DNA of 52,126 nt from NCBI GenBank assembly GCA_001818655.1, contig MHLC01000007.1, forward strand, positions 1-52,126. Reading direction: 5' to 3'. Shown here one piece after another: positions 1 to 52,126 of this stretch. Source of the DNA: Candidatus Liptonbacteria bacterium RIFCSPLOWO2_01_FULL_56_20 (GTDB lineage Bacteria > Patescibacteriota > Minisyncoccia > UBA6257 > 2-01-FULL-56-20). A program made the translations under genes and the position numbers. Positions within the stretch are counted from its first letter, which is position 1. Every line of letters begins with the position of its first letter. The notes under the pieces are model-generated. The model searched no databases, was not told where the DNA came from, and saw only the letters and a list, made by a program, of their open reading frames with translations.

Positions 1-229
1 CTTCTAGGGCCTTGATCCAGTCCTCGTCCTCGCGGACAAGGATGCCCGGGAGGACGTGGATGCGGCCGCTGTCGGGCGCGGGAATGGCGGACAAGAATGC
101 CTCCGCCATTTTGCCGAGGAGGAGGAGCGGGTCAAACGGCGATCCGCCCTTTTTCCCTGCAGCTCGCTCCACTTTGCGTGCGGCGCGGGTGAATTCTTTC
201 ACCTGCTCCGCTGTCCAGTTATACGGCAT
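1..229 (-). CDS. hypothetical protein, N-terminal part (runs off window start)
   Basis: Minus-strand ATG at 229-227 (MPYNWTAEQVKEFTRAARKVERAAGKKGGSPFDPLLLLGK...), GGAGAAG SD-like motif 8 nt upstream, open to the window edge so absent from the ORF track. No family recognised. Confidence 0.4.
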   Translation of the reverse strand, partial: MPYNWTAEQVKEFTRAARKVERAAGKKGGSPFDPLLLLGKMAEAFLSAIPAPDSGRIHVLPGILVREDEDWIKALE

Positions 230-288
230 CGTCTCTTCTCCTTCGCCTGCCGCTCATCCCGCGGGATTGCGGGAACTTAGACAGGTCT

Positions 289-343
289 CTTGGTTGCACG
301 CCAAAGGGCTCAACAATATCAAGCCTTTTGGCGTACAACCAAG
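289..343 (-). promoter_or_regulatory. 22-bp leader hairpin in the 5' UTR of the downstream ORF
   Basis: CTTGGTTGCACGCCAAAGGGCT / AGCCTTTTGGCGTACAACCAAG with an 11-nt loop. The two non-Watson-Crick positions are G:U only in the minus-strand RNA. Confidence 0.4.
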
Positions 344-363
344 CATTATCAATGTGCGCATAT

Positions 364-392
364 ATTATAGCATATCCTGTCAAAAAACGCAA
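364..392 (-). promoter_or_regulatory. sigma70-like promoter (TTGCGT-N17-TATAAT)
   Basis: On the minus strand: -35 TTGCGT (392-387), 17-nt spacer, -10 TATAAT (369-364), about 130 nt upstream of the ATG at 229. Confidence 0.45.
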
Positions 393-477
393 GGGCTGGC
401 ATATCCCTGTCCCGCCCCACAAGCGAGAGTATCCTTTTGGGAGAACCATAAGCGGAGATTCATGCTAAATAACTAAT

Positions 478-621
478 GCGGAGGCTTTTGCTCTTGCGGA
501 AGCTCTCGCAGGCATTTTGAGCTTGGTTCCCGCCTTGGCGGGATCAAAATGCCGAGAGTGCAGGTGGTCAGCGGTCGCTGGAGCCGCTGAACCACCGGTT
601 CCGCAAGAGCAAAAGTCGGAG
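478..621 (+). repeat. family-A palindromic element, copy A1 (outer stem plus two internal hairpins)
   Basis: Ends pair over about 20 bp (479-501 with 599-620). Internal hairpins GGCATTTTGA...TCAAAATGCC and GGTGGTCAGCGG...CCGCTGAACCACC. Homologous to 14388-14533 and 31677-31810. Confidence 0.75.
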
Positions 622-1893
622 CTATTCGATCCCCTCGTACTCACGCACGGTAAGTTGAGAATTGATCTGCCGCATGGTTTCCAAGGCAACCGCAACCACG
701 ATAAGGAGCGCGGTGCCGCTTACGGTCAAGACCGAGAGCCCTGTCAAGCTTTGAATAAGAAGCGGGAGCACGGCGACGAGTCCGAGGAAGGTCGCGCCGA
801 AAAACGTCACGCGGTTCACGATCGCGGCAAAGAACTGCGCAGTCGCCTCGCCGGGCCTGATGCCCGGCACAAACCCCCCGCTCCGCTGGAGATTCTTTGA
901 CAGTTCCTCCGGATTAAAGGTGATCGCGGTATAGAAATACGTGAAGACCACGACCAGAATGAAATACGCCGCGCCGTACAAGAGACGATTATTCAACAGC
1001 TTCGTAACCAGCTCGTTGAACTTCAGCGCGAAATCAACCGAAACAATAGAAGTGATCTGCGCCAGGAATTGCGGGAACAGGAGCACCGAGATCGCGAAAA
1101 TCAGCGGTATCATGCCGGCCTGATTCACCTTGAGCGGCAGGTAGCTTGAAGCGCCGCCGTACATTTTGATGCCGCGCACTCTCCGCGCATAGGTGATCGG
1201 TATTTTTCTCTCGCCCTCGTTCAGATACACGACCCCGGCAACGAGCAGGACGAGCACGATCAAGAATCCGATATAGGTCGGCAGCAGGCTCGGCGTGTAG
1301 GAAGCGAACGCAAGCTGCGCATCTTGAGGAAGGCGGGAAACGATACCCGCCAAAATAATGAGCGACACGCCGTTCCCGATCTTTTGCTCGCTCACGAGCT
1401 CGCCAAGCCAAAGCGTGATCATGGAGCCCGCGGCGATCGCGAGCACGTTCGTCGCCAAACTGAACATGCTCGGCCTGTCGATCACGTTCTGCGCCACGAG
1501 AATATTCAAAAATCCGTACGCCTGGAGCAGAGCGAGGGGAACGGTGAGCATCCGCGAATACTGGTTGAACTTCGCCTGCCCGCGGCTCCCCTCCTCGTAG
1601 TACATCTGCTTGAACTTCGGGAAGATGATGGTCAAGAGCTGCATGATGATGGTGGCGGTGATGTAGGGGCCAACCCCAAGCATGGCGACCGACAAATTTT
1701 CGAGTCCGCCGCCGGAGAAAAGATTCAGGAAGCCCAAGAGCTGGTTGGAGCCGAAAAACGCCTCGAGCCGCGCCGCGTCCACGCCTGGGATGGGGATCGC
1801 GGCAAGGAGCCGGAACGCCACGAGGAGCCCGACCACGATCAAGACCTTTTTCCGGAGGTCTTTTACTTTAAATATCTGGAGAAAACGATTCAT
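622..1893 (-). CDS. secY: preprotein translocase subunit SecY
   Basis: 423-aa multi-TM protein with SecY-typical segments (GVGPYITATIIMQLL, EGERKIPITYARR). Follows rplO as in spc operons. Confidence 0.95.
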   Translation of the reverse strand: MNRFLQIFKVKDLRKKVLIVVGLLVAFRLLAAIPIPGVDAARLEAFFGSNQLLGFLNLFSGGGLENLSVAMLGVGPYITATIIMQLLTIIFPKFKQMYYEEGSRGQAKFNQYSRMLTVPLALLQAYGFLNILVAQNVIDRPSMFSLATNVLAIAAGSMITLWLGELVSEQKIGNGVSLIILAGIVSRLPQDAQLAFASYTPSLLPTYIGFLIVLVLLVAGVVYLNEGERKIPITYARRVRGIKMYGGASSYLPLKVNQAGMIPLIFAISVLLFPQFLAQITSIVSVDFALKFNELVTKLLNNRLLYGAAYFILVVVFTYFYTAITFNPEELSKNLQRSGGFVPGIRPGEATAQFFAAIVNRVTFFGATFLGLVAVLPLLIQSLTGLSVLTVSGTALLIVVAVALETMRQINSQLTVREYEGIE

Positions 1894-1910
1894 ATGGGTC
1901 CCGGCCGCGG

Positions 1911-2354
1911 CTACTCCACGCTGCCGCCCGCCTTTTCGATCTCCATCTTAACATTTTTCGAGACGCGGAGCCCCTTTACCTCGAGGGGCATCGCCACAGA
2001 GGATTTTCCGAGAATTTTTACGTCTCCGCGGTAGCGCGGCGGGATAAGACCCGCGTTTCTCAAGAATTCTTTGTTGACCTCCACCTTGCCGCTCCCGCCC
2101 GGAGCGAGCGGTTTTGCCCTCCTCAAGATTTCCCGGATGTCTATCGTGAACGGCTTGGGATACAGTGGTTTATTCCGGAAGCCGCGGCGCTTTGGCAAGC
2201 GCAAAATAAGGTCGCGTGAAGCAGGACGGATCCGCCGGCCCGCGCGGGATTTCTGGCCCTTGAGGCCGCGGCCGGAATAGGTGCCTCGCTTCCCGCCGCG
2301 GCCGACGCGTTTCCTGGGCCTTTTTTTCAGCCCCTGAAGTTCGTGCATGCGCAT
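1911..2354 (-). CDS. rplO: 50S ribosomal protein uL15
   Basis: RVGRGGKRGTYSGRGLKGQKSR motif. Lies between rpsE and secY. Confidence 0.93.
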   Translation of the reverse strand: MRMHELQGLKKRPRKRVGRGGKRGTYSGRGLKGQKSRAGRRIRPASRDLILRLPKRRGFRNKPLYPKPFTIDIREILRRAKPLAPGGSGKVEVNKEFLRNAGLIPPRYRGDVKILGKSSVAMPLEVKGLRVSKNVKMEIEKAGGSVE

Positions 2355-2365
2355 GGACGTAATGG

Positions 2366-2833
2366 TTATTGCGATAATTGCTTCAAGGCCTCGATGGTTG
2401 CGAGCGCATTCGTGAGCTTATTCGGGGTTCGCCCCAGGCATTTCGCGGTTATGTCTCTGACTCCCGCGAGCCCCAGCACGACGCGAACCGCCCCGCCCGC
2501 TTTGAGGCCGTGGCCTTCTCCCGCGGGCTTGAGGAGCACTCTGGCCGCGCTGTATTTCGCCTCCGCGCGATACAGAATGGTCCGCCCGTCTTTCAAGGGA
2601 ACGGTGATCAGGTTCTTTTTCCCCTCGGCTCTTGCCTTCGCAACCGCAGACGCCACGTCCAACCCTTTGGCGACACCGACGCCGACTTGGCCTTTCTCGT
2701 CGCCGACCGCGACCGTCGCGCGGAAGCGGAATCGTTTCCCGCCGGCGACCACGCGCGTCACCCGGCGCAGGTCAAGCACTTTCTCTTTGAAATCGTCCCT
2801 TTTTACGAATTTTGCAAAGCGTTCTCTCGCCAT
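2366..2833 (-). CDS. rpsE: 30S ribosomal protein uS5
   Basis: VTRVVAGGKRFRFRATVAVGD...GVGVAKG; operon position. Confidence 0.95.
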   Translation of the reverse strand: MARERFAKFVKRDDFKEKVLDLRRVTRVVAGGKRFRFRATVAVGDEKGQVGVGVAKGLDVASAVAKARAEGKKNLITVPLKDGRTILYRAEAKYSAARVLLKPAGEGHGLKAGGAVRVVLGLAGVRDITAKCLGRTPNKLTNALATIEALKQLSQ

Positions 2834-2837
2834 AAAA

Positions 2838-3197
2838 TTATATCTTTAAGCCCTTCTCGCGGGCTCCTTCGCAGAGGGACTGCACGCGGCCGTGGTAGCT
2901 GTACGACCGCCGGTCGAACACCGCACGGGCGATGTGAAGCGTTTTTGCTTTTTCTGCAAGCGCTTCGCCCACCGCGCGCGCTTCCTGCATTCCTGACTTT
3001 CCCTTTCCCAGCTTGAGTCCGCGGCTTGAAGCCGAGGCCAGGGTATGCCCTTTCTCGTCATCTATAAGCTGCGCGTAGATGAACCGGCTGCTGCGGAATA
3101 CCGCGAGTCGGGGCCTCACCGCCGTGCCAAAGATCTTCGCGCGTACGCGGTGAATACGCCGCTTCTGTTTCGCCCGAAAATGTTTCTGGGGATTCAT
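2838..3197 (-). CDS. rplR: 50S ribosomal protein uL18
   Basis: RLAVFRSSRFIYAQLIDD...; operon position. Confidence 0.93.
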   Translation of the reverse strand: MNPQKHFRAKQKRRIHRVRAKIFGTAVRPRLAVFRSSRFIYAQLIDDEKGHTLASASSRGLKLGKGKSGMQEARAVGEALAEKAKTLHIARAVFDRRSYSYHGRVQSLCEGAREKGLKI

Positions 3198-3205
3198 GAA
3201 TGGAG

Positions 3206-3748
3206 TTAGCCCGCGGCAACCGCTTTCTTGCCGACTTTTCGCTTCACGACCTCGCCCTGATACCGTATGCCCTTCCCTTTATACGGCTCCGGCTTCTTGA
3301 GTCCGCGGATCTGCGATGCGACGCGCCCTACGAGCTCCTTGTTGATCCCCGTGATCGTGATGGTATTTTTCTGCGCCGAAATAGCGATCCCCTGCGGCAC
3401 GGGAAAGCGGACCGGCTCGACATAGCCCAGCGAAAGCACGAGCGTGCTACCCTCCATGGCCGCACGATATCCCACGCCCTCGATTTCCAGGGTCTTTGAA
3501 AATCCGGCTGTGACGCCCTCGACCGCGTTGCGGATGAGCGACCACATCGTTCCGCTGTTCGCTCTCGCCTGCGCCGAATCATCGCTCATAGCTACGTCCA
3601 CCTTGTCCGTACCGACCGCGATCTTGATATGCGGCAGGACGTTAAGAGAAAGCGCTCCTTTGGGGCCTTTGACTTCGATATGCGTGGGGGTCGCGACGAG
3701 CGTAACTCCGCTCGGCACCGCCACTGGTTTTTTCGCCAAGCGCGACAT
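3206..3748 (-). CDS. rplF: 50S ribosomal protein uL6
   Basis: Start trimmed from the ORF-track 3763 to ATG 3748 (MSRLAKKPVAVPSGV), 1 nt after the rpsH stop. Confidence 0.93.
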   Translation of the reverse strand: MSRLAKKPVAVPSGVTLVATPTHIEVKGPKGALSLNVLPHIKIAVGTDKVDVAMSDDSAQARANSGTMWSLIRNAVEGVTAGFSKTLEIEGVGYRAAMEGSTLVLSLGYVEPVRFPVPQGIAISAQKNTITITGINKELVGRVASQIRGLKKPEPYKGKGIRYQGEVVKRKVGKKAVAAG

Positions 3749-3749
3749 A

Positions 3750-4130
3750 TTACCAGACATCAAAAAGATATTCGCCTCCGACTTTCTTGGTTCTCGCCTC
3801 GCGGTTGCTCATCACGCCTTCCGGAGTCGAAAGAACGGCGATCCCGCGCCGCCCGCGGCCCATTTGAAGATCGCGGTAGCCGACATAGATGCGCCGGCTG
3901 GGCTTGCTCACGATCTTAAAATCGGAGAGCGCAGGACGGTTATTGGCGTATCGCAGTTTCAACTCCAGCACGGTCCGCTTCCCGGCCGGCTTTTTCTGCG
4001 CGTCCTGAAGATAGCCGGCGTCAACGAGCAGCTTCGCAACAGAAAAATCCAGCTTCGAAAGCGGGGCGTGGAGGACTTCTTTTCTTGCACGCTCCGCGTT
4101 TTTGATTTTTACAAGAAGATCGTAGTACAT
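3750..4130 (-). CDS. rpsH: 30S ribosomal protein uS8
   Basis: 126 aa, IKNAERARK... N-terminus; operon position. Confidence 0.95.
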   Translation of the reverse strand: MYYDLLVKIKNAERARKEVLHAPLSKLDFSVAKLLVDAGYLQDAQKKPAGKRTVLELKLRYANNRPALSDFKIVSKPSRRIYVGYRDLQMGRGRRGIAVLSTPEGVMSNREARTKKVGGEYLFDVW

Positions 4131-4134
4131 ATTG

Positions 4135-4320
4135 TTACCAGGATGCCTTTTTTACGCCAGGGATCTCGCCGCGCGAAGCCATCTCCCGAAAACAGATGCG
4201 GCACAGACCGAACATGCGCATGAACCCCCGCTTGCGGCCGCACCGGAAACAGCGCCGAGTGAGCCGTGTGCTGAATTTGGGCGTTTTTTTGCTCCGGGCG
4301 ATCCAGGATGTTTTTGGCAT
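4135..4320 (-). CDS. rpsN: 30S ribosomal protein uS14, zinc-binding type Z
   Basis: 61 aa with CFRCGR...CRIC cysteine pairs and C-terminal ASW. Confidence 0.93.
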
Positions 4321-4329
4321 AGGGATGAT

Positions 4330-4842
4330 CTATTTTTTGAGCGGCACGCCGAGGCGGCGGTACGCATCTATTGCGGTCGCGCGCGATTTCTTGCGCGGTA
4401 CGATATTCACGCCCAGAGAGAAAATGAAAGGTGATTCTTCGGGGTTGATCTCCGGGAATACGAACTGCTCTCGAAATCCGATGTTCAATGCGCCCCCTTT
4501 ATCGATCGCGCTCGGGGCGATCCCGCTAAAGTCGCGTACGCGAGGCAATACTATTGTAATGAGGCGCGCGAAAAAATCAATCATTTTCCTGCCCCGTAAT
4601 GTCACGCTCACGCCGACGATCTGCCCTTGCCGTATCTTAAAACCGGCGATCGATTTTTTCGCGCGGCGCACCTGCGGGGCCTGTCCGGAGATGAGCGCGA
4701 GGTCGTGCTTGACCTGCACGAGCGCCTTTTCTTCAAAATTCGGCTGCTGACTCGCGCGACCCACGCCCGCATTCACGACGATCTTTTCGAGGAACTGCGG
4801 GGCGCCCGGGGTATTCGGTTGTGACCGAGGAGATGACGTCAT
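4330..4842 (-). CDS. rplE: 50S ribosomal protein uL5
   Basis: IVVNAGVG...GFREQFVFPEI; operon position. Confidence 0.93.
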   Translation of the reverse strand: MTSSPRSQPNTPGAPQFLEKIVVNAGVGRASQQPNFEEKALVQVKHDLALISGQAPQVRRAKKSIAGFKIRQGQIVGVSVTLRGRKMIDFFARLITIVLPRVRDFSGIAPSAIDKGGALNIGFREQFVFPEINPEESPFIFSLGVNIVPRKKSRATAIDAYRRLGVPLKK

Positions 4843-4852
4843 ATGGGTGCCG

Positions 4853-5158
4853 TTATATCGCCGAGCCGCACTTTTTGCAGTACCGCACCTTTTGATTGCC
4901 TAGAAGCCGGCTGCCCACGCGCACTGCTTTTTTACAGTTCCGGCATATCACCATGGCGTTCGAGACGGCAATGGGGCGAACCACCATCACGGTCTCGCCC
5001 TTCTGATTCTGCCGCCGCGGCCGGACTCTCTTCTTATAGAGATTCACGCCCTCTACCGATATGGCGTTTCCGGCCGGCATAACCTTCATCACTGTCCCCG
5101 ACTTCCCCCGGTCTTTCCCGGCAATGATTTTTACTTGGTCTCCTTTCTTAATATGCAT
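4853..5158 (-). CDS. rplX: 50S ribosomal protein uL24
   Basis: KOW motif KKGDQVKIIAGKDRGKSG. Confidence 0.93.
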   Translation of the reverse strand: MHIKKGDQVKIIAGKDRGKSGTVMKVMPAGNAISVEGVNLYKKRVRPRRQNQKGETVMVVRPIAVSNAMVICRNCKKAVRVGSRLLGNQKVRYCKKCGSAI

Positions 5159-5174
5159 GGACGTGATGCTTGAG

Positions 5175-5543
5175 CTACACGACTTCTTCTGCCATGGTCA
5201 TTAATTTTTCGAATCCCTTCGTTTTAAGCTCCCTGGGCAGCGGACCGAATATCCGGCTCGCGACCGGCTCGCGCTTCGCGTCAATGAGCACGACCGCATT
5301 TTCGTCAAAACGAACGTACGAGCCGTCCGCGCGGCGCAGCGCGTGCCGCGTCCGGATGACCAGGGCCTTCACGATGTCTTTTTTCTTCACTGTTTTCCGC
5401 GGCTCTGCCACCTGGACGGAAGCGACGATCACGTCTCCGACCTTGGCGTACCGGTGGCGCGTCCCTCCGAGAATGCGAAAACACCGTACGGTCTTCGCGC
5501 CGCTATTGTCGGCAACTTTAAGTATGCTTCTCTCCTGTATCAT
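5175..5543 (-). CDS. rplN: 50S ribosomal protein uL14
   Basis: MIQERSILKVADNSGAK... Confidence 0.96.
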   Translation of the reverse strand: MIQERSILKVADNSGAKTVRCFRILGGTRHRYAKVGDVIVASVQVAEPRKTVKKKDIVKALVIRTRHALRRADGSYVRFDENAVVLIDAKREPVASRIFGPLPRELKTKGFEKLMTMAEEVV

Positions 5544-5547
5544 GGAT

Positions 5548-5811
5548 TTATGCCTTGCCCGTGATGCTCCATCGCTTGGTTTTTGAGAGCGGCCGCGTCT
5601 CTTCGATCACCACTCTGTCGCCAACATGGTATTCATTGCGTTCGTCGTGCGCATGGAATTTCCTTGTCACCTTATAGCGCAGGAGGTATTTCGGATGCTG
5701 TTTGAGTCGCGTGATGGCGATCACCCTGGTCTTCTGCATACGCTCGGACACTACCGTGCCTACGAGCCTCCTTTTTGCTGCCGCTTTCTGGTTCTGCGTC
5801 ATGGTTCTCAT
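5548..5811 (-). CDS. rpsQ: 30S ribosomal protein uS17
   Basis: GTVVSERMQKTRVIAITRLKQHPKY; ATGA overlap with the rpmC stop. Confidence 0.92.
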   Translation of the reverse strand: MRTMTQNQKAAAKRRLVGTVVSERMQKTRVIAITRLKQHPKYLLRYKVTRKFHAHDERNEYHVGDRVVIEETRPLSKTKRWSITGKA

Positions 5812-6017
5812 TGTTTTGCCTGCGCGTCGGACATCCGAAGGAACGTGAGCATCCGGGCGATGTCTTTCTGGAGCATACGAAGCTCGCCCACATTCTTCAC
5901 TTTTCCCGCGGCGAGGTCAAATCTTAGAACCCGCAGCCGCTCGCGCGCTTCATGCAAAAGCTTCTCGAGGTCTGCCCGGGGCTTATTTTTTAATTCCTTT
6001 ATCTCTCGCGGCTTCAT
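5808..6017 (-). CDS. rpmC: 50S ribosomal protein uL29
   Basis: 69 aa, coiled L29-like sequence; ATGA overlap with the rplP stop. Confidence 0.9.
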
Positions 6018-6442
6018 CGCGTACTATGCTCCGTCTTGCTTATGACCCTGGTCTTGAACGGCAACTTATACGCCGCGCGGCGGAGCGCTTCCCTTGCGAT
6101 CTCCGGACTCGACGTGTCAAGCTCAAAAATGACCCTGCCAGGCCGTACCGGAAATACGTAATGATCCACGCTCCCCTTTCCGCCGCCCATGGTCGTCTCG
6201 GGCGGCCGCTTGGTGATCGGCTTATCCGGAAAGACGCGGATCCATAAACGGCCCTCGCGCTTGATATAGCCCGTGATGGTGCGACGCGCAGCTTCGATCT
6301 GGCGGGAATTGAGCCGTGCGGCTTCGAGCGCCTTGAGGCCATATTGACCGAAGCTCAACTCAAGACCGCGCGTTTCCACGTTCCTCTTGCGCGAACGCCC
6401 CTTTTGCCATTTTCTATGTTTAACTTTTTTGGGTATTAACAT
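6014..6442 (-). CDS. rplP: 50S ribosomal protein uL16
   Basis: [16 protein letters not shown]... Confidence 0.95.
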
Positions 6443-6475
6443 GGATTTTTAATCCCTTTCTGTCCCGACGCACAC

Positions 6476-7189
6476 TTATGAACCGTCGGTTTTCTTCTCG
6501 AACACCTCTCCTTTATAGATCCATACCTTGACTCCAGTCGTGCCGTACGTAGTAAATGCCGTCGCATAGCCATAATCAATGTCCGCACGGAGCGTTTGCA
6601 AAGGGAGCATGCCGCGCTTCAGGGATTCTCTCCGCGCGATATCCGCTCCGCCAAGCCGTCCGGCCAGAAGTATTTTCGCTCCTTTCACTTCCTTGTTCTG
6701 CAGACAGGCCTCAAGGTATTTCTTCATCGCGCGCCGGAACGGCAAACGCTTCTCAAGGTCCCACGCGATCTGCTGCGCCACATACGCCGCGGAGATCTCC
6801 GACCTCTTCAGCTCCTCTACGTTCACGCTGATGCCCGCGCTCCGCTTCCCCGGGGCATCGGCGCCGCGCAGCTTGCGCAGCTGCCTCTCGAGCGCCCTGG
6901 TGAGCTCTTCGATCCCCTTGCCGCCCTGTCCGATCACCAGCCCCGGGCGAGCCGCTTTGATGAACACGCGGACGTTATTCGAGGTCCGCTCAATGCCGAT
7001 CGCGGCGATGCCCGCGAGGCCGATCTTTCTGCGGATAACGCGGCGAATGGCTTCGTCTTCTTCCAAAAACTTCGCGTAAGGATACTTTCCTGCGGGACCC
7101 GTGTGCCCCTTCGACGGGAAAAACCACCTCGCTGGCCATTTTTTGGTCATACCGATGCGGAATGAAGTTGGATTGATTTTTTGTCCCAT
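6476..7189 (-). CDS. rpsC: 30S ribosomal protein uS3
   Basis: MGQKINPTSFRIG...KH domain...GRLGGADIAR. Confidence 0.95.
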   Translation of the reverse strand: MGQKINPTSFRIGMTKKWPARWFFPSKGHTGPAGKYPYAKFLEEDEAIRRVIRRKIGLAGIAAIGIERTSNNVRVFIKAARPGLVIGQGGKGIEELTRALERQLRKLRGADAPGKRSAGISVNVEELKRSEISAAYVAQQIAWDLEKRLPFRRAMKKYLEACLQNKEVKGAKILLAGRLGGADIARRESLKRGMLPLQTLRADIDYGYATAFTTYGTTGVKVWIYKGEVFEKKTDGS

Positions 7190-7210
7190 GGGAGTGGCGA
7201 TGTGTATTCT

Positions 7211-7720
7211 TTATACTGATTTTCTCCTGAAGAATCTCTTAAAGAATCCGGGCTTCTCCAGTTTTCGCGTCTTCGCCCGCTCCTCTGACTCGGCCTGCGC
7301 CGTCTTTCGCGTCTTTGGCTTCCCCTCTCCTGGCGGCAGCTTCACTTTCTTGGGAATGATGATCTTGAAACGCGGGGGTCTCGGCGCCGCGCCCTCTTCG
7401 AGCACCAGCGTAAGGTGACTCGTTTTTTTCTGGATGGGGGTGGCCATGCCGCGCGCGCGAGGCAACGAACGCTTGAGCATGGGCCCCTGGTCAACCTGGA
7501 TACGCCCTATGATGAGCCGGTCCGGATCAAGCCGCTTGCCGCTTTTCGCGTTCGCAACGGCGGACCGGAGGAGTTTCAAGATCAGCTTCGCCGCCCGTTG
7601 CCGCTGATGTAAAAGCTGGGCTTCTGCCTCGCTCGCGGTAAGCCCCCGCAATACGTTCGCAATCAGCCGAGCTTTCCTCGGCGCGATCTTCGCATATTGT
7701 AATCGAGCGATCTGTTGCAT
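7211..7720 (-). CDS. rplV: 50S ribosomal protein uL22 with a Lys-rich C-terminal tail of about 60-70 aa
   Basis: Start trimmed to ATG 7720 (MQQIARLQYAKIAPRKARL). The ORF-track 5' extension overlaps rpsS. Confidence 0.9.
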   Translation of the reverse strand: MQQIARLQYAKIAPRKARLIANVLRGLTASEAEAQLLHQRQRAAKLILKLLRSAVANAKSGKRLDPDRLIIGRIQVDQGPMLKRSLPRARGMATPIQKKTSHLTLVLEEGAAPRPPRFKIIIPKKVKLPPGEGKPKTRKTAQAESEERAKTRKLEKPGFFKRFFRRKSV

Positions 7721-7727
7721 GGCGTTA

Positions 7728-8048
7728 TTACTTCTTTGCCGGTGCCGCGGGCGCGGCTGCGGATACGGCTTTCTGTTCAAGCTCTTTCTGTATCTTGCCT
7801 CCGTGCCGGAGGAATTTCCTCGTGGGAGAAAATTCGCCGAGACGATGCCCGACCATATCCTCGGTGATCTTTACCTCGGCAAAGGTCTTCCCGTTGTGCA
7901 CCGCAAAAGTATACCCCACCATTTCCGGCGAGATCTCGGACGCGCGCGACCATGTTTTAATAACCGCTCCGTCCTGCGGCTTTACTTTCGCGATCTTCTT
8001 CAAAATATTCGGGTCAACGAACGGACCCTTTTTGGATGAACGGCTCAT
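7728..8048 (-). CDS. rpsS: 30S ribosomal protein uS19 (short Ala/Lys C-terminal tail)
   Basis: Start trimmed to ATG 8048 ([19 protein letters not shown]). Confidence 0.93.
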
Positions 8049-8053
8049 GGAAA

Positions 8054-8875
8054 TTATTTTTTGCGCGCCACAATGAACTTGCTGGACCGTTTCTTTGGAT
8101 TCCGCGTTTTTCGGCCGCCCGTGACTTTTCCCCATTTTGTCTTTGGCTTCCGCGTGCCCCGCTGGGTGCGGCCCTCTCCGCCTCCGTACGGATGGTCAAC
8201 CGGGTTCATCGCAGTACCGCGTACGGTGGGACGTACACCGAGCCATCGCGAACGGCCCGCTTTCCCGATCACCGTGAGGTTATGCTCGGGATTCGAAACC
8301 TGGCCCAAAGACGCGTATCCCTCCCACGAGACCCGGCGAACCTCGCCGGAAGAAAGCTTGAGGTCGGTATACCCCTGGGCGTTGCTCAGCACCTCTGCGG
8401 ACGAACCCGCGGAACGCACGAGCTGCCCTCCGCGGCCCGGGGTGAGCTCAACGTTGTACACCTGATACCCGACAGGGATATTCTTGAGCTTCAAACGGTT
8501 CCCGGTCTTGAGTGGGGCGGATTCCGAGGTAACGATTTCGTCGCCCTCTTTAAGGCCGTGCGGCGCGAGGATATACCGCTTGTCGCCGTCCGGATAGCTT
8601 AACTTCGCGATGAAAGCGGTTCTATATGGATCGTATTCAAGGGTTTCCACTCGCGCGGGCTGATTCGGTTTATCCTGCTTAAAGTCGATCAAACGGTACA
8701 GTTTCTTGTGCCCGCCTCCCTGATGGCGCATGGTGATGCGCCCCGCCGAATTCCTCCCCGCATGGGCTTTAAGCCGGCGCAGGAGCCTTTTCTCCGGCCG
8801 CGCCTTGCTCAGTACGCCGTAGTCCACGGTGGTCATTTGTCTCCGCGAAGGAGTTGTCGGTGAATATGGTTTCAT
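8054..8875 (-). CDS. rplB: 50S ribosomal protein uL2
   Basis: [19 protein letters not shown]...[13 protein letters not shown]. Confidence 0.96.
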
Positions 8876-9156
8876 CGTCCAAGATCGATCTTCTGGCCCT
8901 TGACGAGCGTGACGACCGCTTTTTTATAGCTGCCCTGCGTCCGCACGACATTCCGGAACCGCTTTGGCTTCCCCGCGCGCCGAATGATGTGCACGGTCCT
9001 CACGTCCACCCGATACAGGTCCTTGACCGCTTTCTTCACTTCGTTCTTGGTCGCGGCGGGTTCCACTATAAAAACATACTTGCCCAGATTGCTCAAGGCC
9101 GTGGACTTTTCCGTGATCCAGGGTTTTTTGATAAGAAAAATGTTTCCCATGCTCAT
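8872..9156 (-). CDS. rplW: 50S ribosomal protein uL23
   Basis: Only the last 94 aa of the 264-aa track ORF are L23-like (MSMGNIFLIKKPWITEKS...). ATGA overlap with the rplD stop at 9153-9156. Confidence 0.9.
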   Translation of the reverse strand: MSMGNIFLIKKPWITEKSTALSNLGKYVFIVEPAATKNEVKKAVKDLYRVDVRTVHIIRRAGKPKRFRNVVRTQGSYKKAVVTLVKGQKIDLGR

Positions 9157-9803
9157 GGTTTCCGGATCGCGTAGTGGCGGCGGATAAGAGGAACCGCCCT
9201 CTGGTCGATCAGGATGTGCTTGTACGTCAAAAGCTCTTCGGCGTTCAGGGATCCCGGGTGGAGGGCGCGTACCGCGGGCAGATTGGCGGCTGCGCGAAAA
9301 AGATCCTTGTTCTCTTCGTTCGGAACGAGGAGCGTACTCGCGATCGGACTGCGTTTTGACGAGCCGAAGAAGGTACGCAGTTTTTCCGCCAGTTGTTTGG
9401 TCTTGGGAAGGGCCGTGAGGCTGTTGATGACCCTTACCTCGCCGTCTTCCATTTTCTTGGAGAGGACGCTTGCGAGCGCGAGGCGGCGCATTTTCTTGTT
9501 GATCTTTTGCGAGTAGTCGCGGCTCTCTTCCGGCCCGTGCGTCTTGCCGCCGCCTGCCCAAAGAGGCGAGCGGATCGAGCCGTGTCGCGCGCGGCCGGTC
9601 CCCTTTTGGCGCCATGGCTTTCTGCCGCCTCCGCGCACTTCTGCGCGGGTCTTCACGCGGGCCCACGGCCGCCTGCGGTTCGCCTGTAGAGCAAGCACGA
9701 CCTGCTTTACCAAACGCGGCTTCCAGGGCGCACCGAAAATCTCCTCGGGCACCTCGGTATCGCCCACTTTTTTATTCGCAAAATCGTACAGATCTACTTT
9801 CAT
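9153..9803 (-). CDS. rplD: 50S ribosomal protein uL4
   Basis: Start trimmed to ATG 9803 (MKVDLYDFANKKVG...). GGGRKPWRQKGTGRARHGS motif. Confidence 0.9.
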   Translation of the reverse strand: MKVDLYDFANKKVGDTEVPEEIFGAPWKPRLVKQVVLALQANRRRPWARVKTRAEVRGGGRKPWRQKGTGRARHGSIRSPLWAGGGKTHGPEESRDYSQKINKKMRRLALASVLSKKMEDGEVRVINSLTALPKTKQLAEKLRTFFGSSKRSPIASTLLVPNEENKDLFRAAANLPAVRALHPGSLNAEELLTYKHILIDQRAVPLIRRHYAIRKP

Positions 9804-9813
9804 GAGTAAAAAA

Positions 9814-10377
9814 TTACTTTTTCTTTTTCCCGGTCGCAGAGATCGCAAGAAGTCCGTGCGGCGGCCCCGGAAGCGCGCCCTTGATGAATAAAAGATTCTT
9901 CTCTGTGTCCGCGCCGACCACTTCAACGTTCCTTATGGTAACGCGCTCCGCACCCATATGGCCCGCCATTTTTCTGCCGGGCACGACCCGCTGGAACGCG
10001 GTCGAACCGATAGAGCCGGGTGCGCGAAAACGGTTTTTCTGGCCGTGGGTCTTTGGGCCGCCGTGAAAACCGTGCCGCTTCACGACCCCCTGGAACCCCC
10101 GCCCTTTGGAGACCCCGCTTACCTTCACGACATCTCCCTCGCTGAACGCGGCGACCGTTATCTCGTCGCCGACCTTAAGCTCGGGGTCCCCGTCTTTGAG
10201 GCGAGCTTCCCGCTTCACTCTCCCCGCGCTTATCTGCGCCGCTGCGTAGCCGTCTTTTTCCTTGGTCCGGACAAGCGAAACTTTATTCGGGGCGGCCTGA
10301 ACCACCGTGACCGGAATCGCGGTTTGTCCTTTCCAGATCTGCGTCATTTTCAGTTTTTTCCCCAAGAGAAAAGCCAT
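9814..10377 (-). CDS. rplC: 50S ribosomal protein uL3
   Basis: Start trimmed to ATG 10377 (MAFLLGKKLKMTQIW). Confidence 0.9.
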   Translation of the reverse strand: MAFLLGKKLKMTQIWKGQTAIPVTVVQAAPNKVSLVRTKEKDGYAAAQISAGRVKREARLKDGDPELKVGDEITVAAFSEGDVVKVSGVSKGRGFQGVVKRHGFHGGPKTHGQKNRFRAPGSIGSTAFQRVVPGRKMAGHMGAERVTIRNVEVVGADTEKNLLFIKGALPGPPHGLLAISATGKKKK

Positions 10378-10404
10378 TCTGATATATCCGTTAAGACATT
10401 GACA

Positions 10405-10431
10405 CCAAAACTGCCCGGTCTTAGCGGGCAG
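10405..10431 (-). promoter_or_regulatory. hairpin plus short U-tract between rpsJ and rplC (possible attenuator)
   Basis: Minus strand: CTGCCCG-CTAAGAC-CGGGCAG followed by TTTTGGTG, inside an 81-nt rpsJ-rplC gap. Confidence 0.3.
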
Positions 10432-10458
10432 TTGGTTGGCTAACACCTTACGCCAATT

Positions 10459-10791
10459 CTATACTATTTTAATTTCTATGTCCACACCGGCCGGAAGGTT
10501 GAGATTGCTCAACGATTCTATGATCTTCTGGCTCGGATTCAAGATATCGATGAGCCTCTTGTGGATGCGGAGCTCGAATTGCTCGCGGGAGTCCTTATGC
10601 ACGAACGTCGAGCGGTTCACCGTGAACCGTTTGAGCTCGGTGGGGAGCGGGATCGGCCCCACCACCTTCGCGTCATTCCGCTCCGCGGTCTCGATGATCT
10701 GGCGCGCGGAATTGTCTATCAACTTGTGATCGTACGCCTTGATGCGAAGACGGATCTTCTGCGGGACTTCGGCCTCCTTTTTTTTCGCCAT
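10459..10791 (-). CDS. rpsJ: 30S ribosomal protein uS10
   Basis: The ORF-track start at 10815 is a TTG. ATG at 10791 ([26 protein letters not shown]) fits S10 N-termini. Confidence 0.9.
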
Positions 10792-10838
10792 GCCAATGGT
10801 GCCGTCGCGGGTCAACTAGTCCTCGCGGGCCAAGCCCT

Positions 10839-12038
<1,200 letters not shown>

Positions 12039-12108
12039 ATAACTTTTAGAAGGTTGTTGGTGGTTTCGACCTGCTGTGGTTGATTGTATGCGTACAGCGC
12101 AATTACCT

Positions 12109-12136
12109 ATTGTAGCGGCCCCGCGTTTTTTGTCAA
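12109..12136 (-). promoter_or_regulatory. internal sigma70-like promoter upstream of tuf (TTGACA-N16-TACAAT)
   Basis: Minus strand: TTGACA (12136-12131), 16-nt spacer, TACAAT (12114-12109), in the 155-nt fusA-tuf spacer. Confidence 0.5.
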
Positions 12137-12193
12137 ATGGGGACAACGGCGCGGCCGGTTGCTCATTTTCCCGCTAGTCCCTCGACCGTAAAC

Positions 12194-14299
12194 CTATTTT
12201 CTCTTCCCCTCGATGATGAGCTGGGCGATATTGTTCGGCACGGCTTCCCGGTGGCCGAACTCCATAGTGAAACTCCCCCGCCCCTGCGTCATGGAACGAA
12301 GCTGCGTCGCGTAACCGAACATCTCGGAGAGCGGAACTTTCGCGTCGATGACCTTCACGTTTCCGCGGTCGTTCATCGCTTCGATCTTCCCGCGACGCGC
12401 GTTCAAATCGCCGTTCACCTCGCCCAAGAATTCGAGCGGGGTGATCGCCTGCACGTTCATGATGGGTTCAAGGATGACCGGCTTTGCGCGCCGCGCCGCT
12501 TCCTGGAACGCGATGGAACCCGCGATCTTGAACGCCGCCTCGGACGAGTCAACCTCGTGGTAGGAACCGTCATAGAGCGTCGCCTCAACATCGACGACCG
12601 GATATCCTGCGAGCACGCCTTTGTCGGCGGCCTCTTTTACGCCTTTCTCGACCGCAGGGATGAACTCCTGCGGGATCACGCCGCCTTTGATGGCGTTCAC
12701 GAACTCTATCCCTTTGCCTCGCTCGAGCGGCTCGAGGCGGAGCCGCACGTGCCCGTATTGTCCGCGGCCGCCTGACTGACGGATGTATTTCCCTTCCGCC
12801 TCTGCGGCCGCATTGATGGTCTCTTTATAGGCGACCTGCGGCCGGCCGACATTCGCGGCGACGCTGAATTCACGCTTCATTCGATCAACGATGATCTCAA
12901 GATGGAGCTCTCCCATGCCCTGAATAATGGTCTCTCCTGTTTCCTGATCCCCGGATACGCGGAACGTCGGATCTTCCTCTGCCAGCCTGCGGAGCGCGAC
13001 CCCCATTTTCTCTTGGTCTGCCTTGGTCTTGGGCTCGATGCGAATGCCGATAACCGGCTCAGGGAATATGATCTTTTCAAGCACGATCGGCGCATCCGGG
13101 CTCGCAAGCGTATCTCCGGTCGTGGTGTTCTTGAGCCCCACGATCGCGGCGATCTCACCGGCATATACCTCTTCCACCTCTTCCCGCTGGTTCGCGTGGA
13201 GCCGCACCACCCTGCCGATCCGTTCCTGCTCATTCTTCGCGGTATTAAGAATATAAGAGCCGCGCTTTAAGACGCCGGAGTAGTTCCTTATATACGTAAG
13301 CGTTCCCACATACGGATCGGTCGCAATCTTGAACGCGAGCGCCGCGAACGGTTCGCTGTCCGACGGCGTGCGGCTCATCTCGGCGCCGGTCTTGGGGTCG
13401 GTCCCCGCAACCGGCGGGAGATCCAGGGGAGACGGCAGATAATCCACGACGGCATCCAGCACGAACTGTACGCCCTTGTTCTTCAGAGCCGACCCGCAGA
13501 GTATCGGCACGAGTTTGTTCTCAATCACCGCCCTCCGCAGGACGCGCCGCAGATCTTCAAGCGGCAGCGTTTTACCGTCCAGGTAGCGCGACATAAGCTC
13601 GTCGTCCGCGTCGGCGATCTGTTCGACCAGTCGATGACGGAATGCTTTTACCTCTGCCGCCATGCCTTCGGGGACGGAGATCTCCACGATGCGCTCGCCG
13701 TGCTCGCCGTGAAATTCAAACGCCTTCTCTTCCAAAAGATCCACCACGCCGGTGAATTCAGATTCTATCCCTATGGGGAGCTGGACCGGCACCGCATGCG
13801 CGGTCAGCCGCTCGTGGATAGACGCGAGGCTCTTCTCGAAGTTCGCGCCCATGCGGTCGAGTTTGTTGATGAAACAGACGCGCGGCACGCGATACTCGTC
13901 TGCATACCGCCAATTGGTCTCGGACTGCGGCTCCACGCCCGCCACGCCATCAAACACGACGACGGCGCCGTCCAGGACCCGGAGCGAACGCTTCACCTCG
14001 ACCGTAAAATCAATGTGGCCGGGCGTATCTATCAGGTTGACCCGGTGTTCGAATGCCTTGTCGCCGTGCCGATAGGTAGGGATCCAGAATGCGGTCGTGG
14101 CCGCCGAGGTGATGGTGATCCCCCGTTCTCGTTCCTGTTCCATCCAATCCATCACGGTCGTCCCCTCGTGTACTTCGCCGATCTTATGGGACACGCCGGT
14201 ATAGAAAAGCACACGCTCGGAGACCGTGGTCTTCCCTGCATCAATATGGGCGATAATGCCTATGTTGCGAACTTTTTCTATTGGGTATTGTCGAGGCAT
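12194..14299 (-). CDS. fusA: elongation factor G
   Basis: 701 aa; [22 protein letters not shown] GTPase motifs. Confidence 0.96.
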
Positions 14300-14314
14300 G
14301 GGATGTTAACTTGT

Positions 14315-14582
14315 GGCGCAGACCCCTCCTTTCCGCTACCGCTCAAGCTCCCCGGCGAGAGCTTTCGCTGACGATTCGGCCTCGCTCGCTCCGCCTTTTG
14401 GTTTACGGGAAGCTGTCGGAGGCGTCAAAAGCTCGGCCTCCGATCGCGATCGGAGTTTTGACGCCGAGATGCAGGCGGCGGTTCGCCGCAGGAGCGAACC
14501 GAACGCCGGTTCCCGGAAGCCAGAAGGCGGAGCATCGCACCCGCTCGGCCTCATAGCCGCGCGGGGAAAAGGGGTCTGCGTC
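14315..14582 (-). repeat. long-range inverted repeat (arms 14315-14336 and 14561-14582) enclosing copy A2
   Basis: GGCGCAGACCCCTCCTTTCCGC versus the reverse complement of GCGGGGAAAAGGGGTCTGCGTC. About 17-18 of 22 positions pair. Three of the four non-Watson-Crick positions are G:U only in the minus (mRNA) sense. Confidence 0.5.
14388..14533 (+). repeat. family-A palindromic element, copy A2
   Basis: Outer stem GCTCCGCCTTTTGGTTTACGGGAA / TTCCCGGAAGCCAGAAGGCGGAGC. Hairpins GGCGTCAAAA...TTTTGACGCC (with CTCCGATCG/CGATCGGAG inside) and GGTTCGC...GCGAACC. Shares conserved blocks with A1 and A3. Confidence 0.75.
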
Positions 14583-14607
14583 AGCTCTGCCATATCCATT
14601 CCAGATC

Positions 14608-15075
14608 TCATTGCGCGAAGTGGGCGAAAGCTCGGTTGGATTCAGCCATTCGGTGCGTATCCTGCTTTTTCTTGATGGCCGCGCCCTCGTTCTTTGATGC
14701 GGCGATGAGTTCGTCGGCGAGCTTGGCTGCCATGGGCTTCCCTTTCTTCGCGCGGGCCGCATTGATGAGCCAGCGGCTTCCCAAGATGAACCGCCGCTCC
14801 GGCCTGACCTCGCGCGGCACCTGATAGTTCGCGCCTCCGATCCGCCGCGAAGCGACTTCGAGCATCGGCGAAACGTTCTGGAGCGCTTTTTCGAAAACCG
14901 CAAGCGGGCTCTGCTTGGTCTCTTTTTCCACGCGCGCAAGCGCGTCATAGACAACCCGTTCGGCAATGGATTTCTTGCCGTCCCGCATCACGTAATTAAT
15001 GAAACGGCCGAGATCTATACGGCTGTGCTGCGGGTCTGGCTCGTGGTACTTTTTGTATACGCGCTTTTTTCTCAT
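14608..15075 (-). CDS. rpsG: 30S ribosomal protein uS7
   Basis: 155 aa, ...GANYQVPREVRPERR...NRAFAHF. Confidence 0.95.
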   Translation of the reverse strand: MRKKRVYKKYHEPDPQHSRIDLGRFINYVMRDGKKSIAERVVYDALARVEKETKQSPLAVFEKALQNVSPMLEVASRRIGGANYQVPREVRPERRFILGSRWLINAARAKKGKPMAAKLADELIAASKNEGAAIKKKQDTHRMAESNRAFAHFAQ

Positions 15076-15079
15076 AGTA

Positions 15080-15118
15080 TTATGCCTTAGGACTTTTCGC
15101 GCCGTATTTTGACCTCTG
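15080..15118 (-). pseudogene. relic duplicate of the rpsL 3' end ([12 protein letters not shown]-stop)
   Basis: CAGAGGTCAAAATACGGCGCGAAAAGTCCTAAGGCATAA lies 4 nt upstream of the rpsG ATG. It is a diverged copy of the working rpsL end at 15204-15245 and shares an 11-nt perfect core, CAGAGGTCAAA. Confidence 0.6.
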
Positions 15119-15192
15119 TCCCGACGCTCCGCCTGCTCCGACCGTAGCGTCGGAGATCGGGACTCCGACCGCTACGAAACGGCGCGTCGGAG
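15119..15192 (+). repeat. family-B hairpin element, copy B1 (74 nt)
   Basis: TCCCGACGC...GCGTCGGAG outer stem. Alternating CTCCGAC/GTCGGAG arms and a CGGGACTCCGA core, shared with 31056-31127. Confidence 0.65.
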
Positions 15193-15203
15193 CTGCCGCT
15201 TTA

Positions 15204-15620
15204 TTATTGTATCTTTGGTTTCTTTGCTCCATACTTTGACCTCTGCTGTTTCCTCCCTTCAACCCCCGTCGTGTCAAGAACGCCCCGCACCACGTGGTAA
15301 CGGACGCCCGGCAGGTCTTTTACGCGCCCGCCGCGGATTACCACGATCGAGTGCTCCTGGAGGGCATGCCCTTCGCCAGGGATGTATGCGGTGACTTCCA
15401 TGCCGTTCGTGAGCCGCACGCGACATACTTTTCTGATGGCCGAGTTCGGCTTCTTGGGGGTCGTGGTGAACACCTTGAGGCACACGCCCCTCTTGAAAGG
15501 CGAGGAAGAATCAACCGGACGGTTCTTCAGGGTATTAAAATAGTACGCCAATGCGGGCGATTTGGTTTTCGCTTTCGCAGACGTCCTTCCCCGCTTTACC
15601 AACTGACGAAGAGTAGGCAT
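15204..15620 (-). CDS. rpsL: 30S ribosomal protein uS12
   Basis: [21 protein letters not shown]...[13 protein letters not shown]. Carries about 12 extra aa near the N-terminus relative to E. coli S12. Confidence 0.95.
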
Positions 15621-15652
15621 AACAAAAACTTTGCCTCAGACGAGGCCCACCT

Positions 15653-15681
15653 ATCTTAAAACGAGACGCTGCCCGCGTCAA
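15653..15681 (-). promoter_or_regulatory. sigma70-like promoter of the rpsL operon (TTGACG-N17-TAAGAT)
   Basis: Minus strand: TTGACG (15681-15676), 17-nt spacer, TAAGAT (15658-15653), 33 nt upstream of the rpsL ATG. Confidence 0.5.
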
Positions 15682-15697
15682 ATCCTGCATCTACATC

Positions 15698-16333
15698 CTA
15701 AAACGGCTGACCCGCGAAGAGCAGGTACAAAGCGCTCAGGACGGGGATGATGAGTTCGTAGCCAAAGAACACGAAAAAAATGATAAGAAGGAACCCGTTG
15801 CGCTCAAGAAAACGCATCAAGCGAAAGCTTTTCTCGGTGGGCGGCAAAAATGCGAAAAGCACTTTTGAGCCGTCCAAAGGCGGGAGCGGCAACAGATTGA
15901 ACACGCCGAGCGCGATGTTGATGAGGATGATCACGCTGAAGAACAATGCGAGAGAAGGAGGATCGTAGGAGATGCTCCGCAGCAACACGCCGAACACCGC
16001 CGCAAGCAAGAAGTTGCTCAACGGGCCTGCGGCCGCGATAGCGCCGGCTCCACGCTTCGGATCCTTGAGGTATGCCGGATTATACGGCACGGGTTTTGCC
16101 CAGCCGAAAATGATCGTGGGCTGTCCGAATAGCGCGGGAATCGCAAGGAGAAGCGGCAGGATCACCGAGCCCACGGGGTCGATGTGCTTTAGAGGGTTGA
16201 GCGTCAATCTCCCGGCAAGCCGCGCGGTGGGGTCGCCGAGGCGCTCCGCAACATACCCGTGGGAGATCTCGTGGATCATGACCGAGAAGATAAGCACGAT
16301 GAGCTCGAAAAGAAAAAACATAGGCACGATCAT
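15698..16333 (-). CDS. M50 family (site-2 protease-like) membrane zinc metalloprotease
   Basis: 211 aa, multi-TM, HEISH (HExxH) in the first TM helix, LNPLKHIDPVGS motif. Confidence 0.85.
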   Translation of the reverse strand: MIVPMFFLFELIVLIFSVMIHEISHGYVAERLGDPTARLAGRLTLNPLKHIDPVGSVILPLLLAIPALFGQPTIIFGWAKPVPYNPAYLKDPKRGAGAIAAAGPLSNFLLAAVFGVLLRSISYDPPSLALFFSVIILINIALGVFNLLPLPPLDGSKVLFAFLPPTEKSFRLMRFLERNGFLLIIFFVFFGYELIIPVLSALYLLFAGQPF

Positions 16334-16371
16334 TGTACCAAGGGCCCGGCAAAATCAAAACCGCGGCGCCT

Positions 16372-16399
16372 TTGCGAATTTCGAAAATGCTCCTATGAT
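16372..16399 (+). promoter_or_regulatory. sigma70-like promoter for tRNA-Arg (TTGCGA-N16-TATGAT)
   Basis: The -10 element ends 14 nt before tRNA position 1. Confidence 0.5.
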
Positions 16400-16413
16400 T
16401 AAAAAGCGAATTT

Positions 16414-16485
16414 GCCCCTGTAGTGAAATGGATATCACGCGACGCTTCGGACGTCGTATTCCGGGTTCGAATCCTGGCGGGGGCG
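16414..16485 (+). tRNA. tRNA-Arg (anticodon UCG)
   Basis: Hand-folded cloverleaf: acceptor GCCCCTG/CGGGGGC, D stem GTGA/TCAC, anticodon stem CGACG/CGTCG with loop CTTCGGA, T arm CCGGG-TTCGAAT-CCTGG. CCA is not encoded. Confidence 0.9.
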
Positions 16486-16545
16486 CAATGCCAAAACGGG
16501 TTCCCGCTCCAAACACGTTGGAGCGAGGCTCGCCCTATCGGGCGG

Positions 16546-16564
16546 CGAATCCTGGCGGGGGCGC
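16546..16564 (+). repeat. exact 19-nt duplicate of the tRNA-Arg 3' end (T-loop to discriminator)
   Basis: CGAATCCTGGCGGGGGCGC occurs at 16468-16486 and again at 16546-16564. The copies are separated by a 59-nt hairpin-rich insert. Confidence 0.8.
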
Positions 16565-16626
16565 CGTGAACCGCGCGCGTCATATGCGCCTTTTGATGCA
16601 GACAAGGGCGACCCGCCCTGCGTAAC

Positions 16627-16666
16627 GATAAAAGCAAAACGGGCGCTATGTTGCTCGCGCCCGTTT
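16627..16666 (-). terminator. intrinsic terminator of the small ORF
   Basis: Minus strand: AAACGGGCGC-10 nt-GCGCCCGTTT followed by TGCTTTTAT. Confidence 0.6.
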
Positions 16667-16773
16667 CTTGATGGAATGAAGCTCGCTCAGCGCCTGTGCC
16701 GCACGAACGGGCGCGATACTGCTTACTCCCGTTTCTTGGTGGGACGGCGCTCGCGGAGCGCCTGTGCCGCACG
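16638..16773 (-). repeat. diverged tandem duplication (2 x 68 nt, about 80 % identity) covering the ORF 3' end and terminator
   Basis: Units 16638-16705 and 16706-16773 align base for base (AACGGGCGC...CCCGTTTCTTG...GCTCGC..AGCGCCTGTGCCGCACG). Confidence 0.7.
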
Positions 16774-16911
16774 GCGGACGGCGGTCACTTCGTGCATGGT
16801 CAGCGGGACATATGAGGTCCGCCCCCAAGGAGTTCGCTCACAGTACTTGTTGACGTACGGATCCCCGCCACGGGGTCCTTTAAACGGCCGCGTGGTGACT
16901 CTATTCTTCAT
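16723..16911 (-). CDS. small basic hypothetical protein (62 aa)
   Basis: ATG at 16911 with GGGAGGTG SD 5 nt upstream (the track start at 16917 is GTG). MKNRVTTRPFKGPRGGDPYVNKYCERTPWGR... No family recognised. Confidence 0.5.
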   Translation of the reverse strand: MKNRVTTRPFKGPRGGDPYVNKYCERTPWGRTSYVPLTMHEVTAVRRAAQALRERRPTKKRE

Positions 16912-17079
16912 ATGCACCTCCCTCTAATCCTTCAGAAACCATAGAACAGTTCAGGGATAAGTCAATGATCTTGCGATACAAGCTTTGTTGCCGGCTGGAT
17001 CATTTTCTATTATAATGTACGCGAAATTCGCACCCGCCCATATGGCAGAACAGCTCCTATATATGATATAATTGGAGGT

Positions 17080-17814
17080 ATGAAAAGTGACCCGTCCCTC
17101 CGTATAAAAGCTATCTCTCTTCGCAAAAGGGGTTTAAGCTACAACGAAATCAGGAGAAAATTGAGGGATTCTATCGCGAAAAGCACTCTCAGTGCCTGGC
17201 TAAAAAGCATCCCCCTTGCGCCCGAACACCGTGTCCGACTTTATACAAAACAAATCCAAATACTCTCCCGTGGGCCTCACAGTCAAAAAGAGAGACGGGA
17301 AAGAGAGGTCAAGGCCATACTTGAGAGAGCACTAGGAGAAATCAAAACTCCATTATCTCTTGACGCTTACAAACTTTTCGGTGCCGCCTTATATTGGGCT
17401 GAAGGAAGTAAAACAAAAAATTTCGAGATAACTAACTCCGATCCTTACCTTGTTGTATTCATGGTCAAATGGTTTGAGAAAATATTCAACGTGTCTCCAA
17501 AAATAATGAAAGCTCATCTAAACATTTATCCTCAACAAAATGGAGTGGAAATTAAAAAATTTTGGTCAGATATTACTGGCATACCATTGGATAGATTTGG
17601 TAAAAGTTTTATAAAGCCGTCCAATAAAGGGTACAAAAAAAATAATTTATACTATGGGACCATAAAAGTGCGCGTCCCTAAGGGTACTGATATGAAACAT
17701 AAAATTTTCGGATGGATAATGGCGACTTTACAAGAAATTACTCCTAAAGTAAAATTAAAACAAAGAAAATGGATGCATTTAACCAGCATCGAACGGCCAC
17801 CGGCAAATTTATGA
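17080..17814 (+). CDS. HTH plus LAGLIDADG-like (single-motif) putative homing-type nuclease
   Basis: N-terminal resolvase-type HTH (ISLRKRGLSYNEIRRKL). LFGAALYWAEGSK resembles a LAGLIDADG motif. GGAGG SD present. The gene is markedly AT-rich compared with its flanks. Confidence 0.55.
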   Translation: MKSDPSLRIKAISLRKRGLSYNEIRRKLRDSIAKSTLSAWLKSIPLAPEHRVRLYTKQIQILSRGPHSQKERREREVKAILERALGEIKTPLSLDAYKLFGAALYWAEGSKTKNFEITNSDPYLVVFMVKWFEKIFNVSPKIMKAHLNIYPQQNGVEIKKFWSDITGIPLDRFGKSFIKPSNKGYKKNNLYYGTIKVRVPKGTDMKHKIFGWIMATLQEITPKVKLKQRKWMHLTSIERPPANL

Positions 17815-17885
17815 CCCCCCATAGCTTAATGGCAAAGCACCGGTCTCTTAAACCGTGTATCTAGGTTCGATTCCTAGTGGGGGGA
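17815..17885 (+). tRNA. tRNA-Lys (anticodon CUU)
   Basis: Acceptor CCCCCCA/TGGGGGG, D arm GCTT-AATGGCA-AAGC, anticodon loop CTCTTAA, T arm CTAGG-TTCGATT-CCTAG. Begins 1 nt after the preceding stop codon. Confidence 0.85.
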
Positions 17886-17889
17886 CAAC

Positions 17890-20091
17890 ATGTTCACGCT
17901 CGACACCCCTCTTGCGCGCATCGCGGGAATCGGTCCGGGCTTTCTCGCCAAACTCAAGCACCTTGGCGTCGCGACCATCGGCGACCTGCTCTATCATTTT
18001 CCGACCCGCTACGAAGATTTTTCGCAGATCTACCGCATTGCCGACCTTGAACCGGGTCAGCACGCGACCATCCAAGGGACGGTGGAAGAGATAACGACGC
18101 GGCGGACATGGCAGAAACACTTCATCGTAGTCGAGGCGACTGTCCGTGACGACTCCGGCTCCACCCGCATCATCTGGTTCAACCAGCCCTATATCAAGAA
18201 CATTCTCCGGCCCGGGCGGCTCGCTAATTTTTCCGGCAAAGTCGCCGTCTCGCAAGACGAGCTCTACCTCAGCCACCCCACGTTCGAACCCGTTTCCGGG
18301 GATGCGCGCGATGAAACCCGGCATACCGCCCGCCTCGTGCCCATCTACCCGGAGACGCGCGGCCTTACCTCGAAAGGGATCCGCTACCTCATACAGCCGA
18401 TCCTCAAGGGGCTCGCGCGACCTCCGGAATGGCTGCCCGGCGCCGCGCTCCGCATGAACCGCCTCCCCGAACTGCATCACGCGCTCCAGGACGTTCATTT
18501 CCCTGAACGGATCGAGGACGCGCTCGCCGCGAAAAGGCGCTTTGCGTTCGAGGACCTGTTTTTGCTCCAGCTTGAAAACTTCGCTCAAAAAATGAAGCTC
18601 GCGAGGACGCGCGCGGTCCAGATCAAAACCGATATTCCCCTCCTCAAGCGGATCATCGCAGAACTTCCGTTCGCGCTGACCGCTTCGCAAAAACGGTCGC
18701 TCTGGGAGATCCTGCAGGACCTTGAAAAGGGCCGCCCCATGAACCGGCTCCTCCAGGGCGATGTCGGCTCGGGGAAAACCGTGGTCGCCGCTCTTGCGGC
18801 AATAAGCGCGGCGGAGAACGGGCGCGAGACCGCCATTATGGCGCCAACCGAAGTGCTCGCACGCCAGCATTTTGAAACGTTCAAGAAATTATTCAGCCAT
18901 ATCTCCGCGGTCCGTGAACCCAAAATCGCGCTCATGACCGCGAGCGACACGAAACTATTCTACGAGAACGGCCTTGAGTCCCCGGTAAAAAAAGGAGAGC
19001 TGCGGGAGAAAGTGAGACGCGGCGAGATACCGATCGTCATCGGCACGCACGCGCTTCTCGAAGAATCGGTCCGCTTCAAATCGCTCGGCCTCGTGGTGAT
19101 TGACGAACAGCACCGTTTCGGCGTGGAGCAGCGTGCCGCGCTAAGCCGAGACGCGCGATCCGGCCGCCGCGCGAAAGCGACGTTCACCCCCCACTTTTTG
19201 AGTATGTCCGCGACCCCTATCCCCCGAACGCTCATGCTTACGGTATTCGGCGACCTCGATATTTCGACCATCACCGAACTGCCTGCCGGCCGCAAAAACA
19301 TCGTGACGAAAATCGTGGCGCCGGAGAACCGTCCCAAGGCGTACGAATTCATCCGCGAACAGATCGCGCGCGGCCGCCAAGCGTTCGTCATCTGCCCGCG
19401 CATAGAGAAGCCGGAGCAAGACGGGGCGGAGAAATCTTTTCGCGCCCGCGAATGGAGCGCGCTCGAGGTAAAATCCGTAAAAGAAGAGTTCGAAAAACTT
19501 TCGACAACGGTCTTCCCCGATCTCCGCGTCGCCATGCTGCACGGCCAGATGCCCGCCTCGTCGAAGACGAGGCGAGGTCTCGCCTCCGGCGGAAAACCAA
19601 ACAAAGAGCAAGTTATGCGCGATTTCAAAGACGGAGCAACCGATGTCCTTGTTTCCACGTCGGTCATAGAGGTCGGCGTGGATGTGCCGAATGCCGTGAT
19701 CATGATGATAGAAGGGGCGGAACGGTTCGGCCTGGCCCAGCTCTACCAGTTCAGGGGGCGCGTGGGGCGCGGCGAACACCAGTCGTTCTGCTTCCTGTTC
19801 ACCGAATCCGGCGCGAAAAGCACGCACGAACGGCTCCGCGCGATCGTCGAGGCGAAGAACGGCTTTGAGCTCGCAGAGATTGACCTAAAGCTCCGCGGCC
19901 CCGGCGAATTCTTGGGCGAGCGGCAGACAGGGCTCCCTGATATCGCGATGCGCGGGCTCCAAGACGTGGAACTCATCAAGGCAAGCCGCGCTTCCGCGCT
20001 CCGCGTAATCCAAGAAGACCAGCATCTCAACCGTTATCCCGCGCTACAATTGAAGCTTGCGGAGTTCCAGAAAAAACTCCATCTCGAATAA
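17890..20091 (+). CDS. recG: ATP-dependent DNA helicase RecG
   Basis: 733 aa; GDVGSGKT Walker A, DEQHRFG, SATPIPRTL, TSVIEVGVDVPNA, QFRGRVGRG. Confidence 0.93.
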   Translation: MFTLDTPLARIAGIGPGFLAKLKHLGVATIGDLLYHFPTRYEDFSQIYRIADLEPGQHATIQGTVEEITTRRTWQKHFIVVEATVRDDSGSTRIIWFNQPYIKNILRPGRLANFSGKVAVSQDELYLSHPTFEPVSGDARDETRHTARLVPIYPETRGLTSKGIRYLIQPILKGLARPPEWLPGAALRMNRLPELHHALQDVHFPERIEDALAAKRRFAFEDLFLLQLENFAQKMKLARTRAVQIKTDIPLLKRIIAELPFALTASQKRSLWEILQDLEKGRPMNRLLQGDVGSGKTVVAALAAISAAENGRETAIMAPTEVLARQHFETFKKLFSHISAVREPKIALMTASDTKLFYENGLESPVKKGELREKVRRGEIPIVIGTHALLEESVRFKSLGLVVIDEQHRFGVEQRAALSRDARSGRRAKATFTPHFLSMSATPIPRTLMLTVFGDLDISTITELPAGRKNIVTKIVAPENRPKAYEFIREQIARGRQAFVICPRIEKPEQDGAEKSFRAREWSALEVKSVKEEFEKLSTTVFPDLRVAMLHGQMPASSKTRRGLASGGKPNKEQVMRDFKDGATDVLVSTSVIEVGVDVPNAVIMMIEGAERFGLAQLYQFRGRVGRGEHQSFCFLFTESGAKSTHERLRAIVEAKNGFELAEIDLKLRGPGEFLGERQTGLPDIAMRGLQDVELIKASRASALRVIQEDQHLNRYPALQLKLAEFQKKLHLE
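19554..19592 (+). repeat. 39-nt in-frame palindromic insertion in recG
   Basis: CGCCTCGTC-GAA-GACGAGGCG (perfect 9-bp stem) overlaps a second hairpin, GAGGCGAG-GT-CTCGCCTC. It encodes 13 aa absent from the HGxM...EKxxVM segment of E. coli RecG. Confidence 0.6.
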
Positions 20092-20100
20092 CGCGTTGAT

Positions 20101-20655
20101 TTAAGAAGACGCGAGCACGGTGATCTGGACCGCCTCAAAGCGCGTTTTGGCCGTAATATCCTCGCGTGCCTGAACCACGATGCGGTCGCCGGATTTCAAC
20201 GAACCCGCAGCGACCGCTGTTTCAGCGACCGGCGAAGGCGGCGTGGGAACAAGATAAGCAGAAGCTTGTTCTTGGCCCGGAAGTTGTCTCTGGTATGCCA
20301 GAAGCTCCTCCAGGTACGTTGCCGGGGGCTTTGAGACCTGCCTCACGATTTTCGTTTCTGCAGTAACCACCGCCTCGCGATCTTCCGGATACGCTTCTTC
20401 AAACGGATTGGCCGGCGCCTGCGCCTTGAGGAAGATCACGCTTCCTTCGACGCGCTCGACAGTCCCTAAAACGGTCTGGCGCTGGCCCGCCGGAGCAAGA
20501 ACGCTTTTCGCTTTCTCGATTTGCGCGCGAAGAAGGGCAAGCTCGGCGCTCGCGCCGCGGCCTCCGAAATAAAAACCGGCTCCAATGCCGAGCGCCAAAG
20601 CCGTGACAAGCGCGGCCGCGGCTCCGAAAATAACTTTTCTATCCAAAGATCCCAT
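20101..20655 (-). CDS. membrane-anchored hypothetical protein
   Basis: 184 aa, single N-terminal TM (VIFGAAAALVTALALGIGAGFYF). Confidence 0.6.
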   Translation of the reverse strand: MGSLDRKVIFGAAAALVTALALGIGAGFYFGGRGASAELALLRAQIEKAKSVLAPAGQRQTVLGTVERVEGSVIFLKAQAPANPFEEAYPEDREAVVTAETKIVRQVSKPPATYLEELLAYQRQLPGQEQASAYLVPTPPSPVAETAVAAGSLKSGDRIVVQAREDITAKTRFEAVQITVLASS

Positions 20656-20676
20656 AAGCAGTCGCGGCCTGCCGCA

Positions 20677-22314
20677 TCAATTCTTCCTGCAAAATACCAC
20701 GTTCAGATATGGCGGGAGATTGCTCACCGTATCCAGCGTGTGGCTGTGGCCGCCGTCAAGCGTCGCCGCGAGATTTACTCCGTGGTTATGAGGCGCGCTT
20801 TGGGGGTCTGTTACGCCGGAAATATTATGGCGATGAGCCGGAGAGTCAGTATAGTCGAAAGTGCCGGCCGCCCACGTAGAAGACCATGGACCGCCCCATC
20901 CATCGCCGCTTACAAAATTCACGCCGTGAGAATGCCATGCGTCTTCGACGGTCGTGACGCCGGTTACCATATGAGAGTGGTTCGGGGCGGCGCTCACGGT
21001 GTGGCTGTGGCTTGCGGCGCCGCCTGTTCCGCCGTACGCTGACGCGCCCTGCGGAAACCTGCCGTCAAGCGCGGCAAACCGCGTCCACCCCGAAGGACAG
21101 CTTGCATCAAACATCGCGATTAAGCCGCTTGGGATCGCTGCTCCTCCTGCGGCCGCAGTGGTCTGGAGCGTGCCGTCAGGGAACCTGATGCCGTCCACGC
21201 CCGCGGCCCCGCCGATCTGAAGTTTTGCGGTTGCCGACCCGCCTGTCCCGATGCCCACATTTGTGCCGTTGTCATAAATAATGCTGTTGCCGACAACGGT
21301 TCCTGCGGTGAACTTCGCCACGAAATTCGCGGTCCCGGAACCGCCCAGCCCGGCAGATGCGGCAGATGACTGAAGCGAACCGTCTGGGAACCGCACGCCG
21401 CCGGAAGTGGTTTTGATCTCTCCTTGGACAGTAAGCGTGCTTGTGGGATTCACGGTGCCGATGCCGACGTTGCCGCCAATCGTAATGTATGCGCGCGTTG
21501 CATCTCCTGCCCGCAGAGCCAGCGCCCTTGTGCCGTCGCCGCTCGCTAAATCTCCTACGTAAACAGCGGAGGCGTCAGAATCCAGAGCTGCCTGGCCCCT
21601 CAGCGCGATGGCGCCGTTCACATCCAGTTTCTGGCTTGGCGCGTCCGTCCCGATGCCGACGCTACCGGCAGCAGTTATTCTTGCCGTCTCTGAAGGGATA
21701 CCTATGCCGGTGCCGGTATGGAAACTTATGATCCCGGGGGTTGTGGCATGCGTCCCTCCGAACATCCTGATGGTGCCTCCACCGTATGTTGCGCCTCCTC
21801 CGCCAACCTCAAGTAAGCTGGCTGAATTTGCGTGACCTACTGCAGTAGTATATACACTGCCGCTAATTTGAGCGCTGCCTAAAACATGTAATTTTTGAGC
21901 CGGCACCGTCGTTCCGATACCGACATTGCCTGCCGCGTTTATGGCGAACGCGTCCGCGCTTTGATTCTGAAGCACGAACGTGCCGTCGGTGCCGAGCCGG
22001 AAAATAGCCGAAGCAGCCGCTCCGCGGGAGAGCCGGAACAAGGAATCCCCGGTGTCATTCTGAATCTGGAGACCGTATACGTTGGTCGGCCCGGCAAGCA
22101 CGTAGAGCCTGCTCGTTGCAGAGGGCGAGATGCCGATGCTCAAGTTGCCTTGGGCGTCGGTTGCGACCGCGCCAGAACCCGTCCCTCCGGATGTTGACGG
22201 GCCGACAAACGCGCCTGCCTGGATTGCGGCATACAAAAGACCGAGCGCGAGCGCGCCCCCAAGCAGCCAAACGAACCGCTTGCCCCTAACAAATGCCGTG
22301 GATGCCTGGTTCAT
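20677..22314 (-). CDS. secreted or anchored tail-fibre-like repeat protein with a C-terminal HxH-rich domain
   Basis: 545 aa, N-terminal signal/anchor. Repeated GNVGIGTxxPxxKLxVxG motifs. Six HxH motifs in the last 110 aa or so (SHSHTV, NHSHMV, WHSHGV, AHRHNI, PHNHGV, GHSHTL). Confidence 0.7.
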   Translation of the reverse strand: MNQASTAFVRGKRFVWLLGGALALGLLYAAIQAGAFVGPSTSGGTGSGAVATDAQGNLSIGISPSATSRLYVLAGPTNVYGLQIQNDTGDSLFRLSRGAAASAIFRLGTDGTFVLQNQSADAFAINAAGNVGIGTTVPAQKLHVLGSAQISGSVYTTAVGHANSASLLEVGGGGATYGGGTIRMFGGTHATTPGIISFHTGTGIGIPSETARITAAGSVGIGTDAPSQKLDVNGAIALRGQAALDSDASAVYVGDLASGDGTRALALRAGDATRAYITIGGNVGIGTVNPTSTLTVQGEIKTTSGGVRFPDGSLQSSAASAGLGGSGTANFVAKFTAGTVVGNSIIYDNGTNVGIGTGGSATAKLQIGGAAGVDGIRFPDGTLQTTAAAGGAAIPSGLIAMFDASCPSGWTRFAALDGRFPQGASAYGGTGGAASHSHTVSAAPNHSHMVTGVTTVEDAWHSHGVNFVSGDGWGGPWSSTWAAGTFDYTDSPAHRHNISGVTDPQSAPHNHGVNLAATLDGGHSHTLDTVSNLPPYLNVVFCRKN

Positions 22315-22408
22315 GGAAGTTCAGGTGAATTTAGATAAAAAGGCGCGTGGTTGATTACTGTGATTAGTATAGAACAAATCCCGTATCTATGCGAGACGGC
22401 TCCCCGGA

Positions 22409-22816
22409 TCAATAGATCACTGCCCACAGGTATTGATCCAGGACGTTCTTGTAGCAGACGACGACAGAATCCGGGAATCCTCCGCCGGCCTGTGCCACCC
22501 AAAACGTACCGCGCTGCAATGCGCTGCAGGTCGGCTGGGGAAGGTTGGTGTTCAAACGCAGGCCGCCGTTCACTTCAAGCGCCTGATTAGGAGCGGGCGC
22601 GCCCACCCCCACGTTTGAACTGGCAAAAAAGATCAGATTATTGATGGATTGCCAGTCCCCGGCCGAAACCCCGATCTTGTAGGTATTGGCCGCGGCCGGC
22701 ACAAGATCAGAATCAAACGTCGCGGCCCGCAAAATGCTCGCGGACGAAAACGCCGTTAGCATGAGGGCCCCAGCCAGTATGACGAGAAGATTTTTTAGAG
22801 AAAATGCCTTGCGCAT
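22409..22816 (-). CDS. small secreted protein, paralog of the central module of the pilin-Kelch protein
   Basis: 135 aa with a signal peptide. DWQSINNLIFFASSNVGVGAPAPNQALEVNGGLRLNT...PTCSALQRGTFW aligns with aa 170-262 or so of the 595-aa protein. Confidence 0.65.
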   Translation of the reverse strand: MRKAFSLKNLLVILAGALMLTAFSSASILRAATFDSDLVPAAANTYKIGVSAGDWQSINNLIFFASSNVGVGAPAPNQALEVNGGLRLNTNLPQPTCSALQRGTFWVAQAGGGFPDSVVVCYKNVLDQYLWAVIY

Positions 22817-22861
22817 ATCTGGTCCGCGCTGAAATTGCTCTCGTGGTTATTATACCATGCC

Positions 22862-24649
22862 TTAAAATCCGATATTTCCATTGCTCATAAGCGGCGCATA
22901 CCATACGGTGGAAGTCGGGGTTGAACCGTAGGACTGTGAATATCCGCCTATTATATACAAAAAAGCGTTGTTCACCGCGCCCGCTGACTCGGAAAGATCC
23001 GCAGGCAAGCCGCTTCGCAGCACCCACGGCGGCTCCAGGTGGCCTTGGGATTTTATTATAATTGAGCGCGTGCTGGTTACCGTGCCAGCAACAGTAGTTC
23101 CGCCGAGCTCGTACATGAAGCCATTATACGCCACAAGTACTTCGCGGGCGGTTGCGACCGGGAGCGACGTAACAAGACCAACGGTCCATGCGCTAACCGC
23201 CCCGCTCGCGTCTAACCTGGTAAAACTCATTGTGGATGTGGGCGCTGAACTCACGCCGTACCCGCCAATCGCATAAAGATAATTATTGTACACGGCCCCA
23301 CCATGGCCTGTTACGGCATACGGCATAGGAGCAGTAGATGCCCATGCGCCCACAGTATGATCAGAGTTTATTGGGGCGTACACCACGGTTGACGTGGGCA
23401 AAACCTCTGCTCCTGCAGTGCCGCCCGTAACGTAGAGATATCCGTTCGCCGCTGCCGCAAAATGCCCTGAGAGCCCGTTTGGCAGAGCGGTAGTCGTCAT
23501 CCACGCTCCGAGCGTGCCGTTCGCGTTCATGGACGCGGCGTAGACCGCGTTCGTCCTCCCAGAGGCGCCGGTATAACCCCCCGCGACGTACAAGTATCCG
23601 TTCCACACCGTCGTGCCGAAATAATCGAGCGGCTGGGGCAGCGGAGTCGTGGCGCGCCACGCGCCGAACGTGCCGTTTGCGCCGAAGCGCGCGTACCACA
23701 CGGTTGAAGTGGGCGACGTCCACACGCTCGGATATCCTCCCAAAACATACAGGTACCCGTTCCCTGCTTCTGCGCGCGCCGCAGAAATCGGGTTCGGCAG
23801 GGGCGTTCCTTGCACCCACTGCCGGATGAGATCCACCCATTCAAACGGCGTTGACTCTCCTGTCCATACGCAAATCTCTGCGCGATCCCTCACGAAAGAG
23901 GCGGACTGCGTAAACCATATCGTGCCGCGAACGCTCGCCGAACACGTAGGCCTTCCCGCGACGGTATTCACGCGCACGCCGCCGTTCACCTCAAGTTTTT
24001 GGCTTGGGTTCGGTGCCGCGATCCCAATATTTTCGCCGGAGAAAAAGAGCAGGCCGTTTATGGACTGCCACAAATTTTGCGTGGTGGTGCCGACGCTAAA
24101 GAGACCTGCCGCGGACGGCACGACGTCCGAAGCGAACACCACAGGACCCATGCGGACGACCGCCGTATTCACTGTTTGAGAAAATGCCTGCTGGGGGTTT
24201 GAGGAATTGAACGCGATCGAGAACGACACCTTGACCGAATCGCGGCCGGCCGGATTTGCGTGCTTCGTAAACACGAGGCCTGGGACGACCACCCTCTCTG
24301 ACGTGAGCGGCTGCGGCGCGCCGGAATCGGTAACTTTGAGATATACCGTGCTCGAACTCAAAAAAATATAGGTCGGGTCGTCGGTGGAAGACGCCATCCG
24401 CAGCTTCAGCGTACTCGTGGCCATATCTTGAGCCATCTCGATCAGACTCGCCCGCTCGATCGAGCGGGTTAGAGTTTGGATCAAGAACTGCGCTTGTTGA
24501 TTCACTTCGGCGGCGGAGCCCTGCCGCGCCTGGATACGAAGCACGACGGTAAGGATCGTAAAAAGCGATATGGTTGTGATGACGAAAATCGCCGAAAAAA
24601 GCAGGAGCTCAAGCAGCGTGAATCCCCTCCTCGACGCGAAGCGGCGCAT
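22862..24649 (-). CDS. type IV pseudopilin (prepilin N-terminus) fused to a six-bladed Kelch-repeat propeller
   Basis: N-terminus RRGFTLLELLLFSAIFV (G/FTLLE methylation motif). Six repeats of the xNGYLYVxGGY type. TATAAT sits 7 nt upstream of the ATG and there is no SD. Confidence 0.8.
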   Translation of the reverse strand: MRRFASRRGFTLLELLLFSAIFVITTISLFTILTVVLRIQARQGSAAEVNQQAQFLIQTLTRSIERASLIEMAQDMATSTLKLRMASSTDDPTYIFLSSSTVYLKVTDSGAPQPLTSERVVVPGLVFTKHANPAGRDSVKVSFSIAFNSSNPQQAFSQTVNTAVVRMGPVVFASDVVPSAAGLFSVGTTTQNLWQSINGLLFFSGENIGIAAPNPSQKLEVNGGVRVNTVAGRPTCSASVRGTIWFTQSASFVRDRAEICVWTGESTPFEWVDLIRQWVQGTPLPNPISAARAEAGNGYLYVLGGYPSVWTSPTSTVWYARFGANGTFGAWRATTPLPQPLDYFGTTVWNGYLYVAGGYTGASGRTNAVYAASMNANGTLGAWMTTTALPNGLSGHFAAAANGYLYVTGGTAGAEVLPTSTVVYAPINSDHTVGAWASTAPMPYAVTGHGGAVYNNYLYAIGGYGVSSAPTSTMSFTRLDASGAVSAWTVGLVTSLPVATAREVLVAYNGFMYELGGTTVAGTVTSTRSIIIKSQGHLEPPWVLRSGLPADLSESAGAVNNAFLYIIGGYSQSYGSTPTSTVWYAPLMSNGNIGF

Positions 24650-24656
24650 AGAAAAA

Positions 24657-24701
24657 TTATAGCAGATTTTGGCTCCGCCACTTGGGCGTTACCCACAATC
24701 C
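24657..24701 (-). pseudogene. relic duplicate of the GT2 gene 3' end (GLWVTPKWRSQNLL-stop)
   Basis: A 26-nt direct repeat (24676-24701 versus 24825-24850, 2 mismatches) encodes GFWVTPKWR in the live gene and GLWVTPKWR in the relic. The relic stop lies inside the TATAAT upstream of the pilin gene. Confidence 0.55.
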
Positions 24702-24754
24702 GTCGTCCCGCCGGCTAGCGGGACTCCTTAGACACCCTCGGTTTCTCACCCCGC

Positions 24755-26299
24755 CTATCGGCGGTCTTCCGACACGGGGGAACCCTTGTGTTTTCCCCCT
24801 ACCCCCTTTCCCGATTCTGGAGAACGCCACTTGGGCGTCACCCAGAATCCTAGCCGGAACCGCCCCCCGAGCATGAGGCGCGTCTGGGCTTCAAGGCCGG
24901 GAAAAGCGCCAAACACTATCAGGGTGATCGGGATCAAGAGCCACTGCAGCGCATAGAGCACATAATGCCGCCGCAAGAACCACTTCGGCCGCTCCGGAAG
25001 CAGGAGGATGCTGATGATCGCCGATGTGGCGATGCCCACCATAGAGAGCCCCATCACGAACCTCGTGATCTGCGGCAGGCTGTAGGAAAGAAGGGTGTAG
25101 TGGAACCGCTGCCCGCCGATCGCGATCGGCAGCCAGCCAAGCGCAAAGATCATGAGTGAATTCGTGGCCCACGAGTGGAATCCCTCGAGCACATTCCACG
25201 ACCAATACCATTTCTTCCTCCGGGGAATGCGCGAATCTTTCCTGAAGCCGTCCAGCATGTACGGGACATTCTCAACGCCCCACCCCCACCTGCGCTGCTG
25301 GGCATAGAGGTTCTTCATGGTCCCCCAGAACGTCGGCGCGACGTTCGCGTCCATCGATACGGGGTAGAGCAGCGGCTCGACGCGGAAGTCGCCGTGGTAG
25401 CGAAGGTATCCCTGCCAGAAGATCCGCGAATCTTCCGAAACTACATTGGTATGCCAAAAGCCGATATCCTCAAGCACCCGGAGCGGCACGGACTGCGAAG
25501 AAAACGTCGTGAGCCGCTCGGGACGCGACTGCTGCATCATCTGCCAGAACGTGGCGGAGAACGCGACCACGCGCGCGAGTGCGGGCGCCTGATAAATGTT
25601 GTTCGTGAAAAGCGGGATGGGCTGATACATCGCGCGCAGCCGGTCTGCGGCATGCAAAAATACATAGGTCAGCCTGCTGAAATATGCCGGAAAGATGTGC
25701 GTGTCAACGTCGAATACGGAAACGAGAACGCGCTCGTGAGGAATGCGGGCGTGGTCGATCGCGAGACGCACGGCTTCTTTCGCGGCCCACGTCTCGTTCG
25801 ACCCTTTGCCGGAGATCTCCCCTGGGAGCCCCTCGGGGTGAACGGTGACGAGGAATTTGAAAAAGGATGGGGCGAACTCGCTTTTGATCTTCTCCGCGAG
25901 GGCTCGAGCTTCGGCGCCAACCCGCTCTTCCGTGGCGAGCACCACGATGAACTTATCCAATGGGTAGTCCGCCCGGCGGAGGCTCTCAAAGCTCTCCCGC
26001 ACCACCTCGTACGGCTCTCGGTACATCGGGAAGATAACGAGGTGGTAGATCTCTGCCCAATCCCGCGTGTGCGGCTCTCCGTGCAGTTTCCCGATCCAGT
26101 TCACCTTGAGATTCTCCCGCATGCGGGAAAACGTGGAACGGAGGTGAAGCGAGAGATAGATCGCCTTGAGCAGCCAGTAGATGTCGAACAGGATGATGAA
26201 GATCGCCACCGCGGCCGGCAGCCGCCATGAACACACTACGATGAGGGCGAGCGTGAACCACGCGAACGCGCCGGGAAGGGTCTCAAAAAAACGATACAT
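24755..26299 (-). CDS. processive family-2 glycosyltransferase (cellulose/chitin-synthase-like), multi-TM
   Basis: 514 aa; FDVD (DxD), SED, and QxxRW motif (AQQRRWGWG). TM helices at both ends. Confidence 0.8.
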   Translation of the reverse strand: MYRFFETLPGAFAWFTLALIVVCSWRLPAAVAIFIILFDIYWLLKAIYLSLHLRSTFSRMRENLKVNWIGKLHGEPHTRDWAEIYHLVIFPMYREPYEVVRESFESLRRADYPLDKFIVVLATEERVGAEARALAEKIKSEFAPSFFKFLVTVHPEGLPGEISGKGSNETWAAKEAVRLAIDHARIPHERVLVSVFDVDTHIFPAYFSRLTYVFLHAADRLRAMYQPIPLFTNNIYQAPALARVVAFSATFWQMMQQSRPERLTTFSSQSVPLRVLEDIGFWHTNVVSEDSRIFWQGYLRYHGDFRVEPLLYPVSMDANVAPTFWGTMKNLYAQQRRWGWGVENVPYMLDGFRKDSRIPRRKKWYWSWNVLEGFHSWATNSLMIFALGWLPIAIGGQRFHYTLLSYSLPQITRFVMGLSMVGIATSAIISILLLPERPKWFLRRHYVLYALQWLLIPITLIVFGAFPGLEAQTRLMLGGRFRLGFWVTPKWRSPESGKGVGGKHKGSPVSEDRR

Positions 26300-26314
26300 G
26301 CGGGGACGCTCGCT

Positions 26315-26722
26315 TTAGAACCTTACCCTCCAGAACGTATCAAGAGAGAACCAGCCGCCGCCCTGCGTCAAAAGCAAAAGCGCCGCGGCGAGCAAAATGA
26401 TGTCCAGTTCAATGCCGCCGATCAAGGGCTCGTGCCGCAAGAATTTCCAGACCGTGATCGCGAGAAATTCGACGCCGAAAAGTCCGGCGGCAACTTGCGT
26501 TGCGAACCCAACTGCGATGGCAAGTCCGCCGAACGATTCAAGGATCGCGGCGAGCGGCCCGAAGACCACTCCCGGCTTGAACCCCATCGCCTCGAAATCC
26601 CGGCTCGTGCCGCGCAAATTCCTTAGCTTCGGCAAACCGTGGGCGATAAGGATCGCGCCAAGCACGAGCCGCAGGACGAGTATCGCGTGGTCGTTATATA
26701 AGAGAAAGAATTGCGAGATCAT
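26315..26722 (-). CDS. DoxX family membrane protein
   Basis: 135 aa, 4 TM, LRLVLGAILIAHGLPKL DoxX-type N-terminus. Confidence 0.8.
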   Translation of the reverse strand: MISQFFLLYNDHAILVLRLVLGAILIAHGLPKLRNLRGTSRDFEAMGFKPGVVFGPLAAILESFGGLAIAVGFATQVAAGLFGVEFLAITVWKFLRHEPLIGGIELDIILLAAALLLLTQGGGWFSLDTFWRVRF

Positions 26723-26791
26723 GACGTTCAGGGTTGAAAAATCCAGTTTTTACTATACTATAATATTTGCATCGTGTCATGAATTGAAAAA

Positions 26792-26869
26792 GGCCCCGTC
26801 GTCTAGTCTGGCCTAGGACACAGGCTTTTCAAGCCTGGTACACGGGTTCGAATCCCGTCGGGGCTGCCA
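26792..26869 (+). tRNA. tRNA-Glu (anticodon UUC), CCA encoded
   Basis: GGCCCCG-TC-GTC-TAGTCTGGCCTAG-GAC-A-CAGGC-TTTTCAA-GCCTG-GTAC-ACGGG-TTCGAAT-CCCGT-CGGGGCT-G-CCA. Collinear with E. coli tRNA-Glu. Confidence 0.9.
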
Positions 26870-26891
26870 TCACTTGTCGCCAACCTGCCAT

Positions 26892-27029
26892 ATGGAAAAC
26901 ATCTATAGTAACGCTCCACGTAATATGACAAACCCTGACTTCCTTGAACAAGTAGAACAGCCGACCTCGCTCACCCACGGCGGCCCCCATATCTCCCTTA
27001 AAGCCGAGGAACTTAAAATAGTTATATGA
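26892..27029 (+). CDS. possible 45-aa ORF coupled (ATGA) to the following gene
   Basis: MENIYSNAPRNMTNPDFLEQVEQPTSLTHGGPHISLKAEELKIVI. Its stop overlaps the ATG at 27026. No family recognised. Confidence 0.3.
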   Translation: MENIYSNAPRNMTNPDFLEQVEQPTSLTHGGPHISLKAEELKIVI

Positions 27030-27790
27030 AAGAACAATATTTCGAAAAAAAATTAGAATCTCCAGGAAGAATAGATTTAGAAAAGGATACTTTAAAAGAA
27101 ACCTTATCTAGAATTGACACTCCCATCGTTGAGATTCACGATTTTCCAGAAGAAGGAAAATGGGATTTCAAAAAAGAAAGTTTTGAACTTTCCCTTTCGT
27201 GTGATGAAGCAGAATTCATTCCAGCCATGCAACGCTACCGTATGGATACATTAAATAAAAACGAGCTTGCAAAACAATGGAGAACGCTAAAAAGTTACAA
27301 ATTTCGCTCCGGTGAAGATAAATTGGATACAACTGAAATACTCCCCGATGGATGGAAAGTTATATTTAGACCAAGTTCAGGATATTTAGGCGGAGCCGGC
27401 ACAGACGACGAGACAAAAACGATATTAGTAGATCAAGATATTACAAAACCAGTAGCCATTTTACAATTATCCCATGAAGCTGGCCACGCACAGATAATGG
27501 AATCTATGACAGACGAGGAAAGAAATTTCGTACTGGACACGAGGAAAGAATTTAAGGAAGCAGGACGAGAACAACAAGAAATTGAAGGCGATAAGATCGA
27601 CAGAGTAATTAAGGACGAAAGAGATGCGTGGGCTTTCGCTCTAAGAACAATTAAGCCGCTTATCAAGTCCGGTATACTATCCCTAAATGATGTTCGTAAT
27701 TTTATTCATGACATTGCGTTGAAATCATATTCAAACGACGTACGTTCATTAATTGAAAAAGATTTAATTAAGACGAAGAACAATAAATAA
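27026..27790 (+). CDS. HExxH protein, ImmA/IrrE-like putative metallopeptidase (low-GC gene)
   Basis: 254 aa; LSHEAGHA (HExxH) followed by ERDAWAFALR, resembling the HExxH...ExxAxxFA pattern of ImmA/IrrE. About 35 % GC by eye. Confidence 0.55.
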   Translation: MKEQYFEKKLESPGRIDLEKDTLKETLSRIDTPIVEIHDFPEEGKWDFKKESFELSLSCDEAEFIPAMQRYRMDTLNKNELAKQWRTLKSYKFRSGEDKLDTTEILPDGWKVIFRPSSGYLGGAGTDDETKTILVDQDITKPVAILQLSHEAGHAQIMESMTDEERNFVLDTRKEFKEAGREQQEIEGDKIDRVIKDERDAWAFALRTIKPLIKSGILSLNDVRNFIHDIALKSYSNDVRSLIEKDLIKTKNNK

Positions 27791-27794
27791 AAAC

Positions 27795-27893
27795 ATGCCT
27801 ATCATCAATAAAAAAATCTGGCCGGAATACTTTGAAGCAATCGCATCAGGAAAGAAAAAATTTGAGTTGAGATTGAATGATTTTGAAGTTATA
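27795..27893 (+). pseudogene. truncated DUF3850/ASCH-like gene fragment
   Basis: MPIINKKIWPEYFEAIASGKKKFELRLNDFEVI matches the N-terminal half of DUF3850-type proteins. The frame then runs out-of-frame into the tsaD start and stops at 27935. Confidence 0.5.
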
Positions 27894-27894
27894 A

Positions 27895-28971
27895 ATGAAG
27901 AAACTCATCTTGGGCATCGAAACGTCTTGCGATGAAACCGCGCTCGCCGTTCTTAAGGCGAGCGGCGGCCTTCGTGCGCCGCGATTCAATATTTCAAAAG
28001 CTCTCGTCTCTTCACAGATACCTATCCACCGGCCTTTCGGCGGCGTCGTACCCATGCTCGCGAAACGCGAGCATCTGAAAAACCTTCCGATCCTGTTCCG
28101 GAAACTGGGCGGCGAAAAAATTATGCGGAACGTAGATATGATAGCCGCAACCGTCGGCCCAGGACTTGAGCCTGCGCTTTGGACCGGTATTAACTTCGCA
28201 AAAGAACTCGGCAAAAAATTCAAAAAACCGCTTGTCGGCGTGAATCATCTTGAAGGACACTTGTATAGTTTTTTACTGCCCAAAAAATCTACTCCCCACT
28301 CACTACTCACTACTCACTATACAAAGATGTTCCCTGCCATCGCCCTTATCGTGAGCGGCGGACACACCATCTTATTACGCATGAAGAACTTAACAACCTG
28401 GAAAAAACTCGGAGAAACGCGGGACGACGCCGTGGGCGAAGCGTTTGACAAGGTTGCGCGCATTTTGGAGCTTCCCTATCCGGGCGGGCCGGAAATCGAA
28501 AAGCTCGCGAGCCGTGGCAATCCTACGGCGATCAATTTCCCGCGGCCGATGGCGCACGATACTTCGCCAGCTGGCGAATACGATTTCAGCTTTTCCGGGC
28601 TCAAAACCGCCGTATTGTACTATCTCCGCGATAATCCCCGCACGCGGCGCGCAGACATAGCGGCCTGTTTTGAGCAGGCGGCGGTTGACGTGCTTCTTCT
28701 AAAGACGGTCCGAGCGGCGAAAAGTGCCAGCGCACACTCCATAATGCTTTCGGGCGGCGTTGCCGCAAACCAACATTTGCGAGACGCGCTCAAAAAAGAA
28801 GTGGAGAAGTTAGGCCTGCGCTTCTTGGTCGCCGATATGAGATACAACACCGACAACGCCGTGATGATCGCCGCCGCAGGATATATTGATCTGCTTGCCC
28901 GCCGAAGCCAAGGCGCAGGCGGGCGCAAGAAAAAATACCCGCTTACAGCCAACGGGGCATTAAATATATGA
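27895..28971 (+). CDS. tsaD: tRNA N6-adenosine threonylcarbamoyltransferase TsaD
   Basis: MKKLILGIETSCDETA..., VNHLEGHL, SGGVAAN. Confidence 0.93.
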   Translation: MKKLILGIETSCDETALAVLKASGGLRAPRFNISKALVSSQIPIHRPFGGVVPMLAKREHLKNLPILFRKLGGEKIMRNVDMIAATVGPGLEPALWTGINFAKELGKKFKKPLVGVNHLEGHLYSFLLPKKSTPHSLLTTHYTKMFPAIALIVSGGHTILLRMKNLTTWKKLGETRDDAVGEAFDKVARILELPYPGGPEIEKLASRGNPTAINFPRPMAHDTSPAGEYDFSFSGLKTAVLYYLRDNPRTRRADIAACFEQAAVDVLLLKTVRAAKSASAHSIMLSGGVAANQHLRDALKKEVEKLGLRFLVADMRYNTDNAVMIAAAGYIDLLARRSQGAGGRKKKYPLTANGALNI

Positions 28972-28993
28972 CGCGCCTCGTTTCCAATGGATA

Positions 28994-29009
28994 CTATGCT
29001 ATAGCATAG
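28994..29009. repeat. perfect 16-bp palindrome CTATGCTATAGCATAG (downstream of the TrpR-like gene)
   Basis: Read directly from the sequence. Embedded in a larger CTCGTTTC...GAAACGAG inverted repeat. Confidence 0.85.
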
Positions 29010-29093
29010 CGGCGAAACGAGACCAAACATTTAAGAACCCTTACGAGATCAAAGCCTCGTGCCGTATCCCGCCGCTATACTGCAGCATGACGC

Positions 29094-29528
29094 TCAACGC
29101 GGTAAATAAATTATCCCGTATTTTGTGCGGCGAGGTCTCCCGCGATACTTCGCCCAACGACGCGCCGGACCGGTGCTATATCCTCTCTTCTTCCGTTCTT
29201 TCTTACTTCTCTCCAAGTAACTCCGATAAGTTTTCCCGTTTAAAACCTGTTTAATTCCGCTTACCGTCTGTGGAGAAAGCCATAATTCCCTACCGATTTG
29301 CTTGTAGCTCTTACCGGCAATTAAGCCGGCTAGGGCAGAGGCGCGCATTACTAAGTCGTGGCGCTCATGGTCGGTGGTAAGTAGCCGCAGCAATTCTCTG
29401 GATTTTAGAATTTTCCTCCAACAGGCAATTTCCCACTCCGTTCGGGAAGCGTAGTTGTTTATTGGCGGCGCCGTCCATAGCTTCCTCTTGCCAGTCCTGC
29501 TCTCGCCACCTATGGCCTCTCGATTCAT
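29094..29528 (-). CDS. TrpR/YerC-YecD-like HTH regulator with a basic C-terminal tail
   Basis: LTTDHERHDLVMRASALAGLIAGKSYKQIGRELWLSPQTVSGIK. ATG 29528 is preferred because the upstream ATG at 29546 abuts the palindrome. Confidence 0.65.
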   Translation of the reverse strand: MNREAIGGESRTGKRKLWTAPPINNYASRTEWEIACWRKILKSRELLRLLTTDHERHDLVMRASALAGLIAGKSYKQIGRELWLSPQTVSGIKQVLNGKTYRSYLERSKKERKKRGYSTGPARRWAKYRGRPRRTKYGIIYLPR

Positions 29529-29546
29529 ATGCCCAGCATAGCACAT

Positions 29547-29566
29547 CGCTATGCTATAGCATAGCG
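29547..29566. repeat. perfect 20-bp palindrome CGCTATGCTATAGCATAGCG (upstream of the TrpR-like gene); putative operator
   Basis: Same 16-bp core as 28994-29009; centred about 28 nt upstream of ATG 29528. Confidence 0.85.
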
Positions 29567-29669
29567 CCTAACCGGAAAGCGGCGCAGGCTGCAGGGTTGG
29601 CCGTAGAGTTGGCCGCTTCTGCCGATAATTATGGAAAACGGCGACGAAACAGCGTAGAATTAGGACATA

Positions 29670-31955
29670 ATGCCCGACCTCGGCCCGCGCTACGAGCACA
29701 AAGAGATCGAGGAGAAAATTTATCGGCTTTGGGAACGGTCCGGGTATTTTAACCCGGATAATTTGCCTGACGCGCACAAACGCAAGCCCTATTGCATCAT
29801 AATGCCGCCGCCGAACGCGAACGGCCCGCTTCATATCGGCCACGCGCTTTTCGTAACCTTAGAAGACATTATGATCCGCTACTCGAGGATGCGCGGCAAG
29901 CGCACGCTCTGGCTGCCTGGCGCAGACCACGCCGGATTTGAAACCCAGGTGGTCTTTGACGGGAAACTGGAAAAAGAGGGGCGGAATCGCTTTACCATGA
30001 ACCGCGATGCGCTGTGGAAAGAAATGTGGGATTTTACGCAAGAGAATAAAAAGACTATGGAAGCGCAGCTGCGCAAGCTCGGCGCGTCCTGCGATTGGTC
30101 ACGGGAAGTGTTCACCCTGGAGCCGAGGGTGGTCGAGCAGGTGTATGCGACGTTCAAGAAAATGCACGACGACGGCCTCGTGTACCGCGATCTGCGCGTG
30201 GTGAACTGGTGCCCAAAACACAGAACCGCACTTTCCGATTTGGAAGTGAAATATGTGGAGAAAACCGACCCGCTCTACTACATCAAGTACGGGCCGCTCA
30301 CCTTGGCCACGGTCCGGCCGGAAACCAAGTTCGGCGACACCGCGCTCGCCGTAAATCCAAAAGACAAGCGTTATCAGAAATACGTCGGAAAAACCATAGA
30401 GGCGAAAGGGGTCTTGGGTCTGCTCACGTTCAAGGTGATCGCGGACGAAGCAGTAGACCCGCATTTTGGCACGGGCGTGGTCAAGGTCACTCCGGCGCAC
30501 GACCAAGCCGACTACGAGATCTGGCAACGGCACAAGAACGAGATCCCGGGTCCGAAAACCATCATCGGCGAGGACGGCCGGCTTACGGACGAAACCGGGA
30601 AGTTCAAAAGACTAAAAGTCGCTGAGGCGCGGGCGCGCGTCGCAGAAGCGATACAGAAGATCGGCATACTGGAGAAAGTTGACCCGAACTACGTCCACCA
30701 AGTCGCGACGTGCTATAAATGCGGCTCTACCTTGGAACCCTTGCCAAAACCGCAGTGGTTCGTAAAGATGCAGCCGCTCGCAAAAAAAGCGATCGCCGCT
30801 GCGCAAAAAATCAAATTCTTCCCATCGCACTCCAAAAAGGTCTACCTCCACTGGCTAAAAAACATCCGCGACTGGAACATTTCCCGGCAAATCGTCTGGG
30901 GCATACGCATCCCGGCATGGTTTAGGAGGAACGAGATCGCGATCAGCGCGGAGAGTCCTGGACCCGGCTGGCAGCAAGACCCCGACGTGTTTGACACTTG
31001 GTTCTCGTCCGGGCAGTGGCCCTTCATTGCTTTGGGCTTTAAAGAAGGTGGCAAATCCCGACGCAAGGTCGGGACTCCGATCCCGACGCCGACTCCGGGT
31101 CGGGACGTCGGCGCCGAAGCGTCGGAGGATTATAAAACCTTTTACCCGACCGACGTGATGGAAACCGGCTACGATATCCTGTTTTTCTGGGTGACACGGA
31201 TGGTCATGTTCGGCCTCTACCGCACCGGGAAAGTCCCGTTCAAGGCAGTATATCTCCACGGCTTGGTGCGCGATAAAGACCGGCAGAAAATGTCCAAATC
31301 AAAAGGCAACGTGATCGACCCCCTTGGCGTTGCCGATACCTACGGCACGGATGCAGTGCGGATGGCGCTCGTCGCCGGCAACACTCCCGGAAAAGATACT
31401 GCTATTTCCGAGGACAAAATCCGGGCGTATAGGAATTTCGCGACCAAGGTCTGGAATATCGCGCGATTTATCCTTATGCATAAGCCCGGCCGGGCGGTAA
31501 AGCCAGTCCTCTCTGCCGCCGACCGCACGCATATTGCCCACGCGCAAAAGGTAAAATCCCAGGTCGCGAAGCATATAGAAAAATTCGAATTTCACCTCGC
31601 GGCAGAAAAAACCTACCACTACATCTGGCATACGTTTGCGGACAAGATCATAGAGGAATACAAGCCGCGACTTAGAGCCGCAGCAAGCCCTGAGGAAGCT
31701 CTCGGAGTCGCGCCGGGCTTGGTCTCCGAAGGAGCCGGCGCGCCGAGAGCGCAGGCGGTCGGCGGCCGCCGGAGCCACCGAACCGCCGGTTCCGAAGAGC
31801 TTGCTGCGGCGGAAAATCAAGCAGCTGCTTACCATACCCTGGAAACGATTCTTATAGAATGCCTCACCATGCTCCACCCGTTCATGCCGTTCATCACCGA
31901 AGAGATCTTCCGCAACCTCCGCCCCCGCTCTCTTCTTATGGTTCAGCCGTGGTGA
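29670..31955 (+). CDS. valS: valyl-tRNA synthetase (short form)
   Basis: PPPNANGPLHIGHAL (HIGH), WLPGADHAGFETQ (ValRS-type), KMSKSKGN. 761 aa including two inserted repeat-encoded segments. Confidence 0.88.
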   Translation: MPDLGPRYEHKEIEEKIYRLWERSGYFNPDNLPDAHKRKPYCIIMPPPNANGPLHIGHALFVTLEDIMIRYSRMRGKRTLWLPGADHAGFETQVVFDGKLEKEGRNRFTMNRDALWKEMWDFTQENKKTMEAQLRKLGASCDWSREVFTLEPRVVEQVYATFKKMHDDGLVYRDLRVVNWCPKHRTALSDLEVKYVEKTDPLYYIKYGPLTLATVRPETKFGDTALAVNPKDKRYQKYVGKTIEAKGVLGLLTFKVIADEAVDPHFGTGVVKVTPAHDQADYEIWQRHKNEIPGPKTIIGEDGRLTDETGKFKRLKVAEARARVAEAIQKIGILEKVDPNYVHQVATCYKCGSTLEPLPKPQWFVKMQPLAKKAIAAAQKIKFFPSHSKKVYLHWLKNIRDWNISRQIVWGIRIPAWFRRNEIAISAESPGPGWQQDPDVFDTWFSSGQWPFIALGFKEGGKSRRKVGTPIPTPTPGRDVGAEASEDYKTFYPTDVMETGYDILFFWVTRMVMFGLYRTGKVPFKAVYLHGLVRDKDRQKMSKSKGNVIDPLGVADTYGTDAVRMALVAGNTPGKDTAISEDKIRAYRNFATKVWNIARFILMHKPGRAVKPVLSAADRTHIAHAQKVKSQVAKHIEKFEFHLAAEKTYHYIWHTFADKIIEEYKPRLRAAASPEEALGVAPGLVSEGAGAPRAQAVGGRRSHRTAGSEELAAAENQAAAYHTLETILIECLTMLHPFMPFITEEIFRNLRPRSLLMVQPW
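31056..31127 (+). repeat. family-B hairpin element, copy B2: 72 nt, codon-aligned inside valS
   Basis: TCCCGACGC...GCGTCGGAG with internal GTCGGGA/TCCCGAC arms and the CGGGACTCCGA core. Encodes SRRKVGTPIPTPTPGRDVGAEASE. Confidence 0.7.
31677..31810 (+). repeat. family-A palindromic element, copy A3: about 135 nt in-frame inside valS
   Basis: Outer stem GCCGCAGCAAGC/GCTTGCTGCGGC. Conserved blocks GAAGCTCTCGGAG, GCTTGG, GCCGAGAGCGCAGGCGGTC, GGAGCC, GAACCGCCGGTTCC. Encodes AAASPEEALGVAPGLVSEGAGAPRAQAVGGRRSHRTAGSEELAAA. Confidence 0.75.
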
Positions 31956-31956
31956 C

Positions 31957-32631
31957 ATGACATTCTTGACCATTCTCCTCGCGCTTCTCCCGGGGATCGT
32001 ATGGCTCCTCTTCTATCTCCAAGAAGACCGCCACCCCGAGCCGAAGCGTCTGCTCGCGCTCGTATTCCTTTTGGGAATGGTGTGGGCGGTCATCGCGTTC
32101 GTCGCCGAAAAATTGATGAACCCCATTCTCCTCGGCATCGGCGGCGGGCGCCTTACGGTGTTCGCGCTCGTGGTACTCGCGCTTGTCGAAGAGCTCGCGA
32201 AATTCGCAGCCGCGTATCTTACGGTCTACCGCAGCCGCGCATTCGACGAACCCGTTGACGCCATGATCTATATGGTGGTCGCCGCGCTGGGATTCGCGAC
32301 CGTGGAGAATATCGGCGCCGTGCACGCGACGCCGGAAGGCCTCACGCTCCTTGGCAACATATTTGAAACGATCTCGTTCCGATTCGTCGGCGCCACGCTC
32401 CTCCACGTCCTTGCGTCTGCGCTTGTCGGTTTCTACTGGGCGAAAAGCATCCGGGGGTTCGGCGCGAGGAGTATCCTTCTCCGAGGCATAGTATTTGCCA
32501 CCATCTTGCACTCGTTCTTTAACTATCTTATACTGAGCTACGGCAACATTGCCTATGCCATCATAGCGGTAGTGATCGTCGGCTTCTTTATGCTGAATGA
32601 CTTTGAGAAATTGAGGACGAGAAACATATAG
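31957..32631 (+). CDS. PrsW family intramembrane metalloprotease
   Basis: 224 aa, multi-TM, VEELAKFAA (EExxK) motif, PGIVWLLFY N-terminus. Confidence 0.8.
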   Translation: MTFLTILLALLPGIVWLLFYLQEDRHPEPKRLLALVFLLGMVWAVIAFVAEKLMNPILLGIGGGRLTVFALVVLALVEELAKFAAAYLTVYRSRAFDEPVDAMIYMVVAALGFATVENIGAVHATPEGLTLLGNIFETISFRFVGATLLHVLASALVGFYWAKSIRGFGARSILLRGIVFATILHSFFNYLILSYGNIAYAIIAVVIVGFFMLNDFEKLRTRNI

Positions 32632-32658
32632 CGGCCGGACCGCGCATGGCACAGGATC

Positions 32659-33183
32659 ATGGTGAACTCGGAAGATAGATTTTTCGAAGAATTGGCAAGG
32701 TCGCACTCGCCCGGGATACAGCCGGCGGTAAAGCTTACCAAAAGCGGCGCGCCGGTCCCCCGCCGCGAGAAACACGCAAAACCACACGACAAAATGACGA
32801 CAAAACCATTGGAGCGAGAAAGAGACGAGCCCGAGCCGATGGACGAAGGCCCGGAGGGCCAGCTCACGATCGACGTGTATCAAACGCCGAACGACATCAT
32901 TATCGAATCGGCGATCGCGGGCGTGAGGCCGGACGACCTCGATATTGACGTTACGACGGACGCCGTGATGATCCGAGGGAAGCGGCGCCGCGAATCCCCG
33001 GTGAAAGACGAGGATTATTTCTACCAAGAGTGCTACTGGGGTCGGTTCTCGCGATCCATCATCCTCCCCCAGGAGATCGACGCGGATGAATCAACGGTCT
33101 CGCTTAAAAACGGAATCCTCACGGTAAAGCTCCCGAAGCTCAATAGAAAGAAAACGAAAAAGCTGAGGGTGAGGGTTGATTAA
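32659..33183 (+). CDS. Hsp20/alpha-crystallin small heat-shock protein
   Basis: ...IDVYQTPNDIIIESAIAGVRPDDLDI...GRFSRSIILPQEID...NGILTVKLPK. Start codon uncertain. Confidence 0.88.
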   Translation: MVNSEDRFFEELARSHSPGIQPAVKLTKSGAPVPRREKHAKPHDKMTTKPLERERDEPEPMDEGPEGQLTIDVYQTPNDIIIESAIAGVRPDDLDIDVTTDAVMIRGKRRRESPVKDEDYFYQECYWGRFSRSIILPQEIDADESTVSLKNGILTVKLPKLNRKKTKKLRVRVD

Positions 33184-33204
33184 CTGCTCGCTCTCTTTTC
33201 TCCC

Positions 33205-33399
33205 ATGCGACAATGCACGATCTGCGGCAAAGGGTCTATCATCCGCGGCAAGCGGAAGCTGCTGCGCGGCCATTATAATCCTACTTCGTCATCACGAAAA
33301 TATCCGAACCTGCAGTACGCGAAAGTGGATGGCGTGCGAAAATTGATCTGCACGTCGTGCCTTAAGAATCTCCACAGAAAATCCCGGGCGAAGACGTAA
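33205..33399 (+). CDS. rpmB: 50S ribosomal protein bL28
   Basis: MRQCTICGKGS...KYPNLQ...ICTSCLK. Confidence 0.85.
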   Translation: MRQCTICGKGSIIRGKRKLLRGHYNPTSSSRKYPNLQYAKVDGVRKLICTSCLKNLHRKSRAKT

Positions 33400-33451
33400 G
33401 CAGGCTGTCCGGTAGTACGTCTCGCCGTTCATTGTAAAATGATTCATGTCC

Positions 33452-33522
33452 CGGGCCATAGTATAGTGGTAATACGTACCCTTGGGGTGGGTATGTCGGC
33501 GGTTCGATTCCGCCTGGCCCGA
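33452..33522 (+). tRNA. tRNA-Pro (anticodon GGG)
   Basis: Acceptor CGGGCCA/TGGCCCG (C1-G72), anticodon arm TACCC-TTGGGGT-GGGTA, T arm GGCGG-TTCGATT-CCGCC. Confidence 0.88.
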
Positions 33523-33540
33523 CTGCTGATTTGACGAGAA

Positions 33541-33698
33541 CCAAAAACCCCGACGCGCGTCGGGGGTCTGTAAGCAAGGGCCCTGCCTCGATATCCCGGC
33601 TTTATACCAGGTGGGTGGACTCAATTATAGCCCGCAGGCTAAAACGATATTGTCCTCCCTTTTAAAAGTTGTTTGATCCGAAATCGTAGGCAGGACCA
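33541..33698 (-). ncRNA. candidate structured sRNA of about 156 nt (long closing helix, large central bubble, internal stem, apical hairpin, own terminator); 6S-like architecture, identity unknown
   Basis: Minus strand: closing helix GGUCCUGCCUACGAUUUCGG / CCGGGAUAUCGAGGCAGGGCC, with a U:G pair only in this sense. Internal loop of 18 versus 13 nt. Stem GGGAGGAC/GUCCACCC. Apical hairpin UAGCC-UGCG-GGCUA. Then CCCCGAC-GCGC-GUCGGGG followed by UUUUU. Confidence 0.4.
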
Positions 33699-33703
33699 CT
33701 TGC

Positions 33704-33733
33704 AGTATAACAGACCAGGTTCCTGTTTTACAA
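33704..33733 (-). promoter_or_regulatory. sigma70-like promoter for the candidate sRNA (TTGTAA-N18-TATACT)
   Basis: The -10 ends 6-7 nt before the first base of the closing helix. Confidence 0.4.
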
Positions 33734-33762
33734 ACAAATCGCAATTGTATACATTGGGGGAG

Positions 33763-35079
33763 ATGACCCATGCATGGCGGAGGCGCCTATTTTATTCTCT
33801 GTGCGCCTTATTTCTCCTCGCGGGAAGCATCGCGGTTGGCTACGCCTTAGGTTGGAGGCTCGATATCCGGCACTTCAGCATTACCAAAGTAGGAGCGATC
33901 TATATACGCAGTTTTCCGTACGACGCCGACCTCGCGCTTGACGGACAGCCCGTAAAGAAAAATCCGGGCTTTTTCGACCGCGGGACCTTTATAAGCAACC
34001 TTCTGCCGCAAAATTATCAGCTCGCCGTCACCCGCGAGCACTATGAACCGTGGCAAAGGACCATCACCGTGCGTCCGGCCGAGGTATCCGAGATAAAATA
34101 TGCGGTGCTCGTGCCCAACGAAGCAACGTCCTCCGTGAAAGAGCCGGTGCGGGATTTCTGGGCCGTGGGCGATGAAATTATCTGGAAAAATCAGAAAGGC
34201 GGCCTCGTATGGCGCGAGGCAAAGCTCTCCGGTACCCGCGTAACCGACTTTGTCGAAGGTCCCTTGCGCGCCCTGACTCTCGACGAGAGAACAGGGGCGT
34301 ATTTTTTAAACGACCTCGAGGCAAGCACCTCGCAAAATCTATCTGCCGCAGCAAGAACAGCCGGCCTGACACTTTCTTCGCCAGGCACGGCAGCAATGCT
34401 GGACCCTTTGAGTCGATCACGCGTGATCGCCGCGACACCGCGAGCCATTACGCTCTTTGATATGGAAACGGGAGTCGCGCTCCCGCTCAGCAGTTCCACA
34501 AGCTCGGTGTTCGGGAAAGTCGCTGTTTCAACGGATTGGATCGCGTGGACAATGGCTGAGAAGGCCGGCGGGATACGCCTTGTCCTCTACGACCGGTCTG
34601 CGGAAACGATGCGCGACATTCCTCCTACGCTCCCCGGAAAAACCATGAAAATCGCCTGGGGAGGCAGGGGCCTTTTGGGCATCCTGCAGGACAACGGAGA
34701 ATTTTTCATTGCCACCCCGCAGGCGCAGACGATCTCCCACATCGCGAGCGACGTCAAGGATTTCTCTATAAGCGGCGACGGGCAAATGGCGGCGGCGCTT
34801 GAACGCCGCGCCATTGAGGTATTTTCGCTCGCGGGTAAGGACTACTGGCGATTTAATCTGGGAGAGCGGAGCTCTGCCCAGCGCATCACGTGGTACCGCG
34901 ACGCGCGCCACCTCTTTATAGAGGGCACCGATGGAGTTGACTTCCTGGATATTGAGGACGACCTGCAGGAGAACACGAAACGCATCGCGGATGCGCACCG
35001 CAGCTGGTATAACGCGAAAGAAAACCATCTCTACTTCATCCGGGGCGATCTGCTTAAAAAACTGGACTTCCCGCTATAA
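33763..35079 (+). CDS. membrane-anchored PEGA-domain protein with a beta-rich C-terminal region
   Basis: Start trimmed to ATG 33763 (MTHAWRRRLFYSLCALFLLAG TM). PEGA-like segment DADLALDGQPV...YQLAVTREHYEPW. Confidence 0.6.
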   Translation: MTHAWRRRLFYSLCALFLLAGSIAVGYALGWRLDIRHFSITKVGAIYIRSFPYDADLALDGQPVKKNPGFFDRGTFISNLLPQNYQLAVTREHYEPWQRTITVRPAEVSEIKYAVLVPNEATSSVKEPVRDFWAVGDEIIWKNQKGGLVWREAKLSGTRVTDFVEGPLRALTLDERTGAYFLNDLEASTSQNLSAAARTAGLTLSSPGTAAMLDPLSRSRVIAATPRAITLFDMETGVALPLSSSTSSVFGKVAVSTDWIAWTMAEKAGGIRLVLYDRSAETMRDIPPTLPGKTMKIAWGGRGLLGILQDNGEFFIATPQAQTISHIASDVKDFSISGDGQMAAALERRAIEVFSLAGKDYWRFNLGERSSAQRITWYRDARHLFIEGTDGVDFLDIEDDLQENTKRIADAHRSWYNAKENHLYFIRGDLLKKLDFPL

Positions 35080-35438
35080 TCCGGAAGGTATTGGTTATGC
35101 ATTTCTTGTGCACAGAAAATGCGTTGTTGTCCACTGTTTTTTCACTCCGCGCTATTGACTTTTGCGAGCATAGAGGGAAAATGATAGTGGCTTTACGCGT
35201 GTGGAGGGACTTCCGGTCAAGTAATAACATTTACAGGTCCCACATATCGCGGTAGGTCTGCGGACTCACCGCTGAGGGCACCATGTTGAAAAACTGCGGA
35301 ATCAGACCCCACACGACGCGAAAGCCGCCATCCTGTGGGAACCACAGGAAAGCAAGATTCCTGTAAAGGAACACAGGAATCTTTGCTTTATGCCTTTCGC
35401 CTCTGCCGCCACGCGCGGTTTTTTTGTTCCCCCAAGGA

Positions 35439-35924
35439 ATGGCAAGCGGGAAACGAATGCCGTATGATGGAAGCATGTCCCCCATCCCCACGCTAGAAGA
35501 GCTGAGATCGCTCCGCAGGCCGCTTCAAAATACCCACCTCGAGCACCGCGAGAGACTCACAAAACTCGAACGGCTCGCCCTTCTTATCACGAAATACGTA
35601 GGAAGCATGGGGTTTTTCGCGGTCATACTCGTCTGGACGGCGTGCTGGCTCATCTGGAACACTTCCGCGCCGGCGGAGCTGCGATTCGACCCCTTCCCCG
35701 CATTCGTCTTGTGGCTTTTCATCTCGAACTTTATCCAGCTTTTCCTCCTCCCCCTCCTTCTCCTCGGACAAAACCTTGAGGACCGGCACGCAGAGATTCG
35801 CGCGCGGGCCGATCTCGAGGTGAACCGGCGCGCAGAGCAGGAAATCGAAGCGATCCTCGCCCGACTCGAAAAACAAAACGAACTCCTCGCGAAACTCGCG
35901 GGCGGCGGGAAAGACAGGAAATAG
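35439..35924 (+). CDS. DUF1003 family membrane protein
   Basis: The track start at 35424 is TTG; the first ATG is at 35439 (35457 and 35475 are also possible). FPAFVLWLFISNFIQLFLLPLLLLGQN...DRHAEIRA typical of DUF1003. Confidence 0.7.
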   Translation: MASGKRMPYDGSMSPIPTLEELRSLRRPLQNTHLEHRERLTKLERLALLITKYVGSMGFFAVILVWTACWLIWNTSAPAELRFDPFPAFVLWLFISNFIQLFLLPLLLLGQNLEDRHAEIRARADLEVNRRAEQEIEAILARLEKQNELLAKLAGGGKDRK

Positions 35925-35932
35925 CGCAGGAG

Positions 35933-36655
35933 ATGGCGGAATACTTTTTCCCTCTCTCTCGCCGAGAAGAGATCGCGGAAGATACGCTCGCGTTTACCTT
36001 TGACACCCGCGGGAGCGGGTTCTCGTTCCGCGCGGGCCAGCACGTGGACCTCACGCTCATTGACCCGCCCGCGACCGACGCAGAAGGCAATAACAGGACA
36101 TTCTCGATCGCAAGCTCTCCGAATGAACCAGCGTCCATTCTGATCGCGACCCGCATGCGGCCGACCGCTTTCAAAAACAGCCTGAAGATTGTCCCTTTGG
36201 GCACTCGCGTGAAGGTCGCGGGGCCGATGGGGTCGCTTGCGCTCCACCGCGACGCCGCGCGTCCAGCGGTCATGCTTGCGGGAGGGATCGGCATCACGCT
36301 CATGCGGAGCATGGTCATCTGGGCAGCCGAGGAACGGCTCCCCCACCGCATCTACCTTTTCTATTCCAACCGCACTCCGCAGGCATCCGCGTTCCTTAAG
36401 GACCTCGAAAGCGCGCAGGAGGAAAATAAAAATTTCACGCTCGTCGCGACGATAACCGACAGTCATGATTCGGACTGGAAACACGAATCTGGAAGAATTG
36501 ACGAAACAATGATGAAAAAAAGCGTTCCCGATCTCGCGCGCGCGATATTTTACCTCGCCGGTCCGCCCGTAATGGTCGGCGCCATGCTCGGAATCCTCGC
36601 GCGGCTGGACGTGGACGGCGACAATATCAAAACCGAGGAATTCACGGGGTATTAA
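35933..36655 (+). CDS. ferredoxin-NADP reductase-like FAD/NAD(P)-binding oxidoreductase
   Basis: RTFSIASSP (RxYS-type FAD motif), MLAGGIGITL NAD(P) motif; GCAGGAG SD. Confidence 0.8.
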   Translation: MAEYFFPLSRREEIAEDTLAFTFDTRGSGFSFRAGQHVDLTLIDPPATDAEGNNRTFSIASSPNEPASILIATRMRPTAFKNSLKIVPLGTRVKVAGPMGSLALHRDAARPAVMLAGGIGITLMRSMVIWAAEERLPHRIYLFYSNRTPQASAFLKDLESAQEENKNFTLVATITDSHDSDWKHESGRIDETMMKKSVPDLARAIFYLAGPPVMVGAMLGILARLDVDGDNIKTEEFTGY

Positions 36656-36718
36656 TACCCGCGGCGTTCAGTCTCCGTTCCACTTTCAAAGAAAGTGCGG
36701 TAGGATACAACCATACTC

Positions 36719-37762
36719 ATGATCGAACTCGTACTTTCTCTCATCTTCGTTGCGGTTGCGGTAGGCGCTTATTTTTTGTGGCGGCTTTTTGAGGGTCGGC
36801 GGCCGAAAGAAGGCGACCAATCACTCATCATGCTGCAGAATCAGATAAGCGAGCTCACGCGGACGCTTGATATGAAGCTCGGCGAATCCACTAAGGCGAT
36901 ACAGGCGCAATTCGGACACTCGACGCGGATCATCGAAAACGTCACGGAGCGGCTCGCGAAACTTGATGAGACCAACCGCCAGGTGGTCAATTTCGCGGAC
37001 CAGCTCAAAAACCTCCAGGATATCCTCAAAAACCCGAAACAGCGCGGTATCCTCGGCGAATACTACCTCGAGACCGTCCTCAAGAACGTCCTGCCCCCAG
37101 GGAGCTACCAGATGCAGTACCCGTTCAAAAGCGGAGATATTGTCGACGCCGTAATTTTCTACCAAGAGAGGGTCATCCCGGTCGACTCGAAATTCAGCCT
37201 GGAGAACTACAACCGGCTCCTCGAGGCGAAAACCGATACAGACCGCAAACGCTTTGAAGACCTCCTCCGCACCGACCTCAAGAACCGCATCGATGAGACG
37301 GCGAAGTACATCCGGCCCGCGGAAGGCACGATCGAATTCGCATTCATGTTCATCCCCTCGGAAGCGCTCTACTATGACCTCCTCGTGAACAAAGTAGGCG
37401 CGGTCAATGCGAGGGACCTCGTAGAATACGCCGCGGGAGAGAAGCGCGTCTTCATTGTCTCGCCCACCTCGTTCCTCGCGTACCTGCAGACCGTGATCCA
37501 AGGTCTCCGGCAGGTGGAGATCAATAAATCCGCGGAACAGATCCGGAAGAACATCGGCGAACTCGCCCGGCACCTCGGCAACTACGACGCATTTTTAGAG
37601 AAACTCGGTACGCACCTCGGCACGTCGGTCAATATGTACAACAAGGCCTATAAAGAATTCGGCAAGATCGACAAGGATGTGTTGAGGATCACGGGAAAAC
37701 CCATAGGCATCGAGCCGGTGGCGCTCGACGCTCCGCAGCAAGGAGAAGACACCGAATCCTAG
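36719..37762 (+). CDS. rmuC: DNA recombination protein RmuC
   Basis: N-terminal TM, coiled coil, RmuC nuclease-like core (...PDAVI...VIPVDSKF...FMFIPSEALY). Confidence 0.88.
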   Translation: MIELVLSLIFVAVAVGAYFLWRLFEGRRPKEGDQSLIMLQNQISELTRTLDMKLGESTKAIQAQFGHSTRIIENVTERLAKLDETNRQVVNFADQLKNLQDILKNPKQRGILGEYYLETVLKNVLPPGSYQMQYPFKSGDIVDAVIFYQERVIPVDSKFSLENYNRLLEAKTDTDRKRFEDLLRTDLKNRIDETAKYIRPAEGTIEFAFMFIPSEALYYDLLVNKVGAVNARDLVEYAAGEKRVFIVSPTSFLAYLQTVIQGLRQVEINKSAEQIRKNIGELARHLGNYDAFLEKLGTHLGTSVNMYNKAYKEFGKIDKDVLRITGKPIGIEPVALDAPQQGEDTES

Positions 37763-38976
37763 CGCTTCCGTCTCCTAAGGAAGGTCGGGATGTCCCACGT
37801 ATCGCTTTCGTTCTTCTTGGCTTTCGTTTCCTGTTGATCCGCTTCCATGTCCGCCGCAGCAGCCGCCGCGGTTGTCACGCTTTTTTCTTTGACTTCAGAC
37901 ACCTTTCCTTTCTTGGGTTCTTCAGCGACCCGCGTATTCCCCAAAAAACTCCTTCGTGCATCGCTCGCCCCAAGATACGTCGTAAAGAGCGGGGCGGGCT
38001 GCACTGATCCGCTGAAGCCCGTGGCGATCAAGGTCACCTTGAGCGCGTGCTCGCGCAAGTGCCGGTCGTGGTACGCCCCAAAAATGATCTTCGCAGAAGG
38101 ATCGACTGCATCACTCACTACTTTCGCGATGTCGTTTACCTCGTTCATCTTTATGTCCCGCCCGCCCGAGATGCTGAGGAGCACTCCCCGTGCGCCCTCG
38201 GGATTTACGTCCAAGAGCGGCGAGTTCAGCGCGGAATTCACCGCCTTGACCGCCCTGTCCTGGCCCGAGGCGACCCCTACGCCCACGATCGCGGATCCCG
38301 TATCTTGGATAATAGTGCGCACGTCCGCGAAGTCCACGTTCACAATGCCGGGGGTTACGATCAGCTCCACGATGCCCAAAAGCGCATTCCGGAGCACGTC
38401 GTCAATCGCCTCGAACGCCTTGAGGAGCGGGGTGTCTTTGCTGATAACGCTGAAGATCCGGTCGTTGGGGACCACGATCAATGCGTCTACTTTATCTTTA
38501 AGGCGCAGCAATCCTTCTTCCGCGATCCGCTGACGCTGGCTTCCCTCGAACGCGAACGGCTTCGTCACGAACGCGAGAGTCAATGCCCCGCTTTGCTTTG
38601 CAACTTCGGCAACGATTGGCGACACGCCGGTACCAGTTCCCCCGCCAAATCCCGCCGTAAGGAACACGAGGTCAGCCCCTTTTACCGCCTCCGCGATCTC
38701 CGAACGATTCTCTTCGCCAGCCTGCCGCCCGAGTTCAGGATTCATCCCTGTTCCAAGGCCACGAGTAAGGTTCCTGCCGATGTACACCTTGTGCCGCGCC
38801 TCACAATGGTCGAGATCCTGATGGTCGGTATTGATTGCCACGAACTCAACGCCGCGAATGAAATTGCGGCTCATCCGGGAAACCGCGTTCCCGCCGCCGC
38901 CGCCGACGCCTACCACCTTAATGGTGGCGAGCGGCAATCCCCTCCTCTGCCGTAACTGTTTCCTGGTTTTCTTCAT
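37759..38976 (-). CDS. ftsZ: cell division GTPase FtsZ
   Basis: GVGGGGGNAV, AGFGGGTGTG tubulin signature. Confidence 0.96.
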   Translation of the reverse strand: MKKTRKQLRQRRGLPLATIKVVGVGGGGGNAVSRMSRNFIRGVEFVAINTDHQDLDHCEARHKVYIGRNLTRGLGTGMNPELGRQAGEENRSEIAEAVKGADLVFLTAGFGGGTGTGVSPIVAEVAKQSGALTLAFVTKPFAFEGSQRQRIAEEGLLRLKDKVDALIVVPNDRIFSVISKDTPLLKAFEAIDDVLRNALLGIVELIVTPGIVNVDFADVRTIIQDTGSAIVGVGVASGQDRAVKAVNSALNSPLLDVNPEGARGVLLSISGGRDIKMNEVNDIAKVVSDAVDPSAKIIFGAYHDRHLREHALKVTLIATGFSGSVQPAPLFTTYLGASDARRSFLGNTRVAEEPKKGKVSEVKEKSVTTAAAAAADMEADQQETKAKKNESDTWDIPTFLRRRKR

Positions 38977-38982
38977 ATATGG

Positions 38983-40209
38983 TTAAGGCAAAAAGTATCT
39001 TAGGATGTTTTTCATGCGGCTTGTGAGTCCCGCTCCCGTCGCCTGCCACCCGCCTCGATCAAAGCCCCACAAGGCGAGCCCCAGGACATTCACATACTCC
39101 GGGTCCTCAAACACCTCGGAAAAGGCCGTGGAGGGAGACGCCCAGGCGTCGTTCATCGAAGAACCGATCTGGGTTGAAAGCTTCAACTCCTGTCGCGCGA
39201 GTTCGGTCATGCCAGGGAGCTTTGCGCCGCCGCCGACCAAGACCGCCCCGCCTGCAAGCTGCCCTGCTTTCCCCAGTGATTTTATCTCATTATTCACGAA
39301 TTCGAAAATCTCCGCAAGCCGCGGCTCGATGATCTCCGCGATGTACCGCCGTGATACAGAACCCTTTGTCTCTGGAGAGAATTTTTGAAGATCCACCGCT
39401 TCTTTCGAACTCATCTCGCGGGCCACGGCATAGCCGTAGTGCAGCTTAAGATTCTCCGCAACTTCGACGGGGATGCGCAGACCCACGGCGAGGTCGTTCG
39501 TAATATTGCCGGCGCCAACCGGAAATATCGCGACTCCCGAAAGCTTGTTCTCATGATATATCGACATGGCGGTCGTGCCGAACCCGATATCGATGAGCAC
39601 CACGCCGAGTTCTTTTTGCACTTTGCTCAACGTCGAACGGCTCCCGCTCAACGGATCGAACACCATCCCGCCGATGCGGCCGCCTGCAAGCTCCACCGCA
39701 CGCATCACGCTCTTCACGTGAGGCGCGAACGCGTCAACGATCAGGCTCATCACCTCGAGCCGATTTCCGGAAAGGCCGAGGGGGTCGTTGATATCGGGCA
39801 CGCCGTCCACGATAAACTCGCGGGTCACGTTATGGATAACCATACGGTTCGGCGCGAGATGGACCGCCTGGCTTGCCTTGGTCACCCGTTCAATATCGTC
39901 CTCATAGATCTCGTTGTCGGCGCGGGAAACCGCTACGATGCCGTGCGAATGCTGGGCTTTGACCTGATGGGTGCCGATGTTCACGTACACGTTCTTTACC
40001 GCGGGTTTTGCGATTTTTTTTGCCTCGCCCAAAGCGCGCGCTATCGCCCCTGAAACCAACGCGATATCGGCTATCGCGCCTTTCCGAAGCCCTATGGCGG
40101 ATTCTTTAAAGATCGCGCGGAGGATTGGGCGGCCGCCGCGGTTCTCAGCCACCGTAACTTTTATCGCTGCGGTTCCGATGTCCAATCCTACGATAAAACG
40201 TGAAGCCAT
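38983..40209 (-). CDS. ftsA: cell division protein FtsA
   Basis: Actin-fold ATPase (VGLDIGTAAIKV...DIGFGTT...). Immediately upstream of ftsZ. Confidence 0.92.
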   Translation of the reverse strand: MASRFIVGLDIGTAAIKVTVAENRGGRPILRAIFKESAIGLRKGAIADIALVSGAIARALGEAKKIAKPAVKNVYVNIGTHQVKAQHSHGIVAVSRADNEIYEDDIERVTKASQAVHLAPNRMVIHNVTREFIVDGVPDINDPLGLSGNRLEVMSLIVDAFAPHVKSVMRAVELAGGRIGGMVFDPLSGSRSTLSKVQKELGVVLIDIGFGTTAMSIYHENKLSGVAIFPVGAGNITNDLAVGLRIPVEVAENLKLHYGYAVAREMSSKEAVDLQKFSPETKGSVSRRYIAEIIEPRLAEIFEFVNNEIKSLGKAGQLAGGAVLVGGGAKLPGMTELARQELKLSTQIGSSMNDAWASPSTAFSEVFEDPEYVNVLGLALWGFDRGGWQATGAGLTSRMKNILRYFLP

Positions 40210-40213
40210 GGTT

Positions 40214-40672
40214 CTAACGCTCTGTTATCGCTCGGATAACCGGACGCATACGGCGGCTGGCAAAGACCGTTCTCGCAAGCCGTCCCTCTTGCCGCGTCAT
40301 GACACGCGCGTCGCCTGGCCGGCCGTGCCGATATCCCAAAAGGTGCAGGAGGCCGTGAATGAAGAGCGACACGGCATGCTGCGGTTCTTTCCGCACGACC
40401 GCGGCGTTCAGATATAGCTCGCCTATGCATTTCTCTTTTTCTTCGGGATGAGGAAAATTCTTCGGCTCCTCGAACGCAAGCACGTCAACCACGCGCGCAT
40501 CTTTTTTTAAGAATTTTCGTTTCATATCCCGCAGCATCTGATTCCCTACGAGAAAAACATGCACGTGCGTACGACGGCGCCCACGCATCCGCAATATTTC
40601 CTGCGCAAGCTTCTCAAACTTTCGGGTCCGCTGTTCATTTTTTTTGGCTGCTTGTCGCCTGCCCACGCTCAT
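40214..40672 (-). CDS. ybeY: rRNA maturation endoribonuclease YbeY
   Basis: HGLLHLLGYRH zinc motif. Confidence 0.9.
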   Translation of the reverse strand: MSVGRRQAAKKNEQRTRKFEKLAQEILRMRGRRRTHVHVFLVGNQMLRDMKRKFLKKDARVVDVLAFEEPKNFPHPEEKEKCIGELYLNAAVVRKEPQHAVSLFIHGLLHLLGYRHGRPGDARVMTRQEGRLARTVFASRRMRPVIRAITER

Positions 40673-41115
40673 CGCAGCGCCTCCTTTACCACGTCGCTCA
40701 CGAGCTGCCCAGACGCCCTCCCTTTGAGTCGCTTCATCGCCTCTTTGATCAACGATTGAAAATCCGAAAGTCCCTCGTCTTTGAGGCCGCGCACCACGGC
40801 TTCAATCTCGCCCCGGCTCATGGGCGGCGGAAGGTATTCGCGAATTCGGTCAAGCTCTTTCTTCTCTTTCTCTGCAAGATCTTGCCGTCCTCCCTTCTCA
40901 AATAGCGCGATGGCCTCCTCCCGTTTCTTGGCTTCTTTCTGGAACACCGCACGCGCATCGTCATCGGTGAGCGCAGGCGGCTCGCCTTTCGTACGCTTCT
41001 CTATCTCGCGGTTGTGAAGCTCGCTCAGGAGGAGCCTGAGGGTCGCGAGCCGCCCCTCGTCTCCTGCCTTTTGGGCGTCCTTGGCCGCATCGATTATTTT
41101 CTCGTGGAGCGTCAT
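40669..41115 (-). CDS. GatB/YqeY domain protein
   Basis: 148 aa, ...LRLLLSELHNREIE...EIAVVRGLK-type YqeY layout. ATGA overlap with ybeY. Confidence 0.85.
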   Translation of the reverse strand: MTLHEKIIDAAKDAQKAGDEGRLATLRLLLSELHNREIEKRTKGEPPALTDDDARAVFQKEAKKREEAIALFEKGGRQDLAEKEKKELDRIREYLPPPMSRGEIEAVVRGLKDEGLSDFQSLIKEAMKRLKGRASGQLVSDVVKEALR

Positions 41116-41118
41116 GGT

Positions 41119-41340
41119 CTACACAAGGCCCAATTTTTTAAGCCGCACCATCTCGCTGCGCTTCTTCGCCCGATAAATTGCGGAGAGCCGCCGCTTTCTC
41201 CGGTTCAGGGGACGGCTGCGAAACCTGCGCCTCCGCGCCTCTGCCAAGACGCCGCTTTGCCGTACTCGCTTTGAAAAGCGGAAGAGGAGACTGCCGGTTG
41301 ATTCGCCTTCACGCTTCTTGACCTCGATCGTTTTCCTCAT
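41119..41340 (-). CDS. rpsU: 30S ribosomal protein bS21
   Basis: 73 aa, very basic, ...LLFRFSKRVRQSGVLAEARRRRF... Confidence 0.78.
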   Translation of the reverse strand: MRKTIEVKKREGESTGSLLFRFSKRVRQSGVLAEARRRRFRSRPLNRRKRRLSAIYRAKKRSEMVRLKKLGLV

Positions 41341-41774
41341 GGTGTTGCCTTGAGTTGTTGCGCGATCTCCGCGAGCGACTTCTCCGGAGGATTGTCCACC
41401 ACTGAATGAATAGAGCCGCCGCCATCACGGAGAAATCTCGGCAAAAGATGAATGTGAAGGTGATCCACAGACTGGCCGCTCACCGCGCCCTGGTTGATGC
41501 CGATCGTAAGGCCGTCGGCGCGAAGGACTCTCGTCAAACGCTCGGCCATCTTCTTCACGGCGAGGAATACCGGCCCCACTTCGGACGGCGCGAGGTCAGC
41601 GACCGAAGGACGGTGGACTCTCGGGATCACCACGGTGTGCCCGGGGGCGCGGGGGCGTATATCCAAAAACGCGACGGCGTTGCTGTCGTCGTATATGACT
41701 TCGGCGGGTATCTCCCCTGCGGCGATCCCGCAGAAAAGGCACTGGGATACGGTCTTTTCCTGTGTGGCGGCCAT
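41337..41774 (-). CDS. HIT family nucleotide hydrolase
   Basis: CLFCGI..., HLHIHLLPR histidine triad. Confidence 0.88.
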   Translation of the reverse strand: MAATQEKTVSQCLFCGIAAGEIPAEVIYDDSNAVAFLDIRPRAPGHTVVIPRVHRPSVADLAPSEVGPVFLAVKKMAERLTRVLRADGLTIGINQGAVSGQSVDHLHIHLLPRFLRDGGGSIHSVVDNPPEKSLAEIAQQLKATP

Positions 41775-41779
41775 GACCC

Positions 41780-43087
41780 TTATGAGTTGCGCAATCTGCG
41801 TTTAATTTCCTCGACCAGCTTATCGAGCGCCACCGTTTCTTGCAAGCTGTTCTTCAGGTTCCGTACGATGATATTCTCCTCAAAAATTTCGCGTTGGCCG
41901 AAAATAAGCGCGAGCTCCGCTCCTTCGCGATCGGCCATCTTAAGCTGCGCTTTCAAGGACTCCCTCCCCAGCGATTCGACGACGGGGATCCCTGCTGACC
42001 GGAGTGATTCGATGATGCGCAGCGATTTTTTCTTTGCCTGCTCGCCTACGTGGATAAGGAACACCTTTTTTTGGTTCTTCTGCGGCAGCTTCACCTCCTG
42101 GGCCTTCATCACATGAATGAGGCGTTCGATCCCGCATGCGCCGCCCACCGCAGGCGTCATGCGCCCGCCGAGCGTTTCGACCAGATAGTCGTAGCGGCCT
42201 CCGCCGGGCAGCGCACCCACTTCGCTCCCTGGCCCTTCCACGAAAAACTCGAATACGGTGCGGCTGTAATAATCGATCCCCCGCACCAGCTGGTTGTCCA
42301 GAGCGTAGGAAACCGCAAGTTCGTCGAGATATTCGAGCACCGTCTTCAGGTGATTGCTGCACGTCACGCAGAGCTTGTCGAAGAAGTTCGGGGCTTTTTC
42401 CTTGATTCCTTTACATGCTTCGTCTTTACAATCTAAAAGGCGCAGAGGATTTGTCTTAAGACGATACACGCAGTCAGCGCAAATTTTTTTCTCGTACCGC
42501 TTGTAGTGGGCCTGCAGCTGCCTCTTGTAGAGCGGTCGGCACACGCGGCAGCCGATCGAATTCACCTTAAGGACGGTATTCCTGATCTTAAGTTCCTCGA
42601 GAAGCCGTGAGAAAACCATGACGATCTGCGCATCGTAGATCGGGTCGTTTGCTCCGCCGATGATCTCGAACCCTACTTGGCTGAATTGCCGGAAGCGGCC
42701 GGCCTGGGGATTTTCGTGTCGGAAGAACAGCCCCTGATACCATAGCCTTTGGGGCTGGCTCACGCGGCTCAGGTGGTGTTCGAGATACGCACGGACGACC
42801 GACGCGGTATTTTCTGGCCGGAGCGCCAGCACGTCGCCCCCTTTGGTCTTCACAAAATACATTTCCTTACTCACCATATCCGTGTCCTGCCCGACACCCC
42901 GTTCAAACAGCGCGGCGGATTCAAGGATCGGCGTTTCGATCCTGCCGAAATTATAAAAATCCGCGAGGTCTCTTACGACCCGGCTCACCCTGTCCCACCA
43001 AGGCTGATCTGCGGGAAGCACGTCGTGCATCCCGCGCGGTACATGGAATAGTCTGGAATCTGCTTTTGTTCTTTTCTTTTCCGCCAT
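41780..43087 (-). CDS. hisS: histidyl-tRNA synthetase
   Basis: 435 aa; class II motifs (GMHDVLP, FRHENPQAGRFRQF, GGGRYD). Confidence 0.94.
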   Translation of the reverse strand: MAEKKRTKADSRLFHVPRGMHDVLPADQPWWDRVSRVVRDLADFYNFGRIETPILESAALFERGVGQDTDMVSKEMYFVKTKGGDVLALRPENTASVVRAYLEHHLSRVSQPQRLWYQGLFFRHENPQAGRFRQFSQVGFEIIGGANDPIYDAQIVMVFSRLLEELKIRNTVLKVNSIGCRVCRPLYKRQLQAHYKRYEKKICADCVYRLKTNPLRLLDCKDEACKGIKEKAPNFFDKLCVTCSNHLKTVLEYLDELAVSYALDNQLVRGIDYYSRTVFEFFVEGPGSEVGALPGGGRYDYLVETLGGRMTPAVGGACGIERLIHVMKAQEVKLPQKNQKKVFLIHVGEQAKKKSLRIIESLRSAGIPVVESLGRESLKAQLKMADREGAELALIFGQREIFEENIIVRNLKNSLQETVALDKLVEEIKRRLRNS

Positions 43088-43102
43088 GGTGCGTGAACGT
43101 GC

Positions 43103-43672
43103 CTAGCGCGCTTCATACTGCGGAGCGGCGAAAACGGTAAACCCGGAAAGGGGCCAGAGGCGCAGCCGCACCAGTCCTATGATTTCATGCTTCGCAAGCA
43201 CCCCCCAGTCACGAGAATCAAAGCTATACGAGCGGTTATCACCCAATACGAGGTATTCGCTTGCGCGAAGCGTGAACGCGCTCGCGTCGCCGCTCCGGGG
43301 GACCGTAACGGTGCCGGGCGGAAGATATTCCTCGTCTAACGCCGTTCCGGCGGGCGACGCCGCATCAAATACAACCACGTTGCCGCTCTTTATTTCGATC
43401 CGATCGCCTGGCAACCCTATGATCCGCTTGATGAAGTACGTGGATTCATCCTTGGGATACCGGAACACCACCACCTCGCCTCGCGCGGGGCTTCGGAGAC
43501 GATACGTAAGTTCGTCCACTAAAAGATAATCGTCGTTCAAGAAAGTGGGAACCATGCTGGCCCCGCTTACCAGGAACGGCTGGACCAGAAATGATCGGAT
43601 GAAAAAAACTGCCCCGAGCGCGATGAGGGCGACCTCGATAACTTCTAGCACCGAAGTAAAAAATTGTCGCAT
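43103..43672 (-). CDS. lepB: signal peptidase I
   Basis: SGASMVPTF, KRIIGLPGD, GDNRSYSFDSR. Confidence 0.92.
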   Translation of the reverse strand: MRQFFTSVLEVIEVALIALGAVFFIRSFLVQPFLVSGASMVPTFLNDDYLLVDELTYRLRSPARGEVVVFRYPKDESTYFIKRIIGLPGDRIEIKSGNVVVFDAASPAGTALDEEYLPPGTVTVPRSGDASAFTLRASEYLVLGDNRSYSFDSRDWGVLAKHEIIGLVRLRLWPLSGFTVFAAPQYEAR

Positions 43673-43690
43673 GGGTCTCTAGGAGATACA

Positions 43691-44341
43691 ATGAAACGAT
43701 ACGGGTCTCCGCAGGAGATCCGCCCGAGTCACCTTATTCTAATAGAAATGCCGAAAAAACTCAACCCCCGCCCTCGTACTCCTGCCCCTGCGTCATTCTC
43801 TCGCGGCGGGTCGCCGAAGCTTATTGTGGGGTTAGGGAATCCAGGCCTACGCTACCGGCACACCTATCATAACGCCGGACTTCTCGCGCTTGACCACCTC
43901 GCGAAGATCACTGACGCTGCGCAATTCCAACCGATCACGTCCCGTGGGTTTTCGTACGTTCGCGTCCGCGAAACCATCCTCATCCGGCCCCTCGTGCTTA
44001 TGAATCGCGCCGGTGACGCCGTAGCAGCCGCGATGCGGCATTTCCGGGTGAAACCGGAGGAGACGCTCGTGATGCATGACGACGCCGATCTTATGGTCGG
44101 GGAATATCGGTTCGCGTTCGGTCGCGGCGCGGCCGGACACCACGGAGTGGAATCCATAGTAGCGCGCATCGGAACAACGCATTTCTCCCGTCTCCGTATC
44201 GGAATCCGAACCGACGCGGCTCTACCGCGTAAAAAAGCGGGGGAATTCGTGCTCCGGAAGATCTCTGGCGCCGACATGAAGACGCTCTATGGCGTCTTTG
44301 GAGCGGCGATCGAAAACATTAAGGAGAAAGAAAGCCCTTGA
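43691..44341 (+). CDS. pth: peptidyl-tRNA hydrolase
   Basis: ATG 43691 is preceded by AGGAGA (the track start at 43664 overlaps lepB). LIVGLGNPG...YRHTYHNAG. The 3' end overlaps the convergent pilMN gene by 55 nt. Confidence 0.88.
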   Translation: MKRYGSPQEIRPSHLILIEMPKKLNPRPRTPAPASFSRGGSPKLIVGLGNPGLRYRHTYHNAGLLALDHLAKITDAAQFQPITSRGFSYVRVRETILIRPLVLMNRAGDAVAAAMRHFRVKPEETLVMHDDADLMVGEYRFAFGRGAAGHHGVESIVARIGTTHFSRLRIGIRTDAALPRKKAGEFVLRKISGADMKTLYGVFGAAIENIKEKESP

Positions 44342-45792
44342 GGGTCTGGATGGATATCGGAGAGCGAGAGGCTCACTCCGGTAAATCGCGGATTGTCATC
44401 AAGCGCCTTCTTAAACCGGAGAATTTGGTCCTCGGACTTAGCCCTGCCGATAAACGAGGCCGGAGTATTCGCGCTCGGCATATTGAATCGTACGAGGGTG
44501 ATAGTATGCGCGTCGACTATGGTGTTTAGTTCATCGAGCGCGTCCACCTTGGGCGGCGAGGCACTCGTGATCTTTTTAATGAACGCTACCTCCTGGTTGA
44601 ACGCCGCAACCTGATTCTGGAAATTTCTCATTTCCTGCGCCTGATCCTGGCTTGCGCGGAACGCCGGATGCGCTTCAAGCGTGCCCTGCGTCCACCGGAG
44701 AAATAGATCGGCAGCCAAAAATATCGCAAGGAGCGCTCCCATGGCGAGCGGTATGGCGAGCCGCCAAAAATGGAGGAACCTGATCATCTGTTCTCTCCGA
44801 AATTCTTCCTGGACGCTCACCCCCAGCAAATTGATCCCCTTGTCTTCCTTGGGCGGGATAAACCCCCGCAGCGCGCTCCCCACCGCGACAAACCAGCGTG
44901 GGTTCACTGGTTGTTTCATTTGAACCTCGAACGGGCGGATGGTCAAAGAAAAGTTGTCTTTGAGAACGGCTTCGATCTTCTCCTTTAGGGCGGCGGACAT
45001 AATAAAGATGTCTTCAAGCGGTTCGGGCCAATGCGCGCTCGAAAAATTCAGCACTTGATGCAGGCTTCTGGCGATCGCCCCTTCAAACGCGGAATACGGG
45101 ATCACGCGCTCGCTCCCATGGAGATCTTTCCATGGAGTAAAATACTGGAAATACAATTCGCCGTGCCGAACCACCAGAAACTCCAATCCGTTGCTGTCCA
45201 CCACAAACACGATGACAGGACGAGTGGACTTCAGGGGGGCGGTCCGCATTCGCATGAGTCGGGCGAGCGCGACTGCCCGCGACTCAATGGCATGCACCAC
45301 AAAACCCGCCTCGCCGAGCGCACTTATGAACTCCTGGACGAGTTCGCGGCTCATGAAGGCCGAGAGAATCTCTAAGTGACCGGATGCTGTATCTTCGCCG
45401 ACCAGATGCCAGCTGGAGTATACTTTGGATGCCTCTTCGGGAGAGAACATCTGCATGTTCAGCTGGATCGCGTTTTCCAGGCCCTCGCCCTTGACGGTCG
45501 GGAGACGAAATGCCTGCGTATAAATATTCGCCGAGCTCACCGCGACGACGACCCTCGTCTTTTCACGACTCATCCGAGAGACCCCGATCTGCTCGCGCAG
45601 TTTCTTAAGCGCTGCTACGAATTCGGCGCGCTGCTTTACTTTCCCTCCTTCGACCGTGCCGGGCGCGAGCCGCTCCCCCAGCATCTGCCAGCGATCGCCA
45701 TCCGCCTGCGCAAAACGTAATGCGCTGTCGCTTATTTCGAGGCCGTGGATTTTCTGCCGGATTCCGAACGCGGAAAAAAGATCTTCGAGCAT
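44287..45792 (-). CDS. type IV pilus assembly protein, PilM-like actin-fold domain fused to a PilN-like TM/periplasmic part
   Basis: 501 aa. N-terminal 330 aa or so are PilM-like, a TM helix follows (LAIPLAMGALLAIFLAADLFL), then a PilN/O-like tail. Lies in the pilus operon. Confidence 0.65.
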   Translation of the reverse strand: MLEDLFSAFGIRQKIHGLEISDSALRFAQADGDRWQMLGERLAPGTVEGGKVKQRAEFVAALKKLREQIGVSRMSREKTRVVVAVSSANIYTQAFRLPTVKGEGLENAIQLNMQMFSPEEASKVYSSWHLVGEDTASGHLEILSAFMSRELVQEFISALGEAGFVVHAIESRAVALARLMRMRTAPLKSTRPVIVFVVDSNGLEFLVVRHGELYFQYFTPWKDLHGSERVIPYSAFEGAIARSLHQVLNFSSAHWPEPLEDIFIMSAALKEKIEAVLKDNFSLTIRPFEVQMKQPVNPRWFVAVGSALRGFIPPKEDKGINLLGVSVQEEFRREQMIRFLHFWRLAIPLAMGALLAIFLAADLFLRWTQGTLEAHPAFRASQDQAQEMRNFQNQVAAFNQEVAFIKKITSASPPKVDALDELNTIVDAHTITLVRFNMPSANTPASFIGRAKSEDQILRFKKALDDNPRFTGVSLSLSDIHPDPQGLSFSLMFSIAAPKTP

Positions 45793-45825
45793 GGATATAT
45801 GATGGACGGCAATTATACGACCTGC

Positions 45826-46284
45826 CTAGAATGCCGCCTGTTCGCGTGAGACCACATTAACCTCTCCGGTCGCCTGATCGACAGAGGCGACCGCCCGAAT
45901 TCCCCGTGTATACCCTGCAACGCTCGCCGTGGAAAAAATGGTTGCTTTCCCCTGCGTCCGGAGAACCGTGATCGCGGCGCTCGAGCCGTCGAGTAAGAGC
46001 GCGTAGGGAGAGGCGGACGCAAAGTCCTTATTGCGGATGAGGCGGATGAGCGCATCATCGACGCCGGCCGCAGCCACGTTCTGCGCCCGAGTCGCCGCAC
46101 GAAAACCCAGGCTCGAGCTGATGAACGTGAACACCAGAAACGCGATCGTTGCGGCAATGAGAATAATGAGGCCGCCGATAAGGATGGCGAGGAACAAAGC
46201 GCTCTGCCCGTTTCTTTTCTCCGGTGTAGCACAGGGAGAGGAACCCGCCTGCTTCATTATACTAGGAAACGCGTTATAGGACAT
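45826..46284 (-). CDS. PilX-like minor pilin / pilus-associated protein
   Basis: NGQSALFLAILIGGLIILIAATIAF hydrophobic N-terminus of PilX_N type. Start uncertain. Confidence 0.5.
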   Translation of the reverse strand: MSYNAFPSIMKQAGSSPCATPEKRNGQSALFLAILIGGLIILIAATIAFLVFTFISSSLGFRAATRAQNVAAAGVDDALIRLIRNKDFASASPYALLLDGSSAAITVLRTQGKATIFSTASVAGYTRGIRAVASVDQATGEVNVVSREQAAF

Positions 46285-46285
46285 A

Positions 46286-47188
46286 TCAGGGGCTCCAATT
46301 TATGATTACGTCGTCAATCCTCGGGCTTGCGGTCCGTGACGGATCTGAGGTAAGGATCGCCCGGTATCTGAAGTAGCGCTGGTTATAGAAAAGATTGTAG
46401 TCCAGCCGCTGCGTCGCGCCCTCGCTCACCTGATAATACGTATTCGGCGTGCCATCCGGCCCGATAAAATCCCACGGGCCGGCGGGCGCATTCGACGCCG
46501 CGAATTGAAATCCTACAAGCGTTTGCGCTGGCTGATTCCCGTGCCATAGTACCGAATTCAACTGCGCCCCGCCCGGAACCCCCGTGTCATACGTTGCGGA
46601 ATCCAAATAGCCGGACGTGGACGTTACGGTCCAGCTGGTTTTCACTTTAAAATTTGACGTGTTATCGCAATAGTTTTGGCCGCCGATGTCGAAACAGTTC
46701 ACCGCGATCCAACCGATCACGTCGTTCCACGCATAATTATGAAACTCTCCTGTCGCGGGATCGACATACACGCGGTAGCTTGACTGCCCGCAGCCGGCGC
46801 CGCCATTACCGCAATCAAAGCTGATCCAGCCGTAGATGTCGTTCCACGCCCACTGCGATAAGCTTCCGGAACCATCGTTCGTGACCCGATAATCGCCCTG
46901 CCCGCAGATATTGCCGCTCCGAGACGTCGCGCAGTCAAATGAGAAATCTCCTGCGGATGAACTTGCATATCCGTCGAGGATATTCGCCTGCAGATTCACC
47001 GTGTCGGTCTCGTAGAAATTGATCCAGCCCACGAGATCGTTCCAGCCCCAGTGCTCGCTCGGCACCGCGCTGATATTGGTTATCGCTCGCGCGAGACGCG
47101 CCCCTGCTAACAAGCAGGACGCCACAAGAACCGTCGTGATAACTACGCGCGCGCTCTGCGGGAAAAATGTCTTTTTTGAATCTGTCAT
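46286..47188 (-). CDS. secreted Cys-rich repeat protein (W-x-W-N-D-x-x-G-W-I repeats), pilus-associated
   Basis: Signal peptide. Repeats WGWNDLVGWINF, WAWNDIYGWISF, YAWNDVIGWIAV with flanking Cys. ATGA-coupled to the upstream pseudopilin. Confidence 0.6.
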   Translation of the reverse strand: MTDSKKTFFPQSARVVITTVLVASCLLAGARLARAITNISAVPSEHWGWNDLVGWINFYETDTVNLQANILDGYASSSAGDFSFDCATSRSGNICGQGDYRVTNDGSGSLSQWAWNDIYGWISFDCGNGGAGCGQSSYRVYVDPATGEFHNYAWNDVIGWIAVNCFDIGGQNYCDNTSNFKVKTSWTVTSTSGYLDSATYDTGVPGGAQLNSVLWHGNQPAQTLVGFQFAASNAPAGPWDFIGPDGTPNTYYQVSEGATQRLDYNLFYNQRYFRYRAILTSDPSRTASPRIDDVIINWSP

Positions 47189-47865
47189 GGGCCGGTCTGA
47201 TTGGCGGTAAGCGTGATCGAACCGGGGATTGACTGAAAATCAATATTGGGCGTGGATGTGGAAAATTGACTGTTCGTGGTCGTCGCGGGGCCTTCAAATC
47301 CGCCCCCGCCCGACCAATTCGTCTGCTGGTATGTTTTATTCCGCGAACGGGTGACGAACGTACCCAGCGTATTCATGGGGCCGGTAAGCCAGCCGTACGC
47401 CACCGTGACCTTCTTCGTAGAAGGATCGTTCACGCCTCCGCTTGTTACGATATTCTCCGATGCATCACGCAGCACGTCCTCGACATAGAAATAACGCCTA
47501 TACGTCGTAGTAGCGGCCGCCACGCTCTCGTCGCCCGCGGCTACGGTAAACGGCGAACTTGTGGCGTTCAGATAATAATGACTGCCGGGGCCGCTCGAAA
47601 TGCTCGTAATGTTATGCCAATCGGCCTCGCTCCACGCACGCACATTATCAAGAAGCGCCCTTCCCAGCCCCACCGCAACCTGCGTGCGACCCGCATCGGT
47701 GTTGCTGCGGAGCGCGGGCACGATGACTGATATCCCGCCCACCACCAAGATCATCCCGACCGCCACTGCGATGAGGATTTCTACGAGCGATTGTCCTACG
47801 CGCGCCTTCGCGCGGCCAAAAGCAGCTGTGACGATGGAATAACGTATGCGGTAAAACATCTTCAT
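47185..47865 (-). CDS. type IV minor pseudopilin
   Basis: GQSLVEILIAVAVGMILV prepilin-type N-terminus. Confidence 0.7.
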   Translation of the reverse strand: MKMFYRIRYSIVTAAFGRAKARVGQSLVEILIAVAVGMILVVGGISVIVPALRSNTDAGRTQVAVGLGRALLDNVRAWSEADWHNITSISSGPGSHYYLNATSSPFTVAAGDESVAAATTTYRRYFYVEDVLRDASENIVTSGGVNDPSTKKVTVAYGWLTGPMNTLGTFVTRSRNKTYQQTNWSGGGGFEGPATTTNSQFSTSTPNIDFQSIPGSITLTANQTGP

Positions 47866-47918
47866 CTTGTTCCATTGTACCGTCCGCTGCGCACCCCTGT
47901 AAACGCCGCGCGACAGGC

Positions 47919-48419
47919 CTAATACGTTACTGCGCCGGAAGAGGCGATCCGGATAGTTGAAGAAACGTCAGGCGTGGAACGCAAGTAAAGCGAAATCGTA
48001 GTGGAAGCGGCTGTCCCGGTAAGTTGAGAGAATATGACGTCCTTGGACGCGCCCGGCGGAATGCTCGATGCGGCATATCCCACAAACGGCGACAAACGAT
48101 AATATCCTGTACGCGTCGAAGGGCTGTAGCTCGCGGCAAAAAGCGCGTAAGCAGGGGCGGAGGTCGTCGCGTTCTCGAAGTGCACTCCCCAACTTGCTCC
48201 TGACGCCTGCGACATAGAACGGCTCTGCGCCTCGCGAAGCAGCGCGACTATTTGCACGGTCGTCGTCGAGAGCTCGCTCACGCGTTTTCGATTGGTCAGA
48301 TTCAACACTACAATTCCCGCGAGAATCGTGGCAACCGCGAGTATCGTCACGAGCTCCAAAACCGTCGTGCCCCGCTTCGCGAACGCCGCCGTACCCCGCC
48401 GCATGACCGCTTTCGCCAT
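47919..48419 (-). CDS. type IV minor pseudopilin
   Basis: RGTTVLELVTILAVATILAG prepilin-type N-terminus. Confidence 0.7.
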   Translation of the reverse strand: MAKAVMRRGTAAFAKRGTTVLELVTILAVATILAGIVVLNLTNRKRVSELSTTTVQIVALLREAQSRSMSQASGASWGVHFENATTSAPAYALFAASYSPSTRTGYYRLSPFVGYAASSIPPGASKDVIFSQLTGTAASTTISLYLRSTPDVSSTIRIASSGAVTY

Positions 48420-48420
48420 C

Positions 48421-49626
48421 TTAAAATTGGGCGGTTAATTGATAGATCGGCACGATGATCGCGAGCGCAATAGTCCCCACGATCACGCCCATCATAAGCA
48501 GGAGGGCGGGCTCAAGGAACGCCACGAGCGTCCGCACGTTCGCGTCGATATTCGATGCGTAGAAGTCGGCCAGGGTCCGCAGTACGTCGTCCAAGTGGCC
48601 CGCTTTCTCTGAGATCGCGACAAGATTCGTGACCACCTTGGGGAAAACCGTCTCCCGCTTAAAGGCCTCGCCCACGGTAAGTCCCTTGGAGAGCCCCTCG
48701 TCGGCGATGCGCATGAGCGCTACTCGGAATTCTTCCGCACCGATCACCTCCGCGGTGATGCGCATGGCCTGGATGATCGGGAGGCCCGCCTTAAGGAGCG
48801 AACTGAATGTCGTCGCGAACTGCTGCACGGCGATGTCCCGATAGAGCCGCTTTATAATCGGCAAGTGGCTTATCAGGCGGTCCATCATATGACGGCCCAT
48901 GTGGGTCCTGAAAACGAAGAGGGCTCCCGGGATCGCCAGTGATAAGAAAATGATGGAGAGCACGAGAAAGTTGTCGTTCACGAAGAGCCCGATGCCGAAC
49001 ACGACGCGCGAGAATATCGGCGGATTGATGCCGCTTTCAAGGAACACCTGCGCGATCCTTGGGAGCGCGAACGTCACGAGAAATATGAATACAAGGAGGG
49101 CGGCTACAAGAAGAATAATGGGGTATATGAGCGCGGCCCGGATATGGCCTCTTAGCTCCGCTTCCCGCTCAAGCGCCCCGCTCAAGTCGTCGAAGGTCTG
49201 TTGGAGGTTGCCCGACGCCTCCGCCGCCTTCACGAGGTTTACGAATACCGGAGAAAACGTCTTCGGGTGATGCGCGAACGTCTCATGGAATGGCCGCCCG
49301 TGGCTCAAGTTCTCGCGCACCTCGATAAGAAAGTTCTTCATCGCCGCCTTGTCGAAATCGGCGATCAGAATATTAATCGCGGAGAGCAAATCGGTCCCTA
49401 CACGGAGCATGAGCGAAAGATATTTCGTTAAAAATATCTTATCCGTCAGCCGGATGCGCCCGAAAAAACTCCTCGCCCCGCGCACCGTCCCCGCGGCCGG
49501 CTTCACGGTGATGGGACGCAGATCCTCTCCCGCGAGATGCTGGAGCACCTGCGCCAAATTATCGGCGTCTAGGTCGGCTTCCATAAGCCTCCCGGTCTTG
49601 TCCGCTGCTAAATAGTGGTAGAGCAT
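48421..49626 (-). CDS. pilC: type IV pilus platform protein PilC (GspF family)
   Basis: 401 aa, two GspF repeats, 3 TM. Confidence 0.92.
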   Translation of the reverse strand: MLYHYLAADKTGRLMEADLDADNLAQVLQHLAGEDLRPITVKPAAGTVRGARSFFGRIRLTDKIFLTKYLSLMLRVGTDLLSAINILIADFDKAAMKNFLIEVRENLSHGRPFHETFAHHPKTFSPVFVNLVKAAEASGNLQQTFDDLSGALEREAELRGHIRAALIYPIILLVAALLVFIFLVTFALPRIAQVFLESGINPPIFSRVVFGIGLFVNDNFLVLSIIFLSLAIPGALFVFRTHMGRHMMDRLISHLPIIKRLYRDIAVQQFATTFSSLLKAGLPIIQAMRITAEVIGAEEFRVALMRIADEGLSKGLTVGEAFKRETVFPKVVTNLVAISEKAGHLDDVLRTLADFYASNIDANVRTLVAFLEPALLLMMGVIVGTIALAIIVPIYQLTAQF

Positions 49627-49634
49627 CGCGATGG

Positions 49635-51350
49635 CTACTCTCGTATGACGCGGAGGACCTCTTCGATCGAGGTGAGGCCGAGTTCGACTTTGTGGAGGCC
49701 GTCCTCAAACATCGTCTCGCTCCCCTCGCCCCGCGACGTCTGGCGCACCTTCTCGAGGTCAAAGGGCGTCTCCGCGATAAACTTCTTAATTATATCAGTA
49801 ATGTTCACCGCCTCAAAAATACCGAGCCGCCCGCGGTAGCCGCTTCCCCCGCAAGTGGCGCACCCTTTCCCTTTGTAAAAACTCTTCGGAATCTGGACCT
49901 CTGCGGCGACTTCCCCAAGATTTGCGATCTGATCCGCGATGATCTGCTTCACCTCGACGCCGGGGTCGTATGAGTAGATGCACACCGAACAGATCCGCCG
50001 GACCAGCCGCTGAGCGATCACCATATTGAGGACGGAGGAGACCAGGAACGGAGGAACCTCCAAATCGAAGAGGCGCGGGATCGCGGTCACCGCATCGTTG
50101 GTGTGCAGAGAAGATAAGAGAATGTGGCCGGTCAAGGCCGACTGGACCGCGATGTCCGCCGTCTCTTTGTCGCGGATCTCGCCCACCATCATTACATTCG
50201 GGTCTTGGCGGAGGAGCGCGCGAAGGCCGGAGGCGAACGTGACGCCGGCCTGCGGGTTGATCTGCGATTGATTCACGTACCGCATATTGTACTCGATCGG
50301 GTCTTCGATGGTGGCGATATTCACGTTCGGCTTATTTAAGATATTCATGATCGCATACAGCGTGGTGGTTTTGCCGCACCCGGTCGGGCCGCACACGAGC
50401 GTCATGCCGTAGGACCGCTTCATATTCTCTAAAACCACCGCGGCTGTCTCCGGCAGCATCCCCACTTCTTCAAGGGAAAGCGGCTTCTGGGTCGCCTCGA
50501 GAAGCCGCATCTCGATCTTCTCTCCGTAGAACGTAGGCATAATCGAGACCCGCACGTCGATCATCTGATTGACCAGCGTATAGCGAAAGCGGCCATCCTG
50601 CGGCTTGTAGTGTTCGTCGATCTTCAGCCCCGAGAGGATCTTTATTCTCGCCACGAGAATACTGTGCACGGTCTTGGGGATGCGGATGATCTCGTAGAGG
50701 ATGCCGTCGATCCGATATCGGACCATGGTGGAGTCCTCCAGGATCTCAAGGTGGATGTCGGACGCCCGAAGCGAAATGGCGTACGCGATAAGGTTGTCAA
50801 CGATCGCGACGATCGGCAACTCGGTCGCCGCCTCTTCCGCGGTCTTGGATTGGCTCCGCAGCGATGCCTGAATGTTCTCCTCAATGATCCGCTTGAAATC
50901 GCCGGTTGACCGCGAGCCGTATACTGAAAAACCTTTGTTCAAGTCGTCAACGGTAGCGAGGAAGGAACGGATCTTCGCCTTCAGATGCTGCTGGAGAAAT
51001 TCTATCGTCTCAAGATCGCTTGGATCGAGCATCGCCACGTCGAGCGTGCCGTCCTCTTCTTTATGAAAGATAATGACCTGGCGCTGGCGGGCGACATCTT
51101 CTGAGAGCATCCGAAGGACTTCCTCGTCAACCGTGCGCGCCTCCAAGTTCGCCATCTCCACCCCCAGGGAGGTCGCAAGAATATTATTGAGATACGCCTG
51201 ATCAGCCACTTTCTCGGAGATAAGAATGTCTATCAGGCTTTGGTTTTTCCGCTCTGCTTCGGCGAGATACGCATCAAATCGGTCCGGGGTGATCAGATTC
51301 TCCTGGACTAATTTGCGCTTGAGTTGCTGTGGCGGTATGGGAAGATGCAT
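49635..51350 (-). CDS. pilB: type IV pilus assembly ATPase PilB (GspE family)
   Basis: GPTGCGKTT Walker A, tetracysteine CSVC...CATCGGSG, GspE N-terminal domain. Confidence 0.94.
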   Translation of the reverse strand: MHLPIPPQQLKRKLVQENLITPDRFDAYLAEAERKNQSLIDILISEKVADQAYLNNILATSLGVEMANLEARTVDEEVLRMLSEDVARQRQVIIFHKEEDGTLDVAMLDPSDLETIEFLQQHLKAKIRSFLATVDDLNKGFSVYGSRSTGDFKRIIEENIQASLRSQSKTAEEAATELPIVAIVDNLIAYAISLRASDIHLEILEDSTMVRYRIDGILYEIIRIPKTVHSILVARIKILSGLKIDEHYKPQDGRFRYTLVNQMIDVRVSIMPTFYGEKIEMRLLEATQKPLSLEEVGMLPETAAVVLENMKRSYGMTLVCGPTGCGKTTTLYAIMNILNKPNVNIATIEDPIEYNMRYVNQSQINPQAGVTFASGLRALLRQDPNVMMVGEIRDKETADIAVQSALTGHILLSSLHTNDAVTAIPRLFDLEVPPFLVSSVLNMVIAQRLVRRICSVCIYSYDPGVEVKQIIADQIANLGEVAAEVQIPKSFYKGKGCATCGGSGYRGRLGIFEAVNITDIIKKFIAETPFDLEKVRQTSRGEGSETMFEDGLHKVELGLTSIEEVLRVIRE

Positions 51351-51398
51351 GTAAATGAGATTACGCCTATTAGTATATCAAAAGCCCGGATAAGAACC

Positions 51399-51429
51399 AA
51401 AAAGAGCGCGTCTATCCGCGCTCTTTTTG
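51399..51429 (-). terminator. intrinsic terminator after the major pilin gene
   Basis: AAAAGAGCGCG-6 nt-CGCGCTCTTTT, symmetric A/T flanks, between the pilin stop (51453) and the pilB start (51350). Confidence 0.7.
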
Positions 51430-51452
51430 TTGTTACAGATTCTGACGGACTC

Positions 51453-52085
51453 CTATAGTGCAAGGCCGGCTGCGTTTCCTACTTCATAGGTTGAAGTGGA
51501 ATCGCCTCCGTCATTTGACACCACGTCGCCGCCCAAACCGTTGTTGAAGCCGTACTTCGAGCTTTCCATCTTGGCGTCAATTTCAAACGTCAAGTTGGTC
51601 GTGGTCGCCGCATAGGCGTAGTAGAACAAGTAGTCGTTCCTCGGGTCAACCGGTAAATTGCCGAACGGAGCGCCAGAGCTGATCACATTGAAGTTGATCG
51701 GGATCCAGCCCGTTGCGTCGGCTTTCCGGTAATTCGCCAGAGTAAAGCTCGCGTTCTGCCCGCCGTTGCCTTGTCCCACAGTCACGAATACGCCGCAACC
51801 GCTCGACGCAGTTCCATTCCCGGCGTATGTTGAGAGGTAACAAGAGCTGTAGCCATAACTCGATGACGCCAAGTTCGGGTTCACCACGTCTGCTAGGTAG
51901 AGCGCGATGGCGCTTCTGAGCGTCGCAAGGTCAGAGACGCGGTTCGAATCTCGGGCTTGCCGCAGAAGTTCTGCGGGGTTTAAGGCCACTACCACCACCA
52001 CTGCCAAAATCGTGACAATGGCGATAACAATCAAAAGCTCGATGAGCGTAAAACCGCGCGCTTCCTGATTTCGATTCTGTTGCAT
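51453..52085 (-). CDS. major type IV pilin
   Basis: ARGFTLIELLIVIAIVTILAVVVV class III signal/methylation motif. 210 aa. Confidence 0.85.
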   Translation of the reverse strand: MQQNRNQEARGFTLIELLIVIAIVTILAVVVVVALNPAELLRQARDSNRVSDLATLRSAIALYLADVVNPNLASSSYGYSSCYLSTYAGNGTASSGCGVFVTVGQGNGGQNASFTLANYRKADATGWIPINFNVISSGAPFGNLPVDPRNDYLFYYAYAATTTNLTFEIDAKMESSKYGFNNGLGGDVVSNDGGDSTSTYEVGNAAGLAL

Positions 52086-52126
52086 AAGATTCTGCGATAA
52101 AATCGACCTTTTGAAGTTCAGATAGA

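Follow-up and report, generated by a model that had tools for sequence, protein, structure and literature searches.

The 52,126-nt window, the whole stretch of Candidatus Liptonbacteria DNA analyzed here, carries exactly three copies of a palindromic element (Table 1) that belongs to a family spanning several Patescibacteria lineages. The stems of the element covary, whereas nucleotides in its junction and loops are fixed across the family. Copies were found in-frame within genes whose orthologues lack them, and a site that is filled in the window is empty in several relatives. The family is probably a non-autonomous, trans-mobilized, DNA-level element that is defined by its fold and is functionally similar to the Rickettsia palindromic elements (RPEs).

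Copies of the element in the window

All three copies share a three-way junction, in which an outer stem (P1) closes two hairpins (P2 and P3). The first-pass annotation had proposed three copies with this architecture at these places. Folding, arm complementarity and a covariance model located each of them there, with the outer stem and both internal hairpins, and the short conserved blocks that it listed were all present across the three. Its bounds for copy 1 (478-621) do enclose the element, but the folded unit spans 483-617 and the rest consists of a few unpaired bases. Compared with dinucleotide shuffles, on both strands, the copies folded with z scores of -5.0 to -8.4, and 0 of 200 shuffles folded as well. 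The core pattern matched the window three times, always at a copy, with 0.00 matches expected by chance. The covariance model, run with its filters off, also returned only these three copies (125.5 to 137.9 bits), and the next-best match (20.5 bits) was the reverse strand of copy 2. The alignment of the window copies had a mean column identity of 74%, and the copies of one genome were only ~65 to 74% identical to each other. The stems differed between copies yet stayed complementary, as had been noticed at first reading: 28 of the 55 predicted pairs were changed on both sides and still paired.

Copy 1 is antisense to secY, with 4 nt separating the end of its 3' arm from the complement of the stop codon of that gene. 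A SecY protein identical to that of the window is encoded on GCA_001818545.1. The arms at 485-501 and 599-615 are 100% complementary over 17 nt, and two further pairs extend the stem to the full arms listed in Table 1. P2 has an internal loop, GCA/GA, and a stem at 511-520/544-553 that is variable. Its asymmetric loop GCTTGGT (521-527) is conserved, and its distal hairpin (528-543) is absent in some family members. The distal part of P2 is dispensable, because it is absent in L072. P3 carries the conserved loop CGCTGGAG (576-583) and a bulge on its 3' strand.

Copy 2 lies in a spacer of 308 nt. The ORFs on its two sides, both on the minus strand (14608-15075 and 12194-14299), are putatively rpsG and fusA, as judged from their size and operon position. 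The arms of copy 2 (14388-14411/14510-14533) are 24 nt long and 88% complementary. The flank alignment placed it in a "long form" subfamily with the conserved flanks CTCGGCCTCGCTC ... GCACCCGCTCGGCCTC. It lies inside a larger palindrome, since an outer inverted repeat encloses it. The arms of copy 3 (31677-31697/31790-31810) are 21 nt long and 86% complementary. In agreement with its proposed in-frame position in valS, copy 3 begins on a codon boundary and contains no stop codon.

Table 1. Positions of the element copies, their parts and associated genes in the window.
Feature	Coordinates	Strand	Evidence or remark
Copy 1, whole palindromic element, three-way junction	483..617	+	Fold -86.2 kcal/mol, z -7.1; covariance model 134.8 bits
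Copy 1, P1 5' arm, GGCTTTTGCTCTTGCGGAA	483..501	+	Inner GGAA conserved in the family, remainder copy-specific
Copy 1, P1 3' arm, TTCCGCAAGAGCAAAAGTC	599..617	+	
Copy 1, hairpin P2	502..561	+	Conserved base GC-T-CTC / GAG-T-GC
Copy 1, hairpin P3	563..596	+	Conserved base GGyGG/CCrCC, variable stem
secY	622..1893	-	ORF; PF00344 (SecY) on identical protein; stop codon 622-624, then copy 1
Copy 2	14388..14533	+	Covariance model 137.9 bits; fold z -8.3; flank alignment
Outer inverted repeat around copy 2	14314..14583 (14314-14336 / 14561-14583)	.	23 nt, 78%; DNA fold
valS (ValRS, 761 aa), host of copy 3	29670..31955	+	E 1.9e-153 to Thermus thermophilus ValRS 1gax
Copy 3, whole palindrome, in-frame and sense in valS	31677..31810	+	Covariance model 125.5 bits; fold
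Copy 3 segment absent from valS orthologues	31683..31805	+	41 codons, 123 nt; ends inferred, +/-1-2 codons

Family members, conserved motifs and covariation

We scanned one genome per species with a first pattern made of the middle and 3' blocks, which returned 30 loci. Three of them were true copies, in a Saccharibacteria MAG (L001), a Liptonbacteria MAG (L027) and a 9.7-kb contig binned as Pseudomonadota (L007); the others were chance matches in GC-rich genomes. A stricter pattern applied to metagenome contigs gave 26 true copies among 28 loci, mostly from groundwater (Hainich and Rifle-type samples). A covariance model (R1) built from 20 copies detected further copies that the patterns had not selected, namely the second to fourth copies in L032, L034, L045 and L055. 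It also detected copies in Liptonbacteria DNA that had been fetched only through SecY homology, one in L070 and two in L072. This SecY-anchored DNA held 3 copies in 131 kb, and the window holds 3 in 52 kb. The pattern-selected Patescibacteria loci gave 32 strong matches of 87 to 140 bits. Extending the model beyond the window, as the first-pass annotation had suggested, yielded about 30 further distinct copies in other Patescibacteria DNA. The hosts are named Saccharibacteria, Liptonbacteria, Paceibacterota or Patescibacteria, and groundwater metagenomes are also represented. Most copies are 134 to 150 nt long, in keeping with the ~100 to 150 bp of the repeated unit in RPEs.

Extrapolated from the counts in the window and the SecY-anchored DNA, a carrier genome of ~1 Mb would contain tens of copies, and some relatives may lack the element altogether; no copy was present in several 20-kb samples from related genomes. 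Clustered and truncated copies, which count in favor of a mobile element, were observed in L045, and an nhmmer search for further partial copies, which might mark cleavage points, found none besides one seen by eye in the same locus. L036 resembles a chimera joined through a copy.

At gathering score, Rfam (release 15) matched only four tRNAs in the window, and with E values up to 10 it returned only noise (11 to 17 bits, compared to gathering scores of 34 to 90). The consensus was thus, as initially supposed, not that of a named family, even at permissive thresholds. Searches of plasmid and phage collections showed no similarity to the element. Two pattern scans of IMG/VR viral contigs returned 0 and 2 loci, and the covariance model rejected both of the latter; a viral origin was rejected on the zero accepted copies in IMG/VR. 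We found no earlier description of the element in the literature.

A GC-rich background yields many short inverted repeats, which would favor a chance palindrome. However, the core pattern was found three times in the window with none expected, the 32 covariance-model matches are strong, and identical copies are present in independent JGI, ENA and NCBI assemblies, which speaks against an assembly artefact. Chance, artefact and a protein-coding module (see below) are already refuted and have virtually no probability left. These data support the family as a real repeat.

Among the 32 aligned copies, 93.4% of the cells were paired, as opposed to 64.2% with shuffled partners and 37 to 49% with partners slid by 1 to 3 columns. 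The covariation score was 0.743, compared to 0.188 for shuffled partners and 0.13 to 0.17 for partners slid by 1 to 3 columns, and double-sided changes were found at 47 of the 55 pairs. The excess of pairing over shuffled partners bears out the earlier argument from compensatory change for selection on the fold.

The junction and loop motifs fixed across the family are GAAGCTnTCGgAG, GCTyGG, CGAGAG-GCAG, CGCTGGA and CGGTTC. Ten copies outside the pattern selection keep them as GAAgcTcTCGgAg, GCTnGG, CGAGAg-gcAg, CGCtGGA and CGGTTC; in extended form, these ten copies read TTT..aaGAAgcTcTCGgAg, GCTnGGt, CGAGAg-gcAg, CGCtGGA and Ac...CGGTTCt..AAa. The conserved core of ~100 nt consists of P2 and P3 with their fixed junction and loop nucleotides, ~35 positions, and the T-tract/A-tract beside the junction is conserved as well. 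The outer stem is 18 to 26 nt per arm in most copies. Its sequence is copy-specific, the termini being the most variable part of the element, and left arms matched the right arms of other copies with a mean score of only 5.8, compared to 17.7 for the observed partners.

Filled and empty sites and copies within genes

The site behind secY is filled in the window, L070 and L072, each time antisense to the gene and no more than ~5 nt from the stop codon. The same site is empty in L069, L071, L073, L074 and L075, in which SecY is 78 to 82% identical to that of the window; in L069 and L073, secY is followed by adk after 10 to 38 nt. The SecY tree is star-like, and copies at this shared site resemble each other no more closely than copies at different sites do. 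In the same-site copies of the three lineages the loops are conserved, and 18 to 29 pairs differ by double changes. Between the window and L070 copies, 29 pairs were changed on both sides and 2 on one side, with an identity of 71% at unpaired and 41% at paired positions. The post-secY copies represent either an old insertion with its fold and loops kept or a site that was struck repeatedly.

The main rival to mobility is a function for the host, because the loops have been retained at fixed loci. The palindrome would be a domesticated structural DNA site, one that spread selfishly in the past and now serves the host, as proposed for REP/BIME. As such, it might be bound or processed by a nucleoid, topoisomerase, replication-restart or recombination protein. 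The core motifs kept across phyla and in same-site copies (identity of 69 to 74% at unpaired and 41 to 53% at paired positions), the conserved T-tract/A-tract beside the junction and the old, divergent copies within a genome are consistent with such a role, as is the near-symmetric, DNA-like mismatch spectrum described below. However, close relatives manage without a copy at the same site, several of the 20-kb samples from related genomes hold none, a useful role is hard to imagine for copies that lie within genes for essential enzymes, and no partner protein is known. We consider a domesticated site unlikely.

Four of the ~26 loci have a copy in-frame within a gene. The extra residues number 41 in ValRS (window copy 3, sense), about 40 in MnmA (L049, antisense), about 52 in an HDAC-like deacetylase (L007, sense) and about 40 in a class-V aminotransferase, the NifS-like desulfurase (L027, antisense). 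Residues 483-671 and 718-761 of the window ValRS align to 471-660 and 662-705 of the T. thermophilus chain, and the segment between the two blocks is extra because the T. thermophilus protein aligns on both sides of it. The insert is absent in 18 Patescibacteria orthologues, which are 42 to 62% identical to the window fragment in the alignment, and the spacing from RLR to AAAY is 7 residues in most ValRS orthologues as opposed to 48 in the window ValRS. An AlphaFold2 model computed with the ValRS alignment placed the insert, mostly as coil, between two confident helices (pLDDT of 57 to 61, compared to 93 to 99 for the helices). For MnmA, residues 8-134 and 182-410 align to 9-138 and 148-363 of 2hma. 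The MnmA, HDAC-like and NifS-like proteins are ~40 to 52 residues longer than solved homologues, the NifS-like insert being judged against what we take to be the size of E. coli IscS.

All four intragenic copies keep the host frame and are free of stops. Together they use three frames of the element and both orientations, whereas intergenic copies contain stops in many frames. This difference is what selective survival of a translated insert predicts. About half of the copies are open in a typical frame, and one length in three keeps the frame, giving a chance of ~1/6 for each copy and ~0.001 for all four. The simplest reading is that intragenic copies are translated and that only open, frame-keeping insertions survive, an argument already established for RPEs (PMC10969869).

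It is very improbable that the element is instead an intervening sequence, intron-like, excised by RNase III or bypassed like mitochondrial "byp" elements, that never appears in protein. The long outer stem joins the flanks, as in bulge-helix-bulge or RNase III substrates, and Patescibacteria are known for insertions in rRNA genes. However, the absence of stops and the frame-keeping would be needless in a sequence that is removed. Furthermore, a single recognized RNA motif is impossible, because intragenic copies occur in both orientations relative to the gene. A protein-coding module is not consistent with these copies either. When the ValRS insert peptide was compared with 1.84 billion representative proteins, one weak match was obtained and judged to be low-complexity. 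With three frames in use and the ValRS peptide without relatives, no encoded peptide is conserved.

Probable DNA-level maintenance and mobility, and related elements

The first-pass annotation had offered RNA or single-stranded or cruciform DNA as options for the fold; the mismatches in the stems favor a palindrome at the DNA level over a folded RNA. In a non-redundant set, the stems were ~95% strict Watson-Crick, with 38 G.T, 22 A.C and 49 other mismatches, and the ratio of G.T to A.C on the defined + strand was 38:22 (p about 0.05). In the redundant set, wobble pairs had seemed strongly strand-asymmetric (41:20 overall and 22:5 among antisense copies), but near-duplicates had inflated these ratios, and only the weak 38:22 was left once they were removed. 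Functional RNAs typically tolerate G.U far more than A.C, and the near-symmetric spectrum fits a palindrome kept at the DNA level. Such upkeep could mean that both strands or a DNA hairpin must fold, or that the arms correct each other.

Likewise in favor of DNA, copies lie in either orientation with respect to host genes, about two-thirds being antisense in a rough tally from ORF maps. A single operon of L072 has both orientations, and copies of both orientations lie within 1 kb of each other in L045 and L034. The window copies are all on one strand, and the GC skew is uniformly negative. An orientation fixed by replication was rejected as a strict rule, since L072, L045 and L034 carry both orientations within 1 to 10 kb.

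A structured RNA would act in cis as a 3'-end stabilizer, terminator or regulator, or be a small RNA gene or ribozyme on the strand of the element. The covariation, the purine-rich internal loops (GGA/GA) among the conserved loops and the single junction A look RNA-like, many copies lie directly past stop codons, and the slight G.T excess on the + strand points the same way. However, the orientation is mixed, even within one operon, and four copies lie in ORFs in both orientations. No promoter-like or intrinsic-terminator-like sites were found around window copies 1 and 2, and no U-tail follows the stem in either orientation. In addition, A.C mismatches are nearly as common as G.U, and Rfam gave zero families even at the most permissive threshold. 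We regard an RNA function as quite unlikely.

The flanks showed no consistent direct repeats or target-site duplications, only copy 1 having CGGAG on both sides, and flank comparison revealed no conserved motif 5' of the stem or at the insertion point. In the absence of conserved termini and target-site duplications, the element is not a classical MITE, and it is not assignable to a transposase class. In the four genes, the palindrome is longer than the inserted segment (134 versus 123 nt, ~145 versus 120, ~136 versus 120 and ~179 versus 156), and the pairs at the outer end of the stem seem to come from the host gene itself. These host flanks form short inverted repeats of their own, GCCGCa|GCGGC in valS and GTTCGCCGA|TCCGACGAAC in mnmA; with the extra ValRS segment placed as in Table 1, the GCCGCa and GCGGC stem pairs that flank it would be native valS sequence. 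Copies in L053, L007 and L052, in addition to window copy 2, are nested in larger palindromes. These few cases, four alignments of which three are to distant homologues and leave 2 to 3 residues uncertain, suggest a preference for insertion at the dyad of existing inverted repeats. An origin of the outer stem from an inverted target duplication was rejected, as both arms count as native in the ValRS and MnmA alignments.

Consistent with the first-pass statement that the window lacks a transposase, a Pfam scan of 30 window ORFs gave no match to a transposase, integrase, HUH, Y1_Tnp or reverse transcriptase family. Eighteen of the 30 belong to housekeeping or other non-mobile families, including RecG, RmuC, FtsZ/FtsA, HisRS, TsaD and the type IV pilus ATPase and platform protein, and 12 had no match. 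Among ORFs adjoining copies elsewhere, the only finds were a DUF4145 protein and an HNH protein of 84 aa in L072 and, in the window lineage, a PaaX/Cas2-like protein. No autonomous IS with matching ends was found in the window, the plasmid and phage collections or the viral contigs.

Considering these features, we propose that a unit of ~120 to 150 bp, a two-hairpin core closed by the T-tract/A-tract and a copy-specific outer stem of 18 to 25 bp, would be copied or moved in trans, by an enzyme whose gene lies elsewhere in the genome. The enzyme would recognize the core by its fold, most likely in the form of DNA (a hairpin or cruciform) and not as RNA, and would insert the unit at the center of short pre-existing inverted repeats, so that the stem would extend into host sequence and some copies would come to lie inside larger palindromes. 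Only harmless insertions would persist. Some of these would sit in tiny intergenic spacers, often a few bases past a stop codon. Others would be in-frame at positions that encode protein surface loops and would be translated as a disordered loop of ~40 to 50 residues. Stem complementarity would be kept either by a need to fold for further mobility or by correction of one arm against the other in the folded palindrome.

Against the trans-mobilized element, no mobilizing enzyme was found among the scanned ORFs, only a small HNH gene lies beside one copy, in L072, and the low identity of copies within a genome shows no sign of a recent burst. The conserved loops of same-site copies also resemble purifying selection at a fixed locus, to which a decaying, purely selfish element would not be subject, unless they stem from independent hot-spot insertions or from homogenization by gene conversion. 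With a low but appreciable probability, the element is the substrate of a novel structure-guided integration system of Patescibacteria, in which an enzyme would read a two-hairpin DNA or RNA core and direct it to the dyad of any short inverted repeat with neither terminal repeats nor target duplication, or a structured nucleic acid kept by hosts across phyla for a function of their own. The latter would explain fixed loops at a given locus while the stems turn over.

The first-pass annotation had named RPEs and REP/MITE-type repeats as the nearest analogies. The analogy to RPEs stood, in that the insertions in ValRS, the NifS-like protein, MnmA and the HDAC-like protein are in-frame, stop-free and absent from orthologues, but the defining features of classical MITEs and of REP/REPIN elements were not found. 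RPEs are in-frame, stop-free palindromic inserts in unrelated housekeeping genes and are tolerated in surface loops (PMC10969869). Like RPE-1 to RPE-10, the present elements are palindromic repeats of 100 to 150 bp in a reduced genome, both intergenic and in-frame in genes, with no associated transposase known. RPEs have a whole-element sequence consensus and a conserved encoded peptide, whereas here only junction and loop nucleotides are conserved, the stems covary and three frames are used with no common peptide. The host phylum differs and the family spans several Patescibacteria lineages, the comparison of the two groups being one of their descriptions.

REP/REPIN-RAYT systems resemble the family in that they are short palindromic repeats, abundant in intergenic DNA and without target duplications, and are thought to act as folded single-stranded DNA recognized by a single-copy enzyme encoded elsewhere. 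However, REPs are 20 to 40 bp long and carry a conserved GTAG/CGTC tag (PMC3733652), which is absent from the present ~140-nt three-way junction. Two REPs make up a REPIN, a simple long hairpin, and REPs are extragenic, whereas 4 of the ~26 loci here are intragenic. No RAYT (Y1_Tnp) gene was present among the scanned ORFs of the window. Classical MITEs (Correia/NEMIS, ERIC, RUP and QMITE) are also small, non-autonomous and stable stem-loops that sometimes form in-frame fusions. Their terminal inverted repeats are conserved from copy to copy, and they have target-site duplications and a parent IS to which they are related. In the present element, the termini are the most variable part, no duplications were seen and a parent IS is not known.

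The IS200/IS605-derived PATEs likewise have two conserved hairpins, which here might correspond to left- and right-end hairpins bound by a TnpA dimer. They share the lack of terminal inverted repeats and target duplications and a single-strand DNA logic. Unlike PATEs, the present element has no conserved tetra- or pentanucleotide 5' of the insertion site and no strict orientation, and it has a long closing stem, which PATEs lack, with no tnpA or tnpB seen. IS1397 and ISKpn1 insert into the loops of REP palindromes and thus share the apparent preference for the center of pre-existing palindromes. However, they are full-length IS3-family elements with a transposase gene and 3- to 4-bp duplications, neither of which is found here. 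The GC clusters and double-hairpin elements of fungal mitochondria are also small and GC-rich, with one or two hairpins, an unknown route of mobility and both intergenic and genic locations. They are organellar, shorter (~30 to 80 nt), unrelated in sequence and without a closing stem. The variable ends of the present element do not contain the R''/R' boxes (RYYYAAC ... GTTRRRY) of integron attC sites. We file the element as a new variety among small palindromic mobile elements.

The genomes of Patescibacteria are tiny and streamlined, with supposedly little repetitive or selfish DNA. A palindrome that occurs across phyla, even inside ValRS, MnmA and cysteine desulfurase, runs against this view. 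After Rickettsia, it is a second and independent example of in-frame palindromes being tolerated in a reduced genome. Since the stems covary while ~35 nucleotides are fixed from Saccharibacteria to Liptonbacteria, the family is a clean substrate for phylogenetic profiling of a partner enzyme, and it can be used to examine whether insertion targets hairpin dyads. Furthermore, the covariance model can flag inserts that give rise to inflated protein lengths, spurious ORFs and possible breaks in metagenome assemblies.

The secY-adk interval and genes near the element

In the lineage of the window, the interval between secY and adk contains two ORFs in addition to copy 1, the element copy beside the secY stop codon. 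One of them (204 aa) had no Pfam hit, and the other (171 aa) was PaaX_M/Cas2-like. In L069 and L073, two related Liptonbacteria loci that lack a copy after secY, adk directly follows secY. The space separating copy 1 from the next gene on the minus strand (start near 229) holds a long, almost perfect hairpin, cttggttgcacgccaaagggct...agccttttggcgtacaaccaag; the covariance model of the element recognized only a bare stem in this window hairpin, with a score of 17.7 bits.

L072, a relative that carries a post-secY copy, has genes for a DUF4145 protein and an 84-aa HNH endonuclease inserted on the upstream side of rplC, with an element copy about 250 nt away. Because this is a single case, the adjacency is not evidence of linkage. 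The window itself encodes RecG, a helicase acting on branched DNA, and RmuC, a protein that has been associated with inversions at short inverted repeats. As the two genes are common, they provide context only.

Positions of the features described in the text
Feature	Locus	Position	Basis
Part of secY-adk interval	window	1-476	
secY-adk interval	L059	4665-5946	
secY-adk interval	L060		
Hairpin beside copy 1	window	285-348	
DUF4145 and HNH genes	L072	1-1421	
recG	window	17890-20091	
rmuC	window	36719-37762	
tRNA	window	16414-16485	
tRNA 3' end / its repeat	window	16462-16489 / 16540-16567	
68-nt tandem units	window	16638-16773	
Partial third match to the unit	window	20984-21019	
Further inverted repeats	window	4560-4670, 26601-26671, 28996-29088	
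Outer palindrome of copy 2	window	14314-14336 / 14561-14583	
Subfamily flanks at copy 2	window	14373-14387 (left), 14534-14556 (right)	flank alignment
Copy cluster	L045	1-1200	
Paired copies	L032	4724-4864, 5945-6082	
Copy compared with the second L032 copy	L036	751-892	

Other repeats in the window

The 3' end of a tRNA recurs 78 nt downstream with 79% identity; a tRNA 3' fragment duplicated in this way is what an integrated element usually leaves behind. Elsewhere, two 68-nt units in tandem are 81% identical, each with the hairpin AACGGGCGC...GCGCCCGTT, and a third match is partial. The further inverted repeats, with arms of 19-25 nt, are unrelated to the element family, and the covariance model gave only about 8 bits for those at window positions 4564-4667 and 28996-29089.

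Extended and clustered copies, and possible module exchange

Copy 2 is surrounded by a 23-nt inverted repeat that forms a second, outer palindrome, and outer palindromes of this kind were also found around element copies at three other loci (L053, L007 and L052). Additional flanks (left, CTCGGCCTCGCTCGC; right, GAGCACCGTGCCCGCTCGGCCTC) are common to a subfamily comprising copy 2 and copies in L048, L052, L032 and L036, and these conserved flanks include a direct repeat of CTCGGCCTC. The subfamily may represent a longer composite element.

L045 carries five copies, four complete and one truncated, within 1.1 kb and in both orientations. They lie in low-complexity, CT-rich DNA, and a pilin-like gene with an N_methyl motif follows downstream; L034, L051 and L054 are grouped with this cluster. 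Together the copies make a 391-codon stretch without stop codons, which is probably spurious.

To the right of the element, locus L036 is identical to L032 at its second copy, but to the left the two loci differ. The coverage of L036 is low, and this contig is probably a chimeric assembly whose parts were joined via the element repeat. Within L032, two copies spaced 1.2 kb apart have near-identical outer stems (P1) and first hairpins (P2) but a wholly different second hairpin (P3), which suggests module exchange between element copies.

Follow-up and report, generated by a model that had tools for sequence, protein, structure and literature searches.

A double-hairpin repeat lies in frame within the valyl-tRNA synthetase gene of a Liptonbacteria genome and belongs to a family dispersed among Patescibacteria, Omnitrophota and Planctomycetota

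Rickettsia palindromic elements (RPEs) are about 100-150 bp long, form a single long palindrome and are confined to Rickettsiales. REPs are extragenic, carry a GTAG/CTAC head, have inverted arms when arranged as REPINs, and are mobilised by RAYT (Y1) transposases. MITEs share their terminal repeats with a parent IS and are associated with a target duplication of fixed length. The double-hairpin elements and GC clusters of fungal mitochondria provide an example within coding sequence, in var1. To our knowledge, selfish palindromes inserted in frame have so far been regarded essentially as a Rickettsia curiosity. RPEs were reportedly described by Ogata et al. in 2000.

Here we analysed a 52,126-nt stretch of the genome of Candidatus Liptonbacteria bacterium RIFCSPLOWO2_01_FULL_56_20 (hereafter the window), which contains a valS gene with a short double-hairpin repeat inside its reading frame. 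We refer to this repeat as family B.

29670-31955, + strand: valS, valine--tRNA ligase, 761 aa, identified by ORF and homology; host of the double-hairpin repeat
31056-31127, + strand: double-hairpin repeat (family B), 72 nt, sense to valS, ValRS codons 463-486

Homologs of the valS product contain the domains PF00133, PF08264 and PF09334 and are named valine--tRNA ligase, and the product matches Thermus thermophilus ValRS (1GAX) with E = 1.9e-153. The repeat (TCCCGACGCAAGGTCGGGACTCCGATCCCGACGCCGACTCCGGGTCGGGACGTCGGCGCCGAAGCGTCGGAG) is in phase 0 at its start and at its end and corresponds exactly to codons 463-486 (SRRKVGTPIPTPTPGRDVGAEASE), as the earlier note had proposed in describing a 24-codon in-frame insert. 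If the insert is translated, VGTPIPTPTPGR is an example of a peptide expected of ValRS. The loop that runs from the WP of DTWFSSxxWP to [FY]YPT is 39 residues long here versus 13-14 in 70 of 119 close homologs, and the phmmer alignment with 1GAX breaks between query residues 459 and 483, both of which correspond to T. thermophilus residue 471. An alignment of orthologs, the check suggested with the original observation, does contain insertion-free sequences, 1GAX among them.

All five members of the 90% cluster of this protein, which come from different assemblies and include proteins named for Candidatus Liptonbacteria bacterium RIFCSPHIGHO2_01_FULL_56_18b and Parcubacteria GW2011_GWB1_56_8, are 761 aa long and carry an identical insert. 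Contigs of the window's own strain from several runs also contain it with zero differences, so the insert is real and not an assembly artefact. A search for an insert-free allele of this species returned the insert in all five cluster strains and all own-strain contigs. Contig joints that skip the insert were rejected as such an allele because they are ValRS genes of other species. With every strain and own-strain contig filled, these sequences give no sign of recent mobility at valS. The closest ValRS orthologs, at 69-71% identity, have a different insert or none. The five strains are >99% identical overall, and three of their four amino-acid polymorphisms fall in or beside the two inserts of this protein (the other is introduced below). 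The same loop contains a different dispersed palindrome in one relative (L003), with three further copies nearby, and heptanucleotide arrays in others (L136-L138). The DTWFSSxxWP-FYPT loop is an insertion hot spot in this clade. An AlphaFold2 model of ValRS has a mean pLDDT of 88.9 and drops below 50 only at residues 462-482 and 682-702, which correspond to the two inserts. The 24-residue segment is thus predicted to be a flexible, disordered surface loop.

The other insert is also an in-frame repeat, which we call family A. It is defined by the repeat families D3/D8/D15, in which 31683-31820 aligns with 495-603 and 14405-14513.

31683-31820, + strand: family A repeat, ValRS residues 672-717 in the anticodon-binding domain; core 31691-31794
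495-603, + strand: intergenic copy of family A
14405-14513, + strand: family A copy between rpsG and fusA, lying within a larger palindrome

The family A insert, to which the low-pLDDT residues 682-702 belong, is missing from most ValRS orthologs and from 1GAX.

The family B copy in valS folds into two adjacent hairpins (-42.3 kcal/mol, z = -3.0) and ranks seventh in GC-corrected stability among ~6500 sliding 80-nt segments across the window.

31056-31074, + strand: hairpin P1 of the fold, TCCCGAC / GCAAG loop / GTCGGGA; stem invariant in 117 public copies
31075-31127, + strand: hairpin P2 of the fold, CTCCGAT...GTCGGAG, enclosing a nested TCCCGAC...GTCGGGA hairpin at 31081-31105

Nested hairpins of the form xCCGACG..CGTCGGx are common in the loops of family B copies. 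The 5' terminus (31056-31063, TCCCGACG) and the 3' terminus (31120-31127, CGTCGGAG) both match the family, and by our reading they are complementary at six of eight positions. The central junction (31068-31081) reads GTCGGGACTCCGAT, for which the family form is GTCGGGACTCCGAC, with the helices joined without a spacer; its last base is T in place of C, as in 13 of 117 family copies. The valS copy agrees with the family consensus at all but two of the positions checked.

A second copy of the repeat lies in the spacer between rpsL and rpsG, and a single hairpin of similar sequence follows a tRNA gene.

15119-15192, + strand: second family B copy, between rpsL and rpsG, oriented antisense to the operon
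15204-15620, - strand: rpsL, bordering the spacer copy in the rps operon
14608-15075, - strand: rpsG, bordering the same spacer copy
15075-15118, - strand: decayed second copy of the rpsL 3' end, recognised from its translation; lies between the element and the start of rpsG
15202-15245, - strand: functional rpsL 3' end, the other arm of the flanking duplication
33548-33565, + strand: single hairpin CCCCGAC-GCGC-GTCGGGG, 25 nt after tRNA-Pro

The valS and spacer copies have TCCCGACGC, TCGGGACTCCGA and GCGTCGGAG in common, in the same order. The pattern TCCCGA-N(7-37)-TCGGGACTCCGA-N(14-44)-TCGGAG occurs in the window at exactly these two places, with an expectation of 0.00 from 100 shuffles. 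Plain blastn between the two copies is weak (E about 0.05) and their MAFFT alignment is poor; the kinship is visible only as collinear blocks plus structure. The spacer copy is flanked by a direct repeat (D14), 15075-15118 being 73% identical to 15202-15245, and the same layout of a duplicated rpsL 3' end beside the element is found in a Saccharibacteria locus (L047).

A covariance model of 50 positions was built from 33 foreign copies, leaving out those of the window. Searched against the window, it gave only two matches at E < 1e-8, the valS copy (39.8 bits, E = 9.4e-9, 50 of 50 model positions) and the spacer copy (42.6 bits, E = 1.8e-9), and the next, unrelated match scored 13 bits. The relationship between the two copies, first suggested by their shared termini and core, is thereby upheld, and the termini named at that time coincide with the bounds of the model and with the true ends of the family in 117 copies. 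The model also detects a family B copy in L003, a locus that was retrieved by ValRS homology and not by the pattern. The hairpin at 33548-33565, which had been assigned to the same arm motif, does exist, but it scores only 11-13 bits (E = 0.07-0.26), so its kinship with family B is unproven and we do not count it as a member.

Across genomes, family B has the layout TCCCGACG-loop-GTCGGGACTCCGAC-loop-CGTCGGAG, with copies of 45-90 nt. Its stems are near-invariant, TCCCGAC/GTCGGGA followed directly by CTCCGAC/GTCGGAG, and its loops vary freely and form hairpins. Scanning one genome per species with the structural pattern recovered at least 120 loci, where by our estimate ~4-16 would be expected by chance. 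The matches listed span >100 genomes, mainly of Patescibacteria (ultrasmall groundwater bacteria), Omnitrophota and Planctomycetota, and none of those listed is from the window's own species. The family is present in the CPR but is specific neither to the CPR nor to this genome. The loci used for model building were picked by a pattern taken from the two copies in the window, which makes the positions of that pattern conserved by construction. The positions that the pattern leaves free are nevertheless 87-95% conserved in the 117 public copies; they include C7 (95%), G8 (94%), the G before the core and the C after it, and the CG preceding the final TCGGAG (93% and 90%). The inner P2 helix shows covariation at six of six pairs with 50 double changes, a result reached by none of 500 shuffles, and the loops fold better than their own shuffles (mean z of -2.5 and -2.7). 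No Rfam family matched family B at the gathering threshold, with noise alone at E up to 10, and our literature search found no paper describing it, all papers on a 'double-hairpin element' being mitochondrial. This agrees with the earlier note, whose author was aware of no such description for the CPR. A 30-nt signature of the family can be used for searches together with the covariance model.

At least 27-29 foreign copies, about a quarter of ~120, lie within intact ORFs, and 29 copies have at least 60 aa of native ORF on each side. The length is divisible by three in 21 of 27 copies deep in long ORFs compared with 25 of 52 without a long ORF (Fisher p = 0.0098), and at most six copies require excision for an open frame. 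Hosts confirmed by Pfam are AlaRS, AspRS, GatB, FtsK, a clamp loader, CarA, PyrD, ATP synthase gamma, a P-type ATPase and beta-CASP nucleases. The copies occur in either orientation and in all kinds of hosts.

A tRNA gene is found within 150 nt of 19 of 124 copies (p = 3e-12 against a nominal 50 tRNAs per Mb). A partial target duplication that leaves an intact gene is seen in 12 tRNA cases and at the rpsL 3' end (in the window and in L047); the tRNA cases are dead partial duplicates beside an intact tRNA and not interrupted working genes. Direct repeats abutting the element were found at 8% of copies versus 0.5% in the null, and there are none at the valS copy. Flanking duplications are rare and vary from 7 to 73 nt, and a regular target-site duplication was rejected on account of this frequency and variability. 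Inverted repeats around the copies are weakly enriched (10% versus 6%), for which reason insertion into loops of pre-existing hairpins was dropped as a general rule. When all ORFs of 120 loci were clustered, no transposase, integrase or reverse transcriptase was recurrent beside the copies. The recurrent families were generic (ABC, TPR, response regulators) or housekeeping (L10/L12, AlaRS, class I aaRS).

Like RPEs, family B consists of short, dispersed, hairpin-forming repeats that are found in intergenic regions and in frame within essential protein genes, where they form surface segments that spare the fold (translation being predicted here) and have no coding capacity of their own. The analogy with RPEs as a tolerated coding repeat, which the earlier note had drawn from valS, is strengthened by members of the same family inside intact ORFs of other housekeeping genes. 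Family B differs from RPEs in its size of 45-90 nt, its two tandem hairpins, its invariant 7-bp stems and its presence in at least three phyla. Its host here is one of the Liptonbacteria (Patescibacteria), and no sequence kinship with RPEs is evident. As in REP, BIME and REPIN sequences, the hairpins are short, rich in G+C and non-autonomous, often come in pairs and are presumably recognised in trans in their folded DNA form. Unlike those of REPs and REPINs, they stand in tandem, about a quarter of the copies are in ORFs, and no RAYT-like gene is recurrent in the loci around them. MITEs such as Correia in Neisseria and Nezha in cyanobacteria are likewise small and non-autonomous, co-transcribed and sometimes in frame, with terminal inverted repeats, but for family B a parent IS was not found, and the few flanking duplications differ in length (7-73 nt). 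The fungal mitochondrial double-hairpin elements and GC clusters also comprise two hairpins, are mobile and occupy spacers, variable regions of RNA genes and occasionally coding sequence; unlike family B, they are organellar, unrelated in sequence and found in single lineages.

We think it probable that the valS insert is a non-autonomous dispersed DNA repeat that was inserted at the DNA level and is translated and tolerated in a loop. One double-hairpin copy would have been inserted as DNA into the surface loop of valS that links the DTWFSSxxWP motif to the FYPT strand. Its survival would be due to its length of exactly 24 codons, none of them a stop. The repeat would then be transcribed and translated with valS, and ValRS would tolerate the resulting flexible and disordered loop with little or no effect on the enzyme. 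The region's sequence words were absent from three tiny SOLiD metatranscriptomes. As the element contains no gene, it would be copied in trans by another activity, which most plausibly recognises the conserved stems. The target duplications that save an intact gene point to insertion at the DNA level under selection.

Local origin of the insert, in which slippage or template switching acted on a G+C-rich loop of low complexity and the likeness to the rps spacer is due to chance, is hardly credible. In relatives, heptanucleotide arrays do expand locally in this loop, which is a hot spot for them, and the blastn likeness of the two window copies is weak. However, the structural pattern has an expectation of 0.00 in the window, at least 120 loci match elsewhere with additional conserved positions, and the covariance model returns E-values of about 1e-8 to 1e-9; by the pattern scan, the conserved positions and the model, slippage is already refuted. 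Removal at the RNA level, in which the insert is an intervening sequence that the ribosome bypasses or that is cut out of the mRNA, to give a ValRS without the 24 residues, is very improbable. In its favour, end-to-end stacking of the two stems brings the flanks together, copies also lie within tRNA-like sequence, and by our reading the stems lack stops in all six frames, so that the open frames are partly automatic. Against this, in-gene copies prefer lengths divisible by three and an open frame, neither of which excision would need. No intron or ribozyme of Rfam matches, conservation lies in the paired stems and not in loops or junctions as in ribozymes, and the tRNA-like sequences are the dead duplicates adjoining intact tRNA. 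An intein was rejected because 24 residues are too few.

The repeat could instead be a site at which a cellular or mobile system recombines or recognises DNA, comparable to integron attC sites and IS200/IS605 ends, which are read as folded single strands; the in-gene copies would then be by-products and the element not a selfish unit. The restriction of conservation to the stems, the near-inverted-repeat termini (YYCCGAC/GTCGGRR, by our reading recalling paired core sites), the partial target duplications adjoining some copies and the strong enrichment near tRNA genes are in keeping with this, but the 120 loci have no recurrent recombinase gene near the copies and cassette-like arrays were not seen, and we consider it quite improbable. 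It departs from the insertion of a dispersed repeat only in what moves the DNA. Exaptation, in which the 24 residues or the mRNA hairpins have become useful to ValRS or to its expression, for instance by contacting a protein, affecting mRNA stability or pausing translation, and are selected by the host, is unlikely. Conservation of the stems across phyla is consistent with it, and so is the valS copy, which is not decayed given its match to the consensus at all but two checked positions. The insert is also identical in five strains, which says little as these strains are >99% identical overall. On the other hand, the segment is predicted to be disordered, orthologs at 69-71% identity have a different insert or none, and family copies occur in either orientation in all kinds of hosts. 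The suggestion that the insert is maintained as useful to ValRS, left open in the earlier note, has no support, the segment being predicted disordered and absent from relatives. The identity of the stems across phyla could reflect a selected function rather than recent spread, which counts against the reading as a dispersed repeat.

Taking the valS insert as a tolerated dispersed repeat, our results show that the outcome of in-frame palindromes has been reached outside Rickettsia by a smaller, apparently unrelated element. Its stems stay the same, base for base, from one phylum to another, which points to a machinery that recognises them specifically. We tentatively propose that Patescibacteria, Omnitrophota and Planctomycetota share a previously undescribed mobile element, the CCGAC double hairpin, whose stems may be read by a trans-acting enzyme and whose insertion may sometimes be accompanied by a partial tandem target duplication that rescues essential genes (tRNAs, rpsL). 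Under the same proposal, family B, together with family A and the heptanucleotide arrays, may be a general source of lineage-specific loops in the housekeeping proteins of ultrasmall bacteria. Some of the so far unexplained insertions in core proteins of the CPR, such as aminoacyl-tRNA synthetases, FtsK and ATP synthase, would thereby have a concrete origin. For annotation, it means that such loops, and the partial duplicates of tRNAs and rpsL that adjoin copies, would be read as repeat DNA and not as lineage-specific functional domains.

The 72-nt, 24-codon insert that the earlier note had described as codon-exact in the ValRS gene starts and stops on codon boundaries, and it belongs to a dispersed repeat family, the CCGAC double-hairpin repeat, which has a second copy in the window:

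29670..31955, + strand: valS ORF, valine--tRNA ligase (ValRS), 761 aa
31056-31127, + strand: the insert, 72 nt, codons 463-486 of valS
15119-15192: second double-hairpin copy, in the 128-nt spacer between rpsL (15204..15620, - strand) and rpsG (14608..15075, - strand)

The ValRS homologs are Patescibacteria ValRS proteins, with best non-self matches 69-71% identical, and this exact protein, together with four variants nearly identical to it, comes from Candidatus Liptonbacteria bacterium RIFCSPHIGHO2_01_FULL_56_18b and Parcubacteria GW2011_GWB1_56_8. Approximately 40% of the close homologs listed carry a fused PF00300 histidine-phosphatase domain, and many homologs are 850-1090 aa long. When folded, the insert forms two adjacent hairpins (-42.3 kcal/mol, z = -3.0). 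Its G+C-corrected stability ranks seventh among about 6500 sliding 80-nt windows, and another valS segment ranks ninth in the same scan.

We aligned the 120 best ValRS homologs and measured the loop that runs from the WP of DTWFSSxxWP to [FY]YPT. The loop was said to be short in other ValRS proteins, and it is: it is 13-14 residues long in 70 of 119 homologs, against 39 here, with no counterpart of the insert in the Thermus thermophilus ValRS structure (1GAX). The phmmer alignment against 1GAX breaks at query 459|483, where both sides correspond to T. thermophilus residue 471, and again at query 671|718. An AlphaFold2 model of the protein (66 homologs) has a mean pLDDT of 88.9, with values below 50 only at residues 462-482 and 682-702, which in the model correspond to this insert and to a second valS insert. 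The same 24 residues are present in all five strains of the 90% cluster, among which three of four polymorphisms fall within or next to the two valS inserts. Own-strain contigs from several sequencing runs carry the insert with zero differences, and it is therefore not an assembly artefact. No insert-free valS allele was found among the five cluster strains and the own-strain contigs.

TCCCGACGC, TCGGGACTCCGA and GCGTCGGAG occur in both window copies, and their order is the same. The structural pattern TCCCGA-N(7-37)-TCGGGACTCCGA-N(14-44)-TCGGAG matches the window only at these two copies (0.00 expected from shuffles), and a scan of one genome per species (596 Gb) returned at least 120 loci, with chance matches estimated at about 4-16. 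The matches listed are overwhelmingly from Patescibacteria, Omnitrophota and Planctomycetota, with several genomes contributing four to seven loci apiece; the Patescibacteria among them include Paceibacterota and Doudna-, Sacchari-, Lipton-, Jorgensen-, Giovannoni-, Kaiser-, Taylor-, Vogel-, Uhr-, Berkel- and Sungiibacteria. Positions left free by the pattern are strongly conserved among the matches listed, namely C7 (95%) and G8 (94%) near the 5' end, the G preceding the core (94%) and the C following it (87%), and the CG ahead of the final TCGGAG (93% and 90%). This gives the consensus TCCCGACG-loop-GTCGGGACTCCGAC-loop-CGTCGGAG; the ends of the insert as first delimited fit it and are the true ends of the family.

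The loops vary among copies yet form hairpins (mean z of -2.5 and -2.7 versus shuffles). Among 33 short copies, all six pairs in the inner portion of helix two covary, with 50 double changes, a result equalled by 0 of 500 shuffles. A covariance model trained on those 33 foreign copies, with the window copies left out, gives 42.6 bits for the spacer copy (15119-15192) and 39.8 bits for the valS copy (31056-31127), and no other window site exceeds 13 bits. The model also detects a copy (9201-9259, 47.6 bits) in L003, a locus fetched via ValRS homology and not via the pattern, and about 11 more copies in 750 kb of ascertained loci. The proposed kinship of the valS insert with the spacer element is borne out by the collinearity of the shared blocks and by the match of both copies to the pattern and the covariance model.

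A longer repeat, family A, is separate from the double-hairpin family and has three copies in the window:

31683-31820 (core 31691-31794): in-frame valS copy, about 110 nt, residues 672-717, anticodon-binding domain
495-603: intergenic copy
14405-14513: intergenic copy

Family A occurs at the same ValRS site in two orthologs. Its relatives on twelve metagenome contigs (38-58% G+C) have conserved blocks (GGAAGCU..UCGGAG..GCUUGG..CCGAGA.GCAGGCGG..CGCUGGAGC..AACGCCGGUUCC) and compensating stems, and there were zero Rfam matches at the gathering threshold. The rpsG-fusA spacer (14300-14607, about 300 nt) forms a nested palindrome that encloses a family A copy and whose outer arms lie close to 14315-14333 and 14563-14583; window positions 14325-14393 are 81% identical to the ValRS insert of the ortholog locus L002. 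The last 28 nt of a tRNA-Arg gene (16414-16486) recur at 16540-16567 and are followed by two tandem 68-nt units (16638-16773), a sequence arrangement that may be an integration-site remnant.

Relatives show this ValRS loop to be a hot spot for repeat DNA of other kinds. In L003, the same loop contains a different nested palindrome, with three more copies within 17 kb, one of them in tsaD. The L003 tsaD (1636-2928) encodes 430 aa, compared to 347 aa in L002, and has in-frame copies (1964-2043, 2572-2604) of both repeats inserted in the L003 ValRS. Three further orthologs have K/S/R-rich inserts in this loop that are tandem heptanucleotide arrays, with units read in all three frames:

L136 5453-5527: (GGGTCAW)n, ortholog P0017
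L137 2275-2394: (RGAGTCA)n, ortholog P0021
L138 2578-2664: (AGGTCAA)n, ortholog P0012

Similar arrays lie at three further sites in L136, one within the same gene, and several Omnitrophota double-hairpin copies are flanked by AGGTCAC heptamers. The homologs P0024 and P0038 have a domain-like insert of about 100-130 residues in the same loop.

Among the matches listed, 27 of 126 lie deep within long ORFs, and their length is divisible by three in 21 of 27 cases versus 25 of 52 for matches without a long ORF (Fisher p = 0.0098). A second criterion (native ORF, 60 or more residues to either side) gave 29 copies among the matches listed; at most six copies need excision to open a frame, and these resemble copies at gene ends. 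Pfam confirms that the hosts are real housekeeping genes: AlaRS, AspRS, GatB, FtsK, a clamp-loader subunit, CarA, dihydroorotate dehydrogenase, ATP synthase gamma, a P-type ATPase and, in two Saccharibacteria, a beta-CASP nuclease. In the latter (RNase J-like; L006 and L088), the copy is at an identical protein position (..[insert]SK.[IV]VFSGDLGN), which points to an old common insertion or a second hot spot. Copies occur in both orientations, most frequently read as [A/T]PT..VGVPT..VG peptides, and by our reading the conserved stems are stop-free in all six frames. Purifying selection acting on translated insertions would be expected to leave just such a pattern; removal of the element from the RNA would not yield these length multiples of three and open frames.

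The element acts like the Rickettsia palindromic elements (RPEs) but falls outside them on length, architecture and host. The earlier reading of the valS insert as an RPE-like, in-frame mobile or duplicative hairpin repeat is supported, as the family is dispersed and has the same habit in other housekeeping genes. REP/REPIN sequences were rejected on three counts: copies lie within genes, the two hairpins follow each other in tandem, and a RAYT gene was not seen near copies. A classical MITE was rejected because the element has neither a fixed target duplication nor a known parent IS. Searches against Rfam gave no intron or ribozyme match. A literature search, of incomplete coverage, found no published description of the family, and an earlier one is possible.

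Near the matches listed, we found no recurrent transposase, integrase or reverse transcriptase and no regular target duplication, and flanking inverted repeats are barely enriched. Proximity to tRNA genes is strongly enriched, with 19 of 124 copies listed within 150 nt. Twelve of these (L011, L021, L028, L030, L049, L054, L059, L072, L078, L079, L089 and L103), from different phyla and at different tRNAs, share one layout: a partial duplicate (tRNA leader and 5' part), a short spacer and the intact tRNA. The element interrupts the duplicate at its D-stem, D-loop or anticodon loop and precedes the intact tRNA by 24-62 nt. The window rps copy obeys the same logic, being flanked by the arms of a 44-nt duplication:

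15202-15245: working rpsL 3' end
15075-15118: decayed duplicate of the rpsL 3' end

Saccharibacteria locus L047 shows this rpsL 3'-end duplication too, on either side of a copy (3978-4029) that occupies the same place in the operon. We infer that insertion occurs at the DNA level. Where the product is intolerant of insertion, the only surviving events would be those accompanied by a duplication that rescues the gene; in a surface loop with room for 24 more residues, such as the one in ValRS, the copy would simply be translated.

Follow-up and report, generated by a model that had tools for sequence, protein, structure and literature searches.

The Rickettsia palindromic element (RPE), which encodes a conserved peptide (PMC10969869), is what appears by analogy to be the closest precedent for the structured repeat described here (family A). 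Both are palindromic multi-copy repeats of 100–150 bp from a small-genome bacterial lineage; both are located between genes as well as in frame within unrelated housekeeping genes, at sites where the protein fold tolerates them; both are translated (in family A, as we infer) and have no known associated transposase. On the other hand, family A resides in a different phylum, and no sequence relationship to RPE was seen; since all family-A hosts are Patescibacteria, homology to RPE-1 to RPE-10 is not expected. In family A it is the core junction that stays constant, and compensatory changes alter the terminal stem and every helix. Coding copies lie in either orientation and use more than one frame; therefore, unlike RPE, the element encodes no conserved peptide. 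Also, only about 3 of 60 family-A copies are intragenic, compared to nearly half in some RPE families (Ogata et al. 2000, as summarised in PMC10969869).

Classical MITEs, e.g., Correia/NEMIS, are similar to family A in that they are short, non-autonomous, multi-copy and foldable, lie often near gene ends or promoters, and can fuse in frame with ORFs. However, family A lacks conserved terminal inverted repeats (its sequence varies most at the ends) and target-site duplications, and a parent IS or transposase is absent in about 50–60 loci. With its variable termini, conserved core, lack of target duplication and lack of a fixed frame, family A is neither an RPE nor a classical MITE.

Repeats of the REP/BIME and ERIC/IRU types are also structured, occur in transcribed regions just after stop codons or between the genes of an operon, and appear in either orientation, at times as inverted pairs. 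ERIC, about 127 bp long, can host internal insertions, a property that resembles the nested composites described below, in which a family-B element contains a family-A copy. Still, REPs are simple hairpins of 20–40 nt with RAYT transposases, whereas no recurrent transposase-like ORF accompanies family A at about 50–60 loci; ERIC makes one long imperfect hairpin, compared to a three-way junction with a conserved core in family A; and repeats of these types are not typically found in frame within essential genes.

Elements of the IS200/IS605 type and PATEs have neither target duplications nor terminal inverted repeats, and their active form is a strand-specific folded single strand. Such a form would fit the excess of G·T over A·C observed on one strand of family A. 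However, no TnpA/TnpB gene lies near the family-A copies, their 5′ flanks do not share a target tetranucleotide, and the fold forms a single closed three-way junction in place of two subterminal hairpins.

The Repeat Family and Its Fold

The whole stretch of DNA that was analysed, 52,126 nucleotides, is called the window below. The composite pattern GGAAGCTNTCGNAG..GCCGAGA..CCGGTTCC matched it at 498–602, 14408–14513 and 31694–31793, i.e., three times compared to 0.00 expected from shuffled sequences. The third match lies in valS, and this segment is a genuine copy of family A, a multi-copy structured repeat family of Patescibacteria (CPR). The element is about 135 nt long (134–146 nt across copies), with a terminal stem closing a three-way junction whose conserved core consists of the blocks GGAAGCUNUCGNAGG, GCUYGG, GCCGAGA-GCAGG, a CGCNGGA loop and CCGGUUCC. 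The three window copies are pairwise only about 65–70% identical.

Covariance model R1, built from 20 copies, assigned 69–131 bits to the 21 strict-pattern copies (3 in the window and 18 from GTDB genome loci). A scan of this kind had been suggested in a first-pass annotation of the window, and the covariation check proposed with it gave a strongly positive result. The GTDB genomes contained family A at 17 loci, every one in MAGs of CPR/Patescibacteria, and one MAG had at least five copies in five loci. About 45 more distinct copies were present among the metagenome matches listed, which gives a total of about 60 copies beyond the window in Patescibacteria MAGs and metagenomes. Of the 80 metagenome pattern matches listed, about 20 (mostly of 105 nt and in soil contigs) were not recognised by the covariance model; they were set aside as due either to chance or to some unrelated conserved gene. 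Family A was not found in the IMG/VR viral contigs, where neither of two pattern matches was recognised by the model.

Across 59 copies, 95.1% of the cells in paired positions were paired, compared to 65.3% after shuffling, and the covariation score was 0.75, compared to 0.17 for shuffled and 0.11–0.14 for slid controls; none of 500 shuffles reached these values. Changes on both sides were seen in 40 of the 43 pairs, and all stems showed covariation. The most variable helix was the terminal stem P1, with double changes in 14 of 14 pairs, while the interior junction was the conserved part. Orthologous intergenic copies kept their pairing through compensated transitions; thus, family A is not simply decaying junk. 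We considered that the GCUYGG bulge and the GGAGC loop might form a 4-bp pseudoknot, but dropped the idea, as the partner was missing in several copies.

At the gathering threshold, Rfam 15 detected in the window four tRNAs and no family corresponding to A; around all three copies, matches with E up to 1–10 were chance-level hits to miRNA and viral families. A literature search found no paper on such elements in CPR.

The Copy in valS

The gene valS (29670–31955, + strand) codes for a valyl-tRNA synthetase of 761 aa and is otherwise intact, with one frame on both sides of the insert. Family-A copy 3 (31677–31810, + strand) lies in this gene in frame and in sense orientation; its inverted arms are at 31677–31697 and 31790–31810, and it encodes AAASPEEALGVAPGLVSEGAGAPRAQAVGGRRSHRTAGSEELAAA. 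The covariance model matched 31678–31809 over model positions 1–134 with 118.2 bits (E about 1e-28). The score falls inside the range of the intergenic copies, in agreement with the earlier proposal that the insert in the anticodon-binding domain belongs to the same family as the copies next to secY and between rpsG and fusA. All five conserved blocks described for it are present in the order given, and both of its compensated stems, GCCGCAGCAAGC/GCTTGCTGCGGC and CGCGCCGG/CCGGCGCG, are paired in the MFE fold (−89.1 kcal/mol, z = −5.0).

The linker between EEYKP and HTLE has 55 aa in the window ValRS and 14 aa in most orthologues, so the alignment reproduces the difference first read from the sequence. 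The surplus had been put at about 45 codons. This is the size of the element itself (134 nt, an insert of 45 aa), while the net surplus is 41 codons; hence, about four host codons would have been replaced or lost later. The copy contains no stop codon and preserves the frame, as had been reported, and this in itself is unremarkable: 32 of 59 family-A copies are open in the frame that valS uses, and on average 3.2 of the six frames are open per copy. With about half of the frames open, in-frame survival requires no special mechanism.

In the window ValRS, Pfam detected tRNA-synt_1 and Anticodon_1 only, the latter broken into two stretches. An AlphaFold2 model, another check proposed at the outset, places the insert between helices 641–669 and 706–735, with pLDDT < 50 at residues 682–703. 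The insert is thus predicted to be a disordered inter-helix loop of the anticodon-binding domain, and this loop would point away from the catalytic and tRNA-binding surfaces. Tryptic peptides predicted from the insert are AQAVGGR, TAGSEELAAAENQAAAYHTLETILIECLTMLHPFMPFITEEIFR and a long one beginning with AAASPEEALGVAPGLVSEGAGAPR.

The first-pass annotation had left three outcomes: translation into a loop, removal or bypass of the structured RNA, and modulation of valS through mRNA structure. Translation is favoured by the data given here and below, while nothing points to removal or bypass. The latter, as intron-like excision, RNase cutting with religation, or translational bypass of the T4 gene 60 type, could be imagined for a very stable autonomous fold with paired ends inside an essential gene, given that self-splicing introns occur in CPR rRNA genes. 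We consider it exceedingly improbable. The Rfam intron and ribozyme models had no match to the valS element even at E up to 10, and 134 nt could not accommodate a group I or group II intron, whose catalytic domains take several hundred nt. Loss of 134 nt from stem to stem would shift the frame, and both a stop codon and a take-off/landing codon pair are absent. Moreover, coding copies of the family exist in both orientations, and a decayed copy persists in frame in another ValRS (P0005, see below). An intein was rejected too: a Hint/splicing domain needs at least about 130 aa compared to the 45 aa of the insert, and only ValRS domains were seen by Pfam.

The nearest sampled relative of the valS copy is just 64% identical to it. 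Given its perfect fold (118 bits), either the copy arrived recently from a donor not represented in the sample, or its fold has been maintained inside the coding sequence. Maintenance of this kind would point to a role at the RNA or DNA level.

One ValRS Loop Occupied Repeatedly

The ValRS orthologues of the window protein have 70–79% identity to it. In the closest two (L111 and L112) the site is empty and the TsaD-ValRS-PrsW-HSP20 context is syntenic. The search for empty sites that had been recommended thus shows, at the level of aligned sequences, an in-frame insertion in valS that is missing from most orthologues.

The same loop turned out to be repeatedly occupied by elements of family A and of a second family, B. 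The P0010 ValRS carries in it a B element (fold z = −6.2), and the P0005 ValRS a decayed B element that has lost its fold (z = +0.2) and kept the frame. In the P0006 ValRS the loop contains an exact 15-mer of the A core, a 15-nt remnant; outside P0006, a 14-mer of this core was found only in A copies across 860 kb. An NJ tree of ValRS suggests independent origins for these occupations. All four A/B occupations of ValRS are in this one loop, while inserts in the orthologues exist also at several other sites. Selection alone may be insufficient to account for such a bias.

These observations bear on whether the valS insertion could be an artefact of assembly, with the repeat having caused a chimera in a metagenome contig. 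The repeat is multi-copy and the contig is metagenome-derived; furthermore, the exact window ValRS protein is on record in no other assembly, so there is no independent confirmation of the allele. Nevertheless, we find an artefact scarcely credible. The same valS frame continues precisely in both flanks. The copies of the contig are so diverged (about 65–70% identity) that assemblers would not collapse or swap them. Also, analogous in-frame inserts at the same loop come from independent datasets: that of P0010 was seen in two contigs, that of P0005 in JGI and Logan assemblies.

Recurrent occupation could also mean that the insert was co-opted as a protein segment, e.g., as a basic flexible arm that aids tRNA binding or recruits a partner in CPR cells. 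Several ValRS lineages have the loop occupied with remnants in frame, the insert is Arg-rich, and CPR ValRS orthologues have many lineage-specific inserts and fusions. Yet the peptides of A, of B, and of A in different frames have no sequence in common, the insert is predicted to be disordered, and it is missing in the closest relatives. A HMMER search with the 45-aa insert against 1.84 billion representative proteins detected no homologue; thus, the peptide is not a protein module. When concatenated six-frame peptides of family A were used as a protein query, only the window's own ValRS matched, though low-complexity words probably swamped the word index. We therefore consider protein-level co-option decidedly unlikely.

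Copies in Other Genes and the Strand Bias

Family A was also observed in frame in a FolD gene (antisense) and in a gene of the histone-deacetylase family (sense), in both cases between stretches with Pfam domains. The two sense copies, in ValRS and in the histone-deacetylase gene, use different frames over the first half. Element-bearing ligA, pilin-like and SIMPL-like ORFs were not accepted as coding insertions, as the true start codon is downstream of the element; a long ORF over the element in L061 was not counted either, being antisense junk. The presence of family members in frame in other genes, in both orientations, argues for translation of the valS insert, as does the P0005 insert, a related one retained in frame at the same ValRS site after its fold was lost.

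A rather different view is that the element persists in the valS mRNA because its fold acts in cis, for instance through ribosome pausing between the two helices, tuning of translation or of mRNA half-life, or binding of a factor of the intergenic copies, with the peptide as a by-product. Essentially every base pair is kept in the valS copy with no close donor seen; compensatory changes preserve the structure in orthologous intergenic copies, so the fold matters somewhere; and G·U pairs outnumber A·C (78:44) on the element's own strand, the one transcribed in valS. However, this excess is equal for copies sense (25:13) and antisense (34:15) to the host genes and, therefore, does not track host mRNAs. 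The coding copy in FolD is antisense, most ValRS orthologues have no insert, and the homologous B insert in P0005 has been retained in frame despite the lost fold. On balance, a cis-acting RNA role appears unlikely, with more in its favour than co-option of the peptide.

Intergenic Copies, Family B and Mobility

The other two window copies are intergenic; hence the earlier statement that one family acts both between genes and as a coding insert holds. Copy 1 (482–618, + strand; z = −8.4, 125.2 bits) has its 3′ end 3 nt from the stop codon of secY (622–1893, − strand), and a 100% identical sequence is present in an independent contig (L083). Copy 2 (14392–14529, + strand; 111.4 bits) is in the rpsG-fusA spacer. 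Both being on the + strand, they are antisense to secY and to rpsG-fusA. Across the family, some intergenic copies abut stop codons and some lie upstream of promoter-like motifs; around copies 1 and 2, a simple search for promoters and terminators was negative.

Copy 2 sits within a family-B element, in its apical hairpin (the B element spans approximately 14316–14585, − strand, with conserved B flanks); the B element is sense to rpsG-fusA. Family B is distantly related to A and shares its three-way topology; B-type copies score 24–46 bits with the family-A covariance model. The fold of 14296–14612 (− strand) has −151 kcal/mol and z = −4.1, with the outer stem GCAGACCCCUUUUC / GGAAAGGAGGGGUCUGC; this predicted stem pairs with the fusA Shine-Dalgarno sequence. 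The antisense placement of the intergenic copies, the second related family with its nested rpsG-fusA copy, and the RPE precedent had all been missed in the first-pass annotation.

Several observations suggest that family A is mobile and non-autonomous. Another organism has a copy (L092:1868-2038) with 94.7% identity to copy 2, located in a different gene context, between fba and an L25 gene. One MAG has identical copies at two loci (L014 and L016). Window copy 1 and the copy in L090 have a terminal stem in common in different contexts. All-vs-all clustering of ORFs from about 50–60 loci revealed housekeeping families only, with no recurrent transposase, reverse transcriptase or nuclease. The boundaries of 60 copies, with the terminal stem extended as far as it paired, had no direct repeats that would indicate target-site duplication, and neither a conserved terminal repeat nor a target motif was found in the family-A copies. 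We also considered that the terminal stem could derive from the target, by insertion into a pre-existing hairpin. This is unsupported for valS, where the empty orthologous sites have no such hairpin, and it is disfavoured as well by the same stem accompanying the element into different contexts.

Discussion

Taken together, the data are probably best explained if family A is a mobile, non-autonomous structured repeat and its valS copy, lying in a permissive loop, is tolerated there and translated in an RPE-like manner. What selection preserves would be the folded form of one strand of the element. One family-A copy would have landed, in sense orientation, in the linker of two long helices in the ValRS anticodon-binding domain; the frame stayed open in this copy, and so the insert would remain in the mRNA and be translated rather than removed. 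The product would be a disordered surface loop rich in Ala, Gly, Pro and Arg, with about 41 additional residues, which the enzyme tolerates.

A broader reading is possible, though doubtful. The A and B elements may represent an undescribed class of mobile structured nucleic acids widespread in Patescibacteria, in which the three-way-junction core is functional and one strand is active, either as RNA or as a single-stranded DNA intermediate of transposition or homing. Such a class would have real preferences for insertion sites (directly next to stop codons, upstream of promoters, within a sister element at its apical hairpin, and repeatedly in one valS loop), and its intergenic copies would have roles at the host level, e.g., as 3′-end hairpins, as insulators, or in sequestration of the fusA ribosome-binding site. 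If this were true, the valS copy would mark a site-directed insertion, beyond a filtered accident.

The valS insert had been called the most unusual feature of the window. The insertion is real; with RPE known, it is less unprecedented than was implied. Family A itself is an unusually clean uncatalogued motif, with covariation in nearly all of its pairs, strand-specific G·U, nesting and positional rules, and these properties make its biochemical role and its mobility mechanism testable. For genome annotation, inserts of this kind can break domain calls, as with the split Anticodon_1 domain here, and translated intergenic copies can pass for genes.

CPR/Patescibacteria have tiny genomes, thought to be poor in repetitive or mobile DNA. 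Here, a structured repeat family has colonised the spacers between their genes and would now and then add loops of 40 residues to essential enzymes (ValRS, FolD, a deacetylase). The CPR repeat would be a second independent case of the "selfish DNA in protein genes" known from Rickettsia, and family A would be a concrete source for many lineage-specific inserts in CPR proteins.

Family-A copies in the window

Three matches to the pattern GGAAGCTNTCGNAG..GCCGAGA..CCGGTTCC were found in the window, compared to 0.00 expected from shuffles. The match of main interest, family-A copy 3 (31677-31810, + strand), lies in the sense orientation inside the valS ORF (29670..31955, +), which codes for a valyl-tRNA synthetase (ValRS) of 761 aa with the Pfam domains tRNA-synt_1 and Anticodon_1. 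Copies 1 (482-618, +) and 2 (14392-14529, +) are intergenic. The three copies share the + strand, and secY (622..1893), fusA and rpsG occupy the - strand; copies 1 and 2 are therefore antisense to the secY and rpsG/fusA operons, respectively, and the valS copy is sense.

The valS element is closed by 21-nt arms (31677-31697 and 31790-31810) with a complementarity of 86%, and its RNA fold is a three-way junction (-89.1 kcal/mol, z = -5.0). The first-pass annotation, made from the sequence alone, had described such an element at this place, its in-frame position in ValRS and its relatives in two spacers; all three observations were borne out.

Positions 1-3256 of the window, copy 1 included, were 100% identical to positions 3256-1 of a separate 7-kb metagenome contig (L083, Ga0209518_1008328) that runs about 3.8 kb past the left end of the window. 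No convincing ORF was found at 1-476, downstream of secY. That the valS insertion is an assembly artefact we consider extremely improbable.

The insert in ValRS

Among 48 aligned orthologues, the linker from ...EEYKP to HTLE... usually has 14 residues (RL[RQ]xxNxxDKLAAY), compared to 55 in the window ValRS, in agreement with the lengths first proposed. The site is empty in the nearest relatives (77-79% identity over conserved alignment columns), which share the TsaD-ValRS-PrsW-HSP20 neighbourhood with the window. In the AlphaFold2 model (pLDDT 84, pTM 0.81) the insert is located between the long helices 641-669 and 706-735, with pLDDT <50 at residues 682-703, indicating that it leaves the helical anticodon-binding domain as a disordered excursion. 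Empty orthologous sites and a surface loop were both among the checks suggested by the first-pass annotation; the alignment showed the former, and the model a disordered loop between helices.

The insert peptide had no homologue at E ≤0.001 among 1.84 billion representative proteins and, therefore, is not a protein module; its co-option as a protein arm seems to us quite improbable.

Another lineage-specific insert was observed at ValRS residues 461-484 (31050-31125, ...KSRRKVGTPIPTPTPGRDVGAEAS...; AlphaFold2 pLDDT <50). Its DNA contains repeated CCCGAC/GTCGGG palindromes (fold z = -2.4), and this insert, too, may be a small palindromic insertion. Many Patescibacteria ValRS (homologues P0009, P0018, P0024, P0026 and others) reach 850-1100 aa and carry a histidine-phosphatase fusion (PF00300).

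Distribution and covariation of family A

A strict search pattern gave 17 loci in GTDB species genomes, all of them in Patescibacteria/CPR MAGs (Liptonbacteria, Jorgensenbacteria, Paceibacterota and others). A slightly looser pattern matched 88 metagenome stretches, about 60 of which were confirmed as true members by a covariance-model search, the model being built from 20 copies. No family-A copy was found in IMG/VR, and Rfam 15 gave nothing at gathering thresholds, nor up to E 1-10 around all three window copies. The valS copy scored 118 bits with the family-A model, comparable to intergenic copies.

For 59 distinct copies, standard pairs were present in 95.1% of cells, compared to 65.3% after shuffling, and the covariation score was 0.75, compared to 0.17 for shuffled sequences and 0.11-0.14 with partners slid. 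The helices covary, as the first reading had wished to see checked, with double changes in 40 of the 43 pairs. Variation occurs in every helix, the terminal one included, and the constant parts are the junction and loops (GGAAGCUcUCGgAGG, GCUuGG, gCCGAGAgGCAGg, CGCuGGA, cCGGUUCC), a conservation in part forced by the search pattern, with AGG, GCUYGG, GCAG and CGCNGGA unforced. Family A is real and structured.

Family B and nested composites

Family B shares the three-way topology of family A, with core blocks UCUCGGAGGCCGAGCGGGCAUGG ... GAGCGAGGCCGAGAGCGAGCG ... CGCUGGG, and its copies reach only 24-46 bits with the family-A model. One copy occupies the rpsG-fusA spacer of the window (14316-14585, -); others were found at L018:10247-10376, L011:3012-3147, L011:1022-1153, L003:6378-6524 and L002:3557-3688 of the collected loci. 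About one-fifth of family-A copies sit reversed within the apical hairpin of a B element, and this composite is itself multi-copy. In the predicted fold of the rpsG-fusA composite, the outer stem pairs 14316-14334 (GCAGACCCCUUUUC) with 14567-14585 (GGAAAGGAGGGGUCUGC). The latter contains the fusA Shine-Dalgarno sequence, and the B outer stem could sequester the fusA ribosome-binding site.

Elsewhere in the window, a partial copy of a tRNA 3' end (16540-16567) is situated 78 nt past the tRNA at 16414-16485, followed by two tandem 68-nt repeats (16638-16773, 81% identical). An integration scar or a further family of repeats could account for the region 16414-16773.

Recurrent occupation of one ValRS loop

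The ValRS homologue P0010 has a 130-nt in-frame insert at the same loop (L018:10247-10376). Its match to the family-A model was weak (34 bits) but full length, with the same three-way topology and the core blocks UCUCGGAGGC, GCAUGG, GCCGAGAG and CGCUGG; it is counted as family B. The insert of P0005 (L019:12035-12175) is homologous to that of P0010, at about 60% identity, and has kept the frame and lost the fold (z = +0.2 compared to -6.2 in P0010). In P0006, the 15-mer CGAACCGCCGGTTCC, the 3' core of family A, lies exactly at this loop (L113:2504-2518), codes for RTAGS as it does in the window, and is followed by about 35 nt of diverged family-A 3' stem. The 14-mer was confined to family-A copies throughout the 860 kb of loci collected, so P0006 carries what is left of such a copy after deletion.

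The neighbour-joining tree of ValRS pairs P0005 with P0006 as sisters, gives the window a branch of its own and places P0010 at a distance. Judged from these sequences, the loop looks to have been taken independently several times, with erosion afterwards. All four A/B events fell in this single loop, even though short inserts (10-20 aa) are present at at least six other sites in CPR ValRS orthologues.

At the same loop, P0017 reads ...SSSQKEN..., resembling a translated 3' stem of family B; the P0002 linker is below normal length, as if an element had been imprecisely deleted; and P0092 is listed with the A/B remnants or decayed copies.

The account that we regard as probable and best supported is a scenario like that of the Rickettsia palindromic elements (RPEs). 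A non-autonomous structured repeat would land in a permissive surface loop of ValRS, leave the reading frame open and be translated, and inserts would later decay or be trimmed, as in P0005 and P0006. In the RPE scenario, structured repeats lie in frame in genes and are translated (review PMC10969869). Family A works alike, yet it is not an RPE; the RPE hallmark is a single conserved encoded peptide, and family A has none.

Coding copies and reading frames

Truly intragenic, in-frame copies numbered three among about 60. Besides the sense copy in valS (31677-31810), a sense copy lies in a histone-deacetylase-family gene (L007 and L049), where a single Pfam match spans the insert, and an antisense copy lies in FolD (L012), with Pfam domains flanking it on both sides. 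The valS and deacetylase copies are read in differing frames. An open frame is cheap in family A: on average, 3.2 of the 6 frames of a copy are stop-free, and 32 of the 59 copies have no stop in the frame used in valS.

Removal or bypass of the insert at the RNA level, one of the three outcomes first envisaged, is a very remote prospect, since the element is small, matches no intron or ribozyme model and also occurs in coding regions in antisense; moreover, a 134-nt stem-to-stem excision would cause a frameshift.

Siting of intergenic copies

The orientation to neighbouring genes was mixed overall. Where a stop codon was within 15 nt, a convergent gene lay at the 3' end of the element rather than the 5' end in a ratio of 13:1. 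In 9 of 57 copies, a sigma-70-like promoter motif followed the 3' end on the same strand at a distance of up to 70 nt, compared to 0-1 in three control configurations, and GAGCNCCTTGAC is common to several 3' flanks. In its location habits, family A resembles REP and ERIC elements.

A DnaA box (TTATCCACA) was situated 7-19 nt past the 3' end of four copies that come from different organisms, exact at L010:2276, L081:1519 and L095:1464 and with one mismatch in L032. It falls between the element and the promoter-like motif in L010, L081 and L032; the exact box of L095 had no promoter called. The setting of these copies may be dnaA or the vicinity of oriC, or the box may extend a subfamily of the element. 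Inverted head-to-head pairs, 18-77 nt apart, were also present between genes (L061:4838-5158, L098:743-1060, L047:4615-4908, L074:156-449, L084:12447-12799).

Signs of mobility and upkeep of the fold

Over 171 nt, window copy 2 and the B frame around it match locus L092 at 94.7% identity; the former lies between rpsG and fusA, the latter between fba and the L25 gene. Identical family-A copies occur at two loci of one MAG, and the terminal stem of window copy 1 is common to L090, in a different context and with compensated changes inside. Around family-A copies we looked for a target duplication, a conserved terminus, a target motif and a recurrent transposase and found none; conserved termini and target duplication, both missing here, define MITEs.

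Transitions make up most of the differences among three orthologous copies (L003, L004, L005; identity of the flanks about 85% or higher), and they are compensated in the terminal stem and right arm. The fold is, therefore, maintained in place. On the model strand, G·U pairs outnumbered A·C mismatches (78 vs 44, p ~0.003). Copies in sense (25:13) and in antisense (34:15) to their host genes showed the same excess, and therefore the relevant strand appears to be the element's own, as RNA or single-stranded DNA, rather than the host mRNA. Given the relatedness of the copies, both statistics are only indicative. A cis role of the mRNA structure in valS is, in our view, rather unlikely. In its favour, the structure of the valS copy is perfect although no close donor has been sampled, which is the main unease with the RPE-like account.

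We found no paper on such elements in CPR. With a lower probability, the A/B superfamily could be more distinctive than this, a structured element that moves as RNA or single-stranded DNA, has real preferences for its targets and plays roles at the level of the host.
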